Notes: a model not told the origin generated them from the sequence alone. A stretch of DNA of 64,000 nucleotides from Bryobacterales bacterium (GCA_963834525.1 CAWICA010000002.1:36666-100665), one strand, 5' to 3'. Positions 1 through 64,000 are shown, numbered from the stretch's first letter. Numbers and translations are program-made.

Positions 1-194
1 ACAACCAAAGTGAATATTCTAAACTGCCAGGGAAAAGCGCATGATTATTTGATTTGAATGTAAAGGCAGACTCAGAAGCCGCAAAGCAGGCTGCCCACTG
101 GCAATAGGAAAGATTACTCGATTTTCATGCCAACCATAAACAATGATCTATAGCGATGATCAGGGCGCATCAGCGACGATACAATTTCTGAGCA

Positions 195-1199
195 ATGAGT
201 CAATCAAATATGTCGACCAAAATTGCAGATGTTCAAGCCGAACTCGAGAAAGCTTTTGTAAACTGGCAATTTTTGCCCTATACCCGAATTTATCCTTCGC
301 GACAGGCGTGCGCGCAATCTTTAGCCTCACTTTTCAATTATTCTGAATCCTTTTCCGACAATGGATCAGTTTGGTTGGTACGCCTCGGTGAGCGGCCTGA
401 ATCGTCCTGGTTTGGTGGTTTACGGTTTTTACCGCTGGAAACCGAGGTTTTCGAAGAGCGAACAGCCAGGCTGGAAATTTTCTTTACTGCTGACCCTGAT
501 GCCGTGTCCCCGAGGTCCATGGAAACTGGCATCAGACTCTTAGAAAAGCTTCATGGCGTGGCCAGAGAGCACAAAATCAGACACATCTCTTGTGCGGCGT
601 ACGCTGGTGATACTGCCATTTCTAATGCCGTGGAAACAGTTGGCTATAGAATGACAGACTCCATAGCTTCCTATCATCTACCGATTAAAACACCTCCAGC
701 GGGTGACGATCCATTCATTGGCGAAGCAGTGCCTGCCCACGTCGAGCGACTAGAACAGATCGCGTATGCATGTTTTTCGAATCGGTCACAAAATATCAAT
801 CGATTCAATAGCGATATTGGTCTCGGCCACGAAAGCGTAGGGCGGCTCTACTCACGTTTTGTTCGCGACGCGGTCTTAGATCATCAAGCCGATCTCACCC
901 TGGTGTACAAAGAGCAAGAACTGCCAACCGGTTTTATGACCTTCAAATTGGATAGAAAGCACAAAGGCGATACCACAGAGAAACTGGGGCGGGCTATACT
1001 CAGCGCAGTAGAGCCAAAGTTTCAAGGACACGGCACTTATAGAAAGCTTCTCATACGAGGCTGCCAGTGGCTCTCGGATCAGGGGATCACAGTCATTGAA
1101 GGCAAAACACAGCTATCTAACTATCGCGTCATTAAAGTATGGCAAGAGCTCGGTGCAGAACTAGCGTTTGCTTATCACACGCTACACATCACGTTGTAG
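195..1199 (+). CDS. WecD-like GNAT N-acyltransferase (nucleotide 4-amino-4,6-dideoxyhexose N-acyltransferase family), paralog 1 of 3
   Basis: 334-aa ORF. The C-terminal half follows the E. coli WecD (TDP-fucosamine acetyltransferase) pattern as I recall it: 'CFSNRSQNINRFNSD..LYSRFVRDAV..HQADLTLV', then a GNAT core ending 'EGKTQLSNYRVIKVWQELGAELAFAYHTLHITL'. Clear paralogs lie at 22556-23602 and 30206-31234. Confidence 0.6.
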   Translation: MSQSNMSTKIADVQAELEKAFVNWQFLPYTRIYPSRQACAQSLASLFNYSESFSDNGSVWLVRLGERPESSWFGGLRFLPLETEVFEERTARLEIFFTADPDAVSPRSMETGIRLLEKLHGVAREHKIRHISCAAYAGDTAISNAVETVGYRMTDSIASYHLPIKTPPAGDDPFIGEAVPAHVERLEQIAYACFSNRSQNINRFNSDIGLGHESVGRLYSRFVRDAVLDHQADLTLVYKEQELPTGFMTFKLDRKHKGDTTEKLGRAILSAVEPKFQGHGTYRKLLIRGCQWLSDQGITVIEGKTQLSNYRVIKVWQELGAELAFAYHTLHITL

Positions 1200-2514
1200 G
1201 GTGACGTCAGTGAAGATCGCTTTGTCGGATTTCATTAACAGAAGACGATCTGAGTTGCCGCCTGAGCCCACCGAGGCAAATTCTGCGCGTTGTCACCCGT
1301 CAACGATTGCAGCAAAGAAATTATTGGCGGCCTCCACCATCGCTTCGCTGATGGTGGCAATACTGCTTTTGTATTTGCCCGAGCAGTTTTTCAACGCCGA
1401 AACGGCCATGCATCATAGCGATTATCCAACTCATTTGGAAATCGCCCAGCAGATGCAACACACTCATACTATTTTGGTTCCGCATTTTTTGTACCAAGCG
1501 CTGGTCATTTTGATTCATTCGGCCATCCCTTGGTTTGATTGGATGATCGCTGGCTATTACATAGCACCATTGCTCTGTTATTTGTTTATGGGTTGGGCTC
1601 TCTATACTGTGATTGCTAAGTGGATTGGACCATTAGACTGCGCCTCGAAGGCGCTTACAGTCTTTATTTTGACGTTGTGCTTTATGATTGCCGGTCCAGT
1701 CAATTTGTTTAGTTATCCGCATTTGTACCTCGCCTACGCGGCTATGACTATGAACGTATACCACAATCCGACTATATTGTTGGCCAAGCCTTTTAGTCTC
1801 TTGGCGTTCGATCAAACAACCGAAATACTTCAGCTGAAGCAAAGAAAATGGCCCTTTGTTTTGTGCGCTTTGACGGTGCTCGGTCTCTTGTCCAAGCCGA
1901 GCTATCTCATTTGCTTCATTCCGGCACTGGTCCTATTACTTATTTATCGCTGTTTTCGCAAGCAATATACGAACTTGACGGCCATCATCTTTGGCGTGTT
2001 TGTTCCCTCCCTTTTGATTCTTTCCTGGCAGTATGTACTAATTTACACGCCCGGACATGCTGCATCCCTTTGGTATCATAGATCGATCGCGTTCGCACCG
2101 TTTGCCGTTGCAAGATACATTCCTGACTGCTATGGTCTGCATTTGATAGTGCTGCCGGTCCTGTCACTTTTGTTTCCGGCGCTTGTTTATCTTCTCTACC
2201 TGCCAGAGTCCCGCAAAGACCTCAGTCTCAACCTTTCCTGGCTGACTTACTTAATTTCTTTGACATATTTTCTCCTTCTTGCGGAGCTTTGCGGCGGAAA
2301 GGTTGACCTTACCGGCAACTTTTCCTGGGGGTGCCAATTATCGTATCTCATACTGTTTATTTATTCGACTTTATTTCTGTTGCGATGGGAGAGATCTGAT
2401 CAACGACGTCGCCGGACGATAGGGCAGTGGCTGGCACTCGCTGGCTGTTTTCTAACATGGTCACTGCACATCGTTGGTGGTTTGCTGCTCTATCTGCACC
2501 CATACTCTTGGTAA
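1168..2514 (+). CDS. Polytopic inner-membrane protein, GT-C-fold glycosyltransferase or Wzy-like (paralog of 23712-25007)
   Basis: 448-aa ORF with roughly 11-12 hydrophobic segments. The loop-1 motif 'HHSDYPTHLEIAQQM' and the later 'LLSKPSYLICFIPALVLLLIYRCFRKQ' are conserved in the paralog ('SYDYDMHLMYAAQMM', 'LLAKPNYVLALAPVVAIVTTFYFFKKQ'). The start is uncertain: the ORF overlaps the upstream gene by 32 nt, and GTG at 1201 is an alternative. Confidence 0.45.
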   Translation: MLITRYTSRCRVTSVKIALSDFINRRRSELPPEPTEANSARCHPSTIAAKKLLAASTIASLMVAILLLYLPEQFFNAETAMHHSDYPTHLEIAQQMQHTHTILVPHFLYQALVILIHSAIPWFDWMIAGYYIAPLLCYLFMGWALYTVIAKWIGPLDCASKALTVFILTLCFMIAGPVNLFSYPHLYLAYAAMTMNVYHNPTILLAKPFSLLAFDQTTEILQLKQRKWPFVLCALTVLGLLSKPSYLICFIPALVLLLIYRCFRKQYTNLTAIIFGVFVPSLLILSWQYVLIYTPGHAASLWYHRSIAFAPFAVARYIPDCYGLHLIVLPVLSLLFPALVYLLYLPESRKDLSLNLSWLTYLISLTYFLLLAELCGGKVDLTGNFSWGCQLSYLILFIYSTLFLLRWERSDQRRRRTIGQWLALAGCFLTWSLHIVGGLLLYLHPYSW

Positions 2515-2533
2515 TCACGAGTGGTAATGGTGA

Positions 2534-4288
2534 GTGTTAATGGCGAGCGACCCAAAAGTAGAATCTCCCGATATCCGATCGCCAAAATCGATTCCGCACG
2601 ACCAAGCAAGATCAATACACCTAGCTCCTATGACTAAAATTGAATTGACTATTCTCTTTGTGATTTCGCTGCTCCTCTGCTTGCTAGGATACCGGCTCAC
2701 GCTAGGAGTGGGTTTGAGCGACGAGTCGTTTTACTTGACCATGGCAGAATCAGTTATCGCTTGGGGTAAACCCTTTACTGTCATTGAAAATCTTGCGCAG
2801 ATTTCCGCCTTGCTCGTTGTGCCGTTCGTAATTTTCTGGCAGTCAGGATTGCACATGGGTAGCGATGGGATTATTCTCTTCCTTCGTTTTCTCTACTTGA
2901 TCCTAGCTTGTACGTCTTCATTTTTTCTGTTTGTCTATGCCAGAACTCGGCTCGATCGACCCGTCGCTCTTCTTTTATCAGTATTGCCGGTGGTATGGAT
3001 TCCTTACGGATTGCCGGCTTGTTCATACAATACTTTGGGTGAGAACTTTTTTCTCATTGGTCTTATTTTGCATTGCCTTAGTCCAAGTATTGGCGAGATT
3101 CGGCAAACTGCTACTCAAAATTTATTGTCTATTCTTGCTCCGTTGCCGTTCATCATCGCCTGCATCGCCTATCCGACATTTGCTCTGCCGATCATCGCTT
3201 TCTTGGCCATTACTTACTTTTTCTCGCCCAGCTCGCAGGCAAAAAGACAAGCGAAACTATCAGCACTTCTGATCATTGGCATTGGTCTGCTTATCGCTGT
3301 CTCAGTAATTCTCCTGTGTGGATGGGAAAACATCGACCGCGCATTGGTGATCATGAGTGAGTTTGAGAAAGCTTATAGCACGCTAAAACATGACCTGATA
3401 AAGCAGCAATTGCTGACCGGAAATTTCCCGTTCCTCTCGTTTTTTTCATTGCTGTGCGGTAGTGTCACAGCCTTCACAAAAAACCAAGTGTTAAAGAACT
3501 GGGCAATTATCGCTTTTTGCGCTGTGCTGATCATGGCTGCGAGCATACCAAGTTCTATGTATTTGCAGTCTCATACTGCCATTATCTTATTGGCCACTTT
3601 CTTGTCACCCTTATTGTTCAGCAAGCAAGAGATTCCGTTTACAATCAGAACGGCTATGGTTTGCTCTTTGTTGGCGGCAGCGATCACCACTAGTTGTAGC
3701 ACCACCATTTTTTATGCTTTTCCCTTAGGTGCATTTCCTTTTGTTTGTTTTGGTCTATGTGAAATTTTGCGGACTTTATTTGACGCCTCAGGTCGCTTCA
3801 CAAAACCAATCGCCTGGATACTTATAGGCACGATCGTTGCAGTCTTATTTTCAAGTTCCTGGCAATTCCTTTTCGGTGAGAGCTCTTTTAACCTATGGCA
3901 AAGCGAGCGAGTGCCTAACGGTGCATTTCGCTGGTTACGGACCTCTCCCCAGAAGAGACAACTTATCCTGGATCTGACCCGGGACTTTGCTGCTCTCGAT
4001 GGCCACTGTCGGACAATTTATGTCGCCGGACAACCAGGCATATATCTTTGCTCAGGATTAAAGCCTCTTGACCCGATGCTCTTTCACGTCCCACAGACTG
4101 AAGCGCTGAAACCAATTTTGCGCAAGTATTATGATTGGCATGGTCCGCCAGATGTATTCGTATGGGTACCTGACATAGGTTTTGGAAATTTGACCAGCTT
4201 TGATCAAGAGCTGCTAGCTAAATACTACTCGCCGCTAGTTAAACGAAAGGGATACACCATATTTCAATTGAACAAGAACTGGCGCTAA
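2534..4288 (+). CDS. ArnT/PMT-like GT-C-fold membrane glycosyltransferase
   Basis: 584-aa ORF with at least 10 hydrophobic segments followed by a soluble C-terminus of about 130 aa. The acidic motif 'LSDESFYLTMAESV' directly after the first TM resembles the loop-1 DE..Y motif of ArnT/PMT-type enzymes. It sits beside an ArnC/GtrB-type GT2 and a sugar aminotransferase. ATG at 2540 is an alternative start. Confidence 0.5.
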   Translation: MLMASDPKVESPDIRSPKSIPHDQARSIHLAPMTKIELTILFVISLLLCLLGYRLTLGVGLSDESFYLTMAESVIAWGKPFTVIENLAQISALLVVPFVIFWQSGLHMGSDGIILFLRFLYLILACTSSFFLFVYARTRLDRPVALLLSVLPVVWIPYGLPACSYNTLGENFFLIGLILHCLSPSIGEIRQTATQNLLSILAPLPFIIACIAYPTFALPIIAFLAITYFFSPSSQAKRQAKLSALLIIGIGLLIAVSVILLCGWENIDRALVIMSEFEKAYSTLKHDLIKQQLLTGNFPFLSFFSLLCGSVTAFTKNQVLKNWAIIAFCAVLIMAASIPSSMYLQSHTAIILLATFLSPLLFSKQEIPFTIRTAMVCSLLAAAITTSCSTTIFYAFPLGAFPFVCFGLCEILRTLFDASGRFTKPIAWILIGTIVAVLFSSSWQFLFGESSFNLWQSERVPNGAFRWLRTSPQKRQLILDLTRDFAALDGHCRTIYVAGQPGIYLCSGLKPLDPMLFHVPQTEALKPILRKYYDWHGPPDVFVWVPDIGFGNLTSFDQELLAKYYSPLVKRKGYTIFQLNKNWR

Positions 4289-4325
4289 GCAAGAGAACTT
4301 CCTATCCCAAACGAGATCAGTCAGT

Positions 4326-5042
4326 TCATCCGTTCTCTTCTAAATAGATGCGTTGCTGGTACCTAGGCTTGATCAACGCAAAAGCATGTTTTACCAGTTT
4401 CACAAATGTATAACCGGATTTGCCCAATTTTCTAACCTCGTGCCGCACAGTCACGCTTGTAAAATTGCTTGTGGCCCGGGTAAGCAGTAAGTCAATGTGG
4501 ACTAGAGGGCCTCTGTGAAAAGCAGAGGTACGAACAAGAACGGACCTAAAAGCGCGAAAAGCACTCATTTGACGAGCAGCTTCACATCCCATCTCTCTTT
4601 CAAGCAGTATTCGGACTACCGACGATCCAAGAACACGCCACAATCTTTGCTCAACTTTGCGCGGTCGACCATAGACAAGGTCATATCCTTCTTGCAGCTT
4701 ACGCAGAAGTTTTAAGATTTCAGAGGGAGGGTATTGCAAGTCATCATCTATGGTGACAATGACGTCATTGACCGCAGCCTGTATGCCGCAAAGTGTGGCG
4801 TTGTGTTGCCCGTAATTGCGAGCCAAGTTGATTCCCTTGATCCAGTCATGCTCATCGACGAGAGCCGAGATAACTGACCAACAAGCATCAATACTAAAGT
4901 CGTTGACAAGAATTAATTCGAATTTCAGCCCTTGTTCTGCCGACAACACCGTGTAAACAGCTTCGACAAGCTGACGCAAACTGCCAGCGCTATTGTAGAC
5001 GGGAACAACAACCGAAACTGAACGGGTGATGACTTCGGACAC
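4326..5042 (-). CDS. GT2 polyprenyl-phosphate glycosyltransferase (ArnC/GtrB/DPM1-like) without the usual C-terminal TM hairpin
   Basis: 'VSVVVPVYNSAGSL..ELILVNDFSIDACW..NLARNYGQHNATLCGIQAA..VTIDDDLQYPPSEI' is the ArnC/GtrB-type signature. The ORF stops at 238 aa just after 'SGYTFVKLVKHAFALI', where homologs continue into two TM helices. Only 37 nt separate it from the convergent gene. Confidence 0.7.
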   Translation of the reverse strand: MSEVITRSVSVVVPVYNSAGSLRQLVEAVYTVLSAEQGLKFELILVNDFSIDACWSVISALVDEHDWIKGINLARNYGQHNATLCGIQAAVNDVIVTIDDDLQYPPSEILKLLRKLQEGYDLVYGRPRKVEQRLWRVLGSSVVRILLEREMGCEAARQMSAFRAFRSVLVRTSAFHRGPLVHIDLLLTRATSNFTSVTVRHEVRKLGKSGYTFVKLVKHAFALIKPRYQQRIYLEENG

Positions 5043-5082
5043 GCCTTATAGCTCCTGATGAGAGATCACGTTATGCCTGTGC

Positions 5083-6240
5083 CTATGTCTTGAAAAAAGA
5101 GCGAATAATTTCGCAGAACCATTTTATCTCTTCTAAACCAATATCCTGTCCGGTTGGTAAGCACAGAACCTGCTCTGACAATTCTTCAGTGACAGGCAAC
5201 TTCCAGTTTGCGTCCTTATACGGTGGGAATTTATGCAAACCCGGATAGAAATAGCGGCGCGCCATGATCCCCTCATTTTGTAAGCGCGCCAGTAACGGCT
5301 CCCGCTTCTCTTTGTCCACAAAGATGACTATGTACTGATAGTTTGAACTGACCTCGGTGGGGAACTCTAGAAGCCGGCATTCGGGGGGTAAATACTGCTT
5401 GTAGCAAAAATAGTTTCGCCGATTGATCTCGATGATCTTAGACATGCACTCCAGGTTGGTCAGGGCCATGGCCGCATGTATCTCTGAAAGTTTCGCATTA
5501 GTCCCCAAACAATCGACTTTATCGTAGTCAACGAAACCAAAATTTCTCGCCAATCGGAGCTGCTTCGCAAGAAGAGCATCGCTGGTCGTGATTAAACCAC
5601 CTTCAAAGCCGTTGATAAATTTAGTGGCGTGCAAAGAAAACACCTCAGCATCGCCGAAACCACCGTCCCATTTGCCATTCCAACGACAGCCAAGTGAATG
5701 AGCGGAATCGAAAATCAGCTTGAGTTTATGCTTCTGCGCTAATTCCTCAAGTTCATCGATATTACACATTCCACCATAGACGTTCACAGCGAGGATTGCC
5801 TGTGTATTGCTGTTTATGAGCGGCTCAACAGTGTCTTTGGAAATCGAACAAGTCTTCTCGTCGATGTCACAAAAGATTGGCTTGAGGCCGACATTAGCTA
5901 TTGCATGGCCGCTCGCAACAAATGTAAACGAAGGGACGATCACTTCACCTTGCACACCCAGAGCTTTGAACAAGATCTCCAGGCCGATTGTGCCATTGGC
6001 CACTGCTATGCAATGTTTAGTGCCGAGTATTTTGTTGGTCTCTTCTTCCAAACCAGCAACAAAGCGGCCATTATTAGTAAAGTTGCGCTCGCTGAGAATT
6101 TCCTCTACGCGTTTGAGAAATAGCTCGCTGTCCATCACATTGGGACGGCCGACAAGATACTGAGCGCTCGCTACGACTGAGCCGTTCTTCTTGACAATTG
6201 ATTGATTATTCGCTAATTCTCGCGACACAGGCAAAGGCAT
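5083..6240 (-). CDS. DegT/DnrJ/EryC1/StrS-family PLP-dependent sugar aminotransferase
   Basis: 385-aa ORF with 'NGTIGLEI', 'FDSAHSLG' and the PLP-lysine context 'FSLHATKFINGFEGGLITT'. Confidence 0.85.
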   Translation of the reverse strand: MPLPVSRELANNQSIVKKNGSVVASAQYLVGRPNVMDSELFLKRVEEILSERNFTNNGRFVAGLEEETNKILGTKHCIAVANGTIGLEILFKALGVQGEVIVPSFTFVASGHAIANVGLKPIFCDIDEKTCSISKDTVEPLINSNTQAILAVNVYGGMCNIDELEELAQKHKLKLIFDSAHSLGCRWNGKWDGGFGDAEVFSLHATKFINGFEGGLITTSDALLAKQLRLARNFGFVDYDKVDCLGTNAKLSEIHAAMALTNLECMSKIIEINRRNYFCYKQYLPPECRLLEFPTEVSSNYQYIVIFVDKEKREPLLARLQNEGIMARRYFYPGLHKFPPYKDANWKLPVTEELSEQVLCLPTGQDIGLEEIKWFCEIIRSFFKT

Positions 6241-6335
6241 GAGAGATCCCGCTTGAAACCTTAATAAGGTTACATGGTACTAGCCCCACCCTAAAAGGAG
6301 TGTTTCTTAATATGCCGTCTGGTAGTCAAATTGAG

Positions 6336-7493
6336 CTACCTGGCAACCGCTTCCAATTCGCGTCGAAGCAGTTCAATTCTGGGACGCAACTGCGCATCAG
6401 TGTTGTATAGCTTGCGGAACGCAGCTTGCCCCGCTTTTTTTAACGCGGCAAGTTTTTTTCGGTCAGTGATGTATGAAGCGGCGATGTGGGCAATTTCTGA
6501 GGGCGAATGCCCAATCACGACTATTTCTTCTCGATCTTTGAGATAAAAATTTTGCCAGAGACAATCGGTAGCAAATATTGCCACTTCTTGCAGTCCCGCT
6601 TGGACGGCTGCTCCAGTGGGGAAGCCGTCAAATAGACCATGGATTGGATAACCAGCACGATTGGGTGAGATGAGAATGTCCATCTTTTGAAAGAACTTCA
6701 ATAACGCGCCGGTAGGCATCGGCATATGGAAATTTACTCGCTCTGATACATCATCATCACGAATGTCGCCTCGTTCGTAATCGCCGACGACGTGGAATTG
6801 CACCTTGAGGTTCAGAGAAATTAGCCTGCGGACAACGTCCATAAAAATATCGTAGCCTCTGTCTCGACCGTCCTCAACGTATTTACCGGAGACAAAACAA
6901 ATGTCGCAGGCACCATCGTCGACCATCTGGGCGTTGCCATTTCTTGATTCTCGCGAAGTCTCTTGCAAAAATTCCTCAGGCACCACCACCCCAGGAATAA
7001 GGGCAATTTGCTCCTCACGACAATACTGTCCGCCAAGTAAATAGTCCCTGGCGAATGGTTGGGTGACGATCACTTTGCGGAAATTCGGCAGCGACAAGAT
7101 TCTGCGCAATACTCCGTTAGATGCTTTGTGATAGGGCTGGAACGAACCACCAGGATAGAGTGTAAACACAAACGGGATCTTGCTTTTGATCAATTCTTTC
7201 CGGAATGTCTGGCAATTGCCGAGAAACACCATATAAAGCAACTCGGCAAAGTCAGCTAGATTTCTTTCGCCAGGTTGAAGAGATGAGACTCGTCCCTCAT
7301 ACTCTCGATGATGATCGACAAAATCGTCGATTAGTTTTGCAACCGGTTTGGTCTCACCTAGCGAATGCAGCTCGTCGCCGCTGGAGAGCACCACTGAGTC
7401 TTCTATGTTATCTAGATAGGCCGTAAATTCTGCGTACCTGGATGCAGATAATGGCGAAGGAAACACGTTGTCCAAAATTGCTAATTTAGGCAT
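6336..7493 (-). CDS. Divergent glycosyltransferase, GT-B fold (GT4-like)
   Basis: 385-aa soluble ORF. The C-terminal half ('FHVVGDYERG..MDILISPNRAGYPIHGLFDGFPTGAAVQAGLQEVAIFATD') has the layout of a GT-B donor-binding domain. The family assignment is weak. Confidence 0.45.
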   Translation of the reverse strand: MPKLAILDNVFPSPLSASRYAEFTAYLDNIEDSVVLSSGDELHSLGETKPVAKLIDDFVDHHREYEGRVSSLQPGERNLADFAELLYMVFLGNCQTFRKELIKSKIPFVFTLYPGGSFQPYHKASNGVLRRILSLPNFRKVIVTQPFARDYLLGGQYCREEQIALIPGVVVPEEFLQETSRESRNGNAQMVDDGACDICFVSGKYVEDGRDRGYDIFMDVVRRLISLNLKVQFHVVGDYERGDIRDDDVSERVNFHMPMPTGALLKFFQKMDILISPNRAGYPIHGLFDGFPTGAAVQAGLQEVAIFATDCLWQNFYLKDREEIVVIGHSPSEIAHIAASYITDRKKLAALKKAGQAAFRKLYNTDAQLRPRIELLRRELEAVAR

Positions 7494-7520
7494 CGAATTC
7501 CCTAATAAACATTGCCGCCG

Positions 7521-8750
7521 TTATTTGTCAGTTTTTCTAGGCAGAGTGCGGCCGTACACTAAACGTGCGCGAAACTGCCGGATTGGAGCGGTCATCCGCC
7601 AGGACTCCGATCTAAGCAATTTGTTGTGTTCATTTCGCAGCTGTTCTAATTCCGCATTCAAGGATTCAATCTTCTGATGAAAATGCTTTTTCTGCTGCGC
7701 GAATTCCTTATCGCAAATGGTCCGCATTTCATCAAGACCGCGTTTGTGTGCTCTAGCAGCTTTTTCTCTTGCCTCGGCAACTGCATGACGCCTCCACCAA
7801 TTTAAGCGCGAGATATACCAGCCAATTTCAAAAACGATACGGATGTAATCTTGCAGCATTTCTTCGGAACCCCAGTGTTCCATTTCCTTAGCTGCTTCAA
7901 GCACATCTGCTGGAGTAATGTTCGATTTGTACACTTGATCAAGCGTTCTAACAATATGCCTGAAGGCAACGCCATTGTGATCAGCCCAATGATCGCTGTA
8001 AAAATCCCCGTCCTCACAACTGATTTCTTGCGCGACGCAAAATTTACTGAATGAATCGCGCAAAATGACGAAATCATGCAGGATAAGAAGTGATTCCTTG
8101 ACCTTGTTGGATTCTGTTTGGTGTTCAAATTTACGCACATTGCTCAGACATTGAGACAGGAACATGTAATCGCCTTTCGCCGCCAGGCGGAAGAAAAATT
8201 CAAATGGGGCCAAAAAATAGTACCGTTCGTCGAAACCATCGAGCGCATAATCTCGGCGAAAGCAGCATGAAGACATGTGTTCAAAGTTCGGCTTGAAATC
8301 GAGAAGCGCATGCTTAGCTACCTCAGCCCCAGCGACTAATGTGTCAGCCTCTTTTGCCGTCCTCTCTGAGATGTAGGCGCCTTCGTGAGTGACAAATCTA
8401 CAAGACGAATCCGCTAAGACCAAATCGGGGCATAGAGCGAAGGCCCTGGCAAATGTTTTTAGGCAATCTTTCTCCAGGTAGTCCTTAGCAGATAAAAACT
8501 GAATAAGAGAGCCTCGGCTTTCCTGCAGAGCGCGGTTAAGTTTCTTTGCGGAACTACCAGAAATGTCAATTTTCCGCAGGCGTGGCTCCGAATGGCAGAG
8601 CTTCTTAGCATATTCGTGAGTACCGCCTTGGCTGTCACTGCAAATGAGCAGCTCAAAATCTGCAAAACTTTGGTTCAAGACGCTGTCTACGGCCTGACTA
8701 AGGTATGGTTCATCAGGTTCGGCGGCAATACACACCGAGATTAAGGGCAT
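7521..8750 (-). CDS. GT2-like protein with C-terminal coiled coil and S-W-R tail (paralog family with 12521, 15186, 58980, 63525)
   Basis: N-terminal 'ISVCIAAEPDEPYLSQAVDSVLNQSFADFELLICSDS' (GT2 fold). 'FLSAKDYL' sits at the position of the DXD motif. The C-terminus is heptad-like, 'KIESLNAELEQLRNEHNKLLRSESWRMTAPIRQFRARL'. Confidence 0.6.
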   Translation of the reverse strand: MPLISVCIAAEPDEPYLSQAVDSVLNQSFADFELLICSDSQGGTHEYAKKLCHSEPRLRKIDISGSSAKKLNRALQESRGSLIQFLSAKDYLEKDCLKTFARAFALCPDLVLADSSCRFVTHEGAYISERTAKEADTLVAGAEVAKHALLDFKPNFEHMSSCCFRRDYALDGFDERYYFLAPFEFFFRLAAKGDYMFLSQCLSNVRKFEHQTESNKVKESLLILHDFVILRDSFSKFCVAQEISCEDGDFYSDHWADHNGVAFRHIVRTLDQVYKSNITPADVLEAAKEMEHWGSEEMLQDYIRIVFEIGWYISRLNWWRRHAVAEAREKAARAHKRGLDEMRTICDKEFAQQKKHFHQKIESLNAELEQLRNEHNKLLRSESWRMTAPIRQFRARLVYGRTLPRKTDK

Positions 8751-8841
8751 TAAATGTACCTCTTAGTCGCTGCCAATGCGATTATCGATATTACACTACT
8801 CTTTTGCGTAATGACGCCCTGCTTCGGTGATTGACAGTTAA

Positions 8842-9648
8842 ATGGCGATACTTCAAGCGAATCCGTTAGTTAGTGTGGTTATCGCTTGCTATAACCAGAA
8901 ACAATTCTTGCGGTCACTGTTCAGTTCTTTGCTTGGACAAACTTATAGCAACCTGGAAATAATCTTTTTAGACGACTGCAGCCTTGACGATACTTGGGAA
9001 GCCAGTCGGCGGTATCAGGAGCAGCTCGAAGCTAAGTTTACGCGTGTACATATGGAACGGAATGCCACCAACCTTGGTGCCTTGCGAAACTTAGAAAAGG
9101 GTTTCGAAATGGTTTCCGGTGACTATGTATCGTATCTCGAAGCTGATGATTATTATTGTGCGACAAAGGTAGAAAGGAATCTGGAGTTTTTCGAGTCAAA
9201 TCCCTCTTACGGTGCTGTGCATTCAGACTATTATCTGGTGCAAGAGGACCTACAAGTATTGCCCAGGTTCGAAAAAAGCTGGATCGGCAAAGTTCCCTCT
9301 GGTTGGATCTTTGATGATCTGCTCACTAAAAGTTTCGTGCGCGCTCCCACTCTGATGGTTAGACGCGATTTTTTCTTGCGAGCATTCCAATTTGCCCTTT
9401 TTGAAAAGCGCGATTATCGAATGGGTGATTATCCAGGATTGCTAATGCTTTCGCAGATGACAAAAATCGGTTTCATTGAGGATCCGCTCGTATTCTATCG
9501 TGTGCTCGAAGTATCGATGAGCCATACACCGGTGCCCGGCGAAAAAGCGGCATTGATGAAAGCAGTGGAAAAAGTACAAAGGGATGCTCGTATGGGCAGG
9601 CTCAATCCGCAAGACCTAGCGCCCCGACTGGAGTTGAATCGCTGCTAG
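8842..9648 (+). CDS. GT2 glycosyltransferase (paralog of 14256-15026)
   Basis: 'VSVVIACYNQKQFLRSLFSSLLGQTYSNLEIIFLDDCSLDDTWE' and 'YLEADDYY' (DXD). It aligns along its length with the 14256-15026 product. Its 3' end overlaps the convergent gene by 47 nt. Confidence 0.8.
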   Translation: MAILQANPLVSVVIACYNQKQFLRSLFSSLLGQTYSNLEIIFLDDCSLDDTWEASRRYQEQLEAKFTRVHMERNATNLGALRNLEKGFEMVSGDYVSYLEADDYYCATKVERNLEFFESNPSYGAVHSDYYLVQEDLQVLPRFEKSWIGKVPSGWIFDDLLTKSFVRAPTLMVRRDFFLRAFQFALFEKRDYRMGDYPGLLMLSQMTKIGFIEDPLVFYRVLEVSMSHTPVPGEKAALMKAVEKVQRDARMGRLNPQDLAPRLELNRC

Positions 9649-11215
9649 CCAAATCTATAAGAAGCCGTGCGTTGCCATAATCGCGAGTGCCGCGGTCGAC
9701 ATGCAAAAATGTCAGCGGTTCTGTTACTTCGAAGATGCCGATGCCGAGCTTTTGAGCATCTATTATCTCCGTAGGTTGAAGATCAATCTTGTCGACCCAG
9801 ATCTCACCGTCTTCTACCCATCGTTCGTCAACGTCTTGTCGATAATCTCTGTTAATTAGTGCACCGTTTGAGTCAATTACGTGGAAGCAGACAGTAAACT
9901 TCAGCTGCATTCTTTTAAGAGCTTGCCAGACAAGTTTTACGATGGTACGTTCTTTGGCGACCGATATTTCCACGGCCCCTAAGGCAAAGCTATCACCAAA
10001 TCTGGCACCACGAAATTCGCTCGGCGTTTTTGAAGCCAACGCTTCTGCTTCAAGCGGGCGCAGTCTGGTCAACTCTCTCTCGGCTTCGTTGAGCTTGTTC
10101 GACAAATCGTAATGCTCTTTGCGCAGCGACTCGTAAGCATGTGCCAGTGAATTGTAAGCTTGCCCGAGAGACTCGTGTTCATGTCCAAGTTGCTCGATTT
10201 GCTGACCGTACTTGTTCCGTTCACTCCATACAGATGCTGCGTCGTAAAATATTTGTTGTTCTCCCACCGTTTTGAAAAGATATGAGTAAGACAACCCGCA
10301 CAGCGTCTCTATTCTCTTTGCCGTGTTCGGATCGGAAAACAGTTCATGCAAAAGTTGCAGTCCGAAAAGCTGATGCTCGGGACGCGAAACCATAATCGCT
10401 ACATGAGCAAGATGGAAGAGCGACAGCTCATCTACTAGAGGCCACGGATGACCCTCTACTTCCGGGAAGATGCTCTTCAGTGTCTTGATGTCTTTAATTC
10501 GTTTGCTATATTCTTGCAAGCACTGGATAGTCTCAAAGCGGAAGCGAGCGTGGCTCTCTTCCGTTAGCGCGCCGGCATTCTTACTGTTCGCTTGCATTCT
10601 GTATTTGATCAAGATGTCCGGTACAACTACGATTTCGGATTCAAACAGTATCCGCACCCAAAGGTTCATATCGCTAAGTTGCTTGAATTGTGGCGGGAAA
10701 TAACCAAATCGATCTAGTATCGAACGACGCACGAGTCCGGCTGGATTGCATAGATGATTGCGAACGAAAAACATCTCCCTGAGCAGCTCGAACCGGCCTT
10801 TGCCCACTCCATCGGGAGGGGACCCGGTTCCTAATGCGTTGCTGTCATCGTCAATATATGCGCTTTCGCCAAAAACGCCGATCGTATCAGGGTGACTTTG
10901 CAAAAACTTAAGCAGCGTATCGAGCATGTGTGGCTCGTAGACATCATCTGTTCCCAGCCAGGCAACGTACTCTCCTCGAGCATACCCGTACGCCAGAGCA
11001 GTGTTGGCAAATATGCCGCGATTTATGCTGTTTTCGATGATTTTTAAGCGAGGATCACGAAACTGCTTCAGCCGGGCCAAAGTCCCATCTGTTGAAGCAT
11101 CGTCCGAGACGATCAATTCAAAATCTTGAAAGCTCTGGCAAAGAACACTTTCGATTGCCTCTGCAACGTATCTTTCATGATTATAAGTTGGAGCGACGAC
11201 GCTTATCGCTGGCAT
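9602..11215 (-). CDS. GT2 glycosyltransferase, coiled coil, and a C-terminal beta-rich domain shared with the two AT3 acyltransferases
   Basis: 'ISVVAPTYNHERYVAEAIESVLCQSFQDFELIVSDDASTDGT' and 'WLGTDDVY' (GT2). The middle is heptad-like ('LGHEHESLGQAYNSLAHAYESLRKEHYDLSNKLNEAERELTRL'). The last 130 aa or so ('ARFGDSFALGAVEIS..VKLVWQAL..FHVIDSNGALINRDYRQDVDERWVEDGEIWVD..KLGIGIFE..LHVDRGTRDYGNARLLI') match the AT3 C-termini. I see no TM segment. Confidence 0.75.
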   Translation of the reverse strand: MPAISVVAPTYNHERYVAEAIESVLCQSFQDFELIVSDDASTDGTLARLKQFRDPRLKIIENSINRGIFANTALAYGYARGEYVAWLGTDDVYEPHMLDTLLKFLQSHPDTIGVFGESAYIDDDSNALGTGSPPDGVGKGRFELLREMFFVRNHLCNPAGLVRRSILDRFGYFPPQFKQLSDMNLWVRILFESEIVVVPDILIKYRMQANSKNAGALTEESHARFRFETIQCLQEYSKRIKDIKTLKSIFPEVEGHPWPLVDELSLFHLAHVAIMVSRPEHQLFGLQLLHELFSDPNTAKRIETLCGLSYSYLFKTVGEQQIFYDAASVWSERNKYGQQIEQLGHEHESLGQAYNSLAHAYESLRKEHYDLSNKLNEAERELTRLRPLEAEALASKTPSEFRGARFGDSFALGAVEISVAKERTIVKLVWQALKRMQLKFTVCFHVIDSNGALINRDYRQDVDERWVEDGEIWVDKIDLQPTEIIDAQKLGIGIFEVTEPLTFLHVDRGTRDYGNARLLIDLASSDSTPVGALGLAD

Positions 11216-11219
11216 CGGT

Positions 11220-12530
11220 TCACCTTCTTACACTAATTTCTCTGCCTGATTCTACGTCCGGGCAAGCGTCATGAGATTGTCCGCTCGACTTTAACTGCTC
11301 GAACAATTTGATATAAGAAGCAGCCATTTTCTCTTGGGAATAGTGACTGCAAACATTCTTGCGAGCAGCTTCGCCAAACTGTCTTGCCAATTGAGCATCG
11401 CGATAAAGTGCCGCAATTCTGCCAACGAAATCATCGACCGCCGCTACATCACAAATAAATCCGTTGATTCCATCTTGCACAACAATCGGTACGCTACCGA
11501 CTCGACTGGCGACAATTGGTGTGCCATGTGCTTGCGCTTCCATGAGAACGAGCGGCATGCCATCAAGCGATGACGGCAAGACCAAAACGTCTGTCACTGC
11601 CATTAGTGGGTGAACGTTCTTGATGAAACCTGGCAGATAAATGCGCGAACGAAGTTTAGACTGATCAATTCGCTCATCAATTTTCTTACGCAGCGGGCCA
11701 TCACCGGCCATAATGAATCTGATATTGTCGTGCTCCGTTAGCCTGCTAGCAATATCCACAAACATTTCTGGTTCCTTCTCCCTGGAAAAACGGCCAACGA
11801 AAGAGACAATAAACTTATCTTTGAACTCCTCGGGTAAGGCGGCGCGACCGGCAGCGGCGAATGCTGACAAATCCGCCTCCTGCGGAATGCATATGCCGTG
11901 CGGAATGGTAACAACGTCCTCCTCGCGGGCATCAAACTTATCCACCAACGTGTTTCGAAGCACTGGCGACGGAACAATTGTTTTGTCTATGTGCTTGCTG
12001 AAAAAACGATTGCTGTTCAGATGACCCACATCATTGAACAGCTGGTCCACGACATGGATCTTGGGATATCTTTTCCTTATTGCAGCAAGAGATCGATAAA
12101 TAAAGTCACAACCCATTTGCAAAAGACTCATCTGAGGATTGCGATCGAGGAGCTTGAACAGAAATGTTCTCATTTGTTTATCGGAGGAGAGAAATCTGGG
12201 CATGTGGTAAACAGGCAGACCCATCGCCTCAAACAGTGCGGTAGAATCGCCCATCGTTGGATTGGCCGGATTAGTGGTTATCACCACGACCTGCTCGCCG
12301 GATTGCTGCAAAAGCTGGCCTAAATGTCCAAAGAACACCTCAGTTCCATCGACTAGAAACGGTATGCACATTACAATTGTCGGTCTAAGAGAAAATCTCG
12401 CTCTATCAAAAAGAGTGCTGTCTTCCGGCACGGAGGACACAGGAGACGGCTGCCTGGCCAGCACCTGGTACTCAATATCGTCAACGGCAGACGACTCTTT
12501 TATAAACGTAATAGGACTTCTCAGCAACAT
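11220..12530 (-). CDS. GT4 (GT-B) glycosyltransferase, homologous to each half of the 54412-56730 protein
   Basis: 436-aa ORF. 'FVGRFSREKEPEMFVDIA', 'LPSSLDGMPLVLMEAQAHGTPIVASRVGSVPIVVQDGINGFI' is the GT4 E..E region. The N-terminal half ('VVVITTNPANPTMGDSTALFEAMGLPVYHMP') parallels both halves of the tandem GT4. Confidence 0.75.
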   Translation of the reverse strand: MLLRSPITFIKESSAVDDIEYQVLARQPSPVSSVPEDSTLFDRARFSLRPTIVMCIPFLVDGTEVFFGHLGQLLQQSGEQVVVITTNPANPTMGDSTALFEAMGLPVYHMPRFLSSDKQMRTFLFKLLDRNPQMSLLQMGCDFIYRSLAAIRKRYPKIHVVDQLFNDVGHLNSNRFFSKHIDKTIVPSPVLRNTLVDKFDAREEDVVTIPHGICIPQEADLSAFAAAGRAALPEEFKDKFIVSFVGRFSREKEPEMFVDIASRLTEHDNIRFIMAGDGPLRKKIDERIDQSKLRSRIYLPGFIKNVHPLMAVTDVLVLPSSLDGMPLVLMEAQAHGTPIVASRVGSVPIVVQDGINGFICDVAAVDDFVGRIAALYRDAQLARQFGEAARKNVCSHYSQEKMAASYIKLFEQLKSSGQSHDACPDVESGREISVRR

Positions 12531-14278
12531 TCGATAGAAACGTTGGCCTGGCCAAGATCTAAGTAATCCTCATTCAACAGATGTTTTTTGAAGACCAGGT
12601 AAGGATGATAGGCGAAACTGGCCAAACCATCCTGCGGATTTCTCTGAGCTGCCGGCGGCAATACAGACCATTGATGTTTTCCATTTCTTTGTTTTTGGCT
12701 GCTCTGTCTTCTGGCCGGTGCAATCAGGCTTTCACCAAAATGCTCCGCAAGAAATAATGCTTTTTCTAAATAGGTTAGTGTAACTTGATCGTCTGCTTTC
12801 CAAAAACAAATATATTTGCCTTGGGCAGATTCAATTGTTTTCTCAACTGCCTCAACAGATTGAGAACATCGCTCAAGGCGCACAGATTTTCCGGACGTCC
12901 TGAAGTCCGCAAGTAATTCCTCAGGTATTTCCTTGTCGGTCAATAAGACAATCTCCAGGCTCTCTAATGTCTGCTGTGAGAGCCGCTGCAAATTTTTGAT
13001 AGGCAATGGCCAGCTGTCCCAGAGTGGCACAATCACGGTAACTGCTACCAAATCCTTGGTCGGCTCCGATATTTGATTCTGGTTGATGATTCGATCGAGA
13101 CTTGCTTCTTGTGCTATCTCCGGCTCGAAGGAAGAGAACGGTTCTGTCTCCCTGCCTGTCAAAGTTCGACGCACTGATTGCACTTTCGTCGATAATTTCC
13201 ACGTCGCCGAGCGCAGGATCTTCTTTCTCACGAGCTCGAGTTCCTCGACTTCCTGCTCGATCGATTCAAGCTCCTTCTGTCCGACTAGATCTCTTTGGTG
13301 CTCTTGTGCACGCTGCGACCTGTTGATCCAGAGGTGAGTTAAGGATTCAAGGCAATCGGCTATTTCTTCAGGAGTAAGGTCATCAAACAGTATTTCAGCT
13401 GCCCGCAAACTGAGAGCAAGATCGCAATTGCCCGCCCTCACCATTGAGCTACCCACCTGATCGAGCGTCTTGTCAAACATGTCGCTGCGCTTACCTATTG
13501 ATAGCGAAGCGAGGCCAGCCGCCGCACTGGTGGAACTAAAGAGTTTGGTCAGATCAGCCAATTTAACAAGCGATTCCTTGAGCCGGTTATCTTGTGCCAA
13601 CTCATCGAAGTAGCGAACAGAGACAAGCTCAACATCCAGCGCATATGAGCTGCGATATGCCAGGAGCGAAGTCCAGAGAGCGAGGTCAGATCCGGCAACA
13701 TATCTGTCATCAATAGATTGAAATACATTATCGCGCCTGAACATAGTTGCCGAAAGTGGTCCGATCACACTATGCGCTTCGAGTAACGCCTCTTTGATCA
13801 CTGCTGTGCCTTCTAAAATAGTATTCGGGTGGTCTACCCGTACGCTCTTTATAAATGCCCCTTCTGCCGTGACACAGCGGTAGCCGCAGCTGACTATACC
13901 AACCTGGGGATAACGCTCAAAAATCCGCCCCATTTCATCCAATGCATTGAAATCAAGAGTGTCTCCCGGATTCAAGCATTTGATCAATCGCGAATCACTC
14001 TGTTTTATAAGCAACTTCAGAGCCTTGTTCCTTCCTAGCCGCTCTTGATTGCAAAAGACTTTGAAACGAGAGTCCCGATCAGCGTATTCCTGAGCAATGG
14101 CGAGAGAATCGTCTGCGGAATCTTCGTCAGCGATGAACACATCAAAATTCGGGTAAGTCTGACCAATGATGCTGTCCAAAGTTTCACGCAGGTACGATCC
14201 ATTGTTGCGTGCAACGAGGCAAACTGTCACCGGTGATCTCATTCGTTCCTCAGCTTTATAAAAGGCCGAGCCTGGCAT
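12521..14278 (-). CDS. Two-module GT2-like protein (GT2, coiled coil with S-x-T-W-K motif, second degenerate GT2-like module)
   Basis: N-terminal 'VTVCLVARNNGSYLRETLDSIIGQTYPNFDVFIADEDSADDS'. Central 'ELESIEQEVEELELVRKKILRSATWKLSTKVQSVRRTL'. C-terminal 'VAVTVIVPLWDSWPLPIKNLQRLSQQTLESLEIVLLTD' looks like a second Rossmann-like GT-A module. 'LNPGDTL' sits at the first DXD position. Confidence 0.6.
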   Translation of the reverse strand: MPGSAFYKAEERMRSPVTVCLVARNNGSYLRETLDSIIGQTYPNFDVFIADEDSADDSLAIAQEYADRDSRFKVFCNQERLGRNKALKLLIKQSDSRLIKCLNPGDTLDFNALDEMGRIFERYPQVGIVSCGYRCVTAEGAFIKSVRVDHPNTILEGTAVIKEALLEAHSVIGPLSATMFRRDNVFQSIDDRYVAGSDLALWTSLLAYRSSYALDVELVSVRYFDELAQDNRLKESLVKLADLTKLFSSTSAAAGLASLSIGKRSDMFDKTLDQVGSSMVRAGNCDLALSLRAAEILFDDLTPEEIADCLESLTHLWINRSQRAQEHQRDLVGQKELESIEQEVEELELVRKKILRSATWKLSTKVQSVRRTLTGRETEPFSSFEPEIAQEASLDRIINQNQISEPTKDLVAVTVIVPLWDSWPLPIKNLQRLSQQTLESLEIVLLTDKEIPEELLADFRTSGKSVRLERCSQSVEAVEKTIESAQGKYICFWKADDQVTLTYLEKALFLAEHFGESLIAPARRQSSQKQRNGKHQWSVLPPAAQRNPQDGLASFAYHPYLVFKKHLLNEDYLDLGQANVSIECC

Positions 14279-15026
14279 GCTGTCGAATCAGCATCACCGA
14301 GTCTCTGAAGGCTTGGCTCTTCTTTGTGTCATGACTAGCGGAGTTAGCCAATACTCTGTAGTAGGCTAGCGGTTCTGGAATGTAACCGAACTCAGTCAAC
14401 TTGCTCATACCAAGTACAGCGGGGTAATCAGTCATCATATAACCTCGCTCCTGAAAGAGAATGCGTTTATAACATTGCCGGTAGAGGTTCTTACGAACCA
14501 TAAGCGTAAGATGACCAACGGTGTTCTCTTGTAGTAAAGCATCATAGCCCCAGCCAGAAACCGGGTTAAGACTCGTAGTCTTAAAGAAGCCGCTATCGGC
14601 GACCTGACCATCTTTGTCGTGATAAAAATCAGAATGCACAGCACCGATATGCGAGTTTGTGTTTAAGTAGGAGACACAATAACCGAACCTCGTTGGATGA
14701 TAATAGTCGTCTCCGTCCATGCTACACATGTACTCTCCAGTTGCCTGACTCGCGGCAACTTCACCAGTCAAATGCATACCGAGATTGACTGAATTTTGTT
14801 GGATGGTCACATTTGCAAAAGCATCCTTAAGGCGAGTTTCGTACGACTTCGCTAAGGCGAAGCTTTCGTCCGGACTACAGTCGTCAACGAAAATGATCTC
14901 GAGGTTTCGGTATGTTTGAGCCAGTAATGAATCAAACAGATCAGTCAGGTATGGAGCGTGCTTATAACAGAGTATGCAAACGCTTACCAGCGGTTTATAG
15001 TCAAATCGGTTACCGGTTAGCAACAC
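14256..15026 (-). CDS. GT2 glycosyltransferase (paralog of 8842-9648)
   Basis: 'VSVCILCYKHAPYLTDLFDSLLAQTYRNLEIIFVDDCSPDESF' and 'SMDGDDYY'. GTG start. The gene overlaps the upstream stop, which suggests operon coupling. Confidence 0.8.
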   Translation of the reverse strand: MLLTGNRFDYKPLVSVCILCYKHAPYLTDLFDSLLAQTYRNLEIIFVDDCSPDESFALAKSYETRLKDAFANVTIQQNSVNLGMHLTGEVAASQATGEYMCSMDGDDYYHPTRFGYCVSYLNTNSHIGAVHSDFYHDKDGQVADSGFFKTTSLNPVSGWGYDALLQENTVGHLTLMVRKNLYRQCYKRILFQERGYMMTDYPAVLGMSKLTEFGYIPEPLAYYRVLANSASHDTKKSQAFRDSVMLIRQHARLGLL

Positions 15027-15185
15027 TCGGCTTGCTCTCCTTCATCACACTTTTTTCATCAAAACATCGCCAACAAAGTGTCTCAGGACCGCGCAGATGT
15101 GGCAGAGTTCATTTTCATCAAGTCTCCTTAGAAATTTTACGCGCTTTTATGACCTAAAATAGCTATCTACACTCGGTCGCATAGC

Positions 15186-16379
15186 ATGACAATGTTCTCA
15201 CTTTGTCTTTTGTCTAACCCTGGAAACGATGCTCTGGCAGTGGTCGACGCGCTGAGCTCCCAGACGTTTGCCGATTGGGAAGCAATTCTCTGCCTGGATG
15301 GTGCGGGTAACCAGAGCCAGGTCCTTGCTGAGCGCTCCCAAGCAGATCCACGAATCAAGCTAATCGCAGCCGACCAATCACTTAGTTTTTATGGCAACCT
15401 CAATCGTTGCCTAACGACCGCTCGGGGAGAATTGATAAAAATTCTCCATCCGAATGAACTCCTCTCCACTCAAGCATTGGCAGAACTGGTCGAGACTTTC
15501 GAAAAGAAAAGTGCCAGTCAGGTAGTCACATATGGCAGCAACGTGTTTTCAACGTTAGACCAGCAAGGAGGCCATAGCCTCGTTGATACCTTGTCTATGT
15601 TGCCGCCTGGACTGAGTGATCATTGTCTACAAGGATTGAAAGACTTTTTTCCGCTTAATGGAGAGCCGCGGTCGATTTATCTTTGCGCTTTCCGACGCCC
15701 TACCGTCCTTCCTCAGTTTGACCTGAAATTGAATCTGCTTGCCGAACATTGTTTTCTCTTTTCACTCTTTCAGCCTGAACCGGAAACAGTCCATTGCAAT
15801 AAAACTCTCAGCGAGATCGCCGTGCCTGAGCCAAAGCTAGACATATCAGCGGAGGTCCAATACCTCTCGCTCATCGGTGAATTAGTACTATTTCATGCAC
15901 GACTAGCTAAAGAAGATTCTCTCCACTATAGCTCGCTCATCATCCGGCTGAAAAAACTACGGGATGCCTTGGAAGACGAATGTTTCACAAAGTTTAGTAT
16001 TCCACTTCTAGAGTTGCTTGCTCGCGAAAGATTACCCATAAGAGATTTACCACCGGCGACTTTGAAGCAGATTGGCTTCGCTCTTACTGCTGCAGCCTGC
16101 GACCGCATTTTGCAAATCGAACAGACTCAAATTGACTGCTACTATCGCTCGATCAAATTGAAAGAATTGCGCGAACACAAGAAGTATTTGGAGCGGGAGG
16201 TCAACGCCCTGCTCGGCTCGCGTTCGTGGCGCGCGCTGGAACCACTTCGTTCAGCTAAGAAGAAGGCTTATGGTCTGGCGGCATTTCTAAAAAAACAAAC
16301 GCCATCAGGACCAAAGAACAATGGCAACGGTAGTACTGCCAACGGTGTCACCAGTCGTTCTCCCACTATTGCCGACTGA
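15186..16379 (+). CDS. Degenerate GT2-like protein with C-terminal coiled coil and S-W-R tail
   Basis: It aligns with the 58980-60197 family ('RIKLIAADQSLSFYGNLNRCLTTARGELIKILHPNELL' vs 'RIKHWINERNLKLFGNYNECMRRATGKYIKPFAHDDLL'). 'HPNE' replaces the DXD. The C-terminus is 'KLKELREHKKYLEREVNALLGSRSWRALEPLRSAKKK'. Confidence 0.5.
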   Translation: MTMFSLCLLSNPGNDALAVVDALSSQTFADWEAILCLDGAGNQSQVLAERSQADPRIKLIAADQSLSFYGNLNRCLTTARGELIKILHPNELLSTQALAELVETFEKKSASQVVTYGSNVFSTLDQQGGHSLVDTLSMLPPGLSDHCLQGLKDFFPLNGEPRSIYLCAFRRPTVLPQFDLKLNLLAEHCFLFSLFQPEPETVHCNKTLSEIAVPEPKLDISAEVQYLSLIGELVLFHARLAKEDSLHYSSLIIRLKKLRDALEDECFTKFSIPLLELLARERLPIRDLPPATLKQIGFALTAAACDRILQIEQTQIDCYYRSIKLKELREHKKYLEREVNALLGSRSWRALEPLRSAKKKAYGLAAFLKKQTPSGPKNNGNGSTANGVTSRSPTIAD

Positions 16380-17487
16380 TGGACGGTCGAGCTAGAGACA
16401 TTGAGTTAGCACCGGCGACCTGCTTGCTGATGAACCAGTCAGTAAGGCTGGCTGCACCATCTTTGAAGCTAATTTTGTGCTCGAATTTGAGTCTCTTCTT
16501 AACAGCAGAGCAGTCCGCTTGACAATATCTGATTTCGCCAGGAACCAATTGCCCAGTGCAATGGGGCTGAGCGGTCTCCGGATGCCCGACAGCGGCAAGT
16601 CTTTCTCTAACCTGGACAACAAAATCAAGTAGCGGCGTCTGGATTCCTGATCCAACATTGAAGAAATTGATACCAGCTAAATTTGTCTCAAGCACATCCA
16701 CATTGACCGAGACAACATCGCTGATATAGATGAAATCTCGACCTTGCAAGCCATCTTCAGTGATCATCGGACTCTGACCATTGATCAACATTTGAGTGAA
16801 TTGCGAATATGGATTACCGGCAGACTGACCCGGTCCATAAACGGTACAGTATCTGAGCACCACAATCGTGATGCCCAGCAAACGACAAGTAGACACGAGC
16901 AAATCTTCTTGTGACTTTTTTGTAATCGCATAAACAGACTCGCCGTTTCGGCTGGCACTCTCCGGAGTCCAGTCTGGTTCAATGTGGCCCAAACAATTTG
17001 GACAACGTGGATTCCAATCATTAAGTTCTTCGATTTGCTTTTGGGAAAGCCTCAGGTCCGGTCGCACAATCCCGCATTCGCCGCAGCAGTAGTTGCCTTC
17101 GCCATAAACACTAATCGATGACCCAAGAATGATTTTGTTCACCTGGTGGCGACCAGCTCTTAACACATCGACTAAGTTGGCAGTGCCGGCAATATTTGTA
17201 TTGACGAAATCGTGTACATGCTGTGCCGATGCGGCAACACCAACGGCGGCCGCTTTATGAAAGATCACATCCGAGCCGGCGACAAGCTTAGCGAGTAAAG
17301 CCTGATCCCGGACGTCACCGATGACTCTTTGCAAAGATTGCTCTTCATCTTTGCCAAAAGCCTCAGGGTAAGCCACGTTAGATGAGCGCGTAATAGTTGT
17401 TACAGAGTGACCTCGCCTGAGCAGCTCCGCGCTCAAATGAGAGCCTATGAAGCCCATGCCGCCGGTAATTAGAATTTTCGCCGCCAT
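16366..17487 (-). CDS. NAD-dependent epimerase/dehydratase (extended SDR) with an inserted Cys4 zinc-ribbon-like segment
   Basis: 'KILITGGMGFIGSHL' (Rossmann) and 'VYAITKKSQE' (YxxxK). The insertion 'CCGECGIVRPDLRLSQKQIEELNDWNPRCPNC' lies between them. The track ORF starts at GTG 17502. ATG at 17487 ('MAAKILITGG') is the more likely start. Confidence 0.8.
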   Translation of the reverse strand: MAAKILITGGMGFIGSHLSAELLRRGHSVTTITRSSNVAYPEAFGKDEEQSLQRVIGDVRDQALLAKLVAGSDVIFHKAAAVGVAASAQHVHDFVNTNIAGTANLVDVLRAGRHQVNKIILGSSISVYGEGNYCCGECGIVRPDLRLSQKQIEELNDWNPRCPNCLGHIEPDWTPESASRNGESVYAITKKSQEDLLVSTCRLLGITIVVLRYCTVYGPGQSAGNPYSQFTQMLINGQSPMITEDGLQGRDFIYISDVVSVNVDVLETNLAGINFFNVGSGIQTPLLDFVVQVRERLAAVGHPETAQPHCTGQLVPGEIRYCQADCSAVKKRLKFEHKISFKDGAASLTDWFISKQVAGANSMSLARPSISRQ

Positions 17488-17498
17488 ATTAAGACCAT

Positions 17499-17520
17499 GC
17501 ACTTCGCTGCAGTGAAGTGC
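17499..17520. promoter_or_regulatory. 22-bp near-perfect palindrome in the divergent SDR / AT3 intergenic region (candidate operator or hairpin)
   Basis: GCACTTCGCTGCAGTGAAGTGC. The outer 7 nt and the central CTGCAG pair perfectly, with one mismatched pair (G-T). It lies 12 nt upstream of the ATG at 17487 and 15 nt upstream of the TTG at 17535. Confidence 0.3.
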
Positions 17521-17534
17521 CTATCAGGTAGTTA

Positions 17535-19454
17535 TTGAGGAATTATCGCCTAAATCTCGAAGAATTATATTGTGCTCAGCTAATAAAAGAACAGCCTGTC
17601 GGACCAGATAGAATTGTCAACTGTAGAACTGCCGCTCGGGACAGTTCGCTGGGACGTTGTGAATTTGCTTTGATTCAGTTTGCCCCTACACTCGCAGCAA
17701 CCAATGCAGCGCTCAAACAAGCAGCGCCAACGGAGCGGCTCAATGCTCTGACGTCACTGCGTTTTTTTGCAGCGATGATGATTGTCTTACTACATTTCTC
17801 GTCTTCCCTCTGTCCAGAAGCTTGGCAGTTCGTCAAATATTTAACTCTAGGCCAGGGAGTCGCTTTTTTCTACGTTCTTTCCGGTTTTATCCTCACTTAC
17901 GTGTATCCTGAGCTTGCTGGGCTTAAGAATGTCCTGGCCTTTCTACGCGCTCGGTTCGCACGTATCTATCCGTGTCATCTCGTTGGTCTTGGATTGTCGC
18001 TCTTACTTGTTCCTACCGTCATGCCACATTCGAAGTTTGTGAAGATCCTGCTGGCGAACTTACTTCTGATTCAGGACTGGATCCCCATACGGGCCTACTA
18101 CTTCTCTTTGAACGCACCGGCATGGAGCATTTCATGCGAATTTTTCTTCTATCTCACATTTCCCTTTCTGATCCATCGATTTGCTAGAACGTGGAAACAA
18201 AAGCTCCTTGCCTGTGCACTCTTGGTCGTATCGCTGATTAGCCTTGGCTGCTACTTAAACTTGCCCATGTATGGAGACGATAACTTCAAAGTAGAGTGCC
18301 ACTGGTTCTTCGCTACCTCGCCTCTTGTCAGAATTTTTGAATTTTGCCTGGGCATGACAGCTGCACTTTTGTTCTCTCGAGTGCGCAATGTATTTAAAGC
18401 AACAAAAGTAACAACCTTACAAATGACAGTGATAGAGATTGTGCTGATGATAGCGGCATTACTTTGTCTGCTTGCCGGTGATCCCATGGCCATTTTAAAA
18501 AGCGCCCATACGAACATCGAAAAGGCATTTTTGATCTGGGCTGTTGGCAGCGGCGGGGCACCAATATATGCAGCAATCTTAATTACTTTCGCGCTGCAAA
18601 TGGGACGAGTATCAAAACTGCTCTGCTTGCCGTTCTTTGTCTTGCTCGGCGATATCAGCTATGCCATTTACTTATTACACTGCCCGATTATTGGATTTAT
18701 CACGCTGCACAAAGCACAACTCATAGATGTGCCACCAATTCTAGTCTACGCCGCTTTCTGGATTGCCACGCTATCTAGTTCTTATCTGTGTTTTGAGCTG
18801 ATTGAAAAACCATTGCGTGGACTGATCGTGGGTAAGGGACTGACTATAATGCCCAGGAAGCTAAACACTGCTCTTGCTGCCAATCTCTGTTGCATTTTCA
18901 TCTTAGTCGGTTTAACATGCGTTGCTCTAAACGCGCGAGCTTTCAATTGGCAGCTTTCTCGGGATAAAGTAATTGCCCTAGTGAATCAAACTCAAGCCGG
19001 AATTTCGGGCACCAAGTTCGGTGACTCATTCGAGTTAGAAGCATGTGCACTCCAACGTCAGGGCAAAGATTATGTGCTTAAACTGGTCTGGCGTAGCCGT
19101 GCCCTGCAGCCGTGTAAATATTACGTGGCAGTTCATGACATGGATGCTAATGGAAAGTTGCTGGGCTATAAGGACTATCCTCAAGATCTAGGTAAGCGCT
19201 GGGTTTGTCCTGGCCAAACCTGGCAAGATGTTGTGCCGATCACTAATTCGCAATGGCAGCAGACTAAACAAATTGGCATCGGCATCTATATCCCAGAGCC
19301 GTTCAGTATGTTGCCTTGCGATCGCGGCAGGCGCGATTATGCCGGTCACCGACTGCTCATTTCGGCAAATGAACTGCAGAATAAAGTAGAGGGAGGCGCA
19401 GCCATCTCAGACCATGCCTTGCGGCCGGTTGTTCACCCACAACAAGAAATGTGA
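17535..19454 (+). CDS. Acyltransferase-3 (OafA/YrhL-type) membrane O-acyltransferase with extra TM and a non-SGNH C-terminal domain, copy 1
   Basis: 'LNALTSLRFFAAMMIVLLHF', 'NAPAWSISCEFFFYLTFPFL' and 'LGDISYAIYLLHCPI' are AT3 hallmarks. An additional TM ('ALAANLCCIFILVGLTCVAL') follows, then a domain of about 130 aa, 'TKFGDSFELEACAL..LKLVWRS..YYVAVHDMDANGKLLGYKDYPQDLGKRWVCPGQTWQD..IGIGIY..CDRGRRDYAGHRLLI'. The true start is probably downstream of the TTG at 17535. Confidence 0.8.
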   Translation: MRNYRLNLEELYCAQLIKEQPVGPDRIVNCRTAARDSSLGRCEFALIQFAPTLAATNAALKQAAPTERLNALTSLRFFAAMMIVLLHFSSSLCPEAWQFVKYLTLGQGVAFFYVLSGFILTYVYPELAGLKNVLAFLRARFARIYPCHLVGLGLSLLLVPTVMPHSKFVKILLANLLLIQDWIPIRAYYFSLNAPAWSISCEFFFYLTFPFLIHRFARTWKQKLLACALLVVSLISLGCYLNLPMYGDDNFKVECHWFFATSPLVRIFEFCLGMTAALLFSRVRNVFKATKVTTLQMTVIEIVLMIAALLCLLAGDPMAILKSAHTNIEKAFLIWAVGSGGAPIYAAILITFALQMGRVSKLLCLPFFVLLGDISYAIYLLHCPIIGFITLHKAQLIDVPPILVYAAFWIATLSSSYLCFELIEKPLRGLIVGKGLTIMPRKLNTALAANLCCIFILVGLTCVALNARAFNWQLSRDKVIALVNQTQAGISGTKFGDSFELEACALQRQGKDYVLKLVWRSRALQPCKYYVAVHDMDANGKLLGYKDYPQDLGKRWVCPGQTWQDVVPITNSQWQQTKQIGIGIYIPEPFSMLPCDRGRRDYAGHRLLISANELQNKVEGGAAISDHALRPVVHPQQEM

Positions 19455-21370
19455 GCACTTTGATTTCCAGATCCAGCACGAACTTTGCGGAGCAAGTCGC
19501 CGCTTCCCCTGCGGCAGTCGATGCCGCACTGCAACGTCCATCCGCACCGGTTCGACTAAACGCTCTGACATCGCTGCGCTTTTTTGCAGCGATGATGATT
19601 GTCTTAATGCATTTTTCCTCCAGCATCTGCCCAGAATCAGTGCCGTTCGTACAATGTCTGGCATTGGGCCAAGGTGTGGCTTTCTTCTATGTTCTTTCCG
19701 GCTTCATCCTCACCTATGTCTATCCAGAGCTTGCTGGTCCTAAAGGTGCCCTGGAATTTCTGCGCGCCCGCTTCGCCCGTATCTATCCGTGTCATCTCGT
19801 TGGTCTCGGATTGTCGCTCCTGCTTGTTCCTACCGTCATACCACATTCCCAGTTCGTAAAGCTTTTGAGTGCTAACCTACTGCTAGTACACGACTGGATT
19901 CCGATCAGTGCCTACTACTACTCATTCAATGCACCGTCGTGGAGCATCTCCTGTGAATTTTTCTTCTACCTCGCATTCCCGTTTCTAATCCATCAATTTG
20001 CCAAAACTTGGAAGCAAAAGTTGCTTGCCTGTGCAGTTCTGTCCGCATCAATGATCGGCATTGCCTGCTACTTAAACTTGCCTATGGTTGCTAATAATAG
20101 TTTCGCATTGGACTCTCAATGGTTCTGCACTGACTCCCCTCTCGTCAGAATTTTTGAATTTTGCCTGGGCATGACAGCTGCGCTTTTGTTCTTTCGAATG
20201 CGCAGTGCATTTAAAGCGACTAAAGCACCGACCCTGCGAATGACTCTGCTAGAGGTTGTTCTGGTCGCAGCAGCATTACGTTATCTGTTGGCAGGAACCA
20301 TTTTATGGAGTGCCAATCCAAACATCGAAAAGGCTTTGTTTTGGGCTATTGGCAGCGGGGGAGCGCCTATATATGCGGCAATCTTAATTATCTTCGCGCT
20401 GCAAATGGGACGACTATCAAAACTACTCTGCTTGCCATTTTTTGTTTTGCTCGGTGACATTAGCTATGCTATTTATTTATTGCACTACCCGATCGTTGGA
20501 TTTATTGCACTGCACAAAGCGCAGCTCGCGGTATTGCCGCCAATTCTGGTCTACGCTGGTTTCTGGATTGCCACACTAGCTGGTGCTTACCTGTGCTTCG
20601 AGCTAATTGAAAAGCCGATGCGTGGACTGATCATGGGTAAGGGCTTAGCAATGCTGCCCAGAAAGCTCACTACCGCATTAGCAGTTAATTTGTGTTGTGT
20701 CTTTGCTTTAGTGGGTCTGACAGGCACTCTTCTAAACGACCGGGTTTGCAATTGGCAGCAGCTTTCGCACGACAAAATAGTATCCCTGACAAAGAGCACC
20801 GCAGCTGGAATTTCGGGCACCAAATTCGGCGGCATATTCGAGCTGAAAGCGTGTGCACTTCAACGCCAGGGCAAAGATTATGAGCTTAAACTTGTCTGGC
20901 GCAGCCGCGCCCTACAGCCGTGTAAATATTACGTGGCTGTTCATCTTTTAGATGCCAGTGGCAAATTGCTTGGATACAAAGATTATCCACAAGATCTTGG
21001 TAAACGCTGGGTCTGCCCTGGACAAACATGGCAAGATGTTGTGCCGATCACCCATGCACAATGGCAGCAGACTAAACAAATTGGCGTCGGCATCTATACC
21101 CCAGAGCCGTTTAGTATGTTGCCTTGCGATCGCGGCAAGCGCGATTATGCCGGTCACCGACTGCTCATTTCGGAAAATGAACTGCAGAAACTAGCAGACA
21201 GTACTTCAGAAATCTCAGACCATGCAGTTCAGACGGTTGTTCATCCACCACAGAAAATGTAATCGCCTTGATTTCCATTTCCAACACCAATTTTGCAGGG
21301 CAAGTTGACTCTACAAGCGCGTCTACCAGTGCCGCAGTGGAAGATCCAGCTGTACCCGTACGGCAAAATA
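17700..21370 (+). repeat. Tandem duplication of a unit of about 1.8 kb (two AT3 genes) plus a partial third unit of about 100 nt forming the 5' end of the next gene
   Basis: Long stretches are nearly identical by eye, for example 'cgtatctatccgtgtcatctcgttggtct' and 'caagatgttgtgccgatcac..caatggcagcagactaaacaaattggc' occur in both copies. The junction 'gttgttca.cca..a.aaatgt.a..c..ttgatttcca..tcc' recurs at about 19430 and about 21235. Boundaries are approximate. Confidence 0.8.
19451..21262 (+). CDS. Acyltransferase-3 membrane O-acyltransferase with the same C-terminal domain, copy 2 (tandem duplicate)
   Basis: 603-aa ORF collinear with copy 1 and highly similar at protein and DNA level. The GTG start overlaps the upstream stop (GTGA). 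Confidence 0.85.
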   Translation: MSTLISRSSTNFAEQVAASPAAVDAALQRPSAPVRLNALTSLRFFAAMMIVLMHFSSSICPESVPFVQCLALGQGVAFFYVLSGFILTYVYPELAGPKGALEFLRARFARIYPCHLVGLGLSLLLVPTVIPHSQFVKLLSANLLLVHDWIPISAYYYSFNAPSWSISCEFFFYLAFPFLIHQFAKTWKQKLLACAVLSASMIGIACYLNLPMVANNSFALDSQWFCTDSPLVRIFEFCLGMTAALLFFRMRSAFKATKAPTLRMTLLEVVLVAAALRYLLAGTILWSANPNIEKALFWAIGSGGAPIYAAILIIFALQMGRLSKLLCLPFFVLLGDISYAIYLLHYPIVGFIALHKAQLAVLPPILVYAGFWIATLAGAYLCFELIEKPMRGLIMGKGLAMLPRKLTTALAVNLCCVFALVGLTGTLLNDRVCNWQQLSHDKIVSLTKSTAAGISGTKFGGIFELKACALQRQGKDYELKLVWRSRALQPCKYYVAVHLLDASGKLLGYKDYPQDLGKRWVCPGQTWQDVVPITHAQWQQTKQIGVGIYTPEPFSMLPCDRGKRDYAGHRLLISENELQKLADSTSEISDHAVQTVVHPPQKM

Positions 21371-22536
21371 ACTGCGCATCGGGAGGCGGCAACAGTATTT
21401 GTCTCAGTTCTTTTGTAACATCTCTGCTTCTGTTTATTGCTCTTTTTATTTATGTCACACACATAGAGGCCAATCAACGCCGTCGCGACGAGATAGATAC
21501 TATGGTGTACCGGAACGCGACCGCCCGATCGTGTGGACGATTTGAGAAATTCATTATCGGCTCCGCCAATCCAGACATTATTCTGCTTGGTTCCTCTGTT
21601 TTTCTTACGCCGAGCGACCTTTACGACCTCAAATCTGCAAACGCTAAAAGGATGGGCCTAATACAACTGCAAAAGTTCTTGAACAACTATGTGACGCCAG
21701 TATCTTTCGTTCGTTGTCTGAACAAGCACGGGCTATCTAATGTCTCAGCCATTGACCTTTGCATGTCTGCGGCTGTGATTGCAGATGATGATTTGATTAT
21801 CAAACAATGCCTAATCTACCGTAAGAGACCAAGATTGGTTATTTATGGAATCAACCCTCGCGATTTTGCGTTCCATCTCAGCAAAACTTGGATTACCCCA
21901 GCTTTCAAAGACATTCCTCTTCTGCCATTTGCCTGTCCACGCTGGCTGCGCTTGTGTCTTGTCGAGCTGCGTCCCAGCTCCATTTTGAGAAACTTGGATA
22001 CTGAACGATCCTATTTCCGCCAAATGATCTTGCTTCCATCGAACTTAGTTCAGCAAACAAATGCTCATTTTGCCTTCCTGCTGTCGCCATTTACAAAGCA
22101 AAAATATAACGACATACCGGTGTCAGCCCTAGGCAAACTGCTCGAACCGAACAAAGACAAAATTGACTTAACAGGTCTAGATTGTTGCTTCGCTCCGCTC
22201 GATAGGGAATTCGTAAATAATCAATTCATCGCCCTGGAGAACTCGGCTAATTTGCTTCGGGAAAAAGACATCAAGCTGTTGATCGTCGAAATACCTTTTT
22301 GTCCTGGCGCGCAGGAGCGAATTCCCCAGGCGTTGAGAAATGAATACGAGCAAAGAATGCAATCGATCTGCAAAGAGTATGGCGCAATTCGCTACCAGCC
22401 TGAATCCGAGCAACAGTTTTCAACGGAAGATTATTTTGATTGGGTGCACATGAATGCAATCGGTGCAGCCAAATTGTTTGATGGCTTGTCAAATTTTATT
22501 AGCCAAAGACGTTCTCAGCTATTGCCCGGAGTCTGA
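21268..22536 (+). CDS. N-terminally membrane-anchored SGNH/DUF1574-like hydrolase or acyl-esterase fold protein (candidate partner of the AT3 enzymes)
   Basis: One N-terminal TM ('ICLSSFVTSLLLFIALFIYV'). 'DIILLGSSVFLTPSD' is a possible block I and 'DWVHMNAIGAAKLFDGL' is a DxxH-type block V. The first 35 codons or so are homologous to the N-terminus of AT3 copy 2. The fold call is tentative. Confidence 0.45.
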   Translation: MISISNTNFAGQVDSTSASTSAAVEDPAVPVRQNNCASGGGNSICLSSFVTSLLLFIALFIYVTHIEANQRRRDEIDTMVYRNATARSCGRFEKFIIGSANPDIILLGSSVFLTPSDLYDLKSANAKRMGLIQLQKFLNNYVTPVSFVRCLNKHGLSNVSAIDLCMSAAVIADDDLIIKQCLIYRKRPRLVIYGINPRDFAFHLSKTWITPAFKDIPLLPFACPRWLRLCLVELRPSSILRNLDTERSYFRQMILLPSNLVQQTNAHFAFLLSPFTKQKYNDIPVSALGKLLEPNKDKIDLTGLDCCFAPLDREFVNNQFIALENSANLLREKDIKLLIVEIPFCPGAQERIPQALRNEYEQRMQSICKEYGAIRYQPESEQQFSTEDYFDWVHMNAIGAAKLFDGLSNFISQRRSQLLPGV

Positions 22537-22555
22537 AAGTAGCGTTTTGCGGCTC

Positions 22556-23602
22556 TTACAATGTGATGTGCAACGTATGATAAGCGAATGCCATCTTACC
22601 GCCGAATTTTTGACTTATGTGGATGACTCGATAATTGGATAGCTGAGTCTTGTTTTCGACCACTGTCACTCCTCTTTGCGCAAGCCACTGACATCCCCTG
22701 GTAAACAGTTTATGGGCAGTGCCTAGTCCTTGCAGTTTTGGCTCAATCGCATTGAGTACGCATTTTGCCAGCCTTTCATTGATCGCTCCTTGGTGATCTC
22801 TATCCAGTTTAAAGGTCATGAAACCGGTTGGGTTACCATTTTGTTTCTGAACCAGTATTAGATCAGCTCGATGCTCGATCACAGCATTGCGGATGAAGCG
22901 AGAATAAAGCTGTCCGATCTGTTCGCGGCGAAGATCGGGGTCGCTATTGAATCGATTGACGTTCTGCGACCGGTCAGTAAAACAAGCACAAGCGATCTCT
23001 TCTAGTCGCCCAACATCGGCTACCGTAGCTTCTTCAATAGAATCTCCACAGCTAGAGTTAGATTCTTTGTCCTCGGTGCACAGTTTGGTGATCGGAACAT
23101 GGTAGGCGACAATGGTGTCTCGCAGTCTGTAGCCAGCAGTTTCAAGAGCATTAACGGCAGCGGCATCACCAGCAAATGCTGAACAAGAGATGTGTTTGAT
23201 CCCATGCCTTCGCGCCACGTCGTGAACCTGCGCTAAAAGTTTGACGCCAGCCCTTACCCCTGGTGCAGACAAAGCCGCCGTTTGGGCAGAGAAGAAAAAC
23301 TCCACTCTGGCTGTCCGCTGTCCGAAAACTTCGCTCTCTAGAGGCAAAAAGCGCAAACCGGCGAACCACTGCGGCTGATCGGGTTCAACCGTGCGAATCA
23401 ACCAGACGGAACCATCCTCCGAAAACACGTCGGCATAATTAAACATCGAGACTGCCGCTTGCGCACAAGCGCTTTTTGACGAATATAGGCTGACGTAAGG
23501 AAGAAATTGCCATTCCGCACAAGCGTCTTCGAGCGCAAGTTCAGCTTCGGATCGAGCACTTTCAGCGACGTTTGAAGTCAAATCTCTGGTAGCCAATATC
23601 AA
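22556..23602 (-). CDS. WecD-like GNAT N-acyltransferase, paralog 2 of 3
   Basis: 348-aa ORF collinear with 195-1199 ('WQFLPYVSLYSSKSACAQAAVSMFNYADVFSEDGSVWLIR', 'FAGLRFLPLESEVFGQRTARVEFFF', ends 'TQLSNYRVIHISQKFGGKMAFAYHTLHITL'). Confidence 0.6.
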   Translation of the reverse strand: MILATRDLTSNVAESARSEAELALEDACAEWQFLPYVSLYSSKSACAQAAVSMFNYADVFSEDGSVWLIRTVEPDQPQWFAGLRFLPLESEVFGQRTARVEFFFSAQTAALSAPGVRAGVKLLAQVHDVARRHGIKHISCSAFAGDAAAVNALETAGYRLRDTIVAYHVPITKLCTEDKESNSSCGDSIEEATVADVGRLEEIACACFTDRSQNVNRFNSDPDLRREQIGQLYSRFIRNAVIEHRADLILVQKQNGNPTGFMTFKLDRDHQGAINERLAKCVLNAIEPKLQGLGTAHKLFTRGCQWLAQRGVTVVENKTQLSNYRVIHISQKFGGKMAFAYHTLHITL

Positions 23603-23711
23603 ACTTATAAAACAGAAACGTTAATGCAGTGTAGCAGCGCGAGCTCTTCTGAACCTGAGGTTCGCATAATTTGTTTCCGCTTGCTGCTTTGAGCGGCTGC
23701 TGAAACTCGAT

Positions 23712-25007
23712 TTAGTGCAGCTTGAAGTCCCAACAGAAATTGAGAAATATACCGCCGACTATATGAGGCACAAAAGCCAAGATTGCCAGTGGGAATTTCC
23801 AGAGCAATTCTTTGCGTGGCACGGTGCCTCGCAAAAAAAGATTGACGCAGAAGCCGGCAGTAGCAATGAAAACCAAAAGGAGAGCGAACTCTGCACACCA
23901 GCCGAAATTTATGCTTGAATAACGCATACCTGACTCTGCCAGGAAATATGCAAAAAAGCAGGCAGACAGCATCACAGCCCAGGCAAAATTAAGTCGTACG
24001 TCTTGTACCGCCTGCTTGAAGAAAAGCAGATAAACAAGAAGCGGACAAAATATTGAGAGGAGAAACTTTTCGCCCAGATGTCCTGAGAACACGGACATCG
24101 GACCGAATGGAGCGAATATTACTGAGGATTTTAGCAGACCGGTCTGAGTCACATAAGTGAAGTAATATTGCCATGCCAGGACGCCGGCAGCAGGCATAAG
24201 CAAACCAAACACCAGAGCGAAGCCGCGTGAGAATTGTTTTTTGAAAAAGTAGAAAGTGGTTACTATTGCCACCACCGGAGCCAAAGCCAACACATAATTA
24301 GGTTTGGCCAATAGCGCCAGGGCCGTAGCCAGCGCTAGCCATAAAACCGTGCTTCGCCGTGGCATCGGTGTAACCATCAGGGTGCCGGTCAAATAAAAAA
24401 CCCAAATCGCTAAGGGCTTTTCCAAGAGTGCCGTGGGGCTGTGGAATACATCGAGCGGTATATAACCGAAAAATGGGCGTAGCCCGTGATTGAGGAGAAA
24501 ACTGATCGGCCCACAAATGCTAATAGCAAAAGCCAACAGCGCATAAATTGGTAGTGAAATATTCATGTCCCTTCGCTGTTGCCGATCTTGCTGATCGACT
24601 TTGATGAGATAAGCGAAGATCGCTGGAGGCAAAGCAAAAGAACAAATCAAGGCAAGAACTCGGCGTATGATAAAGTCGAGGCTCAATGCCGGCAGCAGCT
24701 TGTGAATCGCAATTGCGAAAAGATGATACAGAGGATGCGGCACAGTCAATTGATGACTACGCATCATTTGCGCTGCATACATTAAATGCATATCGTAATC
24801 ATAAGATGGCATACGGTTGAAAGGTAAATAGAAAAAATAGAGCGCGGTTAGGCCAAATAAGAGAGCTAGCGCAACAACACATGCCCGCGGTGCCGAGCGA
24901 AACGAATAAGTTGCGGTCTCAGAGCGAAAAGTATCTATCGCATTCGCCTTGAATGAGCCGCATTCACGCATGGCTGAACTCTCTTTTTTGAACTCAAAAA
25001 GTTGCAT
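23712..25007 (-). CDS. Polytopic inner-membrane protein, GT-C-fold or Wzy-like (paralog of 1168-2514)
   Basis: 431-aa ORF with many hydrophobic segments. It shares motifs with 1168-2514 (see that entry). Confidence 0.45.
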   Translation of the reverse strand: MQLFEFKKESSAMRECGSFKANAIDTFRSETATYSFRSAPRACVVALALLFGLTALYFFYLPFNRMPSYDYDMHLMYAAQMMRSHQLTVPHPLYHLFAIAIHKLLPALSLDFIIRRVLALICSFALPPAIFAYLIKVDQQDRQQRRDMNISLPIYALLAFAISICGPISFLLNHGLRPFFGYIPLDVFHSPTALLEKPLAIWVFYLTGTLMVTPMPRRSTVLWLALATALALLAKPNYVLALAPVVAIVTTFYFFKKQFSRGFALVFGLLMPAAGVLAWQYYFTYVTQTGLLKSSVIFAPFGPMSVFSGHLGEKFLLSIFCPLLVYLLFFKQAVQDVRLNFAWAVMLSACFFAYFLAESGMRYSSINFGWCAEFALLLVFIATAGFCVNLFLRGTVPRKELLWKFPLAILAFVPHIVGGIFLNFCWDFKLH

Positions 25008-25055
25008 ATAAACTCCGGCGCGGAAGTTAACGTCAGGAGCGCCTTTCTCCGAACC

Positions 25056-26546
25056 CTAGATGAACATTGCTGAACTGGGAAAACCGGCAACTGCGAAGTC
25101 GACGCTCTCAATTTTTGGTAGTTGATCGGGAGCCACGGCAGGAGCGGTAGCCGAATGTGCTGGATGGGCAGCGTCATGAACTATATTATCCATGTAGTAA
25201 TCGACTGCCTCTTGCGGGTTTCCTTCTTTGACGATTTGCCCTTTGAACAGAACAATGGCCCGATTGCACAGTTCAATAATATGTTTGCTTTCATGCGAAA
25301 CCAAAACAAGTATTTGGGATTGATTCATCATTTCATGCAGGCGGTCTAAACACTTCTGGACAAACTGCGCATCGCCGGCGGCAAATATTTCATCCATCAA
25401 AAGAATCTCTGGATCGCAGATCGCCCCAATCGAGAAAGCCAAGCGTCCATGCATGCCAGTTGAATAATATTTGATCGGCAGATCGATCATCTCACCAAGC
25501 TCAGAGAACTCGATGATCGCTTTTTCCAGCGCTCTCATCTGCTTGTAAGAGCGGCCCATAAGCGCTCCGTTCAGATAGATGTTCTCCCGCCCGCTCAGTT
25601 CATGATCAAAACCGGTACCCAGCTCGATCAAGGGAGTGATCTTGCCACGGACCAGAATCTCACCCGATTGAGCCGGATAAATGCCGACGATCATTTTCAA
25701 CAAAGTAGATTTGCCGGCGCCATTCAATCCCAGGATTCCCAGCCGATCCCCAGGGCGAAGTTCAAGATTGATGTTTTTCAGAGCGTCGAATTCAGTTACG
25801 GTGTTGTGATTCTTCCGGCTCATTCTCTGAACCACCGTCTCCTTTAGGCCGGGCGACGGATTTCGGTAAAGACGAAAGCGCAATGAGGCATCTCTAACAA
25901 TGACATAGACATCATTGTCGCTCCCCATGCTCTGCGCCTGCGCCGAACCTTCTCCTTCGCCGACGGTAGACACCGACGCCGTGCGCACAAGCAATTGCTG
26001 TTGATGGCGCCGGCTCAATTGCAGCCGTCTAAGGGCCCGGGGAGCGAACAAAAGAACAAAGCACAGAGCGGCCTCAATGAAAATTATGGCGAATGAGATC
26101 TGGGTGCCCTCTATCGACAGCCACCCAAGCGAGCGCACGCCAATGAAGACCGCAGTGACAAGAAAAACTGGCAAGCCAAGCTCGAATGCTTCCTTGATTC
26201 CTGTGTGTCCCCAATTACTTTTGTACACCCCGCAGAGCCAATTGACGAGCAACTGTAGAGCCACCACTATCGGTAGCAACCAGAGCAATTGATGAAGGTA
26301 CCCGGCATCTGCCTCTGATCTAAACAGGTCGAAATGGAAGCGGGCTATAAACGCTCCCACCAAAGCGAGCGCAATCAGAGCCGCATCGATGACCATTTGC
26401 CCAAGCCGCCTGGCCGTCACATTGGCGATCTCGGTAGTTTGAGTTATACCTGAATCTCGCGGCTGGACAAGAGTCTCCTGCGTAGCTGGTTGCGTTGCGG
26501 ATTCAGTTATGGGTTCAGTCAAAAGCGTGTTTGTTGTCGGTGCCAT
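25056..26546 (-). CDS. wzt: Wzt/TagH/KpsT-type polysaccharide-export ABC ATPase with an N-terminal four-TM extension
   Basis: The NBD has Walker A 'GILGLNGAGKSTLLKM', 'LIELGTGFDHELSGRENIYLNGALMG', signature 'YSTGMHGRLAFS' and Walker B 'ILLMDEIFAAGD'. About 230 aa carrying four hydrophobic helices precede it. The track ORF starts at 26609 and overlaps wzm. ATG at 26546 ('MAPTTN') is the more likely start. Confidence 0.85.
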   Translation of the reverse strand: MAPTTNTLLTEPITESATQPATQETLVQPRDSGITQTTEIANVTARRLGQMVIDAALIALALVGAFIARFHFDLFRSEADAGYLHQLLWLLPIVVALQLLVNWLCGVYKSNWGHTGIKEAFELGLPVFLVTAVFIGVRSLGWLSIEGTQISFAIIFIEAALCFVLLFAPRALRRLQLSRRHQQQLLVRTASVSTVGEGEGSAQAQSMGSDNDVYVIVRDASLRFRLYRNPSPGLKETVVQRMSRKNHNTVTEFDALKNINLELRPGDRLGILGLNGAGKSTLLKMIVGIYPAQSGEILVRGKITPLIELGTGFDHELSGRENIYLNGALMGRSYKQMRALEKAIIEFSELGEMIDLPIKYYSTGMHGRLAFSIGAICDPEILLMDEIFAAGDAQFVQKCLDRLHEMMNQSQILVLVSHESKHIIELCNRAIVLFKGQIVKEGNPQEAVDYYMDNIVHDAAHPAHSATAPAVAPDQLPKIESVDFAVAGFPSSAMFI

Positions 26547-26580
26547 GATAGTCAAAAGATCCCCAGCAAATAAGAAACCG

Positions 26581-30096
<3,516 letters not shown>

Positions 30097-30205
30097 AGTG
30101 TCCTCTGAAATCTAAAAATTACATCCGTCTTTCGGCACGCTTTGGTCTTGAACCCGAGAGAAAGGCGATCTCCAAGCGGCCTCAGCAGCTTTAGGATTGT
30201 CTAGC

Positions 30206-31234
30206 TCAATAATGAAAGTGATATTGATGATACGACCTTAGAATTTTTGCTCCCAGGCGCTGCCAAGTGGAATGAATCCTGCCTGAGAGCTGTGTGCCAA
30301 TCTGAACGTATTCAACGTCCTTTTCCTTAAGCCAATTTATGGTGGCGTGGACCAGGCATTTATAAATCCCACGTCCTTGGAACCCAGGTTTTACAGCATT
30401 AAGCGGAATGGTGGCAATGTTCTCGCCCGTTTGGCGCTCCTTCGTCGACGGCAGCTTTACCGATAAAAAGCCTGCCAGTTGCCCACCCTTTTCATAGACA
30501 AGTACTCGGTCGGCAAGGTCGCCGTCAAGACATCGGCTCACCCATTGGCGATAGAGAAGGCGAACCTGAGCCATGGAAAACATTGGATCGTTACTGAAAT
30601 GGTTCACACTATTTTTACGATCGCCAAAACACTCTTCGGCTATTTCTTCAAGCGGCAGACGATCTGTTGCCACAGCCGGCCGGATGAGGGAATCTGACAT
30701 CAATAGATCAGCTTGCCTTATTGCCAACCGATAGATGATCACAGTGTCGGCCAAGAAAAAGTTGCTTCTGGCCAACGCTATCGGCATAAGTCCATCATCA
30801 GCTTCGACAGAAGCAGTCAAATGAGTAAGCGCCTGTTTCTTTCCCTCCGCACAAATGAACGAGATAAAGTCTTGAGCCTCATTCACCACCTGCCAATTCA
30901 ATGAACTGAGTGAGGGGCTCAAGATTGGCTCAACTTTGCCGAATCTTCCTTCAAAAAACTCTGAATAGAAGTCGACAACTCTCAGGCCAGCCAAATACTG
31001 ATCGCCTGTAGCTGACGAGCCATAAAGCCAGGAAGCATCACCTTGAAGAAGCTTTTCCGAGACCAATGGGACAGCGCTTGCATTTTTGTCTCCGTCAGGA
31101 CCGGACTGTCCAGATTTTGTCGCTTTTCTAACTAGATCTTTGGCGATTTTAAGATCCTCCTCACTTTGCAAAATGGAAGTCTGTAGCGGAATGGAGGAGC
31201 ACGTCATAGTTAATAAGCTAGAACAGTCAGACAA
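30206..31234 (-). CDS. WecD-like GNAT N-acyltransferase, paralog 3 of 3 (most divergent)
   Basis: 342-aa ORF. 'CFGDRKNSVNHFSNDPMFSMAQVRLLYRQWVSRCLDGDLADRVLV' and 'PGFQGRGIYKCLVHATINWLKEKDVEYVQIGTQLSGRIHSTWQRLGAKILRSYHQYHFHY' parallel the other two copies. Confidence 0.55.
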   Translation of the reverse strand: MSDCSSLLTMTCSSIPLQTSILQSEEDLKIAKDLVRKATKSGQSGPDGDKNASAVPLVSEKLLQGDASWLYGSSATGDQYLAGLRVVDFYSEFFEGRFGKVEPILSPSLSSLNWQVVNEAQDFISFICAEGKKQALTHLTASVEADDGLMPIALARSNFFLADTVIIYRLAIRQADLLMSDSLIRPAVATDRLPLEEIAEECFGDRKNSVNHFSNDPMFSMAQVRLLYRQWVSRCLDGDLADRVLVYEKGGQLAGFLSVKLPSTKERQTGENIATIPLNAVKPGFQGRGIYKCLVHATINWLKEKDVEYVQIGTQLSGRIHSTWQRLGAKILRSYHQYHFHY

Positions 31235-31287
31235 AGGAGTTAGTAGCCTGGCTCACTGCTAGCCAGTGCAATCGTATGAAGAATTGC

Positions 31288-31359
31288 AATTGAATTGTAC
31301 CTTACGGATTCCAGAGCTCGGCAGACGGCTAGAAATGAGAGCTCAAATTGAATTGCACC
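31288..31359. promoter_or_regulatory. Pair of 14-bp direct repeats (AATTGAATTGYACC) spaced 58 bp apart in a divergent promoter region
   Basis: aattgaattgtacc at 31288-31301 and aattgaattgcacc at 31346-31359. They lie between the divergent starts at 31234 (-) and 31451 (+). Confidence 0.25.
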
Positions 31360-31450
31360 GAAGTTAGAAGTTTTGAAGGGTGCTGTTGCAGTCATGAACT
31401 TAAGAGATACTGCTTAAATAAGCGGACATCGGTGAAGCTCAGAAAATCTC

Positions 31451-32191
31451 ATGCTCAGTTCGAAAGTCTTGAAAGAAGACAATTCAAAAGTCGCAGTTAA
31501 AACGCTAGCCGTCCTACAACCAGGCTACTTGCCTTGGCTGGGATTTTTCGATCAGCTGCTCAAAGCTGACATTTTTGTTCTTTACGATGATGTGCAATTT
31601 GATAAGAGCGGCTGGCGTAATAGAAACCGCATTAAATCCCCAAGCGGGCCGCACTGGCTTACAGTTCCAGTGCGCGTTAGCCATCTGGGTCAGTCGATTT
31701 TAGAAGTGGAAATTGACAATCGTCTGCCTTGGGCTCGCAAACATTTGGGCACGATCAGCCAGTTCTATAAAAGAGCGCCTTACTTTCAACAGTATTTTTC
31801 AACGCTGGAAGAGCTCTTGCATAGAAAGTGGGAGCTCATTGTTGATTTGGATATTGCCTTGATCGAGCAATTCCGAATCTGGCTAAATTTGACGACGACG
31901 ATCGTGCGATCGTCTGAATTGAACGTGCCTGGCGATCGAAGCACCCGCCTTCTTAATCTTTGCTCATTATTTAAGGCCAATCAATACATCAGTGGCGATG
32001 CCGCCAGGAGTTATTTAGATGTAGACTTGTTTGAGCAACATGGTGTGCAAGTCCAGTGGCAACAATATGTTCACCCGATTTACCCGCAGGGTGAGGGAGA
32101 GTTTGTTCCCTATTTGTCGACACTAGATCTGCTGCTTAACTGTGGTGACGCCAGCCGTTCTATTTTGGCTGCTGAGGCGACGGCGCAATGA
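31451..32191 (+). CDS. WbqC-family protein (function unknown, associated with O-antigen loci)
   Basis: 'LAVLQPGYLPWLGFFDQLLKADIFVLYDDVQFDKSGWRNRNRIKSPSG..WLTVPV' matches my recollection of the WbqC-like family N-terminus. It lies immediately upstream of an aminotransferase. Confidence 0.65.
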   Translation: MLSSKVLKEDNSKVAVKTLAVLQPGYLPWLGFFDQLLKADIFVLYDDVQFDKSGWRNRNRIKSPSGPHWLTVPVRVSHLGQSILEVEIDNRLPWARKHLGTISQFYKRAPYFQQYFSTLEELLHRKWELIVDLDIALIEQFRIWLNLTTTIVRSSELNVPGDRSTRLLNLCSLFKANQYISGDAARSYLDVDLFEQHGVQVQWQQYVHPIYPQGEGEFVPYLSTLDLLLNCGDASRSILAAEATAQ

Positions 32192-32221
32192 AGCACTTTA
32201 ACTAATTGAGGAGACGAACTG

Positions 32222-33361
32222 ATGACCTCGGTATTGAATACGGTGTCCTTCTTCATGCACGATTTAGGGCAGGCCGAATTGGATTCAATTGGCGAAGTAT
32301 TGAAAGGCCCGATTTTAACTACCGGTGAATCAGTCGTCAGATTCGAAAATCGATTCGCTGAGTATCTAGGCGTCAGTTATGCACTAGGCGTGACGAGCTG
32401 CACAGGCGCCTTACATATGTCTTTGATCGCACTAGGAATCGGTGCGGCAGACGAGATAATTACTACACCCCAGACATTTATTGCCTCGGCCACATCAATT
32501 CTCGAAGCTGGAGCCAAGCCTATTTTTGTCGATGTCGAGCCTACTACCGGTAACCTCGATGCAGCAAAGATTGAGGCAGCAATTACCGATCGAACCAGGG
32601 CAATTCTTCCTGTCCATCTCTACGGCCAGATGTGTGATATGAAGGCAATTCGCCAGATTGCCGACAAGCATGGATTGTACGTAATAGAAGATGCGGCGCA
32701 TTGTATAGAGGGACGCCGCGATGGAATAGCCCCAGGACAGCTCGGCGATACGGCTTGCTTCTCCTTCTACGCCACCAAAAATCTTACCTGTGGCGAAGGC
32801 GGCGCAGTAGTGACCAATAGTCAGGTTTTGTACGAAAAACTAAAACTCCTGCGCGTACATGGCATGAACAAAATAGCGGCAGATAGAGCGAAAGAGGGAT
32901 ACAAACACTGGGACATGTCCATCCTCGGCTGGAAATACAATATGGACAATATCCAGGCTGCCATTCTTCTTCCTCAGCTAGACAGACTGGAATCCAATTG
33001 GCTTAAACGCGACAACCTGGCAAAACGTTACGAAGCCTTGCTTAGCGATGTTCCAAGTGCCAGGCGACCGCAAACACAAAATGGTGTAAGACATGCCTGG
33101 CATCTCTTTCCAATTTGGGTCGACAAAGCCAAGAGAGACAAAATTATCAACGGCTTGCAGCAGCGCGGCATTAGTGTGATGGTCAATTACCGAGCCATAC
33201 ATTTGCTCACATACTTTGCCGAGCATTTCGACTTCAAACTGGGCGATTTCCCGGTAGCGGAGATGATCGGAGACAGCACAATTTCGTTGCCGTTTTATCC
33301 AAACATGCCTGTCGAACACGTCGATTATGTTGTGCAGTCGCTGCAAGAATTGTCAGATTGA
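32222..33361 (+). CDS. DegT/DnrJ/EryC1/StrS-family sugar aminotransferase
   Basis: 'SCTGALHMSLIALGIGAADEIITTPQTF', 'IEDAAHCIEG', 'FSFYATKNLTCGEGGAVVTN'. A GAGGAG Shine-Dalgarno-like sequence lies 8 nt upstream of the ATG. Confidence 0.85.
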   Translation: MTSVLNTVSFFMHDLGQAELDSIGEVLKGPILTTGESVVRFENRFAEYLGVSYALGVTSCTGALHMSLIALGIGAADEIITTPQTFIASATSILEAGAKPIFVDVEPTTGNLDAAKIEAAITDRTRAILPVHLYGQMCDMKAIRQIADKHGLYVIEDAAHCIEGRRDGIAPGQLGDTACFSFYATKNLTCGEGGAVVTNSQVLYEKLKLLRVHGMNKIAADRAKEGYKHWDMSILGWKYNMDNIQAAILLPQLDRLESNWLKRDNLAKRYEALLSDVPSARRPQTQNGVRHAWHLFPIWVDKAKRDKIINGLQQRGISVMVNYRAIHLLTYFAEHFDFKLGDFPVAEMIGDSTISLPFYPNMPVEHVDYVVQSLQELSD

Positions 33362-33370
33362 TTCAGCCGA

Positions 33371-34471
33371 CTAATGCATCTCTTTCTTGCCGGACGCCGC
33401 AATGATCGGGATCTGGCGCATCCACATCTGAGGCTGCCACCATGCCTGGTTATGCTGATACCAATCTATCGTTTGTCGAAGCCCTTCTTCGAAAATAGTC
33501 CTTGGCTCCCAACCCAAGATCTCCTTGGCTTTCGACGCATCACAGGTATGCCGGAACACCTGCCCTGGACGATCTCCAACCGATTGGATATGGCTTCCTC
33601 CCTGGTTTGGATTGCGCAAAACAAGATCTGTTTTCCGACGTCCGCCGCCGACTGCTGCGAACTCCCGATCAGGAACTTCCATTTCTTTCTTTACCGCTTG
33701 CGCGATCTCCAGCACACTGCGATGCTCGCCTGTGCCAAGGTTAAATACCTGGCCAACCACTTTGTCACGCTCAACATGGATGAAACGATCCAGGGCATCG
33801 CAGTGATCTTCGACAAACATCCAGTCTCTAGCAGCAGAACCATCGCCATGTACTGTAATTGGCTCGTCCAGGATGCAGCTGGTGATAAAGCGCGGAATTG
33901 CTTTTTCCAAATGTTGAAAAGGACCGAAATTGTTGAACGGTCTAATAATCACCGCCGGAATCTGGTAAGTCGCCCAATATGAGTAAATAAGCCGATCTGC
34001 ACCACACTTCGCGGACGCGTAAGGACTCATGGGGTTCAGCGGGTGATCTTCATCCATCTTGTCGGTGAGGGCACTGCCGTACACCTCTGATGTCGAAATA
34101 TGCAAAAAGCGCTCCACCCGGTTGCGGTACTTGGCAACAGCATTAGCAACAGTCTGGGTGCCGATCACGTCGGTCTCGAAAAACAATCGATTGTCGTAGA
34201 TGGATCGAGTAACATGCGACTCAGCCGCCATGTGCACAACGACATCTGCTTGCGACACAAGAGTGTCCATCAATTCGCCGTTGCGCACATCGCCATACCA
34301 AAACTCATAGCGTGTCGAGCCGAAAGCACCATCGGGGCAGTTCTGCACACTGCCAGCGTAGGTGAGGGCATCAACTACCAGAATGCGGTAATCCGGATAC
34401 TTTGTATAAAGATGCTTAACAAAGTTGGAACCGATGAAGCCGGCTCCTCCAGTAATTAAGATGGTCTTCAT
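33371..34471 (-). CDS. rfbB: dTDP-glucose 4,6-dehydratase-like SDR
   Basis: 'MKTILITGGAGFIGSNFVKHL..VVDALTYAGS', 'HMAAESHVTRSI', 'ISTSEVYG', 'SPYASAKCGADRL', 'RPFNNFGPFQHLEKAIPRFI', 'VHGDGSAARDWMFVEDH'. The start is taken at ATG 34471; the track ORF starts at GTG 34519. Confidence 0.8.
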   Translation of the reverse strand: MKTILITGGAGFIGSNFVKHLYTKYPDYRILVVDALTYAGSVQNCPDGAFGSTRYEFWYGDVRNGELMDTLVSQADVVVHMAAESHVTRSIYDNRLFFETDVIGTQTVANAVAKYRNRVERFLHISTSEVYGSALTDKMDEDHPLNPMSPYASAKCGADRLIYSYWATYQIPAVIIRPFNNFGPFQHLEKAIPRFITSCILDEPITVHGDGSAARDWMFVEDHCDALDRFIHVERDKVVGQVFNLGTGEHRSVLEIAQAVKKEMEVPDREFAAVGGGRRKTDLVLRNPNQGGSHIQSVGDRPGQVFRHTCDASKAKEILGWEPRTIFEEGLRQTIDWYQHNQAWWQPQMWMRQIPIIAASGKKEMH

Positions 34472-34817
34472 GTTCCCTCGTTTTGGATAGCTCTGAAATG
34501 CCTGGCAGGCTAGACGCACAGGAGATGTGAGAACTGGATGGTATTGCTGGCGGACATAGTCACGTTAGCAGTATCCCTTACAATCACCGTAATCAGATCA
34601 CTCTCTGAATCTTTTTAAATTGCACCTGATCGCCTGCCACTGCCTGGCAGTGCATAGCATGATATTTGTCATGAAGTAATATTGCTTAGCAAATAAGTCG
34701 AGGGATCTTACTGCACTGACGTTACCATCAGCTCATTACTAGCGTCGTCCTAAGTCATATAATTGCTAGTCGCAAGCAATTGTGCTGCGGGCACTTGCTG
34801 GGGCAAGGATTTCGAAC

Positions 34818-35937
34818 ATGGTCCTCCAAGTCGAACCGAAAACAGAATATGGGCTAAGACCTGGCGCAGAGGAATTTCCTCTCATGGTCGTAATGTCCAT
34901 CATTTATCCTTGCAATTTCGGCTGTCCGATGTGTCCATACACCGATGGCAATTCGGACATCCGCAAATTTTATCGCGAGCGCGACGGCGAGCTATTCCCA
35001 GTCGAACTCTGGAAAAGCATTGCCGACGAGGCTGCCCTACCAGGCCTGGATGCGTTGCACCGGTGGCGGTGAACCAATGCTGCACCCTCAAATGGTTGAA
35101 ATGGTGGAATATGCCAGAGAGAAGGGCGCTCGGATCTGGATGAACACCAACGGCAGCATGTTCGGGCCACATCCTAAGAGTCGCGCAAAACTGGAGCGCA
35201 TCATTAACGCGGGCACGGACTTAATCGAGTTTTCGATGGATGCCGGCGATGCTCAAACTTATGCCAAGCTAAGACCACCAAGAGGCGGGTTGACCCGACC
35301 GGAAGAAGAGTGGTGGGCGAATCAAGTAGGCAATGTCAAAGCTGCCTTGGAATTACGTAAGAAGCTAGTGCGTCCGACTCGAGTCGTAGTATCAGTCATT
35401 CGTCAGGAAGCGATCGAAGGTAAGTTACAAAAGGCCGTAGACTTCTGGCTGAACGAGATCGGCGTAGACGAAGTGATTACACGCAAATTTCTCACCTGGG
35501 ACGACAACACACAGATACCTCAAGGCAAGGCCCTGGATAAACACCTGTACCATGATTTGCCCACCAAAAAGGAGCAACCATGCGTTTGGCCTTTCGAGCG
35601 ATTAAATGTCGACACGCTCGGGCGCATTTCATTATGCGGGCAGGACATTTCGTTTCGCACGGCAGACCTCTTCCCTAACGCCAACGACAAATCAATAAAA
35701 GAGATATGGCAAGGCGACGTTTTCAATTGGTACCGCAGCATGCATCTAGAAGGGCGCGGTGCTGAATGCTTCCCCTGCCGCGGCTGTTCAGCCTGGCTAG
35801 CTGGAGTGCGCGATTGGGAACATGGTTGGTTGAAAGTCCTGCGCAGTTCTGCGGATCACTTACGCAAGGTAATGGCTGAAGATCTTGGCGCCGAAGTGGA
35901 GATCTATACACCGCAGGCAGCGAAAACTTCCGTATAG
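34818..35937 (+). pseudogene. Radical SAM enzyme with a Cys-rich SPASM-like C-terminus, split by a 1-nt frameshift near 35030-35045
   Basis: The cluster motif 'YPCNFGCPMCPY' is in the frame of ORF 34782-35072. The expected downstream 'GGGEPMLHPQMVEMVEYAREKGARIWMNTNG' and the C-terminal 'QPCVWPFERLNV..SLCGQD..ECFPCRGCSAW' are in the frame of ORF 34945-35937. The frames join at 'gctgccctacc' (CCC run at 35035-35037). Confidence 0.7.
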
Positions 35938-35971
35938 CATTCGCTCTCATCCGGCAGTGCAAGGTGTCTAA

Positions 35972-37467
35972 ATGACAGATATTTTCTCTACTATCCTCTC
36001 ACCGCCTGGATTTTTTCATCCACAACTTTCGATTGTTACACAAGCGGCTTTCCGAGCGAGCTATGGCGTCTTGTTAATGGCCACTCTCATTATGGTGTTA
36101 CCGCATTGGCAAAGATTCTTTCTCAGCGAACGTTGGGGTGGCTACGCACAATCAACTCCTGATGTGGACTTAATCCAGAATCCCATCGTTACGAGAATTA
36201 TCGCAGTAGTCTGGCTTGCCCTAGCAATCATGCTTATCGTGGGGTGGCATCCGGTATTGGCTTCAGCGATCAATTTGGTTTTATGTCGCTATTTTTTCAT
36301 CCACATGCGTTGGAAGGGGATACTTCGTGGGTTCGGAGCGCCGGGTTTCATCACCTATTGGACTGGTCTTGTAGTTTTTCTCTTGAGTTGACTTTGCACT
36401 ACGCAATACAACAAAGGCCATTAGCTCTTTCGACCGCGCAGATCGACTTCGCTTTCATTATGCTGTCCGCCGGCCTGTATAAATTTACAGCTGGATATGC
36501 TCAAAACAACGGTATGGAGTTCGGCATGGCCAACCCGCAGTGGGGTTGGTGGTGGAAATTTTGGAAGAACATTTCGCCGGAAAACATCGTTTTCAAAACC
36601 CTAAATCATTTTGCCTGGAGTACAGAGGTAGCGGCCGGCATATTGATGCTCATACCGCAGACACGCTTCATAGGCGGTTCTTTGATTCTTCTTAGTTTCA
36701 TTTTTATAGCCACCCAAATAAGGTTGGGTGTGCTTTGCGAGATGGTCATAGCTGACTGCTTCATTTTTTTCCATCCCGGCAGTCCAGGTGATCATCTCTT
36801 GCAAGCGTGTCTATTGTCCCCAATGCAGACACTCAACTTTGCACCACAAAATGTTCCGATCCTCAGTACAGTGTTGATGATTCTGCTAGTTGCATATCTG
36901 GTCATTCTACCGTTTGCCCATGCCGGACTCTTTTACAATTTCTACGGCCAAAAAGCTTTGCCTGGAAAATTGCAAAGCGTACTGGAAAGATATACCAATT
37001 TCTTCGGCATTATCATCTGGCGAGTCTTTTCAGTCGATCATACGAACTTCTTTCCGCTGATCTATCGCCAGAAGCGCGATGGCTCGGAACGCGAACTGAT
37101 TACTAATTACGGCTGGCAAGGCGGACTGCGCTTCGATAATGTCGGTGAATCCATTGTATTGACGTGCCTTTTTACAACGCTCAAATATTATGCAAGTAAT
37201 CAAACGCTCTTCAATGAAAGACTGCAACGTTACGCCCGCACTCTTCCTTGTTCCGCCGATAGTCTTCTCGAGTTCGAATACAAAAGCATCCGCAAGACGA
37301 ACCAGGGTTTTGATTTTGTTCAGGTCGCCTCTTACTTAGTTGACCCGGTCAATAATTCTGTCATCGAAACAATCATTGACGCCTCTCATTCCGTCCATGC
37401 TGCTCACCACACTTCACCCGTTCAAGAAGGTGTCCGACCGGGCAGCTACGTTCCTCTAGGCAGGTAA
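35972..37467 (+). pseudogene. Polytopic membrane protein (weak HTTM-like N-terminus) with a soluble C-terminal domain, apparently split by a frameshift near 36375-36390
   Basis: ORF 35972-36391 ends inside a hydrophobic helix ('ITYWTGLVVFLLS*'). The adjacent frame continues 'LELTLHYAIQQRP..FAFIMLSAGLYKFTAGY..WGWWWKFW' through further TM segments. A T5 run lies at 36375-36379. An alternative reading is two separate genes. The family call is weak. Confidence 0.5.
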
Positions 37468-37469
37468 TT

Positions 37470-39392
37470 ATGTGCGGCATCGCTGGTGTCTTTGGCAAAA
37501 ATGACTTGGCTACGGTTGAGTCCATGCTTGATCGCTTAATCCACCGCGGACCAGATGATGGTTATGCGGTAAGTGGCACAAATTATGCCTTAGGAGCAAG
37601 GAGACTGAGCATTGTTGGCGTGGCTGATGGACGACAGCCTCTCTCAAATGAAAATGGACGCGTCTGGGCTGCGCAAAATGGAGAGTTGTATAACTACCCA
37701 AGCAAAAAATTGGAGCTAATTGCCAAAGGACATAAGCTCCACACCGGATGTGATACCGAGATGCTTCCCCATCTGTATGAGGAATATGGGAGCGATCTCG
37801 TCCAACATATTGACGGTATGTTTGCCGTTGCCATCTGGGATGAAGAGAGGCAAATAGGCGTTCTGGCTCGCGACCGCATGGGGAAGAAACCGCTCTATTA
37901 TTACGAAGATAATGGTTCGATTTACTTTGCCTCTGAGATCAAATCGCTTCTATGCGTACCGGGATTCAACCGGCGTATAAATCTCCAAGCACTAAATTAT
38001 TTTTTGAGTTTCAAACACGTTCCCTGCCCTCTAACCATTTTTGAGGGAATACATGTTTTACCCCCAGCTCATGTGCTCCTTTTTCAATCAGGTAAGTCTA
38101 TTGAACTTCGTCGCTATTGGCATATCAATTGGTCAGTTTCTGATGAACTAAGCAACTTAAGCCAAGATGACTTAGCTGATATGCTACTCGACCGTCTTCG
38201 TAAAGGTGTTGAGAAACGCCTGATGTCCGATGTACCGATCGGTTTTTTCCTTAGTGGTGGCATCGATTCAAGTTTATCCACAGCGCTGGCTGCAGAAATA
38301 TCTGCAAACAAAATAAAGACCTTTACGCTTACCTATGGCGATAGTTCGACAACTGCGGGCAAGGAAGAAGACAGAAAGTGGGCCCGCTTTACAGCGCAAA
38401 AATATGCTACAGAACACCACGAGGAAAACGTCGAATTTGCCGACTTCCCAGAAAATCTCCGCAAGATCATCGCCTGTTTTGATGAGCCTTTTGCCGGCAC
38501 TATCTCTACCTACTTTTTGGCTAGCCTGATCGCCAAGCACGTAAAAGTTGCGCTCTCTGGTGATGGCGCCGATGAATTATTCGGCAGCTACTTGTCCCAT
38601 CGTTTGGCCACGCCGCTATCTAATTATCCTCGCTTTTTGAAAAGCGGTGACTTGGACCTGATCAAGCCATTTCAGTCTCAGATCGACCTACTAAAACGTC
38701 TCTACGAGCCAAACGACTGGCAGTGGCGAGCGAAGCTCTGGGTCTACGAGGAAGATGAGAAAAGACAGCTACTATCGGCCGACATTTACGCCGCTCTCCA
38801 AGGCGCCTCCGCGCTCGAGCGGACTAGAGAGGATTTTTCGGGACTGACGGCCACCGATCCATTGAACAGGGTATTGGAAGCTGAGTACAAAACGATATTT
38901 CCCGATCAAGTTCTGGCATTTGTAGACAGGCTCTCGATGGCCCATTCCTTGGAAATTCGTAGCGCCTATCTGGATACTGACCTTGTGGAGTTCGCTACTC
39001 GCTTACCAGGCCATCTAAAAATTAAAAATGGCGAAACAAAGTATCTACTTAAAAAGGCTGCTTTGAAGTACTTTCCAAAGGAAATGGTGTTCCGCCAGAA
39101 AGAAGGCTTCCTGATGCCTATTACCAACTGGTTGCAAAAAGATCTCGAGAGCTATGTACGTGACACACTTAGCCCGAAAAGATTGAGTAAACATCAGCTT
39201 TTCAACCCTGCAACAGTTCAGCATTTGCTGGACGAACTTTATAATTCCGAGTGTGACTACAGGCATGTGAACAAAGTCTTCTCGCTAGTTGTTTTCCAAG
39301 AATGGTTCGAGCTTTATATGGATCACGCCGGTGCTTTACAAACAGGCTCTGGCCGAATTGCTTGCAGTTCTACTGCTATTCCCTGTTCCTGA
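37470..39392 (+). CDS. Asparagine synthase (glutamine-hydrolysing)-family amidotransferase, AsnB-like
   Basis: N-terminal nucleophile 'MCGIAGVFG', 'HRGPDD', 'NGELYNY' and PP-loop 'FLSGGIDSSL'. 640 aa. Confidence 0.85.
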   Translation: MCGIAGVFGKNDLATVESMLDRLIHRGPDDGYAVSGTNYALGARRLSIVGVADGRQPLSNENGRVWAAQNGELYNYPSKKLELIAKGHKLHTGCDTEMLPHLYEEYGSDLVQHIDGMFAVAIWDEERQIGVLARDRMGKKPLYYYEDNGSIYFASEIKSLLCVPGFNRRINLQALNYFLSFKHVPCPLTIFEGIHVLPPAHVLLFQSGKSIELRRYWHINWSVSDELSNLSQDDLADMLLDRLRKGVEKRLMSDVPIGFFLSGGIDSSLSTALAAEISANKIKTFTLTYGDSSTTAGKEEDRKWARFTAQKYATEHHEENVEFADFPENLRKIIACFDEPFAGTISTYFLASLIAKHVKVALSGDGADELFGSYLSHRLATPLSNYPRFLKSGDLDLIKPFQSQIDLLKRLYEPNDWQWRAKLWVYEEDEKRQLLSADIYAALQGASALERTREDFSGLTATDPLNRVLEAEYKTIFPDQVLAFVDRLSMAHSLEIRSAYLDTDLVEFATRLPGHLKIKNGETKYLLKKAALKYFPKEMVFRQKEGFLMPITNWLQKDLESYVRDTLSPKRLSKHQLFNPATVQHLLDELYNSECDYRHVNKVFSLVVFQEWFELYMDHAGALQTGSGRIACSSTAIPCS

Positions 39393-39451
39393 CGAGACCA
39401 AATGTTATATACTGGCAACCCTTGGTCGGGTTTGCTTATACGGGTTGATCA

Positions 39452-40645
39452 ATGACGGAAAACCAACGATCGCAAGTCGCAACCAGCAATGAAAATTACA
39501 TTCAAGCTCCTGAACTCAAAGCGTGGAGCCCAGGCAAGCTAACTGTTGTATTGCGCGCGCATAAAGGCGCTAATAGAGTCCAGCTATTGAATGCCCTGAA
39601 CTCTCTAGTTGCTCAAGATTATGTGCCGATGGAGATCCTGCTTGTCACTGATGATTCAGACATGACAGCGCAGGAGAGTTTGCGCTCTCTCGTTGCTTCG
39701 AGCTTCAAAACTCAAGAAGAGAAAAAACAAGGCAAAGTGCTTTTTTGCGATTGCTCTGATCTACAAGATTCCAGATCTCGACTCCTTAACGAGGGGATAC
39801 TCAGCGCTTCTGGTCAATATTTAGCCTTTCTGGATTATGACGACATAGTCTATCCGAGCGCTTATTCGACTTTGATTGATGAACTGATAACTTCTGGAAA
39901 GGCAGTGGCAGCAGGCGGCTGCAAAGTCGCACAGATGTCCTGGAATGGGGAGGACCTAGTTCAACTTAAGCTGCGTGATTTGGAACTGAAAGGCTCCTCC
40001 AAGTTAGATTTATGGCGAGCCAATTTCTTACCGATCCACAGCTTTGTCCTCAATCGAGCATTAATCGCAAACGAGCTTTTGCAAACGAACCAATCTCTCA
40101 ACCGCTTAGAAGACTACTGGCTTCTTCTTCAAATCTCATTCGCCGTAGAATTTTCATTTACGCGAATGGACAAACCGGTCTGCGAATACAGAACTTTCAG
40201 TGCCGATCTTTCTGGTGCCCAGACTTCAGACTCAAAAGACTGGCAAAGCGCGAAAGATTGCATTGATTTTCTATTGAGAGATTCTTTTGCCAAAGTGCAA
40301 GTCGAAGAGGTATGCCAAGTGTTGCGCGAACTGAGACAAGCAAGTCTCAAATTGGCCGCCGCCTCTGAAGAAGTGTCTCACAAACAGGCAAGGATGACGG
40401 AGCTGAAAGCGACTATACATTCCCTACAACAAGAAAATAACCAGCTCGGCGAAAGAATCGCCAATCTCACAAACCAGGCAGAAGGACTGAAGAGAAACAA
40501 CGAGCAGATGGCGTTGCAGCTCGACCAGCTAAACGCGATACTAGCGAGAAAGCCTTATTTTATTCTCTCCAGGCTGATGGGAGTGGCGGACCGGTTTAGA
40601 ACACGCCGCTCAACTAAAGAGACACTGCAAAACGAGGGCATGTGA
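39452..40645 (+). CDS. GT2-like glycosyltransferase with C-terminal coiled coil
   Basis: 'LTVVLRAHKGANRVQLLNALNSLVAQDYVPMEILLVTDDSDM' and 'YLAFLDYDDIVYPSAY' (DXD retained). The C-terminus is heptad-like, 'MTELKATIHSLQQENNQLGERIANLTNQAEGLKRNNEQMALQLDQLNAIL'. Confidence 0.55.
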   Translation: MTENQRSQVATSNENYIQAPELKAWSPGKLTVVLRAHKGANRVQLLNALNSLVAQDYVPMEILLVTDDSDMTAQESLRSLVASSFKTQEEKKQGKVLFCDCSDLQDSRSRLLNEGILSASGQYLAFLDYDDIVYPSAYSTLIDELITSGKAVAAGGCKVAQMSWNGEDLVQLKLRDLELKGSSKLDLWRANFLPIHSFVLNRALIANELLQTNQSLNRLEDYWLLLQISFAVEFSFTRMDKPVCEYRTFSADLSGAQTSDSKDWQSAKDCIDFLLRDSFAKVQVEEVCQVLRELRQASLKLAAASEEVSHKQARMTELKATIHSLQQENNQLGERIANLTNQAEGLKRNNEQMALQLDQLNAILARKPYFILSRLMGVADRFRTRRSTKETLQNEGM

Positions 40646-41910
40646 CAAATTTAGCGACTGAGAACAACCTACCCGCAAGCGTCGTTCGCCCAGAGCGGAA
40701 GATGCCGACGACTCTATTAGTTACATCGACTAGGCCAGGGGTGGGTACAGTGGGCGAGATTTTCCTTTCTGCTGTTTGCAAATTGTTCTCACGCGGAGAG
40801 CTTTATTGCGTTGCCGGTGTTTCCGTGTACGACATACCTGTTTTGGATCCTGACCTTGATTGGCTCGAAATCAATTCTTTCAAACTCCCTGGCGAATTTC
40901 ACTGGCAATATGAAGAAGAAACACCACTTAAAAAGCTGCTGAGAAAATTTCGCCATGTGGAGTTGTTGAGGGCCGACTTAAGTTCTCACGTGGAAGAACT
41001 TATCACAACAATCAAGAGAAAAAAAATTGAGCTACTTTTGCTCGTCTTGAATAGTCCAAGTATGATCCTGATCGCTGATGCCATTCTCAAACACTCCGAC
41101 ATTCCATCCGTTGCCATTGTTTGGGATCCGATTCAATCGATTACAGAACAACGCAAGATGGATCGCCTAAGTCAAGCCAAACTAGAAGAGCGATTTGATG
41201 CTGTGATCGGCAAAGTAAAAGCCTGCGGGGTAGCGTCGCCTGGCATGAAAGAATATTTGGCAAAAAAGGGCGTGCCTACCAAGGTGCTGATCAATCCAGT
41301 CAATCCTTATACCTCTTTTAAAGACAAAACAAAAGACAAGCTAATTATCAGTTTTGCTGGTTCAATCTATGCACACAAAGAGTTCAAAGCTTTACTCAAA
41401 GCGCTAAACAAATATGACTGGAAAATCAAAGATCGCGCTGTCGAATTACGCATATTCAGTCACTTTTGTGATTTGGCCATCCCTGCTTCGGGCAGGCGAG
41501 TCAATGTCTCATTTAAAGGCCATTTGCGCGAGCACGAATTGTTAGAGGAACTTGCCTCCTCACACGTAGCGTACTTGCCATATTGGTTTGACAAAGAATA
41601 TGCAAATGCAGTAAAGATTTGCTTCCCTAATAAGTTAGCTACTTACGTCGCTGCCGGATGCCCGATTTTATATCATGGGCCTGCCGAATCCACACCTGCG
41701 TCATTTCTGGCAAGATTTCACGTGGGCAAAAGCGTGCACAACGTTGACGCAGACAATTTAGCCGAGGCTCTCGGATCACTCGTTGATGATCAGAAGTTTT
41801 TGGCAGAATATCCCAGCCAACGAGCGAGCGCTATCAGCCAAGAGTTGAGCCCAGATATTTTCAGAAGCAGGTTTCTGGAACTAGTAGCGATGGCGACGGA
41901 AAAGAAATGA
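40642..41910 (+). CDS. Putative GT-B-fold glycosyltransferase, divergent
   Basis: 422-aa soluble ORF. The C-terminal half ('LIISFAGSIYAHKEF', 'FPNKLATYVAAGCPILYHGPAESTPASFLARFHVGKSV') has a GT-B donor-domain layout. The call is weak. Confidence 0.4.
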   Translation: MTNLATENNLPASVVRPERKMPTTLLVTSTRPGVGTVGEIFLSAVCKLFSRGELYCVAGVSVYDIPVLDPDLDWLEINSFKLPGEFHWQYEEETPLKKLLRKFRHVELLRADLSSHVEELITTIKRKKIELLLLVLNSPSMILIADAILKHSDIPSVAIVWDPIQSITEQRKMDRLSQAKLEERFDAVIGKVKACGVASPGMKEYLAKKGVPTKVLINPVNPYTSFKDKTKDKLIISFAGSIYAHKEFKALLKALNKYDWKIKDRAVELRIFSHFCDLAIPASGRRVNVSFKGHLREHELLEELASSHVAYLPYWFDKEYANAVKICFPNKLATYVAAGCPILYHGPAESTPASFLARFHVGKSVHNVDADNLAEALGSLVDDQKFLAEYPSQRASAISQELSPDIFRSRFLELVAMATEKK

Positions 41911-42806
41911 AGCGACCGAGAGTACTGATCTTTGGCGGCAAAGGAATGCTCGGGCACAAGCTGGCTCAGACGATTTCCGAAACCTGCGAAACACTAGCTA
42001 CGGTTAGAGAAACACAATTAGATTCTTTTACGAAGAAAGTTCTCGCTGATGTTGAGATCATCCCTTCAGTGGCAGTGGAGGATTTCGCTCAAATTCAATC
42101 CCTGATCAAAAAGATTCATCCGGCAGTGATCGTGAATTGCGTGGGAATCGTCAAGCAATTGCCGGCAGCGCAAGACTATATCAGTAGTATTGCGGTAAAT
42201 GCCTTGTTTCCCCATCAGCTTGCTCAAATTTGCAGATCAGAGAGCGTCCGCTTGATCGCTTTAAGCACCGATTGTGTCTTCTCCGGAAAGAAAGGCATGT
42301 ATACGGACTCCGACACACCGGATCCTGTTGATCTCTATGGTCGAACAAAATATTTGGGTGAAGTGCCTTTTGAGGGATGTCTGACTATACGAACATCCAT
42401 GATTGGGCGGCAATTAACCGGCACACATGGGCTCCTTGAATGGTTTTTGAATCAGCCTGACGCAAAAGTAAAAGGTTACAAAAATGCCATCTTCAGCGGA
42501 CTGACCACCAATACTTTGTCGCAAGTAATTGCGGAATTGATTTTTAAGCACCCGCAACTGTGCGGAATTTGGCAGGTAGCAGCTCAGCCCATTGCCAAAT
42601 TTGATCTGCTTCATGTAATAAAAGACGTGTACAACTTAGAGGTATCCATCGAGCCGGATACGGCTTACGTTTGCGACAGATCGTTGAATGGAGAAAGATT
42701 TAGAGAAGCCACATCGATAGTGATTCCCGACTGGACTGATATGATTACCCAGATGTACAGAGATCCGACCCCGTATCCAGCGCGGAGCATGCTGCATGTT
42801 AAGTGA
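41907..42806 (+). CDS. RmlD-like 4-reductase (dTDP-4-dehydrorhamnose reductase family, WbvR-like)
   Basis: 'RVLIFGGKGMLGHKL', 'LSTDCVFSGKKGMYTDSDTPDPVDLYGRTKYLGE'. 299 aa. It overlaps the next gene. Confidence 0.7.
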   Translation: MKRPRVLIFGGKGMLGHKLAQTISETCETLATVRETQLDSFTKKVLADVEIIPSVAVEDFAQIQSLIKKIHPAVIVNCVGIVKQLPAAQDYISSIAVNALFPHQLAQICRSESVRLIALSTDCVFSGKKGMYTDSDTPDPVDLYGRTKYLGEVPFEGCLTIRTSMIGRQLTGTHGLLEWFLNQPDAKVKGYKNAIFSGLTTNTLSQVIAELIFKHPQLCGIWQVAAQPIAKFDLLHVIKDVYNLEVSIEPDTAYVCDRSLNGERFREATSIVIPDWTDMITQMYRDPTPYPARSMLHVK

Positions 42807-43866
42807 TAAAAGAGTAGTTGTTTTCGGCGGCACTGGCTCGCTCGGCAAAGTTCTCGTGCGCCGGTTGCTGGAAGGGGAATTGGGCAAACCTAAGAAATTG
42901 CTGGTAGTTTCACGAGATGAAGCTAAGCAACATTTCATGAGACTCGAGTTTCAGAGACTGGCGGCAGCGAGCACGGACGAGATCTTTTACCATAACTACG
43001 AAAGGGTTTTGCAGTTCCACATCGGCGATGTGCGCGACTATAGCTCGGTTTTGACTGCGCTGAGAAACGCCGACTACGTTTTTAATGCAGCAGCATTGAA
43101 GCAAGTACCCGCCTGTGAATATTTCCCGTTTGAAGCCGTACAAACAAATATCGTCGGTGCTGAGAATATTATTCGAGCCGTTAGAGAGAACCATTTGCCG
43201 ATTCAGGCTGTCGTCGGCGTGTCCACTGACAAGGCCTGCAAACCAGTCAATGTTATGGGCATGACCAAAGCGATCCAAGAGAGACTTTACGGCCGAGCCA
43301 ATTTGGATTGCCCGAATACACGATTTGTCTGTGCCCGCTATGGCAACGTCATTGCCTCCAGAGGATCAGTGATACCACTTTTTCGCGAGCAAATTGCCCA
43401 GGGCGGTCCGGTCACCGTAACCACTGCCGATATGACTCGCTTTTTGCTGGGGTTAGATCGAGCTGTTGATACCATTCTCGAAGCATTGAAGAGTGGCAAA
43501 CCGGGAGAGATCTATATCCCCCGCTGCCCGGCAGCAAAAATAATTGACGTAGCCGAAGTAATTATTGGTGACCAGCCGATCGAAATAAAGATCATCGGCA
43601 TTCGACCCGGCGAAAAACTACACGAGTCGTTAATCTCAGCGGAAGAAGGCTATCGGACGATCGAACGAAATGGCTACTATGTCATTCTGCCAATGTTGCC
43701 AGAGTTGCAACCGGACAAATTCGAAGTCTACAAACTTGCGGGACGAGAGTACGATTCGCAATGCGATCTCATGAACAAAGAGCAAATCGAAAAGCTGCTT
43801 AGACAATACAATCTTCTCCTCGACGAAAGTACTCGAGTACGCATCAAACAAAGCCTTGCGGTATGA
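42796..43866 (+). CDS. UDP-GlcNAc 4,6-dehydratase/5-epimerase of the CapE/FnlA/WbjB/WbvB type
   Basis: 'VVVFGGTGSLGKVL', 'SRDEAKQ', 'HIGDVRDYSSV', 'FNAAALKQVPACEYFPFEAVQTNIVGAENI' and 'VSTDKACKPVNVMGMTKA', where Met occupies the usual Tyr position as in CapE. Also 'YGNVIASRGSVIPLF' and 'MTRF'. Confidence 0.8.
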   Translation: MLSDKRVVVFGGTGSLGKVLVRRLLEGELGKPKKLLVVSRDEAKQHFMRLEFQRLAAASTDEIFYHNYERVLQFHIGDVRDYSSVLTALRNADYVFNAAALKQVPACEYFPFEAVQTNIVGAENIIRAVRENHLPIQAVVGVSTDKACKPVNVMGMTKAIQERLYGRANLDCPNTRFVCARYGNVIASRGSVIPLFREQIAQGGPVTVTTADMTRFLLGLDRAVDTILEALKSGKPGEIYIPRCPAAKIIDVAEVIIGDQPIEIKIIGIRPGEKLHESLISAEEGYRTIERNGYYVILPMLPELQPDKFEVYKLAGREYDSQCDLMNKEQIEKLLRQYNLLLDESTRVRIKQSLAV

Positions 43867-44978
43867 GAATAATGACCATTCTGGGCACTCGCCCAGAGAT
43901 AATTCGACTATGCCGAGTAATTGAAAAGCTGGACAAAATATGTGAGCAACTCTTAGTGCACACCGGTCAAAACTTTGATCGGAATCTGAACGATATTTTT
44001 TTCAAGCAACTGAAAATTCGTAAGCCTGATCACATGTTGACGACAGCAGCTGAGACATTCGGCAAGCAAGCCGGAAATATTCTCTCATCCTGCGAAGAAC
44101 TAATGCTGAAGCTAAGGCCCGACCGCTTGCTTGTTTTGGGCGATACCAATAGCGCCTTATCGGTCATACCAGCTAAACGGCTGGGCATCCCAGTTTTTCA
44201 TATGGAGGCCGGCAATCGTTGCTTTGACGATCGAGTGCCTGAAGAGGTAAACCGGCGAATTATCGATCACTCCAGTGACATACTGATGCCTTATACCGAA
44301 CGAAGCCGTGCCAACTTGTTGCATGAAGGAATAGAGAGCAAGCGCATTTTCGTGACGGGCAATCCAATTTTCGAGGTAATTGAATATTATGCCCAGGAAA
44401 TAGAAAAGTCACCGATATTAGCAAAATTGTCCATTGAGCCGCACAAGTATTTCTTAGTCACTGCTCACCGTGCCGAGAATGTGGACGTCGAAAATCGGTT
44501 GCACCACATAATTCAGGCGCTGGAGACCTTGCACAAACAGTTTGGCATGCCAATTATAGTAAGCACCCACCCGCGCACAAAGGCTCGTATAGAACAGTTC
44601 AAATTCTCAGCAGGCAGTGCGGTCCGCTTTTTAGAGCCTTTCGGATTCCCCGACTTTGTTCAACTCGAGAAAAACGCATTCTGCACGCTCACCGACAGCG
44701 GCACCGTCCAAGAAGAGTGCTGCATCTTACACGTGCCTAATGTCACCATTCGCGACACAACAGAAAGACCTGAGACGATCGAAGCAGGCAGCAATATCAT
44801 ATCGGGCATCGGAACCGAGAGCATCGTACGTGCTGTTAAGGTAGCAGTGGAACGCGGTTGCAGTTGGAATGCACCGAGTGAATATCTCGCCCGGTCAGTG
44901 AGTGATACGGTTATTAATATCGTACTTGGCTATTCAGAATCACGAGTTGATACCCCTGTGCCCGATAACAGACAGTAA
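43863..44978 (+). CDS. Non-hydrolysing UDP-N-acetylhexosamine 2-epimerase (CapG/FnlC/WbvD/WecB family)
   Basis: 'MTILGTRPEIIRL', 'HTGQNFDRNLNDIFFKQLKIRKPD', 'VLGDTNSAL', 'HMEAGNRCFDDRVPEEVNRRIIDH', 'DSGTVQEE'. Confidence 0.85.
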   Translation: MRIMTILGTRPEIIRLCRVIEKLDKICEQLLVHTGQNFDRNLNDIFFKQLKIRKPDHMLTTAAETFGKQAGNILSSCEELMLKLRPDRLLVLGDTNSALSVIPAKRLGIPVFHMEAGNRCFDDRVPEEVNRRIIDHSSDILMPYTERSRANLLHEGIESKRIFVTGNPIFEVIEYYAQEIEKSPILAKLSIEPHKYFLVTAHRAENVDVENRLHHIIQALETLHKQFGMPIIVSTHPRTKARIEQFKFSAGSAVRFLEPFGFPDFVQLEKNAFCTLTDSGTVQEECCILHVPNVTIRDTTERPETIEAGSNIISGIGTESIVRAVKVAVERGCSWNAPSEYLARSVSDTVINIVLGYSESRVDTPVPDNRQ

Positions 44979-45031
44979 TGCAGCTCTTGCAACATCCAAT
45001 CCACAAGGAATTCATACGGAGGTAGTTAAGC

Positions 45032-46351
45032 GTGGAAGCATATTACACGGGTTGTCCAGCATGCTCCGATTTCGACCATGAAGTGCTCTTCCAAGCCTTT
45101 TATCATGGTGTCAATCATCCATTCGAGAACATTGTAATTTGCAGCAAGTGTGGCTGCGTCTTTAGAAATCCGGTTGTGCCGGACAATGGTTTGCACTATG
45201 CAAACGTACATAGCTGGGGGGACGGAAACGTTTTTAAACAGCGTTTTCAAACACTTTCTCAGTTCTTTCGCGATCGACAAATGTTGCTGCGGCCAGGAAT
45301 GATCCATCTCGACATCGGCTCAGGACCAGGTTGGTTCACTGAAATATTACACCGCGATAATCCTAATGTGCGCGTAGTCCTTTTGGAACCGACTCCTGAG
45401 GTTGGGGAGTACGCAAGACAACTTAATCCAAACGCAGTGGTGGTACCGAGCAGAATAGATGAAGCAGTATTGCCAGAAGGGTCCTTCGATCTGATCACCG
45501 CTTGCGGTGTCGATTACCTGTTTCGACATTACAGACGAGACCTGGGGAAAATTGCCGGACTCCTTCACCAAGATGGAACATTTTACATTGAGCGTAACGT
45601 CTTCATTCCGCAAAGGGCATGGGCCTTGCAAACAATCCATGACATAGAAGACATGTTCGCCGTCAACAACACGATGAACGTGTGGTTTCACAGAGACCAA
45701 TTCGTTGAGTGCATGTCCAGGATGTTTGATGTGGTCGAGAGCGTCGAGTATTCGATGAACATATCGCCAGCTGGCGGCAAGAGTAGTGGCAGTGAATTAA
45801 AGGGACTTTTCTGCAAGAAAAAGTCGGACAGCTCTAAGAATGACCACGTAAGCAGTTGGTATCTGGAAAACTTGAAGCATCTTCAAGGGTTGGCATACGA
45901 GACTTCGATCGCACAACTCAAGAGCTTGAAATCACAAGGGGTGCAAAACATCGCTATTTGCGGCACAGGCGAAGAAGCCCATACATTAGCAAATATCGTC
46001 CGACATCACGAGGTTTTTTCGATTTCTACATTTTTGTGCTTTGAAGAAGATCCCGCCAATACGCTCGGTAACGCGCCTGTTGGCGATTTGAGAGAATTCG
46101 AACAAGGCAACGATATTGATGCCATTCTTATCGCATCAATCGATAAACAGGACGAATATTCACGAGTTTTGTCCGAGAAAGGGCTTGCCGACATGGCGTT
46201 TCCATGTTTTCGGAAAGGAATAAACAGATTCGCCAGTACCACCAGTAAAGGCAATAAACTCCAAATCAAGGCATTCATGCCTTACACCTTGGCAGAGCAA
46301 AAGAGAACTGCACTGCAAGCCGCTCAGCGCGAGCCGACTCTGACTTCATGA
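45032..46351 (+). CDS. Class I SAM methyltransferase with N-terminal Cys4 zinc-ribbon and a C-terminal Rossmann-like domain
   Basis: 'CPACSDF..CSKCGCVF', motif I 'HLDIGSGPGWFTEIL', and C-terminal 'IAICGTGEEAHTLANIV..DAILIASID'. The three-part layout resembles NDP-hexose C-methyltransferases (TylC3-type), but with low confidence. GTG start. Confidence 0.65.
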   Translation: MEAYYTGCPACSDFDHEVLFQAFYHGVNHPFENIVICSKCGCVFRNPVVPDNGLHYANVHSWGDGNVFKQRFQTLSQFFRDRQMLLRPGMIHLDIGSGPGWFTEILHRDNPNVRVVLLEPTPEVGEYARQLNPNAVVVPSRIDEAVLPEGSFDLITACGVDYLFRHYRRDLGKIAGLLHQDGTFYIERNVFIPQRAWALQTIHDIEDMFAVNNTMNVWFHRDQFVECMSRMFDVVESVEYSMNISPAGGKSSGSELKGLFCKKKSDSSKNDHVSSWYLENLKHLQGLAYETSIAQLKSLKSQGVQNIAICGTGEEAHTLANIVRHHEVFSISTFLCFEEDPANTLGNAPVGDLREFEQGNDIDAILIASIDKQDEYSRVLSEKGLADMAFPCFRKGINRFASTTSKGNKLQIKAFMPYTLAEQKRTALQAAQREPTLTS

Positions 46352-46463
46352 AGTTGCCACCTGCGAACAAAATATAACCTGCACTAGAATTCATGAAGCT
46401 TGCAAAGAATTGGTCTTTAATATATGCAAAGCCTGAACCGGAGCATATAACGAGGAGCGAGAA

Positions 46464-47399
46464 GTGGCCGCAATTGACGTTCACCGCGAAGCGGATACAA
46501 AAGTAGTTGCACCAGAACAGTGGGTAGCTGAAGTAGCTAAGCTGGAAGACAAATATTGTCGCGAAATTCGAAGAGTCGATCCTGTCAAGGCTGTAAGTAA
46601 CATCAGCAGCGGATTCAGCGCAGGTTACCAGGTAATAAAGCCTTATCTGAAAAGATATGAAAATGCGAAGGTACTGGAGGTCGGATCCGGCTATGGTTTT
46701 GGTTTAACCTACCTGAGAAAACTGGGAATCAATGCTTTCGGCGTCGAACCTGGCAACAGCACGGGCTTCGAGGGCAGACATAATCAAGCCAAGCAATTGA
46801 TGGAAGCGAATGGAATCGAAAATGCCAGTCAAATTCTTTTTCCAGCAATGGGCGAGGCACTGCCGTTTGCAGATAGCTCATTCGACATTGTGTACTCCCT
46901 AGATGTATTGGAGCACGTTAGAAATATTGAGGACTGCCTGCGGGAAGCTTACCGCGTGGTTAAACCAGGCGGCATAATCATGATGGTTGTGCCCAACTAC
47001 AATTCTTTCCGAGAGCAACATTATGATGTGTTTTGGCTTCCGCATCTGTTGCATAACAAAGCCGTTGCTAGGTGGTATGTTAGAACCTTCTTTGGACGCA
47101 AGGATTGGTTTATAGACGAACTGACATTCGTAACGCCGAAGTATTTCAAGAACTTAGTTGGCAATATTCCTGAGTTACAAGGTATGAACTTCCGCGTGAA
47201 CATTGACCCGAATATTCCTTTTCTCAGCAAATTCTTTAGTCATGTTGCAGCGAGATATTATCAATTTAGATCTAAGAAACGCGTCAACTTGAGCGCGAGA
47301 GAAAAACTCTCTGGTGGATTGACTGAGCTGCTGCTAAATTTTGGCGAATTCATTGGAATGGCACAAGTTTGTTTTGTTATATGGGATCCGGCTAAGTAA
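46464..47399 (+). CDS. Class I SAM-dependent methyltransferase
   Basis: 'KVLEVGSGYGFGLTYL', 'FDIVYSLDVLEHVRNIEDCLREAYRVVKPGGIIMMVVPN'. GTG start. Confidence 0.75.
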   Translation: MAAIDVHREADTKVVAPEQWVAEVAKLEDKYCREIRRVDPVKAVSNISSGFSAGYQVIKPYLKRYENAKVLEVGSGYGFGLTYLRKLGINAFGVEPGNSTGFEGRHNQAKQLMEANGIENASQILFPAMGEALPFADSSFDIVYSLDVLEHVRNIEDCLREAYRVVKPGGIIMMVVPNYNSFREQHYDVFWLPHLLHNKAVARWYVRTFFGRKDWFIDELTFVTPKYFKNLVGNIPELQGMNFRVNIDPNIPFLSKFFSHVAARYYQFRSKKRVNLSAREKLSGGLTELLLNFGEFIGMAQVCFVIWDPAK

Positions 47400-47496
47400 A
47401 GCAGATTGTTCTAAAATGCAATAAAATCGAAGCCGGTGCGTAACACGAAGGTCGGGAACCGAAGGGAGTACAGCCGGTTCTAGCAATGTACTGCAC

Positions 47497-49245
47497 TCAG
47501 CGCCCCAGAAGTTTTTTGTAAATATCCTCACACTGTCGAACCGAATCTTCTGGACCTAACTGGTTCACAGCGGACAAGCAAAGATCGCCAATATGACGAC
47601 GGTAGTCCAAATCTCGAATCAGTTTACCAACCGCTTCCTTGACTTTCGCGAAGTCCCCTCTCGGCAATAGTACGCGAGGGTCGCATATGAAGCTGTCAGC
47701 AGGGGACCAATTTGTTTGATCAAACAGATGCATGTAGTCATTTTCGTAACAGACAATCGGGATACCCATTGCCATCGGTTGAAACAAAGTTTGCCCTCCA
47801 CCGTTTGGATAGGTATCGACGATGATATCCGCGATGGTTAAAATTTTGCGAAAGTCCTTACGCCAGCCAAGACAGCGAACTCTGTCTCGAACGCTTGGCT
47901 GAATTATTGAATCTAGAAAAGATACATTTTCATCCGACGGGCCAGCAGCTAAGTAATAGGCCCTGGGATGCTCGCACAATATTTCGGAGATCATCGCCCA
48001 ATGCACTCTGTCTTGAAATTTTTCCGGTCTGCCACCGCTTACCAGTACACAAGCATCTGGCGGCAAATGAAATTGCTCTTTCGAGTATGGTTCCAAGTCG
48101 GGCGCCTGCTTGCCAATCGTCTTAAATTCGACAAGCGAGCAATTGACAGGCGTATCCATGAGCGGATGCTTAGACCAACTGATGCACCAATCCAAAATTG
48201 GCGGCGCAAATTGAGCCGGCGGTCCGGCAATTATGCCAACCATTAGAGGAGCAGGCCGCAGCGAACACAAGAAATACTGAGAGTAATCTGCTAACCCAGC
48301 ACAAGTCACCAGAAGATCTAACTGGGCAGAGGCGATTTGTTTAGAGACCGCTATAATACGCTCACCAAGGTCTTCGATATCCGGTGCAACACAAACAGTA
48401 ACACCGCATTGCGCCAAGCGCTCTTTCCACATCAGCCCCTGTAGTGAGCTGGTTACGTATGAAGAAGGTTCAAGAGCAAAGCAAAAGATCTCAAATTTCG
48501 ATTTGTCATGCAATCTGCATATCGTTAAATTGATGTCCATGAGTATCGAGTTTAATTCAACGATGCCTCTAAGCAAATAGCCAATTCTTATTTTCGCGGA
48601 GGCCGGTCGGCTGGTCGGGACGGACTGGCAGCGCAACGGCTCTGCTAGCCTGTTTAACGATGACATGATCTCATGGTCGTATTCCCACCGATCGATCCGA
48701 TCGAGCAATGCATAAGTAAAATGAGCCTGGTCAAATTGTTCGATTGCCTTTTGAATGTCGCCCTTCTCGGCTGCAACTAGACCTAGACGCTTATGAGCTT
48801 CCCGTATCGCAGTTGTCTCTCCCAAGGCAGAATGTATATCTCGATATAAAGCCAAGATCTCAGCATCGAAACGAGAGAGAATCCACGCTCTCTCAATAAA
48901 CGCTTTAGCTATTTCAGGCTTACCGGCATGATGATAGACATAGGCTAGCTGGTAATTAACGTAGACGCGATCAGCAGTATGCTCACGACAAAGAAAGGGC
49001 AGCAACTCTTTAACCTCGACAAATTCTAGCGCAGCGATGCGTTTGGTAATTTGATCGAATTGCTCTTTGCTCTTCGGCTCCAGAGATTTGCCCGTTGTCG
49101 CAGAGACTTGCTCACGATCTGGTTTTGCTTTGAAGACCACCACTGAGGAATTTTCTGGTGGCGAATAATTGTCAGAGTTAGTCGTTCTGGTGACAGGTCC
49201 CACCAGTTTACGCCACGATTCAAGGAACACAGATTTCATCAACAA
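47497..49245 (-). CDS. TPR-repeat protein fused to a GT41-like (SPY/OGT-type, COG3914) glycosyltransferase domain
   Basis: TPR-like helices in the N-terminal half ('YQLAYVYHHAGKPEIAKAFIERAWIL', 'GDIQKAIEQFDQAHF'). The C-terminus 'LPPDACVLVSGGRPEKF..HWAMISEILCEHPRAYYLAAGP..RVRCLGW..IADIIVDTYPNGGGQTLFQPMAMGIPIVC' follows the OGT/SPY C-terminal pattern. Confidence 0.6.
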   Translation of the reverse strand: MLMKSVFLESWRKLVGPVTRTTNSDNYSPPENSSVVVFKAKPDREQVSATTGKSLEPKSKEQFDQITKRIAALEFVEVKELLPFLCREHTADRVYVNYQLAYVYHHAGKPEIAKAFIERAWILSRFDAEILALYRDIHSALGETTAIREAHKRLGLVAAEKGDIQKAIEQFDQAHFTYALLDRIDRWEYDHEIMSSLNRLAEPLRCQSVPTSRPASAKIRIGYLLRGIVELNSILMDINLTICRLHDKSKFEIFCFALEPSSYVTSSLQGLMWKERLAQCGVTVCVAPDIEDLGERIIAVSKQIASAQLDLLVTCAGLADYSQYFLCSLRPAPLMVGIIAGPPAQFAPPILDWCISWSKHPLMDTPVNCSLVEFKTIGKQAPDLEPYSKEQFHLPPDACVLVSGGRPEKFQDRVHWAMISEILCEHPRAYYLAAGPSDENVSFLDSIIQPSVRDRVRCLGWRKDFRKILTIADIIVDTYPNGGGQTLFQPMAMGIPIVCYENDYMHLFDQTNWSPADSFICDPRVLLPRGDFAKVKEAVGKLIRDLDYRRHIGDLCLSAVNQLGPEDSVRQCEDIYKKLLGR

Positions 49246-49259
49246 GACCTGTTTTCAAA

Positions 49260-50844
49260 CTACTTTTGACTCAAGCTTGACGGCTCAACGCGATTGGAGA
49301 ACTTGCGAATTCTATTTTTAACACGCCTGGCCGTATGCATAAAAAGCGAGCGAACTGAAGGTCTACTGCCAGCTACTAGCTGTTGTGCCTGCCTCAGACC
49401 ATCATCCAATCCTGCCTCGTACCCTTCTTTCCAGACTCTGGAGAGATGACCGAGTACCATTTCGCCCATGTTCTTGACCAGATTTGTCGCGTCAATTGCA
49501 TTGTCGACCCTACCAGGTGAATCGGGCTGCTCGGCGTAAATAGCCATGGTGGCCGGCTGTTCGAGCATAGCCGAGATCATTCCGGCCATTACTTGAAAGG
49601 AATGATTCGGACCGGTGCGTACTTTGAACTTTTCAATTGCCTGTTGATAGACCTGAATAGACTGCTCTGCCACCAGGCGAGGATTACAAGCCGAAAGTAC
49701 ATGCTGCCGCCCTTGCGCTTTTATTTTGGTTCTAAGAGCATCGTCTGCGGCTAAATGTATTATTCCGGCCGCTGAGATCTTGTGGGGAATTCGGCTGCAC
49801 AAGCCATGCTGTCTCACCATGTTTATGATATTCAGGTAGCCCACCAACTGCGGTGGCAACAACTACTCCTCCATACGATACTGCTTCCAGACATGCGTAT
49901 CCGGCAGTTTCATATTTTGAAGGAAAGACACAGATGTCCGCGTCAACTACATTTTGCTTGATCTGTTCCCGAGAAACTCGTCCAATAAATTCGACGTTCG
50001 CAGCCAAGCCCATTTTCTTTAGCTCTGCCCGCATCACCTCGGCATAGCTGATCTCCTTCCCGTATTCCACCGATTCGCTACCAGCAATTGTCAGTTTAAA
50101 CTTTGGAAAACGTTTGGCAATTACAGGCAGGCTGTCGAGCAATAGATCCGCTCCTTTCTGTCTTGTCACTTGCCCGAAACAGAAAAGACGCGGAAATATA
50201 TCTTCGTTGGGATCTACAGAGCGTGCAGGTACAGCTTCTGGCGGTGACAATGGAACATGGATGATTTGAAAATCTTCCAATGCCCGGCCGCATTTGACGC
50301 TGGCGCGCCTGGCAACGTCTAAGGCGCAGGCGACCAGACAGTCTGCTTCGGCGATTGTTGCCTGCTCTAGAACTTCTACCAGTTCTGTGTCAATCCAAGT
50401 AGATTTGCCTATGTCACCACTCCTCATCAGGTGAGCGAGCGGACCGTAACTGCGCACAACCAGTGGAAACTTGTGTTCCCGCGCATAGAAGAAGGCCAGA
50501 CCGTTATATTCTTGTGAATCAATAACATCCGGCTGAAATTCTTGAACGAAAGCAGAGAATTTTGCATGGAGCTGGCGTGCCTCCGCTGCAATTTGCGTAA
50601 ACTGAGGCAAACGCAAGCCTCTACTCCAGACAGTTTCAGGAACAAATCGCACCTGGCGAACATTGATCCCGTCTAGATCATATATTCCGTCGGCTCCATA
50701 ACGATCGAACGGATTGGCGAAACTGAGGACCGCCACTTCATGACCCAGTTTTCGCAGTCCCTGAGCCAACCCTGTATGCGCAGGCATCAAAGGATCCTCT
50801 GAGGCCTTCGTCGGAAATGTGTTGCAAATGATCAGAATTCGCAT
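49260..50844 (-). pseudogene. GT4 glycosyltransferase with a C-terminal extension, interrupted by a frameshift near 49768-49777
   Basis: ORF 49732-50844 carries 'MRILIICNTF', 'FPSKYETAGYACLEAVSYGGVVVATAVGGLPEYHKHGETAWLVQPNSPQDL' and then runs into a short out-of-frame tail. The expected continuation 'AAGIIHLAADDALRTKIKAQGRQHVLSACNPRLVAEQSIQVYQQAIE' is in the frame of ORF 49260-49862. Confidence 0.75.
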
Positions 50845-50857
50845 ATCCCACTCTCAC

Positions 50858-51937
50858 TTAGAAACGCTGGCAGATTTTCTCGAAGCTTTCTATCGAACCA
50901 ATGTCCACCCATTCCTCTCTCAATGGGAACGCGCATGTTTTGCCATTCTGGATCATCAGTTGCTCAAATAAGGATGGCATGTCATATGCACCCTGCTCGG
51001 GTAACAAGGCGAGTACCTCTGGCTGAAGAACATACATTCCAGCATTGATAAACGAGACATGCGTAGGTTTTTCGCGGATATTCGTCAGCATCTCTCCGTT
51101 CGTTTCCACGACACCATAAGGAATCTTCCACTCATAGGGAGCAACGGCCATCGTCGCGTCAGCTCGATGTACTTTGTGATACTCGAGCATTCTGACAACT
51201 GGCAGCTGAGTCTCGCTAAAAAGATCACCATTCATGACGACAATAGGACTGTGCGGAAATTCCGGCAACAAGCGCAGGGAACCGGCAGTCCCCAACATGT
51301 CTTTCTCTCGCAAATATTTTATTTCCGCACCCCAGCGAGAACCATCACCAAAAAACTCCTCGATCAGTTCAGCTTTGTAGTTCACCGAAAAATACAAGTT
51401 CTTAAAGCGCTGTTCGATCAAGGATTCTAACGTTCTTTCCAACAAAGGCTTACCACCAACCTTCAAGAGCGGCTTTGGACAATGATCGGTCAATGGACGC
51501 AAGCGATTGCCGTTGCCACCGAGCATAAGAATGACCGGGATGAGCCCCACGCCAGAATTAGCCGAAAGGTGTTCGACCGCTTCGGGTCGTCCAGCGGCAT
51601 CGAGCTTAACAACTACCCCTTCGCGCGTACGGAAGTTCTTGAGTTCGACGCGACCCGATGGTGGACTCAAAACTTTTTGCACCGACCGAACCGTATTTGC
51701 GCAACTGCTTAGAGCGCTGGCGATCGAATCCTGCGGAGAAACCCCCTGCAAAATCAATTTTCGCATCGTTGTATCGGCAAGCACCGTTACGAACTCGCCG
51801 AAATTGTTCACCACTACTGAGAACCCGCACTCAGTATCGTCAATCATAGCCAATGCGTCGCCAACGGTTGCGGAGTCGGCAATGATATGTTTCTGCCATT
51901 GTTCCATCGATAATTCCTGCGAAATTTGCTTAGACAT
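50858..51937 (-). CDS. CBS-domain-containing sugar-phosphate nucleotidyltransferase
   Basis: The N-terminal 120 aa or so look like a CBS pair. Then comes 'VILMLGGNGNRLRPLTDHCPKPLLKVGGKPLLERTLESL' (NTP-transferase G-x-G-x-R-L motif) and 'GTAGSL'. Confidence 0.75.
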   Translation of the reverse strand: MSKQISQELSMEQWQKHIIADSATVGDALAMIDDTECGFSVVVNNFGEFVTVLADTTMRKLILQGVSPQDSIASALSSCANTVRSVQKVLSPPSGRVELKNFRTREGVVVKLDAAGRPEAVEHLSANSGVGLIPVILMLGGNGNRLRPLTDHCPKPLLKVGGKPLLERTLESLIEQRFKNLYFSVNYKAELIEEFFGDGSRWGAEIKYLREKDMLGTAGSLRLLPEFPHSPIVVMNGDLFSETQLPVVRMLEYHKVHRADATMAVAPYEWKIPYGVVETNGEMLTNIREKPTHVSFINAGMYVLQPEVLALLPEQGAYDMPSLFEQLMIQNGKTCAFPLREEWVDIGSIESFEKICQRF

Positions 51938-52940
51938 TATAGACGTGTGGCTTGTAGGCGCTGAGATTTTCCTTCATCAGGAACCAGTCAACAGTTTCCC
52001 TTAGTCCCCTTCTTAATCCTTCAACTCCGCCGTATTCGGGAGTCCAATCTAAAATGGCCTTGGCTTTTCGGTTATCCGCAAGCAATCTGGTCACTTCGCT
52101 TTTTTCCGGACGCAGCCGAGCGCTATCGGTTTCCACAGCAATTTTGGCACCCATTACTTGAGCAATTAGGTTAACAGTGTCACCGATAGAAATCTCGAAT
52201 CCGGAACCAATGTTAATCACTTCACCATTGGATTGTTGACTCTCTGCTGCCGCAATGAATCCCCGAACAGTGTCGAGAACATAGTTAAAGTCGCGGGTTG
52301 GACTGAGCGATCCGAGCTTGATCGTGCTCTGTCCGCTGGCGATTTGAATAATTGTAGCTGGAATAATCGCCCGGGCAGACTGGCGCGGTCCGTAAGTGTT
52401 AAATGGCCTGATGATCGTGACCGGCGTAGCGAAGGAATTGTAAAAAGAGAGAGCGAGCTGATCGGCACCAATTTTGGTGGCAGAGTATGGGGACTGTCCT
52501 TGTAAGGGATGATCCTCGCTAATCGGAATCACTTTCGCCGAGCCGTACACTTCGCTCGTTGAAGTGTGAACCACTACTTTCGACGCCAAGATCACGGGCT
52601 GCTTCCAAAATGTTGAGAGTACCTCGAATATTCGTCTCAACAAATGAGCCGGGGGCCTGATATGAAAAGGAATAGCGATCAGAGCGGCAAGATGTAAAAC
52701 TATGTCTGAGCCACGCATTGCATTCTTCACACAATAGGCATCTCTGATATCGCCGCTGACAGCTTCGATCTCGCTTTTAACTTCAGCTGGGCAATAATCC
52801 AGATTGCCCCACGAATTATATGAGTTGTAGCAAATGAATGCTCGCACCTTGTAGCCGCGTCGCACCAGCTGCTCGGTGAGATGAGAGCCGATAAACCCAT
52901 CTGCGCCTGTAACCAGGATTGTTTTATCTTGCGAAGACAT
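51930..52940 (-). CDS. NAD-dependent nucleotide-sugar epimerase/dehydratase (extended SDR); ORF intact but contains a compensated double frameshift
   Basis: 'ILVTGADGFIGSHL', 'HTSTSEVYG', 'SPYSATKIGADQL', 'IRPFNTYGPRQSARAIIP'. Residues 'FHIRPPAHLLRRIFEVLSTFWKQPVILASK' are non-canonical. The overlapping same-strand frame (ORF 52519-52734) encodes the expected 'FSYQAPGSFVETNIRGTLNILEAARDLGVE'. Confidence 0.8.
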   Translation of the reverse strand: MSSQDKTILVTGADGFIGSHLTEQLVRRGYKVRAFICYNSYNSWGNLDYCPAEVKSEIEAVSGDIRDAYCVKNAMRGSDIVLHLAALIAIPFHIRPPAHLLRRIFEVLSTFWKQPVILASKVVVHTSTSEVYGSAKVIPISEDHPLQGQSPYSATKIGADQLALSFYNSFATPVTIIRPFNTYGPRQSARAIIPATIIQIASGQSTIKLGSLSPTRDFNYVLDTVRGFIAAAESQQSNGEVINIGSGFEISIGDTVNLIAQVMGAKIAVETDSARLRPEKSEVTRLLADNRKAKAILDWTPEYGGVEGLRRGLRETVDWFLMKENLSAYKPHVYNV

Positions 52941-53006
52941 TGCTGATTGTTACCTACTTTATCTGCGGATGGGTGCTGAGCATGATATCAGAGGAGAAAA
53001 CTTGCC

Positions 53007-54257
53007 TTAATACTGCGAGGATGTTGCCAATACCGATCGGCCGACCGCTCGCTCCACAATTCCCCAAAATTCACGCTGCGCATACTGGCGTGAAAATTGC
53101 TCACTGGCGATCCTGGCGCGTTCGACCACACGGCTACGAAGGTCTGAATCGCTGCTTAGCCTTTTAACAGCTTCGGCGAGTTCACTGGCATCGTTCACAA
53201 CCAGACCACACTCCTGCTTTTTGAAGAATTGACTAACGAAGGCGTCTTCCGGCGCATGAACGAGGACCGGTACACCACTGGCCAAATATTCGCCCATCTT
53301 CTGTGGTGACGCGGTCTTCAAGACATGGCGCATATCCAACTGAAAAGCCAATGGTAATAACAATATGTCGGCTTCTTGCTGAATCTTGTAGACTTCGTTC
53401 CCTTCGACATAATCGTGGAAGACCAGGCATTCAGAGGCAACTCCTTGAGTTTGCACGTATTCGGCGCTTTGCGCAGTGTAGACATGCAACTCAAATTCAC
53501 CTGGCGATTGCTCGAGCGCTCTGAGAAAATTGCAAATGGCATCGGCCTGGGCGAAGTACAGTGAGCCGGTGTAAACGATGCGAATGGGTTTTCGCTGACC
53601 GCATTCTACTGAACTGCCTGACCCGAACGCCAACGGACTAATCGAATTGCGAACGACACGCGGGCGAATTCGTTCTCGCTCAAAAAATCCATCCGCGAGG
53701 AGTTCATTGGGAGCAATCAGCCCTTTGGCCAGCCTCGCCCAAACTCGCTCAAATAACAATGCCATTGTTCTGAATCGTCCCGGGCCCCACTGCATGACTG
53801 GATCATCGAACATGTAAACGATGAATGGAATCCTCAGCTTCAGGCTCGCATAACAAACGGCGGGAATATCTAACCGACTCCCCGAGCAGGCAATCAGGAT
53901 CTCGGGATTAAAGCTCCTGGCAAAATGGCAGATCTCGTTAGCGCGCTTTCTGATTTCCAATAGCATTTCAGACGCTGTCTGCCAGCGGCTCTTGAACGTC
54001 CCAGTGATCTTTTCGTTGCTAAATACCGGCATCGACAAGTGTTCGTACCTGGCGGTTGATAGCTCTCCAGCTCTCTTTCTCGTCGTTCCCTGGTCGTCGG
54101 AAATAAACAACGTGTTGTCGCTGGTACTACCTTCAAATAGATGTCCCAATACCGTTGCCTGCCCAGTCGGCGAGGGGGGCACTGACGTGGAAACTACGAC
54201 CGTCCTCGGTCGAAGCAATTTCTTTGGAGCGGTCAACGTTTGCATCGTCGCTACCAA
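53007..54257 (-). CDS. Putative GT-B-fold (GT4-like) glycosyltransferase
   Basis: 416-aa ORF. 'IRIVYTGSLYFAQADAICNFLRAL', 'EADILLLPLAF..LKTASPQKMGEYLASGVPVLVHAPEDAFVSQFFKKQECGLVV' has a GT-B C-terminal domain layout. Confidence 0.5.
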   Translation of the reverse strand: MVATMQTLTAPKKLLRPRTVVVSTSVPPSPTGQATVLGHLFEGSTSDNTLFISDDQGTTRKRAGELSTARYEHLSMPVFSNEKITGTFKSRWQTASEMLLEIRKRANEICHFARSFNPEILIACSGSRLDIPAVCYASLKLRIPFIVYMFDDPVMQWGPGRFRTMALLFERVWARLAKGLIAPNELLADGFFERERIRPRVVRNSISPLAFGSGSSVECGQRKPIRIVYTGSLYFAQADAICNFLRALEQSPGEFELHVYTAQSAEYVQTQGVASECLVFHDYVEGNEVYKIQQEADILLLPLAFQLDMRHVLKTASPQKMGEYLASGVPVLVHAPEDAFVSQFFKKQECGLVVNDASELAEAVKRLSSDSDLRSRVVERARIASEQFSRQYAQREFWGIVERAVGRSVLATSSQY

Positions 54258-54340
54258 CGTCTAGAGATAAGGCGAGGTCTGAATTCGGTAATGTACACTG
54301 GGCATTGCCAAGCGTTCATGAAGTATCTCTCAATCAATAG

Positions 54341-54380
54341 TAAATATTAAGGGTGAATATTAAGCGATGATTATTAAGCG
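54341..54380. repeat. Three imperfect tandem repeats of 13-14 bp in an intra-operon intergenic spacer
   Basis: taaatattaaggg / tgaatattaagcg / atgattattaagcg. They lie between the stop at 54412 and the next start at 54257 on the minus strand. Confidence 0.6.
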
Positions 54381-54411
54381 GCTCTTCGCTAGACTGTCCA
54401 TGTACTGAAAG

Positions 54412-56730
54412 TCAAATACAGACCTTTTCTGCCAGTTTCTTAGAGCGCACAAGCAGCGATCGATAGCAATCGATCATTCTCTGCTCGCTAAAATTCTTTC
54501 TGACGCTTTCGTATGCACCAGCACCCAAACGCTTCGTCAAATCGCGATTATCAATTAGCCTCTGAATAATCGCGCAGAACTGATCAAGATTCCCCGGCTC
54601 GACTAAAAAGCCGTTCTCTCCATTGCGAATCATGATCGGAATTGAGCCGACGCTGGTGGCAACAACCGGCTTTCCATAAACCTGAGCATGTAATACGACT
54701 AGCGGCTGCCCATCATCGAGCGATGGAACCACCACCACATCTGATACCGAGACGAGCGGATCGACACTTTCGACAAAACCAGGCATGAAAATGCGTGCGC
54801 GCAAGTCAAATCGATCGATAAGACTCTCCACCCTGTCTCTCTCTGGTCCGTCACCAACCATAGAAAAGAAAACATTTGGCTGATCCTTCAACTGGTTAAC
54901 TATACGAACAAACATGGACGGATCTTTCTCTGGTGAGAGGCGGCCGAAAAAGGACACAACAAATTTTCCCGCTGCATCTGCCGGTAGAGCGCTTCGTCCC
55001 TTAATCACAGACCGCTCGATTTCAAGTTCTGTCGGTATGCGAATACCATGAGGCACCACATGTACCTTGTCGGTAACGTCTTTCAGTCCTGAGCGCAACT
55101 TGCCAGCCAATATTTCTGAAGGCACCACCGTTGCATCGACATATTGATGCAATTTCTGATTGCTCAACATATGCTTGCCATCATTGAATTGCTGATCGAT
55201 CACATTTATCGATGGATAGCATTGCTTGATCTCGGGCAGTAAATCGTAGCCCAATGTGCTACCAATCAAGAACACGTTGCCAAATCGTTCTCGCTCGATC
55301 AAGTCCAAAAGCTGCTTTTTTCGTTGATTGTCATCTGCAGACAATTCAGGCAACTTAAGGACCGAACAGCCTAGCACCTCAAACATAGGCGCACAGTCAC
55401 CCATGTTGGGTAGCACATCTCTAGTTGTCACAGCACTAAACCTGTAAACCGGCGTCAGTGCTTTTATCAAAGCAGTGAACAACGTTTGAAAGCCGCCGAC
55501 TGGCAACCAGGGGAAAACGAAAAGAACCTTGTCGCAATGTAGGGGCAAATCTGTACCGCTACCGTTTTTGCCCTCAAACAATTGCACAAACTGCTTGTTG
55601 ATTACCTTTTCGTCAAATGTGGAGGCGCAAATCTCAAATCCTCTTGTCCCCAATTGCTTAGCTAGATCCGGGCGCTTACACAAATCAGCTATCTTTGCCG
55701 AGAAGCCATCGAGATCCCCCGGTTCAACTAAATAGCCGTTCACACCATCGATAACCATCGTCGAAATTTGGCCAACGTTCGAGGCAATCACAGGTTTTGA
55801 GTGCGTGAGAGCATGCAGCACAATCAGCGGTTGTCCGTCTGTTACTGAGGGAACAACAAGGACATCCGATGCCGCCACAAGAGGGTCTACTTTTTCCACA
55901 AAACCGGAAACGTAGATTCTGTTCTGCAGATCCAACTCGTCGATTAGTTTGACCACTTCCGCCTTTTCCGGTCCATCACCTACCAGACAGAAGAAGCAAT
56001 CAGAAACATCTCGCAAGCGTTCAACGATACGCACAAAAAACAAGGCATTTTTTTCTGGCGACAGACGCGCAAGAAATGACACGACAAACTTTCCTTTCGC
56101 CGCATCCGGCAGTTGTCGCTTGCCGGAAGCTAAAGCTTGTGCTCGCTCGCTGGCGGAGGGTATGGCTATGCCACAGGGGATGACCACGATCTTGGTTTGG
56201 ATCTCGTTTACACCTTGCCTCAATTGAGCGGCGATGGTTTCACTGGGAACGATCGTTGTATCGATGAAGCCGTTCAGTGCTTGATTCTTTTTCATGTGCT
56301 TGCCATCGTCCCACAATTCATCAATGACATCGATTTCGGGATGTCGACATTTAATCTCCGGCAGCAAATCGTAAGCCATGGTACAACCGACGATGATCAG
56401 ATGATTGAATTTACCTCTTTCAACCAGATCGACAAACAACTTAGACCGCTCTTCATCAGTCTTGGCCAGATTAGGGAGATGCTCGACCTTACAACCAATG
56501 GACTCGAAGGCTTGAGTTCTGTCTCCCATATTGGGCATGGGATCGCGGGTGGTGACAACTGTAAAGTGAGTACCGGACATGTCCTTAATACGTCCTGAGT
56601 AGAGCGTTTCCACGCCGCTTACTGGCAGCCAAGGAAGCGCCAAAAGTACTTTTCGGCTGCGGGTCCCGAGATCCTCACTTTGATTGGATCGTTTGGAAAA
56701 TATCTTCTCTAAAAATCGCATGAGCAGCAT
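54412..56730 (-). CDS. Tandem double-GT4 glycosyltransferase (two complete GT-B modules in one polypeptide, WbdA-like architecture)
   Basis: 772-aa ORF. The halves are mutually homologous ('KVLLALPWLPVSGVETLYS..VVTTRDPMPNMGDRTQAFESIGCKVEHLPNL' vs 'KVLFVFPWLPVGGFQTLFT..AVTTRDVLPNMGDCAPMFEVLGCSVLKLPEL'). Each half ends in 'SPEK..F..IV..L' and 'VPS..DGQPLVVLHA...KPV(I/V)A(S/T)'. Confidence 0.8.
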   Translation of the reverse strand: MLLMRFLEKIFSKRSNQSEDLGTRSRKVLLALPWLPVSGVETLYSGRIKDMSGTHFTVVTTRDPMPNMGDRTQAFESIGCKVEHLPNLAKTDEERSKLFVDLVERGKFNHLIIVGCTMAYDLLPEIKCRHPEIDVIDELWDDGKHMKKNQALNGFIDTTIVPSETIAAQLRQGVNEIQTKIVVIPCGIAIPSASERAQALASGKRQLPDAAKGKFVVSFLARLSPEKNALFFVRIVERLRDVSDCFFCLVGDGPEKAEVVKLIDELDLQNRIYVSGFVEKVDPLVAASDVLVVPSVTDGQPLIVLHALTHSKPVIASNVGQISTMVIDGVNGYLVEPGDLDGFSAKIADLCKRPDLAKQLGTRGFEICASTFDEKVINKQFVQLFEGKNGSGTDLPLHCDKVLFVFPWLPVGGFQTLFTALIKALTPVYRFSAVTTRDVLPNMGDCAPMFEVLGCSVLKLPELSADDNQRKKQLLDLIERERFGNVFLIGSTLGYDLLPEIKQCYPSINVIDQQFNDGKHMLSNQKLHQYVDATVVPSEILAGKLRSGLKDVTDKVHVVPHGIRIPTELEIERSVIKGRSALPADAAGKFVVSFFGRLSPEKDPSMFVRIVNQLKDQPNVFFSMVGDGPERDRVESLIDRFDLRARIFMPGFVESVDPLVSVSDVVVVPSLDDGQPLVVLHAQVYGKPVVATSVGSIPIMIRNGENGFLVEPGNLDQFCAIIQRLIDNRDLTKRLGAGAYESVRKNFSEQRMIDCYRSLLVRSKKLAEKVCI

Positions 56731-56742
56731 CTGATCAATAAA

Positions 56743-56769
56743 TTCAGTAAGTTCAGTAAGTTCAGTAAA
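56743..56769. repeat. 3 x 9-bp perfect or near-perfect tandem repeat (TTCAGTAAG) 13 nt upstream of the start of the double-GT4 gene
   Basis: ttcagtaag ttcagtaag ttcagtaaa at 56743-56769. It lies in the divergent intergenic region 56731-56897, which also holds a consensus TATAAT at 56824-56829 (+ orientation, toward wecE). Confidence 0.9.
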
Positions 56770-56897
56770 TTAACGGCTTCCGGCCTGGACAGTCGCGTCG
56801 TCCGGCGGTTCTATTCCATGTTTTATAATCCGCAAATGCTATCATCTTGCATTAGCTTGCTATTACGACTCCGGACACGAGTGATTTTCTCCCAGCC

Positions 56898-58124
56898 ATG
56901 ACCGATCTTGTCTCCCCCACTCTAAGAAAGCATGGAGTTTCGGTCGAGATTCCGTTTACCAGAGCTTATCTGACCGGTAATGAGACTTTTTACATAAATC
57001 AAGCGCTTGCCGGCAACCACCTTTGCGGCAACGGTAAGTTCACAGACAACTGCCACAACTGGTTCAAAAAGCAAATCGGCAGCCCGGCTGCGTTTCTCAC
57101 ACACTCCGGCACAACGGCTTTGGAAATGTCTGCTCTATTAGCGGATCTTCATCCAGGCGATGAAGTGATCATGCCCTCGTTCACATTCGTAACAACAGCA
57201 TCGGCATTCGCCTTGCGCGGCGCAGTGCCAATTTTTATCGATATCAGAGAAGACAATTTAAATCTTGACGAGAATTTGATCGCCCAAGCGATTACTGCCA
57301 AAACGAAGGCGATCGTGCCTATGCATTATGCCGGCACCGCTTGCGAAATGGATACAATCCTGAGCATCGCCAGGAAGAACGACCTGATGGTTATCGAAGA
57401 CGCAGCCCACGGCTTGATGTCTTATTATCACGAGCGACCGCTCGGCAGCTTTGGTCAATTAGCGGCATTTAGCTTTCACGAGACAAAGAACATCGTCTCT
57501 GGGGAAGGCGGTGTGCTGATGGTCAATGATGAAAATCTCATCGATCGAGCGTTCACGATTTGGGAAAAGGGCACCAATCGACGTGAATTTTTCCTGGGCA
57601 AAGTCGATAAATACACGTGGCGAGAGCTTGGTTCTTCATTCTTGCCGTCTGAGATGACAGCGGCTTTCCTCTGGGCGCAACTCGAGCAAGCTGAATTCAT
57701 TACAAAAAGACGGCGTGAAGTTTGGAAAATGTATCACCAACTTCTTCAACCACTGGAAGAACGAGCGCTCTTACGCCGGCCAATTTACAAAGACGATTCA
57801 TCAATCAACGGCCACATTTATTACTTGATTTTGCCCACTCAAGAAAAGCGCGACGGGCTTCTATCGCACCTTTCTAAAGCGGGGATTGAAGCGGTTTTTC
57901 ATTATTTGCCTTTGCATAACTCAGTCGCAGGACAAAAGTTTGGCAAGTCTTGTGGCACGCTAGCCAATACAGACAGATTGAGTGCATGCTTGTTGCGACT
58001 GCCAATCTGGGTCGGTTTGTCGGACGGGCAAATCGATCGCGTAGTGGCATTGATCAAGGAATATCTTGGATACGAAGCTACTCCTTCCGTAAAGACCGGC
58101 AAGCGCGCGATCACAGTCGATTAA
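56898..58124 (+). CDS. wecE: dTDP-4-keto-6-deoxyhexose 4-aminotransferase (WecE/RffA family)
   Basis: It aligns by eye with E. coli WecE from the N-terminus: 'IPFTRAYLTGNETFYINQALAGNHLCGNGKFTDNCHNWFKKQIGSPAAFLTHSGTTALEMSALLADLHPGDEVIMPSFTFVTTASAFALRGAVPIFIDIREDNLNLDE' and 'FSFHETKNIVSGEGGVLMVND'. Confidence 0.85.
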   Translation: MTDLVSPTLRKHGVSVEIPFTRAYLTGNETFYINQALAGNHLCGNGKFTDNCHNWFKKQIGSPAAFLTHSGTTALEMSALLADLHPGDEVIMPSFTFVTTASAFALRGAVPIFIDIREDNLNLDENLIAQAITAKTKAIVPMHYAGTACEMDTILSIARKNDLMVIEDAAHGLMSYYHERPLGSFGQLAAFSFHETKNIVSGEGGVLMVNDENLIDRAFTIWEKGTNRREFFLGKVDKYTWRELGSSFLPSEMTAAFLWAQLEQAEFITKRRREVWKMYHQLLQPLEERALLRRPIYKDDSSINGHIYYLILPTQEKRDGLLSHLSKAGIEAVFHYLPLHNSVAGQKFGKSCGTLANTDRLSACLLRLPIWVGLSDGQIDRVVALIKEYLGYEATPSVKTGKRAITVD

Positions 58125-58139
58125 CATGAGGATAGTAAG

Positions 58140-58994
58140 TTGACTTACGCACCAGCCAAGTCCGGAGTAAATAAAGACACTTCCCTGCCTGAAAAAGCAG
58201 GAGCGTCTGGGCTGTTTTCTTTCGACAACGCCAGCTTCTTGTATGAGCCATATCCGATCGGCTTGATTAAACCGGCAATGGAGCCAAGTTTTTATCAGGA
58301 TCTGGTCAATACATTTCCCGATATTTCTCTCTTCAAAGAAATGCCCTACCTGGGCAACAAAGGCTCGAAAAAATGGTCTCTGGCAGAATTGAATAATGGC
58401 GAGAACTATCGAGCTTTTCTTCAAAAGAATGCGGCATGGAAAAAATTCCACGATTGGGTGAAAAGCCCGGAATTTTTGGTGCAAACAATTGAGTTTCTCA
58501 ATCGCAGCAATATAGAACTTGGCTATTTGCGTCCTGATGCCAACAGAGTTGACACCTGGTTGCAGAAATTAGATTTAGCGATTAGAAAATTCAAGAACGG
58601 TCACACATTGCCTTTAACAGCTCGTTTTGAATTTTCAGTTCTGCCGGCCGATGGCGGGCAGTTGCATCCTCATACTGATTCACCGTGGAAAGCGATTACT
58701 TATGTCGTATCCATGGCCAAGCCAGGTGAATGGGATCAGTCAATAGGCGGCGGCACCGATGTTTTACGGCCAAAAAAGGCAAAGCTAAGTTTCGGCTGGT
58801 TGAACGGCTATAAGGAATTCGACGATTGCGAAGTGATTCACACTTACGAATTCGAACCGAATCAAGCGATAGTTTTCGTCAAGACTTTCAATTCGTGGCA
58901 TTGCGTCAGGCCGATTCAGGGACACGGTTCAAAGGCTCTGCGCAGAACGCTGACAATAAATATCGAGAAAATCGACAAGTCAATTTTGCCTTGA
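58140..58994 (+). CDS. Putative 2-oxoglutarate/Fe(II)-dependent oxygenase-like protein
   Basis: 'GGQLHPHTDSPWKAITYVVSM' (H-x-D) and a distal 'FNSWHCVRP' His fit a 2OG-Fe(II) facial triad. TTG start; the exact start is uncertain. The family call is tentative. Confidence 0.45.
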   Translation: MTYAPAKSGVNKDTSLPEKAGASGLFSFDNASFLYEPYPIGLIKPAMEPSFYQDLVNTFPDISLFKEMPYLGNKGSKKWSLAELNNGENYRAFLQKNAAWKKFHDWVKSPEFLVQTIEFLNRSNIELGYLRPDANRVDTWLQKLDLAIRKFKNGHTLPLTARFEFSVLPADGGQLHPHTDSPWKAITYVVSMAKPGEWDQSIGGGTDVLRPKKAKLSFGWLNGYKEFDDCEVIHTYEFEPNQAIVFVKTFNSWHCVRPIQGHGSKALRRTLTINIEKIDKSILP

Positions 58995-60197
58995 CTTCAA
59001 CTTTCTAAGCGGGGCTGTCACTTTCCACGACATGCTGTTGCCGATTTCGCTCAATGCTTGGCGCAATTCGGCAATCTCCTTGTCTTTTTCCATAGTCTCT
59101 TGCTTCAAAGAGTTGGTTGTCTCTAACAGCTCAGATTTTTCCTTGTTCCAATTCAATTCAGACTGAGCATATGCTCGTGCTGCTGCTTTGCCTTTGCGCA
59201 AGCCGCTTTGATACAAAGCACTTTGCAAAAATGACAAAATTGCTAATCCTTTTAATTCAGATGAAAGATTGCGCGGCTTGCCTCGCTCGCTAGAAAAGAA
59301 CGAAAGCGGATCAGCTCCACCGCACATGTCTTGCAATACTGATGTTGGCTCCTGCAAGCGCTTGGCCTCGGACAGCTCGTATTCAAAATGGCGAATCACC
59401 ATATCAATGACATTTAAACAATAATCTTCCGAGGTCAGTCCCGCTTTTTCCAGATAATTCTTGTACCTCGCGCCCAAAAGAAACCAATCCATGGAAGCAG
59501 TCATATCGGCTGAACGAGCTTGGCTCCAGCTTTCAGCATGGTGCCGGAATTTACACAGCTCATCAGCAATGAAGTAATAGTCGCCGTGCTGCAATAGGCG
59601 ATAACTGTATTCCAGATCACCAATTTGTTTGAACGCCGGATCGTAACCAGTGCCCGCGTGTTCTCTGCGAAACATTTGCGAAACCGGCTCACCAAGCCAA
59701 TTGACAGCCTCCTTGAGCGTTTTGGCAATCGCTTCGACAGCGGAGATCCGGGTGTCTTGGGTAAACGGCTTCATAACTTTAGCAGCACGCTGCGACTTCG
59801 CTTCCAGTACTTGTCCTTCGGCATCGATCCAGGATCTGGCGCTGGTCACTAAGCTAACACCGTGTTCTTTCTCAAGAACGGCAACCATCCTCTCTATAGC
59901 ATCCGGTCTAAGAAGATCGTCGTGGGCAAACGGTTTTATGTATTTGCCGGTCGCACGCCTCATACATTCATTGTAATTGCCAAATAACTTCAAGTTTCGC
60001 TCGTTTATCCAATGCTTGATGCGAGTATCTTTGTCCGCATATGACGCAATGATTTGCTCTGTCTCGTCAGTCGATCGATCGTTAGCAATGAGCAGCTCAA
60101 AGTCTGAATAAGTTTGCGCCAAAACGCTATCGATAGCCTGGGACAGATAATTGACACCGTTATAAACTGGCAAGCAGATTGATACTTCAGGCATCAT
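58980..60197 (-). CDS. GT2 glycosyltransferase with C-terminal coiled coil and S-W-K tail
   Basis: 'VSICLPVYNGVNYLSQAIDSVLAQTYSDFELLIANDRSTDET' and 'FAHDDLL' (DXD intact). C-terminal 'KDKEIAELRQALSEIGNSMSWKVTAPLRKLKSRQN'. The start ATG shares one base with the upstream TAA stop. Confidence 0.7.
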   Translation of the reverse strand: MMPEVSICLPVYNGVNYLSQAIDSVLAQTYSDFELLIANDRSTDETEQIIASYADKDTRIKHWINERNLKLFGNYNECMRRATGKYIKPFAHDDLLRPDAIERMVAVLEKEHGVSLVTSARSWIDAEGQVLEAKSQRAAKVMKPFTQDTRISAVEAIAKTLKEAVNWLGEPVSQMFRREHAGTGYDPAFKQIGDLEYSYRLLQHGDYYFIADELCKFRHHAESWSQARSADMTASMDWFLLGARYKNYLEKAGLTSEDYCLNVIDMVIRHFEYELSEAKRLQEPTSVLQDMCGGADPLSFFSSERGKPRNLSSELKGLAILSFLQSALYQSGLRKGKAAARAYAQSELNWNKEKSELLETTNSLKQETMEKDKEIAELRQALSEIGNSMSWKVTAPLRKLKSRQN

Positions 60198-63100
60198 TAC
60201 CTTTGAGCGAATGCTACTAGTTGTTCGGAGTTATCATGATCCGGCTGATCAGATCTGGACTTATATAAGTCACGCCATGGTTGCTGAATGAAACCAGCTG
60301 GTAGTTGATAATATTCCTCAGCCAGCGCTCTGTAGTCTTCCCCATGAACCGCCGCCAGAGAGACCAATTTCGTATCGAGAATCTGGTCGTTGATCTTGCC
60401 TGCCTGCTTCATCCAGTCAATGGGAAAAAGCGTTCCCCAATTGATTTGCTTAAGACGATTGGCAATTGCACCCAGATCAAAGGCGAATGGGTAGAGATTA
60501 GCGCACATGGCAATGCTCAATGTATAGGAAAATGTCTCTGGCCATACAGAGGCAAAGAAAGATGCGTGACAGCCGATGCGATCTATGACATCCATCACCT
60601 TATCTTCCTGGTAAGGACCGGTTATCGACACGTTAGGCAATTTGCCAAGAACAGCCTCATCAGTGCTTCCTCCGACAATGACAAAGTGCAGTGGCAACCT
60701 GCGTTCACAGGCGTCTTGAGCGCAAGCGATGACCACATCTCGGCCTTTGTTGAGAGCAAGCGCTCCGATCACCGCTACTTTCAACGGCTCATCAACGCTC
60801 CGTCTCTTGATCGGTAAGGGTACTGCGGGAAGTTTCTCCGGATACGGTTGCATAATTAAGTTTAGTCCGTCAAAACGGGAGGCGAATCTAGCCAACACGT
60901 CCGGATTCTGGACGATTACTGCTCGCATTCTCTTTAGTAGCCTTTGAAAATCAGCCCGCCATGTGCTGACGTTCACTCGTCCGTAGGCGCTGCCGTTAGC
61001 GTCGATACATGTCTGGCAGCTGGACTGATCCGGTTCCCGGCAGTATATGCCGCTGCCGTCGATAAAATTGGCCCGCGGGCAGATGACAGCATAATCGTGC
61101 GTACTGAAATCAATCGGCACGTCACAGTTGACCGATACCATTTCCACCCAATCTTTTACTCTCGGTCCATAACACGCTAGCTGATTGAAATGAATGTGGC
61201 CGACTTTGAGAGCTTTCAACAATTCCTCTGTTTGTGGCCAGGGCGCGCTCATATCGATCTTGATATTGGGCAAAAGTCCTGTATCTAGACAATAGACTTC
61301 GCCGATCTCAGCCGCCTTTCTGGAAGGGCGAATAATAAATGCCCGCACGCCCAATGCTTGCCAACGTTCCGCCAGGTCCAATGTGTGGCGCTCAACCCCT
61401 CCGCCTAAACGGTGGCCAAATAGCAAGATCGAGCGATCGAATTTCGCCGGTACAGCACGCGCTAGATCAATTTGTTGCCGCACCGACGCCACCGGATCAA
61501 TTTTGCAAAAATCATCGATCAGCTTTTCATAGAATGGGTAGCGCTCCCGTATCACCTTTTCGCCGTGTTCCAGGTGGATGTTCTTGTCCGCACCAAACGA
61601 TGCGTTACCAATATGACGAACGAAAACATCCGCCGCCAAGACGTTTCGCCAGCCGCGCGCAGTGGCTCTAAGACAAAAGTCATTTTCCTCGCCATAGCCT
61701 TTGCCAAAAGCTTCTTGATCAAAGGCTCCCACATCCGCAAGACATTCACGTTTGATTAGCATGCAAAAGCCAACAGCGGTTGGAATATCTACAATTTTGC
61801 CTGCGTGCAGTCGGGCGACGATACCATCGAGATCCCGGTATTCAATTTCCAACTTCTTGTCGTTGTTCTGCAAGAACTTTGGATAACTACAGATGATCGC
61901 ATTGTTACTTAATGGCGTCACAGTTCCTATCTGAGGATGAGAGTGAGCAGCCGCCGTGAGCCTGTCCAGCCAGCCATCAAAAACGATCGCATCGGAATTC
62001 AAAAGAACGATGTCTGTCGAGGATGAAGCGGCAAAACCTTTGTTCACAGAACGCACGAAACCAAGATTTTCCTCATTTCGAATCAACTTGAACAATTGCA
62101 ATTTAGCCAATAGATCAAGTTCAAAACTAAGCTCAGACTCCGGTGAAGCATCGTCAATGACGATCAATTGATATGGCAAGCTTGATGCCGCTTGTAACAC
62201 AGAGTAGACGCAAGCTAAAGATAATTCCTTGTCTCGATAGACGGGAACGATCACAGTGACAACAGGCTTGCCCTCACTCAACAAACTGCTGTCGTTAGCG
62301 CTTGCCTCTGATTGCCGGGCCCGTTCAGTCGCTAGCTTTTGCCAATCGTCGGCCGAAGGAGCCTTGGGCACTGGCGCTATCTCTTGCCCTTGGCAAAATT
62401 CATCATCATCCAAGGGATTAGACATGGCTATTCCTGGCGGCACCGTACAGCGATTCTCTTTGGCACCGATTTGACAGTAATGAGCGAACGGACCATATTC
62501 ATAAACGGCGACATCTGGATTCTGAAAGAGATAAAAGTCCTGGTCAAAAGCTCGGTTAGGTCGCATTCTGTCGTGACGACCGTATTGCAAATAGTGCTCC
62601 AGAGCTGTCTCATACTGGCTTAGTTGACCGCAATATTGCCTGTAATAAACCGTGTCGAAATAGGGATTGGGCTGGCGACCTTCTTGATCACCACACCGTA
62701 TATAGTGGCATAGCGGCTCGACTTGCGCTGCTCTGACATCGGCATTGGCGGTCAAATAATAGAGTGGATCAAAAGTAGGATGAGGCTTAAATCCGCGCTT
62801 CCACCCTTCTGTCAGGTAATGGACTAAAGCAGACTCGACCGGTTGGCTAAGAGCCAGTTGTTTTTTGTAAAAGCGAACATCAAATAATGGATGTGGATTC
62901 AGTCCTTGCTCTTCACCTGAGTCAAGATAATGTTCGAGCAAAGTCATACCAGTTGGCCGCTTGCCTGACAGTTGACCGAGATAAAATCGAGAATCGAACA
63001 GTGGATGCGGTCTCAATCCAATAGCGTCACCCACAGATACATAATGTTCAAAAGCATTGGCGGCAAGAGGGAGATCCGCCTGGCTGCCGTAAAATAATTC

Positions 63101-63223
63101 GTCAAACGGAAGGAATCTATGTGGCGGTGGCGCTGATTTCGCCGGCACCTCCGGCAATTGAGACTGCCGGCTATAGGACAACTTACGCCAGGGTGGGAGC
63201 CAAGTAGGGAGCCGGAAATTCAT
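60197..63223 (-). CDS. 1008-aa multidomain glycosyltransferase: six N-terminal repeats of about 37 aa, a GT2 domain, and a C-terminal GT-B-like domain
   Basis: Repeats 'FD..FY....(10-14)..HY...G..EG..P.P.' occur 6 times (residues about 40-265). GT2 domain: 'VTVIVPVYRDKELSLACVYSVL..YQLIVIDDASPE', 'VLLNSDAIVFDGWL', 'YGEENDFCLRATARGW'. The C-terminus 'LKVAVIGALALNKGRDVV..HFVIVGGSTDE..FFASVWPETFSYTLSIAM' is GT-B-like. Confidence 0.75.
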   Translation of the reverse strand: MNFRLPTWLPPWRKLSYSRQSQLPEVPAKSAPPPHRFLPFDELFYGSQADLPLAANAFEHYVSVGDAIGLRPHPLFDSRFYLGQLSGKRPTGMTLLEHYLDSGEEQGLNPHPLFDVRFYKKQLALSQPVESALVHYLTEGWKRGFKPHPTFDPLYYLTANADVRAAQVEPLCHYIRCGDQEGRQPNPYFDTVYYRQYCGQLSQYETALEHYLQYGRHDRMRPNRAFDQDFYLFQNPDVAVYEYGPFAHYCQIGAKENRCTVPPGIAMSNPLDDDEFCQGQEIAPVPKAPSADDWQKLATERARQSEASANDSSLLSEGKPVVTVIVPVYRDKELSLACVYSVLQAASSLPYQLIVIDDASPESELSFELDLLAKLQLFKLIRNEENLGFVRSVNKGFAASSSTDIVLLNSDAIVFDGWLDRLTAAAHSHPQIGTVTPLSNNAIICSYPKFLQNNDKKLEIEYRDLDGIVARLHAGKIVDIPTAVGFCMLIKRECLADVGAFDQEAFGKGYGEENDFCLRATARGWRNVLAADVFVRHIGNASFGADKNIHLEHGEKVIRERYPFYEKLIDDFCKIDPVASVRQQIDLARAVPAKFDRSILLFGHRLGGGVERHTLDLAERWQALGVRAFIIRPSRKAAEIGEVYCLDTGLLPNIKIDMSAPWPQTEELLKALKVGHIHFNQLACYGPRVKDWVEMVSVNCDVPIDFSTHDYAVICPRANFIDGSGIYCREPDQSSCQTCIDANGSAYGRVNVSTWRADFQRLLKRMRAVIVQNPDVLARFASRFDGLNLIMQPYPEKLPAVPLPIKRRSVDEPLKVAVIGALALNKGRDVVIACAQDACERRLPLHFVIVGGSTDEAVLGKLPNVSITGPYQEDKVMDVIDRIGCHASFFASVWPETFSYTLSIAMCANLYPFAFDLGAIANRLKQINWGTLFPIDWMKQAGKINDQILDTKLVSLAAVHGEDYRALAEEYYQLPAGFIQQPWRDLYKSRSDQPDHDNSEQLVAFAQR

Positions 63224-63261
63224 TCTGAAAGCGCCTTAATCAGAGAATGGAATTATATCGG

Positions 63262-63306
63262 AGAAAATGTTCAGATAGAAAATGTTCAGATAGAAAATGT
63301 TCAGAC
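63262..63306. repeat. 3 x 15-bp tandem repeat (AGAAAATGTTCAGAT) in a divergent intergenic region
   Basis: agaaaatgttcagat agaaaatgttcagat agaaaatgttcagac. It lies 39 nt upstream of the start at 63223 (minus-strand gene) and about 220 nt upstream of the ATG at 63525 (plus-strand gene). Confidence 0.9.
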
Positions 63307-63524
63307 AGTGCCTGTCCGCGCTATGTTCGCATAACTTGACTTCCGATAACTTAAATCCAAATCAGCTTGCCGAGCTCGGGCGGACTTTCTTCACATTGAA
63401 GCGGGGCTTCACAACCTATTGCTAAAGACCGCTGGTAAAGTGTCTGCACAGATGACATCATAATCGCTAAGCCGAGAATAAATCTGCCTTCGTCCCCTTA
63501 ACTCGGGCTCCGCTGGAAAAACTG

Positions 63525-64000
63525 ATGTACGATAAAATTGCTGTTTCGGTTTGCTTGCCCATTTTTAACGGCGCCAAATACTTGGAGCAGGCGATAAATT
63601 GCGTACTGGATCAAGATTTTCAGAACTTTGAGCTCCTGATATCAGATGACGGCTCAACTGATGACAGTTGGAGCATTGTTGAACGCTATGCCAAGCAGGA
63701 TGCAAGGATATCTGCCTGGAAAACAAGCAAACAACTCGGGCTTTTTGGTAACTATAACGAATGCCTCAGGCGAGCTAAAGGTACTTATATCAAGCCTTTC
63801 GCTCAGGACGACTTAATTGAGAAGAACTGCCTGAGTCGCATGATGCAAATTTTCAACGAACATCGAGATGTCTCGCTCGTAACCTCAGCAAGAAATATCA
63901 TTGATGGCCAAGGAAATCTTCTCTCGCTGGAACGACAATTCGATACCGATACCAAATTGACAGCCAACGAGACGATCAAAGGCAACATGGCCACATTCGT
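63525..64000 (+). CDS. GT2 glycosyltransferase, 5' partial (runs off the window), paralog of 58980-60197
   Basis: Not in the ORF track because there is no stop within the window. My translation from ATG 63525 is 'MYDKIAVSVCLPIFNGAKYLEQAINCVLDQDFQNFELLISDDGSTDDSWSIVERYAKQDARISAWKTSKQLGLFGNYNECLRRAKGTYIKPFAQDDLI..VTSARNIIDGQG'. It is collinear with the 58980-60197 product. Confidence 0.7.
   Translation, partial: MYDKIAVSVCLPIFNGAKYLEQAINCVLDQDFQNFELLISDDGSTDDSWSIVERYAKQDARISAWKTSKQLGLFGNYNECLRRAKGTYIKPFAQDDLIEKNCLSRMMQIFNEHRDVSLVTSARNIIDGQGNLLSLERQFDTDTKLTANETIKGNMATF

What the first reader, a model, noticed from the sequence alone, without database searches (positions are those of the whole stretch)
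34818..39392. Radical SAM/SPASM-like enzyme, polytopic membrane protein and AsnB-like amidotransferase form a co-directional block inside the glycan locus
Three consecutive same-strand genes start after a 346-bp divergent intergenic region. The first is a radical SAM protein (CxxxCxxC 'CNFGCPMC', 'GGGEP', Cys-rich C-terminus). The second is a membrane protein of about 500 aa with a weak HTTM-like N-terminus and a Trp-rich loop ('WGWWWKFW'). The third is a 640-aa glutamine-dependent amidotransferase. AsnB-like enzymes in glycan loci amidate uronic acids or build acetamidino groups (WbpS, PseA and LfnA-type precedents). A radical SAM partner and a dedicated membrane protein are not part of those described routes. 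The block lies two genes upstream of the UDP-2-acetamido-2,6-dideoxy-L-hexose cassette, so it may create an unusual modification of that sugar. Two of the three genes carry apparent frameshifts, which needs resolving first.
Basis: inference. Interest (0 to 1): 0.6.

Follow-up and report, generated by a model that had tools for sequence, protein, structure and literature searches.

The report
Carboxylase-like membrane enzyme in glycan module
The three genes are real and form the core of a sugar-decorating gene module shared by at least eleven bacterial phyla, and its unnamed membrane protein is a distant relative of the human vitamin K-dependent carboxylase, an enzyme type I found no report of in glycan synthesis.

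Summary
Observation confirmed. The radical SAM gene (34818-35937), the 498-aa membrane protein gene (35972-37467) and the AsnB-type amidotransferase gene (37470-39392) are there as described.

Frameshifts: at least one is an assembly error.
- Independent public contigs of the same population match 7.3 kb of the window with no substitutions.
- One contig carries the base the window lacks at 36384/5, giving an intact 498-aa protein.
- Another contig stops exactly at the radical SAM shift site.

The trio recurs. Of 53 related loci with enough flank, 41 hold the membrane protein plus an AsnB-type gene. They usually also hold WbqC, an RmlB-like dehydratase, a PseC-like aminotransferase and a PseH-like acetyltransferase.

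The membrane protein has no Pfam hit. Its model (pLDDT 93.7) matches only human gamma-glutamyl carboxylase, and a profile comparison aligns its invariant lysine with catalytic K218.

Best reading: a tailoring module for a 4-amino-4,6-dideoxyhexose, not for the neighbouring L-hexose cassette. A quinol-dependent carboxylase-like enzyme probably makes a carboxylate that the coupled amidotransferase amidates. That chemistry is inferred, at about 0.3. The radical SAM step is unknown.

The parts
34818..35937 (+). Radical SAM enzyme of about 373 aa with a twitch-like auxiliary-cluster domain. In this assembly it is split by a frame change at about 35035-35038.
   Evidence: Pfam Radical_SAM and SPASM hits. 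CX3CX2C motif plus C256-X17-C274-X46-C321-X2-C324 in the family alignment. PDB sequence hits to BlsE and BtrN at E about 4e-5. 685 homologues found; the 120 listed share 70-84% identity.
35972..37467 (+). 498-aa polytopic membrane protein, a distant HTTM / vitamin K-dependent-carboxylase-like enzyme. In this assembly it is split by a missing A at 36384/5.
   Evidence: AF2 model with pLDDT 93.7. Foldseek matches only GGCX, E 1.8e-7. hhalign against an HTTM profile gives E 3.4e-6 and pairs K169 with K218. An intact, otherwise identical copy is P0241/L095. It keeps 49 of 49 invariant family positions.
37470..39392 (+). AsnB-type glutamine-dependent amidotransferase, 640 aa. Its start lies 2 nt after the stop of the membrane protein gene.
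   Evidence: Pfam GATase_7, GATase_6 and Asn_synthase. NCBIfam TIGR01536 scores 426 bits (cut-off 267); TIGR03108 scores 481 bits (cut-off 817). It directly follows the membrane protein gene in 37 related loci.
33371..34471 (-). RmlB-like NDP-hexose 4,6-dehydratase, transcribed divergently from the radical SAM gene. Conserved partner of the module.
   Evidence: NCBIfam dTDP-glucose 4,6-dehydratase at 329 bits, below the cut-off of 365. Found next to the trio in most loci.
32222..33361 (+). DegT/PseC-like sugar 4-aminotransferase. Conserved partner of the module.
   Evidence: Pfam DegT_DnrJ_EryC1 at E 1.9e-120. The best NCBIfam hit is PseC at 339 bits, below the cut-off of 423.5. Co-occurrence.
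31451..32191 (+). WbqC-family protein (PF08889) of unknown function. Conserved partner of the module.
   Evidence: Pfam WbqC at E 1.2e-77. AF2 model with pLDDT 92.5 and no significant PDB fold match; the best is E 0.024, a weak nucleotidyltransferase / class I tRNA-synthetase-like resemblance.
30206..31234 (-). 341-aa protein with a C-terminal GNAT domain. It is a candidate replacement for the PseH-like N-acetyltransferase that sits between the radical SAM and membrane protein genes in other genomes but is absent here.
   Evidence: Pfam Acetyltransf_1 at E 5.5e-6. tblastn finds no orthologue of the cassette GNAT in the window or near it. Its role is inferred only.
34472..34817 (.). 346-bp divergent spacer between the dehydratase and radical SAM genes.
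   Evidence: Sequence. No Rfam match. Promoter-like sites do not exceed shuffled controls.

Best explanation
The trio is the core of a conserved sugar-tailoring module of about seven or eight genes.

Shown or strongly supported:
- An RmlB-like 4,6-dehydratase and a PseC-like aminotransferase should make an NDP-4-amino-4,6-dideoxyhexose. The nucleotide is probably UDP or dTDP.
- A PseH-like GNAT should N-acetylate it in most genomes. In this genome another GNAT protein next to WbqC may do that.
- The membrane protein is a divergent member of the HTTM / vitamin K-dependent carboxylase superfamily. It keeps the lysine that activates the quinol, and its conserved loops and C-terminal domain face the cytoplasm.
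- In 13 loci a DCC1-like thiol oxidoreductase sits just upstream of it, a possible counterpart of VKOR.

Inferred:
- The membrane enzyme uses membrane menaquinol and O2 to generate a strong base.
- That base removes a proton from an activated C-H of the sugar's substituent, for example the N-acetyl methyl group, and CO2 is added.
- The translationally coupled AsnB-type enzyme adenylates the new carboxylate and converts it to a carboxamide with glutamine-derived ammonia.
- The twitch-type radical SAM enzyme adds one more radical tailoring step of unknown chemistry.
- The product goes into the ABC-transporter-dependent polysaccharide encoded by the surrounding locus.

The two frame changes in the window are assembly errors, not gene inactivation.
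For: Conservation:
- Of 53 non-redundant radical SAM loci with at least 6 kb on both sides, 41 have the membrane protein plus an AsnB-type gene. 21 have all six partners.
- The order radical SAM - (GNAT) - (DCC1) - membrane protein - AsnB recurs in 11 phyla.
- The apparent gap between the membrane protein and AsnB genes is 34 nt or less in 37 loci.

Membrane protein:
- Foldseek finds only GGCX. Sixteen entries match, the best at E 1.8e-7, and the next unrelated hit is at E 0.38.
- hhalign against a small HTTM profile gives probability 88% and E 3.4e-6. It pairs K169 with K218 and E217 with D263.
- Distant family members hit Pfam HTTM, DoxX, MauE and LMF1.
- The positive-inside rule puts the conserved loops in the cytoplasm.

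Supporting context:
- DCC1-like protein (PF04134, E 2e-18) lies upstream in 13 loci.
- HTTM-DCC1 fusions and the small-molecule carboxylase MloH are precedents (PMC12647623).
- Among the gene families recurring in these loci I found no sugar 6-dehydrogenase, so the carboxylate that AsnB needs has no other obvious source.
- The GNAT's best hit is PseH and the aminotransferase's best hit is PseC.
- Wzm/Wzt export genes lie next to the cassette in Pyrinomonadaceae and, per an earlier unchecked note, in the window.
- The genome has three MqnA/MqnD-family genes of the futalosine route to menaquinone.

Frameshifts.
Against: - No biochemical data exist for any member of the module.
- The GGCX residues that hold the glutamate substrate (N159, H160) are not conserved, and carboxylation itself is untested. 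The Leptospira orthologue of the carboxylase is reported to epoxidise vitamin K without carboxylating (my recollection, not checked here).
- TM-scores to GGCX are moderate (0.42 / 0.34), and no Pfam model reaches its cut-off on this protein.
Eight residue numbers agreed with those named in PMC12647623.
- The roles of the radical SAM enzyme and of WbqC are unassigned.
- A sister clade of the radical SAM enzyme sits in a non-sugar context with ATP-grasp and polyamine-type genes.
- The window has no DCC1 gene and no PseH-like GNAT inside the block.
- The radical SAM frame change could not be checked against reads.
Confidence: 0.5

Rival explanations
1. Same module, but the membrane protein is a quinol-dependent oxidase, epoxidase or base that does not carboxylate. 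It could epimerise or oxidise instead. AsnB would then amidate a carboxylate that comes from elsewhere, such as a malonyl, succinyl or aminoacyl group put on by the GNAT or WbqC, or a uronic acid in the same repeat unit.
For: Only the quinol-activating residues are conserved. The residues that hold the glutamate substrate are not. AsnB-type enzymes are known to amidate uronic acids (WbpS, WbtH; my knowledge). The closest solved AsnB relative is a hydroxyamidotransferase that acts on a small-molecule acid (7ylz).
Against: No uronic-acid-forming dehydrogenase was seen among the gene families recurring in these loci. The tight coupling of the membrane protein and AsnB genes suggests consecutive steps.
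Confidence: 0.25
2. The membrane protein is a non-catalytic anchor or transporter. It would hold the soluble enzymes at the membrane next to the glycosyltransferases and the Wzm/Wzt exporter, or move a lipid-linked intermediate.
For: It has no family assignment by sequence. It carries a 150-residue soluble C-terminal domain that could dock AsnB.
Against: Family-wide invariant polar residues sit inside the membrane, namely K169 and D157, with E217 nearly invariant. The invariant lysine matches the GGCX catalytic lysine. DCC1 redox partners lie nearby.
Confidence: 0.1
3. The trio is a peptide-modifying (RiPP-like) cassette that merely sits inside glycan loci. A SPASM-type radical SAM enzyme, a GGCX-like carboxylase and an AsnB-like cyclase would act on a small peptide.
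For: All three enzyme types have peptide-modifying relatives: SPASM maturases, GGCX and lasso cyclases. The lasso cyclase model scores 209 bits against a cut-off of 525.
Against: No small ORF is conserved in or around the cassette across loci. AsnB keeps the N-terminal glutaminase cysteine. Linkage to sugar-nucleotide genes holds across phyla.
Confidence: 0.05
4. In this organism the radical SAM and membrane protein genes are true pseudogenes and the module is dead.
For: The assembly shows one frame change in each gene. No read-level check was possible. The cassette is patchy among relatives, present in 2 of 41 genomes.
Against: - An independent contig of the same population has the membrane protein gene intact.
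- Over 7.3 kb the two assemblies differ only by two reciprocal single-base indels and no substitutions.
- The other contig ends exactly at the radical SAM shift site.
- All invariant residues are kept.
- A third frame change lies 5 kb away in a PMM/PGM gene, and a UbiA-family gene elsewhere in the genome looks broken. An 8-contig assembly suggests long reads.
Confidence: 0.1

Closest known systems
[quoted passage not shown]
   Same: The overall fold is shared: a membrane domain plus a C-terminal beta-rich domain. The motif AG-x-x-K with the catalytic lysine is shared, as is an acidic residue at the D263 position. A thiol oxidoreductase is encoded nearby in 13 loci, as a possible recycling partner.
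   Different: - No Pfam HTTM hit, and about 15% identity.
- The glutamate-binding residues N159/H160 are absent.
- The predicted active face is cytoplasmic rather than luminal.
- The protein is about 500 aa against 758 aa.
- The context is sugar-nucleotide genes, not peptide substrates.
- The partner is DCC1-like, not VKOR.
[quoted passage not shown] 2018, as cited and in PMC12647623)
   Same: It is a bacterial HTTM-type enzyme that carboxylates a small-molecule intermediate on the cytoplasmic side to make a malonate-type group.
   Different: MloH belongs to a polyketide-peptide pathway and is a recognisable HTTM protein. This family is a separate clade of about 400 clusters at 50% identity. 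It is linked to AsnB, a radical SAM enzyme and amino-sugar genes.
AsnB-type uronamide-forming amidotransferases of glycan loci (WbpS, WbtH) and TIGR03108 XrtA/PEP-CTERM amidotransferase
   Same: Glutaminase domain plus PP-loop synthetase domain, encoded in a polysaccharide locus. TIGR03108 is the best-scoring NCBIfam model for this protein.
   Different: It scores 481 bits, below the TIGR03108 cut-off of 817. No uronic acid pathway is conserved with it. It is translationally coupled to a membrane enzyme.
Sugar-acting twitch radical SAM enzymes BtrN and BlsE
   Same: The auxiliary-cluster cysteine spacing (C-X17-C-X46-C-X2-C) resembles that of BtrN, by my recollection of its cluster ligands. 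These two are the only PDB sequence matches.
   Different: E-values are only about 4e-5. The BlsE model scores 25 bits against a cut-off of 400. The protein is about 120 residues longer than BtrN. Its substrate is unknown.
Pseudaminic acid early steps (PseB/PseC/PseH)
   Same: The aminotransferase and the GNAT give PseC and PseH as their best NCBIfam hits. The logic is the same: dehydratase, then 4-aminotransferase, then N-acetyltransferase.
   Different: All scores are below the cut-offs. The dehydratase is RmlB-like rather than PseB-like. No PseG, PseI or PseF was among the recurrent gene families. A GalU-like nucleotidyltransferase accompanies the module in 10 loci.

Membership tests
Radical SAM superfamily | CX3CX2C cluster motif and a GGE-type SAM-binding motif; Pfam PF04055 above its gathering score | tested here: met
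   CNFGCPMC and GGGEP are invariant in the family alignment. PF04055 scores 30.7 bits against a cut-off of 29.5, on the C-terminal fragment alone.
SPASM domain (two auxiliary clusters) | Seven-cysteine motif that includes CX2CX5CX3C | tested here: not met
   Only four C-terminal cysteines are conserved (C256, C274, C321, C324). CX2C is present but the CX5CX3C part is not. The Pfam SPASM model still scores 28.9 bits, above its 21.5 cut-off. The domain is therefore better described as twitch-like.
Named radical SAM equivalogs (BlsE, W-cofactor maturase, NirJ, AhbD, PqqE, MoaA and others) | NCBIfam score above the curated cut-off | tested here: not met
   The best score is 57.7 bits against a cut-off of 380. 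BlsE scores 25 against 400.
HTTM / vitamin K-dependent carboxylase superfamily | Fold of the membrane domain plus the C-terminal domain | tested here: met
   Foldseek gives sixteen GGCX entries, the best at E 1.8e-7 with probability 1.0 over about 500 columns. No other fold matches below E 0.38.
HTTM / vitamin K-dependent carboxylase superfamily | Sequence-level membership (Pfam PF05090 above its gathering score) | tested here: not met
   None of 42 family members hits PF05090. One distant member scores 25.1 bits against a cut-off of 27.7. A profile-profile comparison does support homology, at E 3.4e-6.
HTTM / vitamin K-dependent carboxylase superfamily | Catalytic lysine (human K218) that deprotonates the quinol | tested here: met
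   The invariant K169 in 'SAGxYKxTAGY' aligns with K218 in 'IAGVKKLDADW' in two hhalign runs. The human sequence was recalled from memory and checked at eight numbered residues.
HTTM / vitamin K-dependent carboxylase superfamily | Glutamate-substrate residues N159/H160; carboxylase activity | tested here: not met
   The aligned segment is RWKGVLRGMGAPGF with no N-H pair. Activity cannot be tested with these tools.
Asparagine synthase B-type amidotransferase | N-terminal nucleophile cysteine, glutaminase domain and PP-loop SGGxDS synthetase domain | tested here: met
   MCGIAG and SGGIDS are present. GATase_7 scores E 7.8e-41 and Asn_synthase E 4.3e-85. TIGR01536 scores 426 bits against a cut-off of 267.
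XrtA/PEP-CTERM amidotransferase (TIGR03108) | Score above the curated cut-off | tested here: not met
   481 bits against a cut-off of 816.9.
Acetamidino-forming N-acetyl sugar amidotransferases (PseA/LfnA/WbuX type) | Membership of the PP-loop family TIGR03573 (assignment from my own knowledge) | tested here: not met
   TIGR03573 is not among the ten NCBIfam families that this protein hits.
RiPP maturation cassette | Conserved precursor peptide gene next to the modifying enzymes | tested here: not met
   No small ORF outside the large genes recurs in more than 4 loci.

The most novel reading that the evidence does not exclude
A vitamin K-type reaction operates in bacterial glycan biosynthesis. 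It would be driven by quinol and O2 and would carboxylate a carbon atom, installing a carboxyl group on the N-acyl substituent of a 4-amino-4,6-dideoxyhexose. A coupled AsnB enzyme would convert that group to a carboxamide, and a DCC1-like thiol oxidoreductase would recycle the quinone. This would be the first sugar substrate for the carboxylase superfamily and a new way to build malonamide-type sugar decorations.
Probability: 0.3. Interest if true: 0.85.

Novelty: new variant of a known kind. Interest (0 to 1): 0.7.

Why it matters
Vitamin K-dependent carboxylation is known from animal proteins and from one bacterial antibiotic pathway. Here a distant, unannotated branch of that superfamily is fixed inside a sugar-tailoring module that spreads by horizontal transfer across at least eleven mostly uncultured phyla, including Acidobacteriota, Planctomycetota and Melainabacteria.

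If the chemistry is as inferred, three things follow:
- The substrate range of this enzyme class extends to nucleotide sugars or glycans.
- There is a testable role for bacterial HTTM and DCC1 proteins, which are largely unexplained.
- A common surface-glycan decoration of soil bacteria becomes predictable from sequence.

The module is compact enough for heterologous reconstitution.

There is also a practical lesson. The frame changes that cast doubt on the finding include at least one assembly error.

Tried and rejected
- Read-level check of the frame changes: the look-up of sequencing runs and read laying were both closed, so no reads could be examined.
- Search for a near-identical intact N-terminal part of the radical SAM protein in the protein collection: none found.
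- Close relatives for a direct DNA comparison: the genome is alone in its genus, and only 1 of 40 relatives carries the membrane protein.
- An intact rpoB as a test of assembly quality: intact, but too short a target to be informative.
- Genome-wide frameshift counting without homology data: considered and dropped, because adjacent operon genes look the same as split genes.
- Pfam, NCBIfam and PDB sequence searches on the membrane protein: no hits.
- WbqC: no PDB sequence hit and no significant fold match. The 'ligase' idea for it is therefore only a hint.
- Link to the downstream L-hexose cassette: rejected.
- RiPP reading: rejected for lack of a conserved small ORF.
- Riboswitch or promoter signal in the divergent spacer: nothing above background.
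- Classical MenA: absent. The futalosine-route genes are present instead.
- Literature searches for WbqC, for HTTM with radical SAM, and for the carboxylase with asparagine synthase: no description of this module found.

Full report
**1. What is in the window**

Three co-directional genes follow a 346-bp divergent spacer.

- The first gene starts at ATG 34818. It encodes a radical SAM enzyme with CNFGCPMC and GGGEP, and it hits Pfam Radical_SAM and SPASM above their cut-offs.
- The second gene (35972-37467) encodes a polytopic membrane protein with the Trp-rich loop WGWWWKFW. It has no Pfam or NCBIfam hit.
- The third gene (37470-39392) encodes a 640-aa AsnB-type amidotransferase. It has the N-terminal nucleophile cysteine, GATase_7 and Asn_synthase domains and an SGGIDS PP-loop.
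- The first two genes each change frame once.

Upstream and divergent lie an RmlB-like 4,6-dehydratase, a PseC-like DegT aminotransferase, a WbqC-family protein and a GNAT-domain protein. Downstream lie two glycosyltransferase genes, then an RmlD-like / FnlA-PseB-like / WecB-like cassette.

**2. The frame changes**

The 90%-identity protein cluster that holds the window's membrane protein fragment contains a second member of 498 aa from a public run.

- Its contig, L095 (3241 nt, run ERR12035941), matches window 35589-38825 with no substitutions and two single-base indels.
- At 36384/5 the window lacks an A (CTCTT-GAG against CTCTTAGAG). With that base the gene is one open frame.
- At 35620 it is the other contig that lacks a G of a GGG run, and there the window is in frame.
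- A second contig of the same run, L099 (4050 nt), matches window 30988-35034 at 100% identity. It ends exactly at the radical SAM shift site, with a divergent 3-base tip.

So 7.3 kb of independent assembly shows no substitutions. The only differences are reciprocal indels, plus a contig break at the disputed C-run. This is the signature of indel error, not of gene decay.

All twelve aligned homologues have exactly one residue at the radical SAM shift site, and it is proline in five of them. The window therefore most simply lacks two bases of a C-run (gcc-c..-tac).

The intact membrane protein keeps 49 of 49 invariant and 76 of 78 near-invariant family positions. A third frame change splits a PMM/PGM gene 5 kb upstream. 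A UbiA-family gene elsewhere in the genome also looks broken. The genome is 4.8 Mb in 8 contigs, which suggests long reads.

The radical SAM site therefore remains formally unresolved.

**3. The trio recurs**

- The radical SAM family is unusually conserved. The 120 listed homologues share 70-84% identity. The listed membrane protein homologues share 54-63%.
- Gene maps from metagenome contigs show the order radical SAM - GNAT - membrane protein - AsnB. WbqC, the dehydratase and the aminotransferase lie beside it, both in a Gemmataceae locus and in an unnamed contig (L001) whose radical SAM gene groups with a Melainabacteria locus.
- A scan of one genome per species returned 80 loci, nearly all from MAGs. 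tblastn with each module protein shows the pattern.
- Of 53 non-redundant loci with at least 6 kb on both sides, 41 hold the membrane protein plus an AsnB-type gene. 21 hold all six partners and 9 hold none.
- AsnB follows the membrane protein with an apparent gap of 34 nt or less in 37 loci.
- Carriers span Acidobacteriota, Melainabacteria/Cyanobacteriota, Planctomycetota, Chloroflexota, Nitrospirota, Methylomirabilota, Binatota, Latescibacterota, Actinomycetota, Bdellovibrionota and Pseudomonadota. The radical SAM tree mixes these phyla, which indicates horizontal transfer.
- Within the window's own family and class only 2 of 41 genomes carry the membrane protein, as expected for a variable glycan locus.

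Other recurrent neighbours:

- Wzm/Wzt export genes directly upstream in Pyrinomonadaceae.
- A GalU-like nucleotidyltransferase in 10 loci.
- A DCC1-like thiol oxidoreductase (PF04134, E 2e-18) immediately upstream of the membrane protein in 13 loci.

The window's downstream L-hexose genes accompany the trio in only 1 to 3 of 80 loci.

**4. The membrane protein**

- An AlphaFold2 model built from a 42-sequence alignment is confident: pLDDT 93.7 and pTM 0.92.
[quoted passage not shown] The best is at E 1.8e-7 with probability 1.0 over about 500 aligned columns. Nothing else matches below E 0.38.
- A profile search of 1.84 billion representatives finds only 408 relatives, so this is a compact, separate family.
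- Its most distant members touch Pfam HTTM (E 1.5e-5), DoxX, MauE and LMF1. To my knowledge these families belong to one Pfam clan.
- hhalign of the family against a small HTTM profile gives probability 88% and E 3.4e-6 over 251 columns. The profile was built from human GGCX plus three canonical HTTM proteins of this genome.
- That alignment pairs the family's only invariant lysine (K169 in SAGxYKxTAGY) with GGCX K218. It also pairs the nearly invariant E217 with D263. K218 is the base that deprotonates vitamin K hydroquinone (PMC12647623).
- The residues that hold the glutamate substrate, N159 and H160, are not conserved.
Its numbering reproduced eight residues named in that paper.
- Counts of lysine and arginine across the alignment put loops 1, 3, 5, 7 and 9 and the C-terminal domain in the cytoplasm. 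The conserved motifs therefore face the soluble enzymes of the module.
- A recent preprint documents HTTM-DCC1 fusions. It recalls MloH, a bacterial orthologue that carboxylates a small-molecule intermediate.

**5. The other parts**

- The radical SAM enzyme has four conserved C-terminal cysteines spaced C-X17-C-X46-C-X2-C. This fits a single twitch-type auxiliary cluster.
- Its only PDB sequence matches are the sugar-acting enzymes BlsE (N-terminal half) and BtrN (C-terminal domain), at E about 4e-5. No NCBIfam equivalog comes close.
- AsnB passes the generic asparagine synthase model but not TIGR03108. Its closest solved relative is a hydroxyamidotransferase that acts on a small-molecule acid.
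- The cassette GNAT's best hit is PseH, a 4-amino-sugar N-acetyltransferase.
- WbqC folds confidently but has no significant structural relative.

**6. Most likely mechanism**

Shown:

- The module exists and is conserved.
- The sugar-nucleotide genes point to a 4-amino-4,6-dideoxyhexose.
- The membrane protein belongs to the carboxylase superfamily and keeps the quinol-activating lysine.

Inferred:

- AsnB-type enzymes need a carboxylate.
- I found no sugar 6-dehydrogenase among the families recurring in these loci.
- The gene directly upstream of AsnB, and coupled to it, encodes a carboxylase-like enzyme.
- The simplest scheme is therefore quinol- and O2-driven carboxylation of an activated C-H, for example the N-acetyl methyl group giving a malonyl group. 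Amidation to a carboxamide would follow.
- DCC1 would recycle the quinone where it is present.
- The genome has the futalosine route to menaquinone, although classical MenA is absent.
- The radical SAM step is unassigned.

I put the general reading at about 0.8 and the carboxylate-then-amidate chemistry at about 0.3.

**7. Rivals**

- A quinol-dependent oxidase or base that does not carboxylate.
- A non-catalytic anchor.
- A RiPP cassette. This is disfavoured because no small ORF is conserved.
- True pseudogenes in this strain. This is disfavoured by section 2.

One caveat applies to the radical SAM enzyme. A sister clade (bootstrap support 100/99) sits in a different conserved context without sugar genes. 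That context holds a DUF4178 protein, a spermidine-synthase-like protein, an amine oxidase, a PGM1-like ATP-grasp ligase, a deaminase and an O-methyltransferase. The fold's chemistry is therefore not tied to sugars.

**8. Novelty**

My literature searches found no description of this module or of WbqC's function. An earlier agent of this scan reached the same carboxylase-like reading for the same cassette in another genome. That is agreement, not independent evidence.

I rate the finding as a new variant of a known kind: a carboxylase-superfamily enzyme recruited to glycan tailoring.

Noticed in passing
window 29985-29997 (ORFs 29731-30096 and 28665-29993, minus strand): A phosphomannomutase/phosphoglucomutase-like gene is split by a single frame change. 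This makes three frame changes within 6.4 kb of the window.
   Followed up: partly
own genome, C5:614267-617401 and C4:1011975-1015127: There are two full-length rpoB genes, of 1164 and 1173 aa. The C4 copy scores much lower. This is either a divergent paralogue or a sign of a mixed bin (completeness 92%, contamination 4%).
   Followed up: no
own genome, C4:54697-55367: A UbiA-family gene matches in two frames and has three internal TGA codons. It looks like another frame change in this assembly.
   Followed up: no
loci L049, L051, L057, L069, L077, L079 (and L031, L067): A sister clade of the radical SAM enzyme sits in a different conserved cassette without sugar genes. That cassette holds a DUF4178 protein, a spermidine-synthase-like membrane protein, a flavin amine oxidase, a pentapeptide-repeat protein, the radical SAM enzyme, a PGM1-like ATP-grasp ligase, a cytidine-deaminase-like protein and an O-methyltransferase. 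It occurs in Vulcanimicrobiota, Burkholderiales and Selenomonadaceae MAGs.
   Followed up: partly
loci L011, L014-L018, L074, L076: This is a variant module. The AsnB-type gene is only about 40% identical and lies 2.6-3.7 kb downstream of the membrane protein gene (0.6 kb in L074). An ATP-grasp (PylC/CPSase-like) gene sits in between, and WbqC is missing.
   Followed up: no
own genome, C5:183346-184602 and C5:2316480-2323799: The genome has three canonical HTTM-domain proteins. One is joined or adjacent to a DCC1-like domain. Another lies 4 kb from a second AsnB paralogue (36% identity) on the same strand.
   Followed up: no
L076:10001-12780: In another MAG (an assembly with a 1.1-Mb contig, possibly long-read) both the radical SAM and membrane protein genes give truncated or split matches. 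The same kind of frame-change artefact may recur in other assemblies.
   Followed up: no
window 31451-32191: WbqC (PF08889) gives a confident model (pLDDT 92.5) but has no significant match among solved structures. Its best resemblance is a weak one to cytidylyltransferases and class I tRNA synthetases.
   Followed up: partly
relative genome G019 (C224:880-2373 and C5:69299-70594): The only relative that carries the membrane protein has two copies. One is close (721 bits) and one is divergent (309 bits).
   Followed up: no
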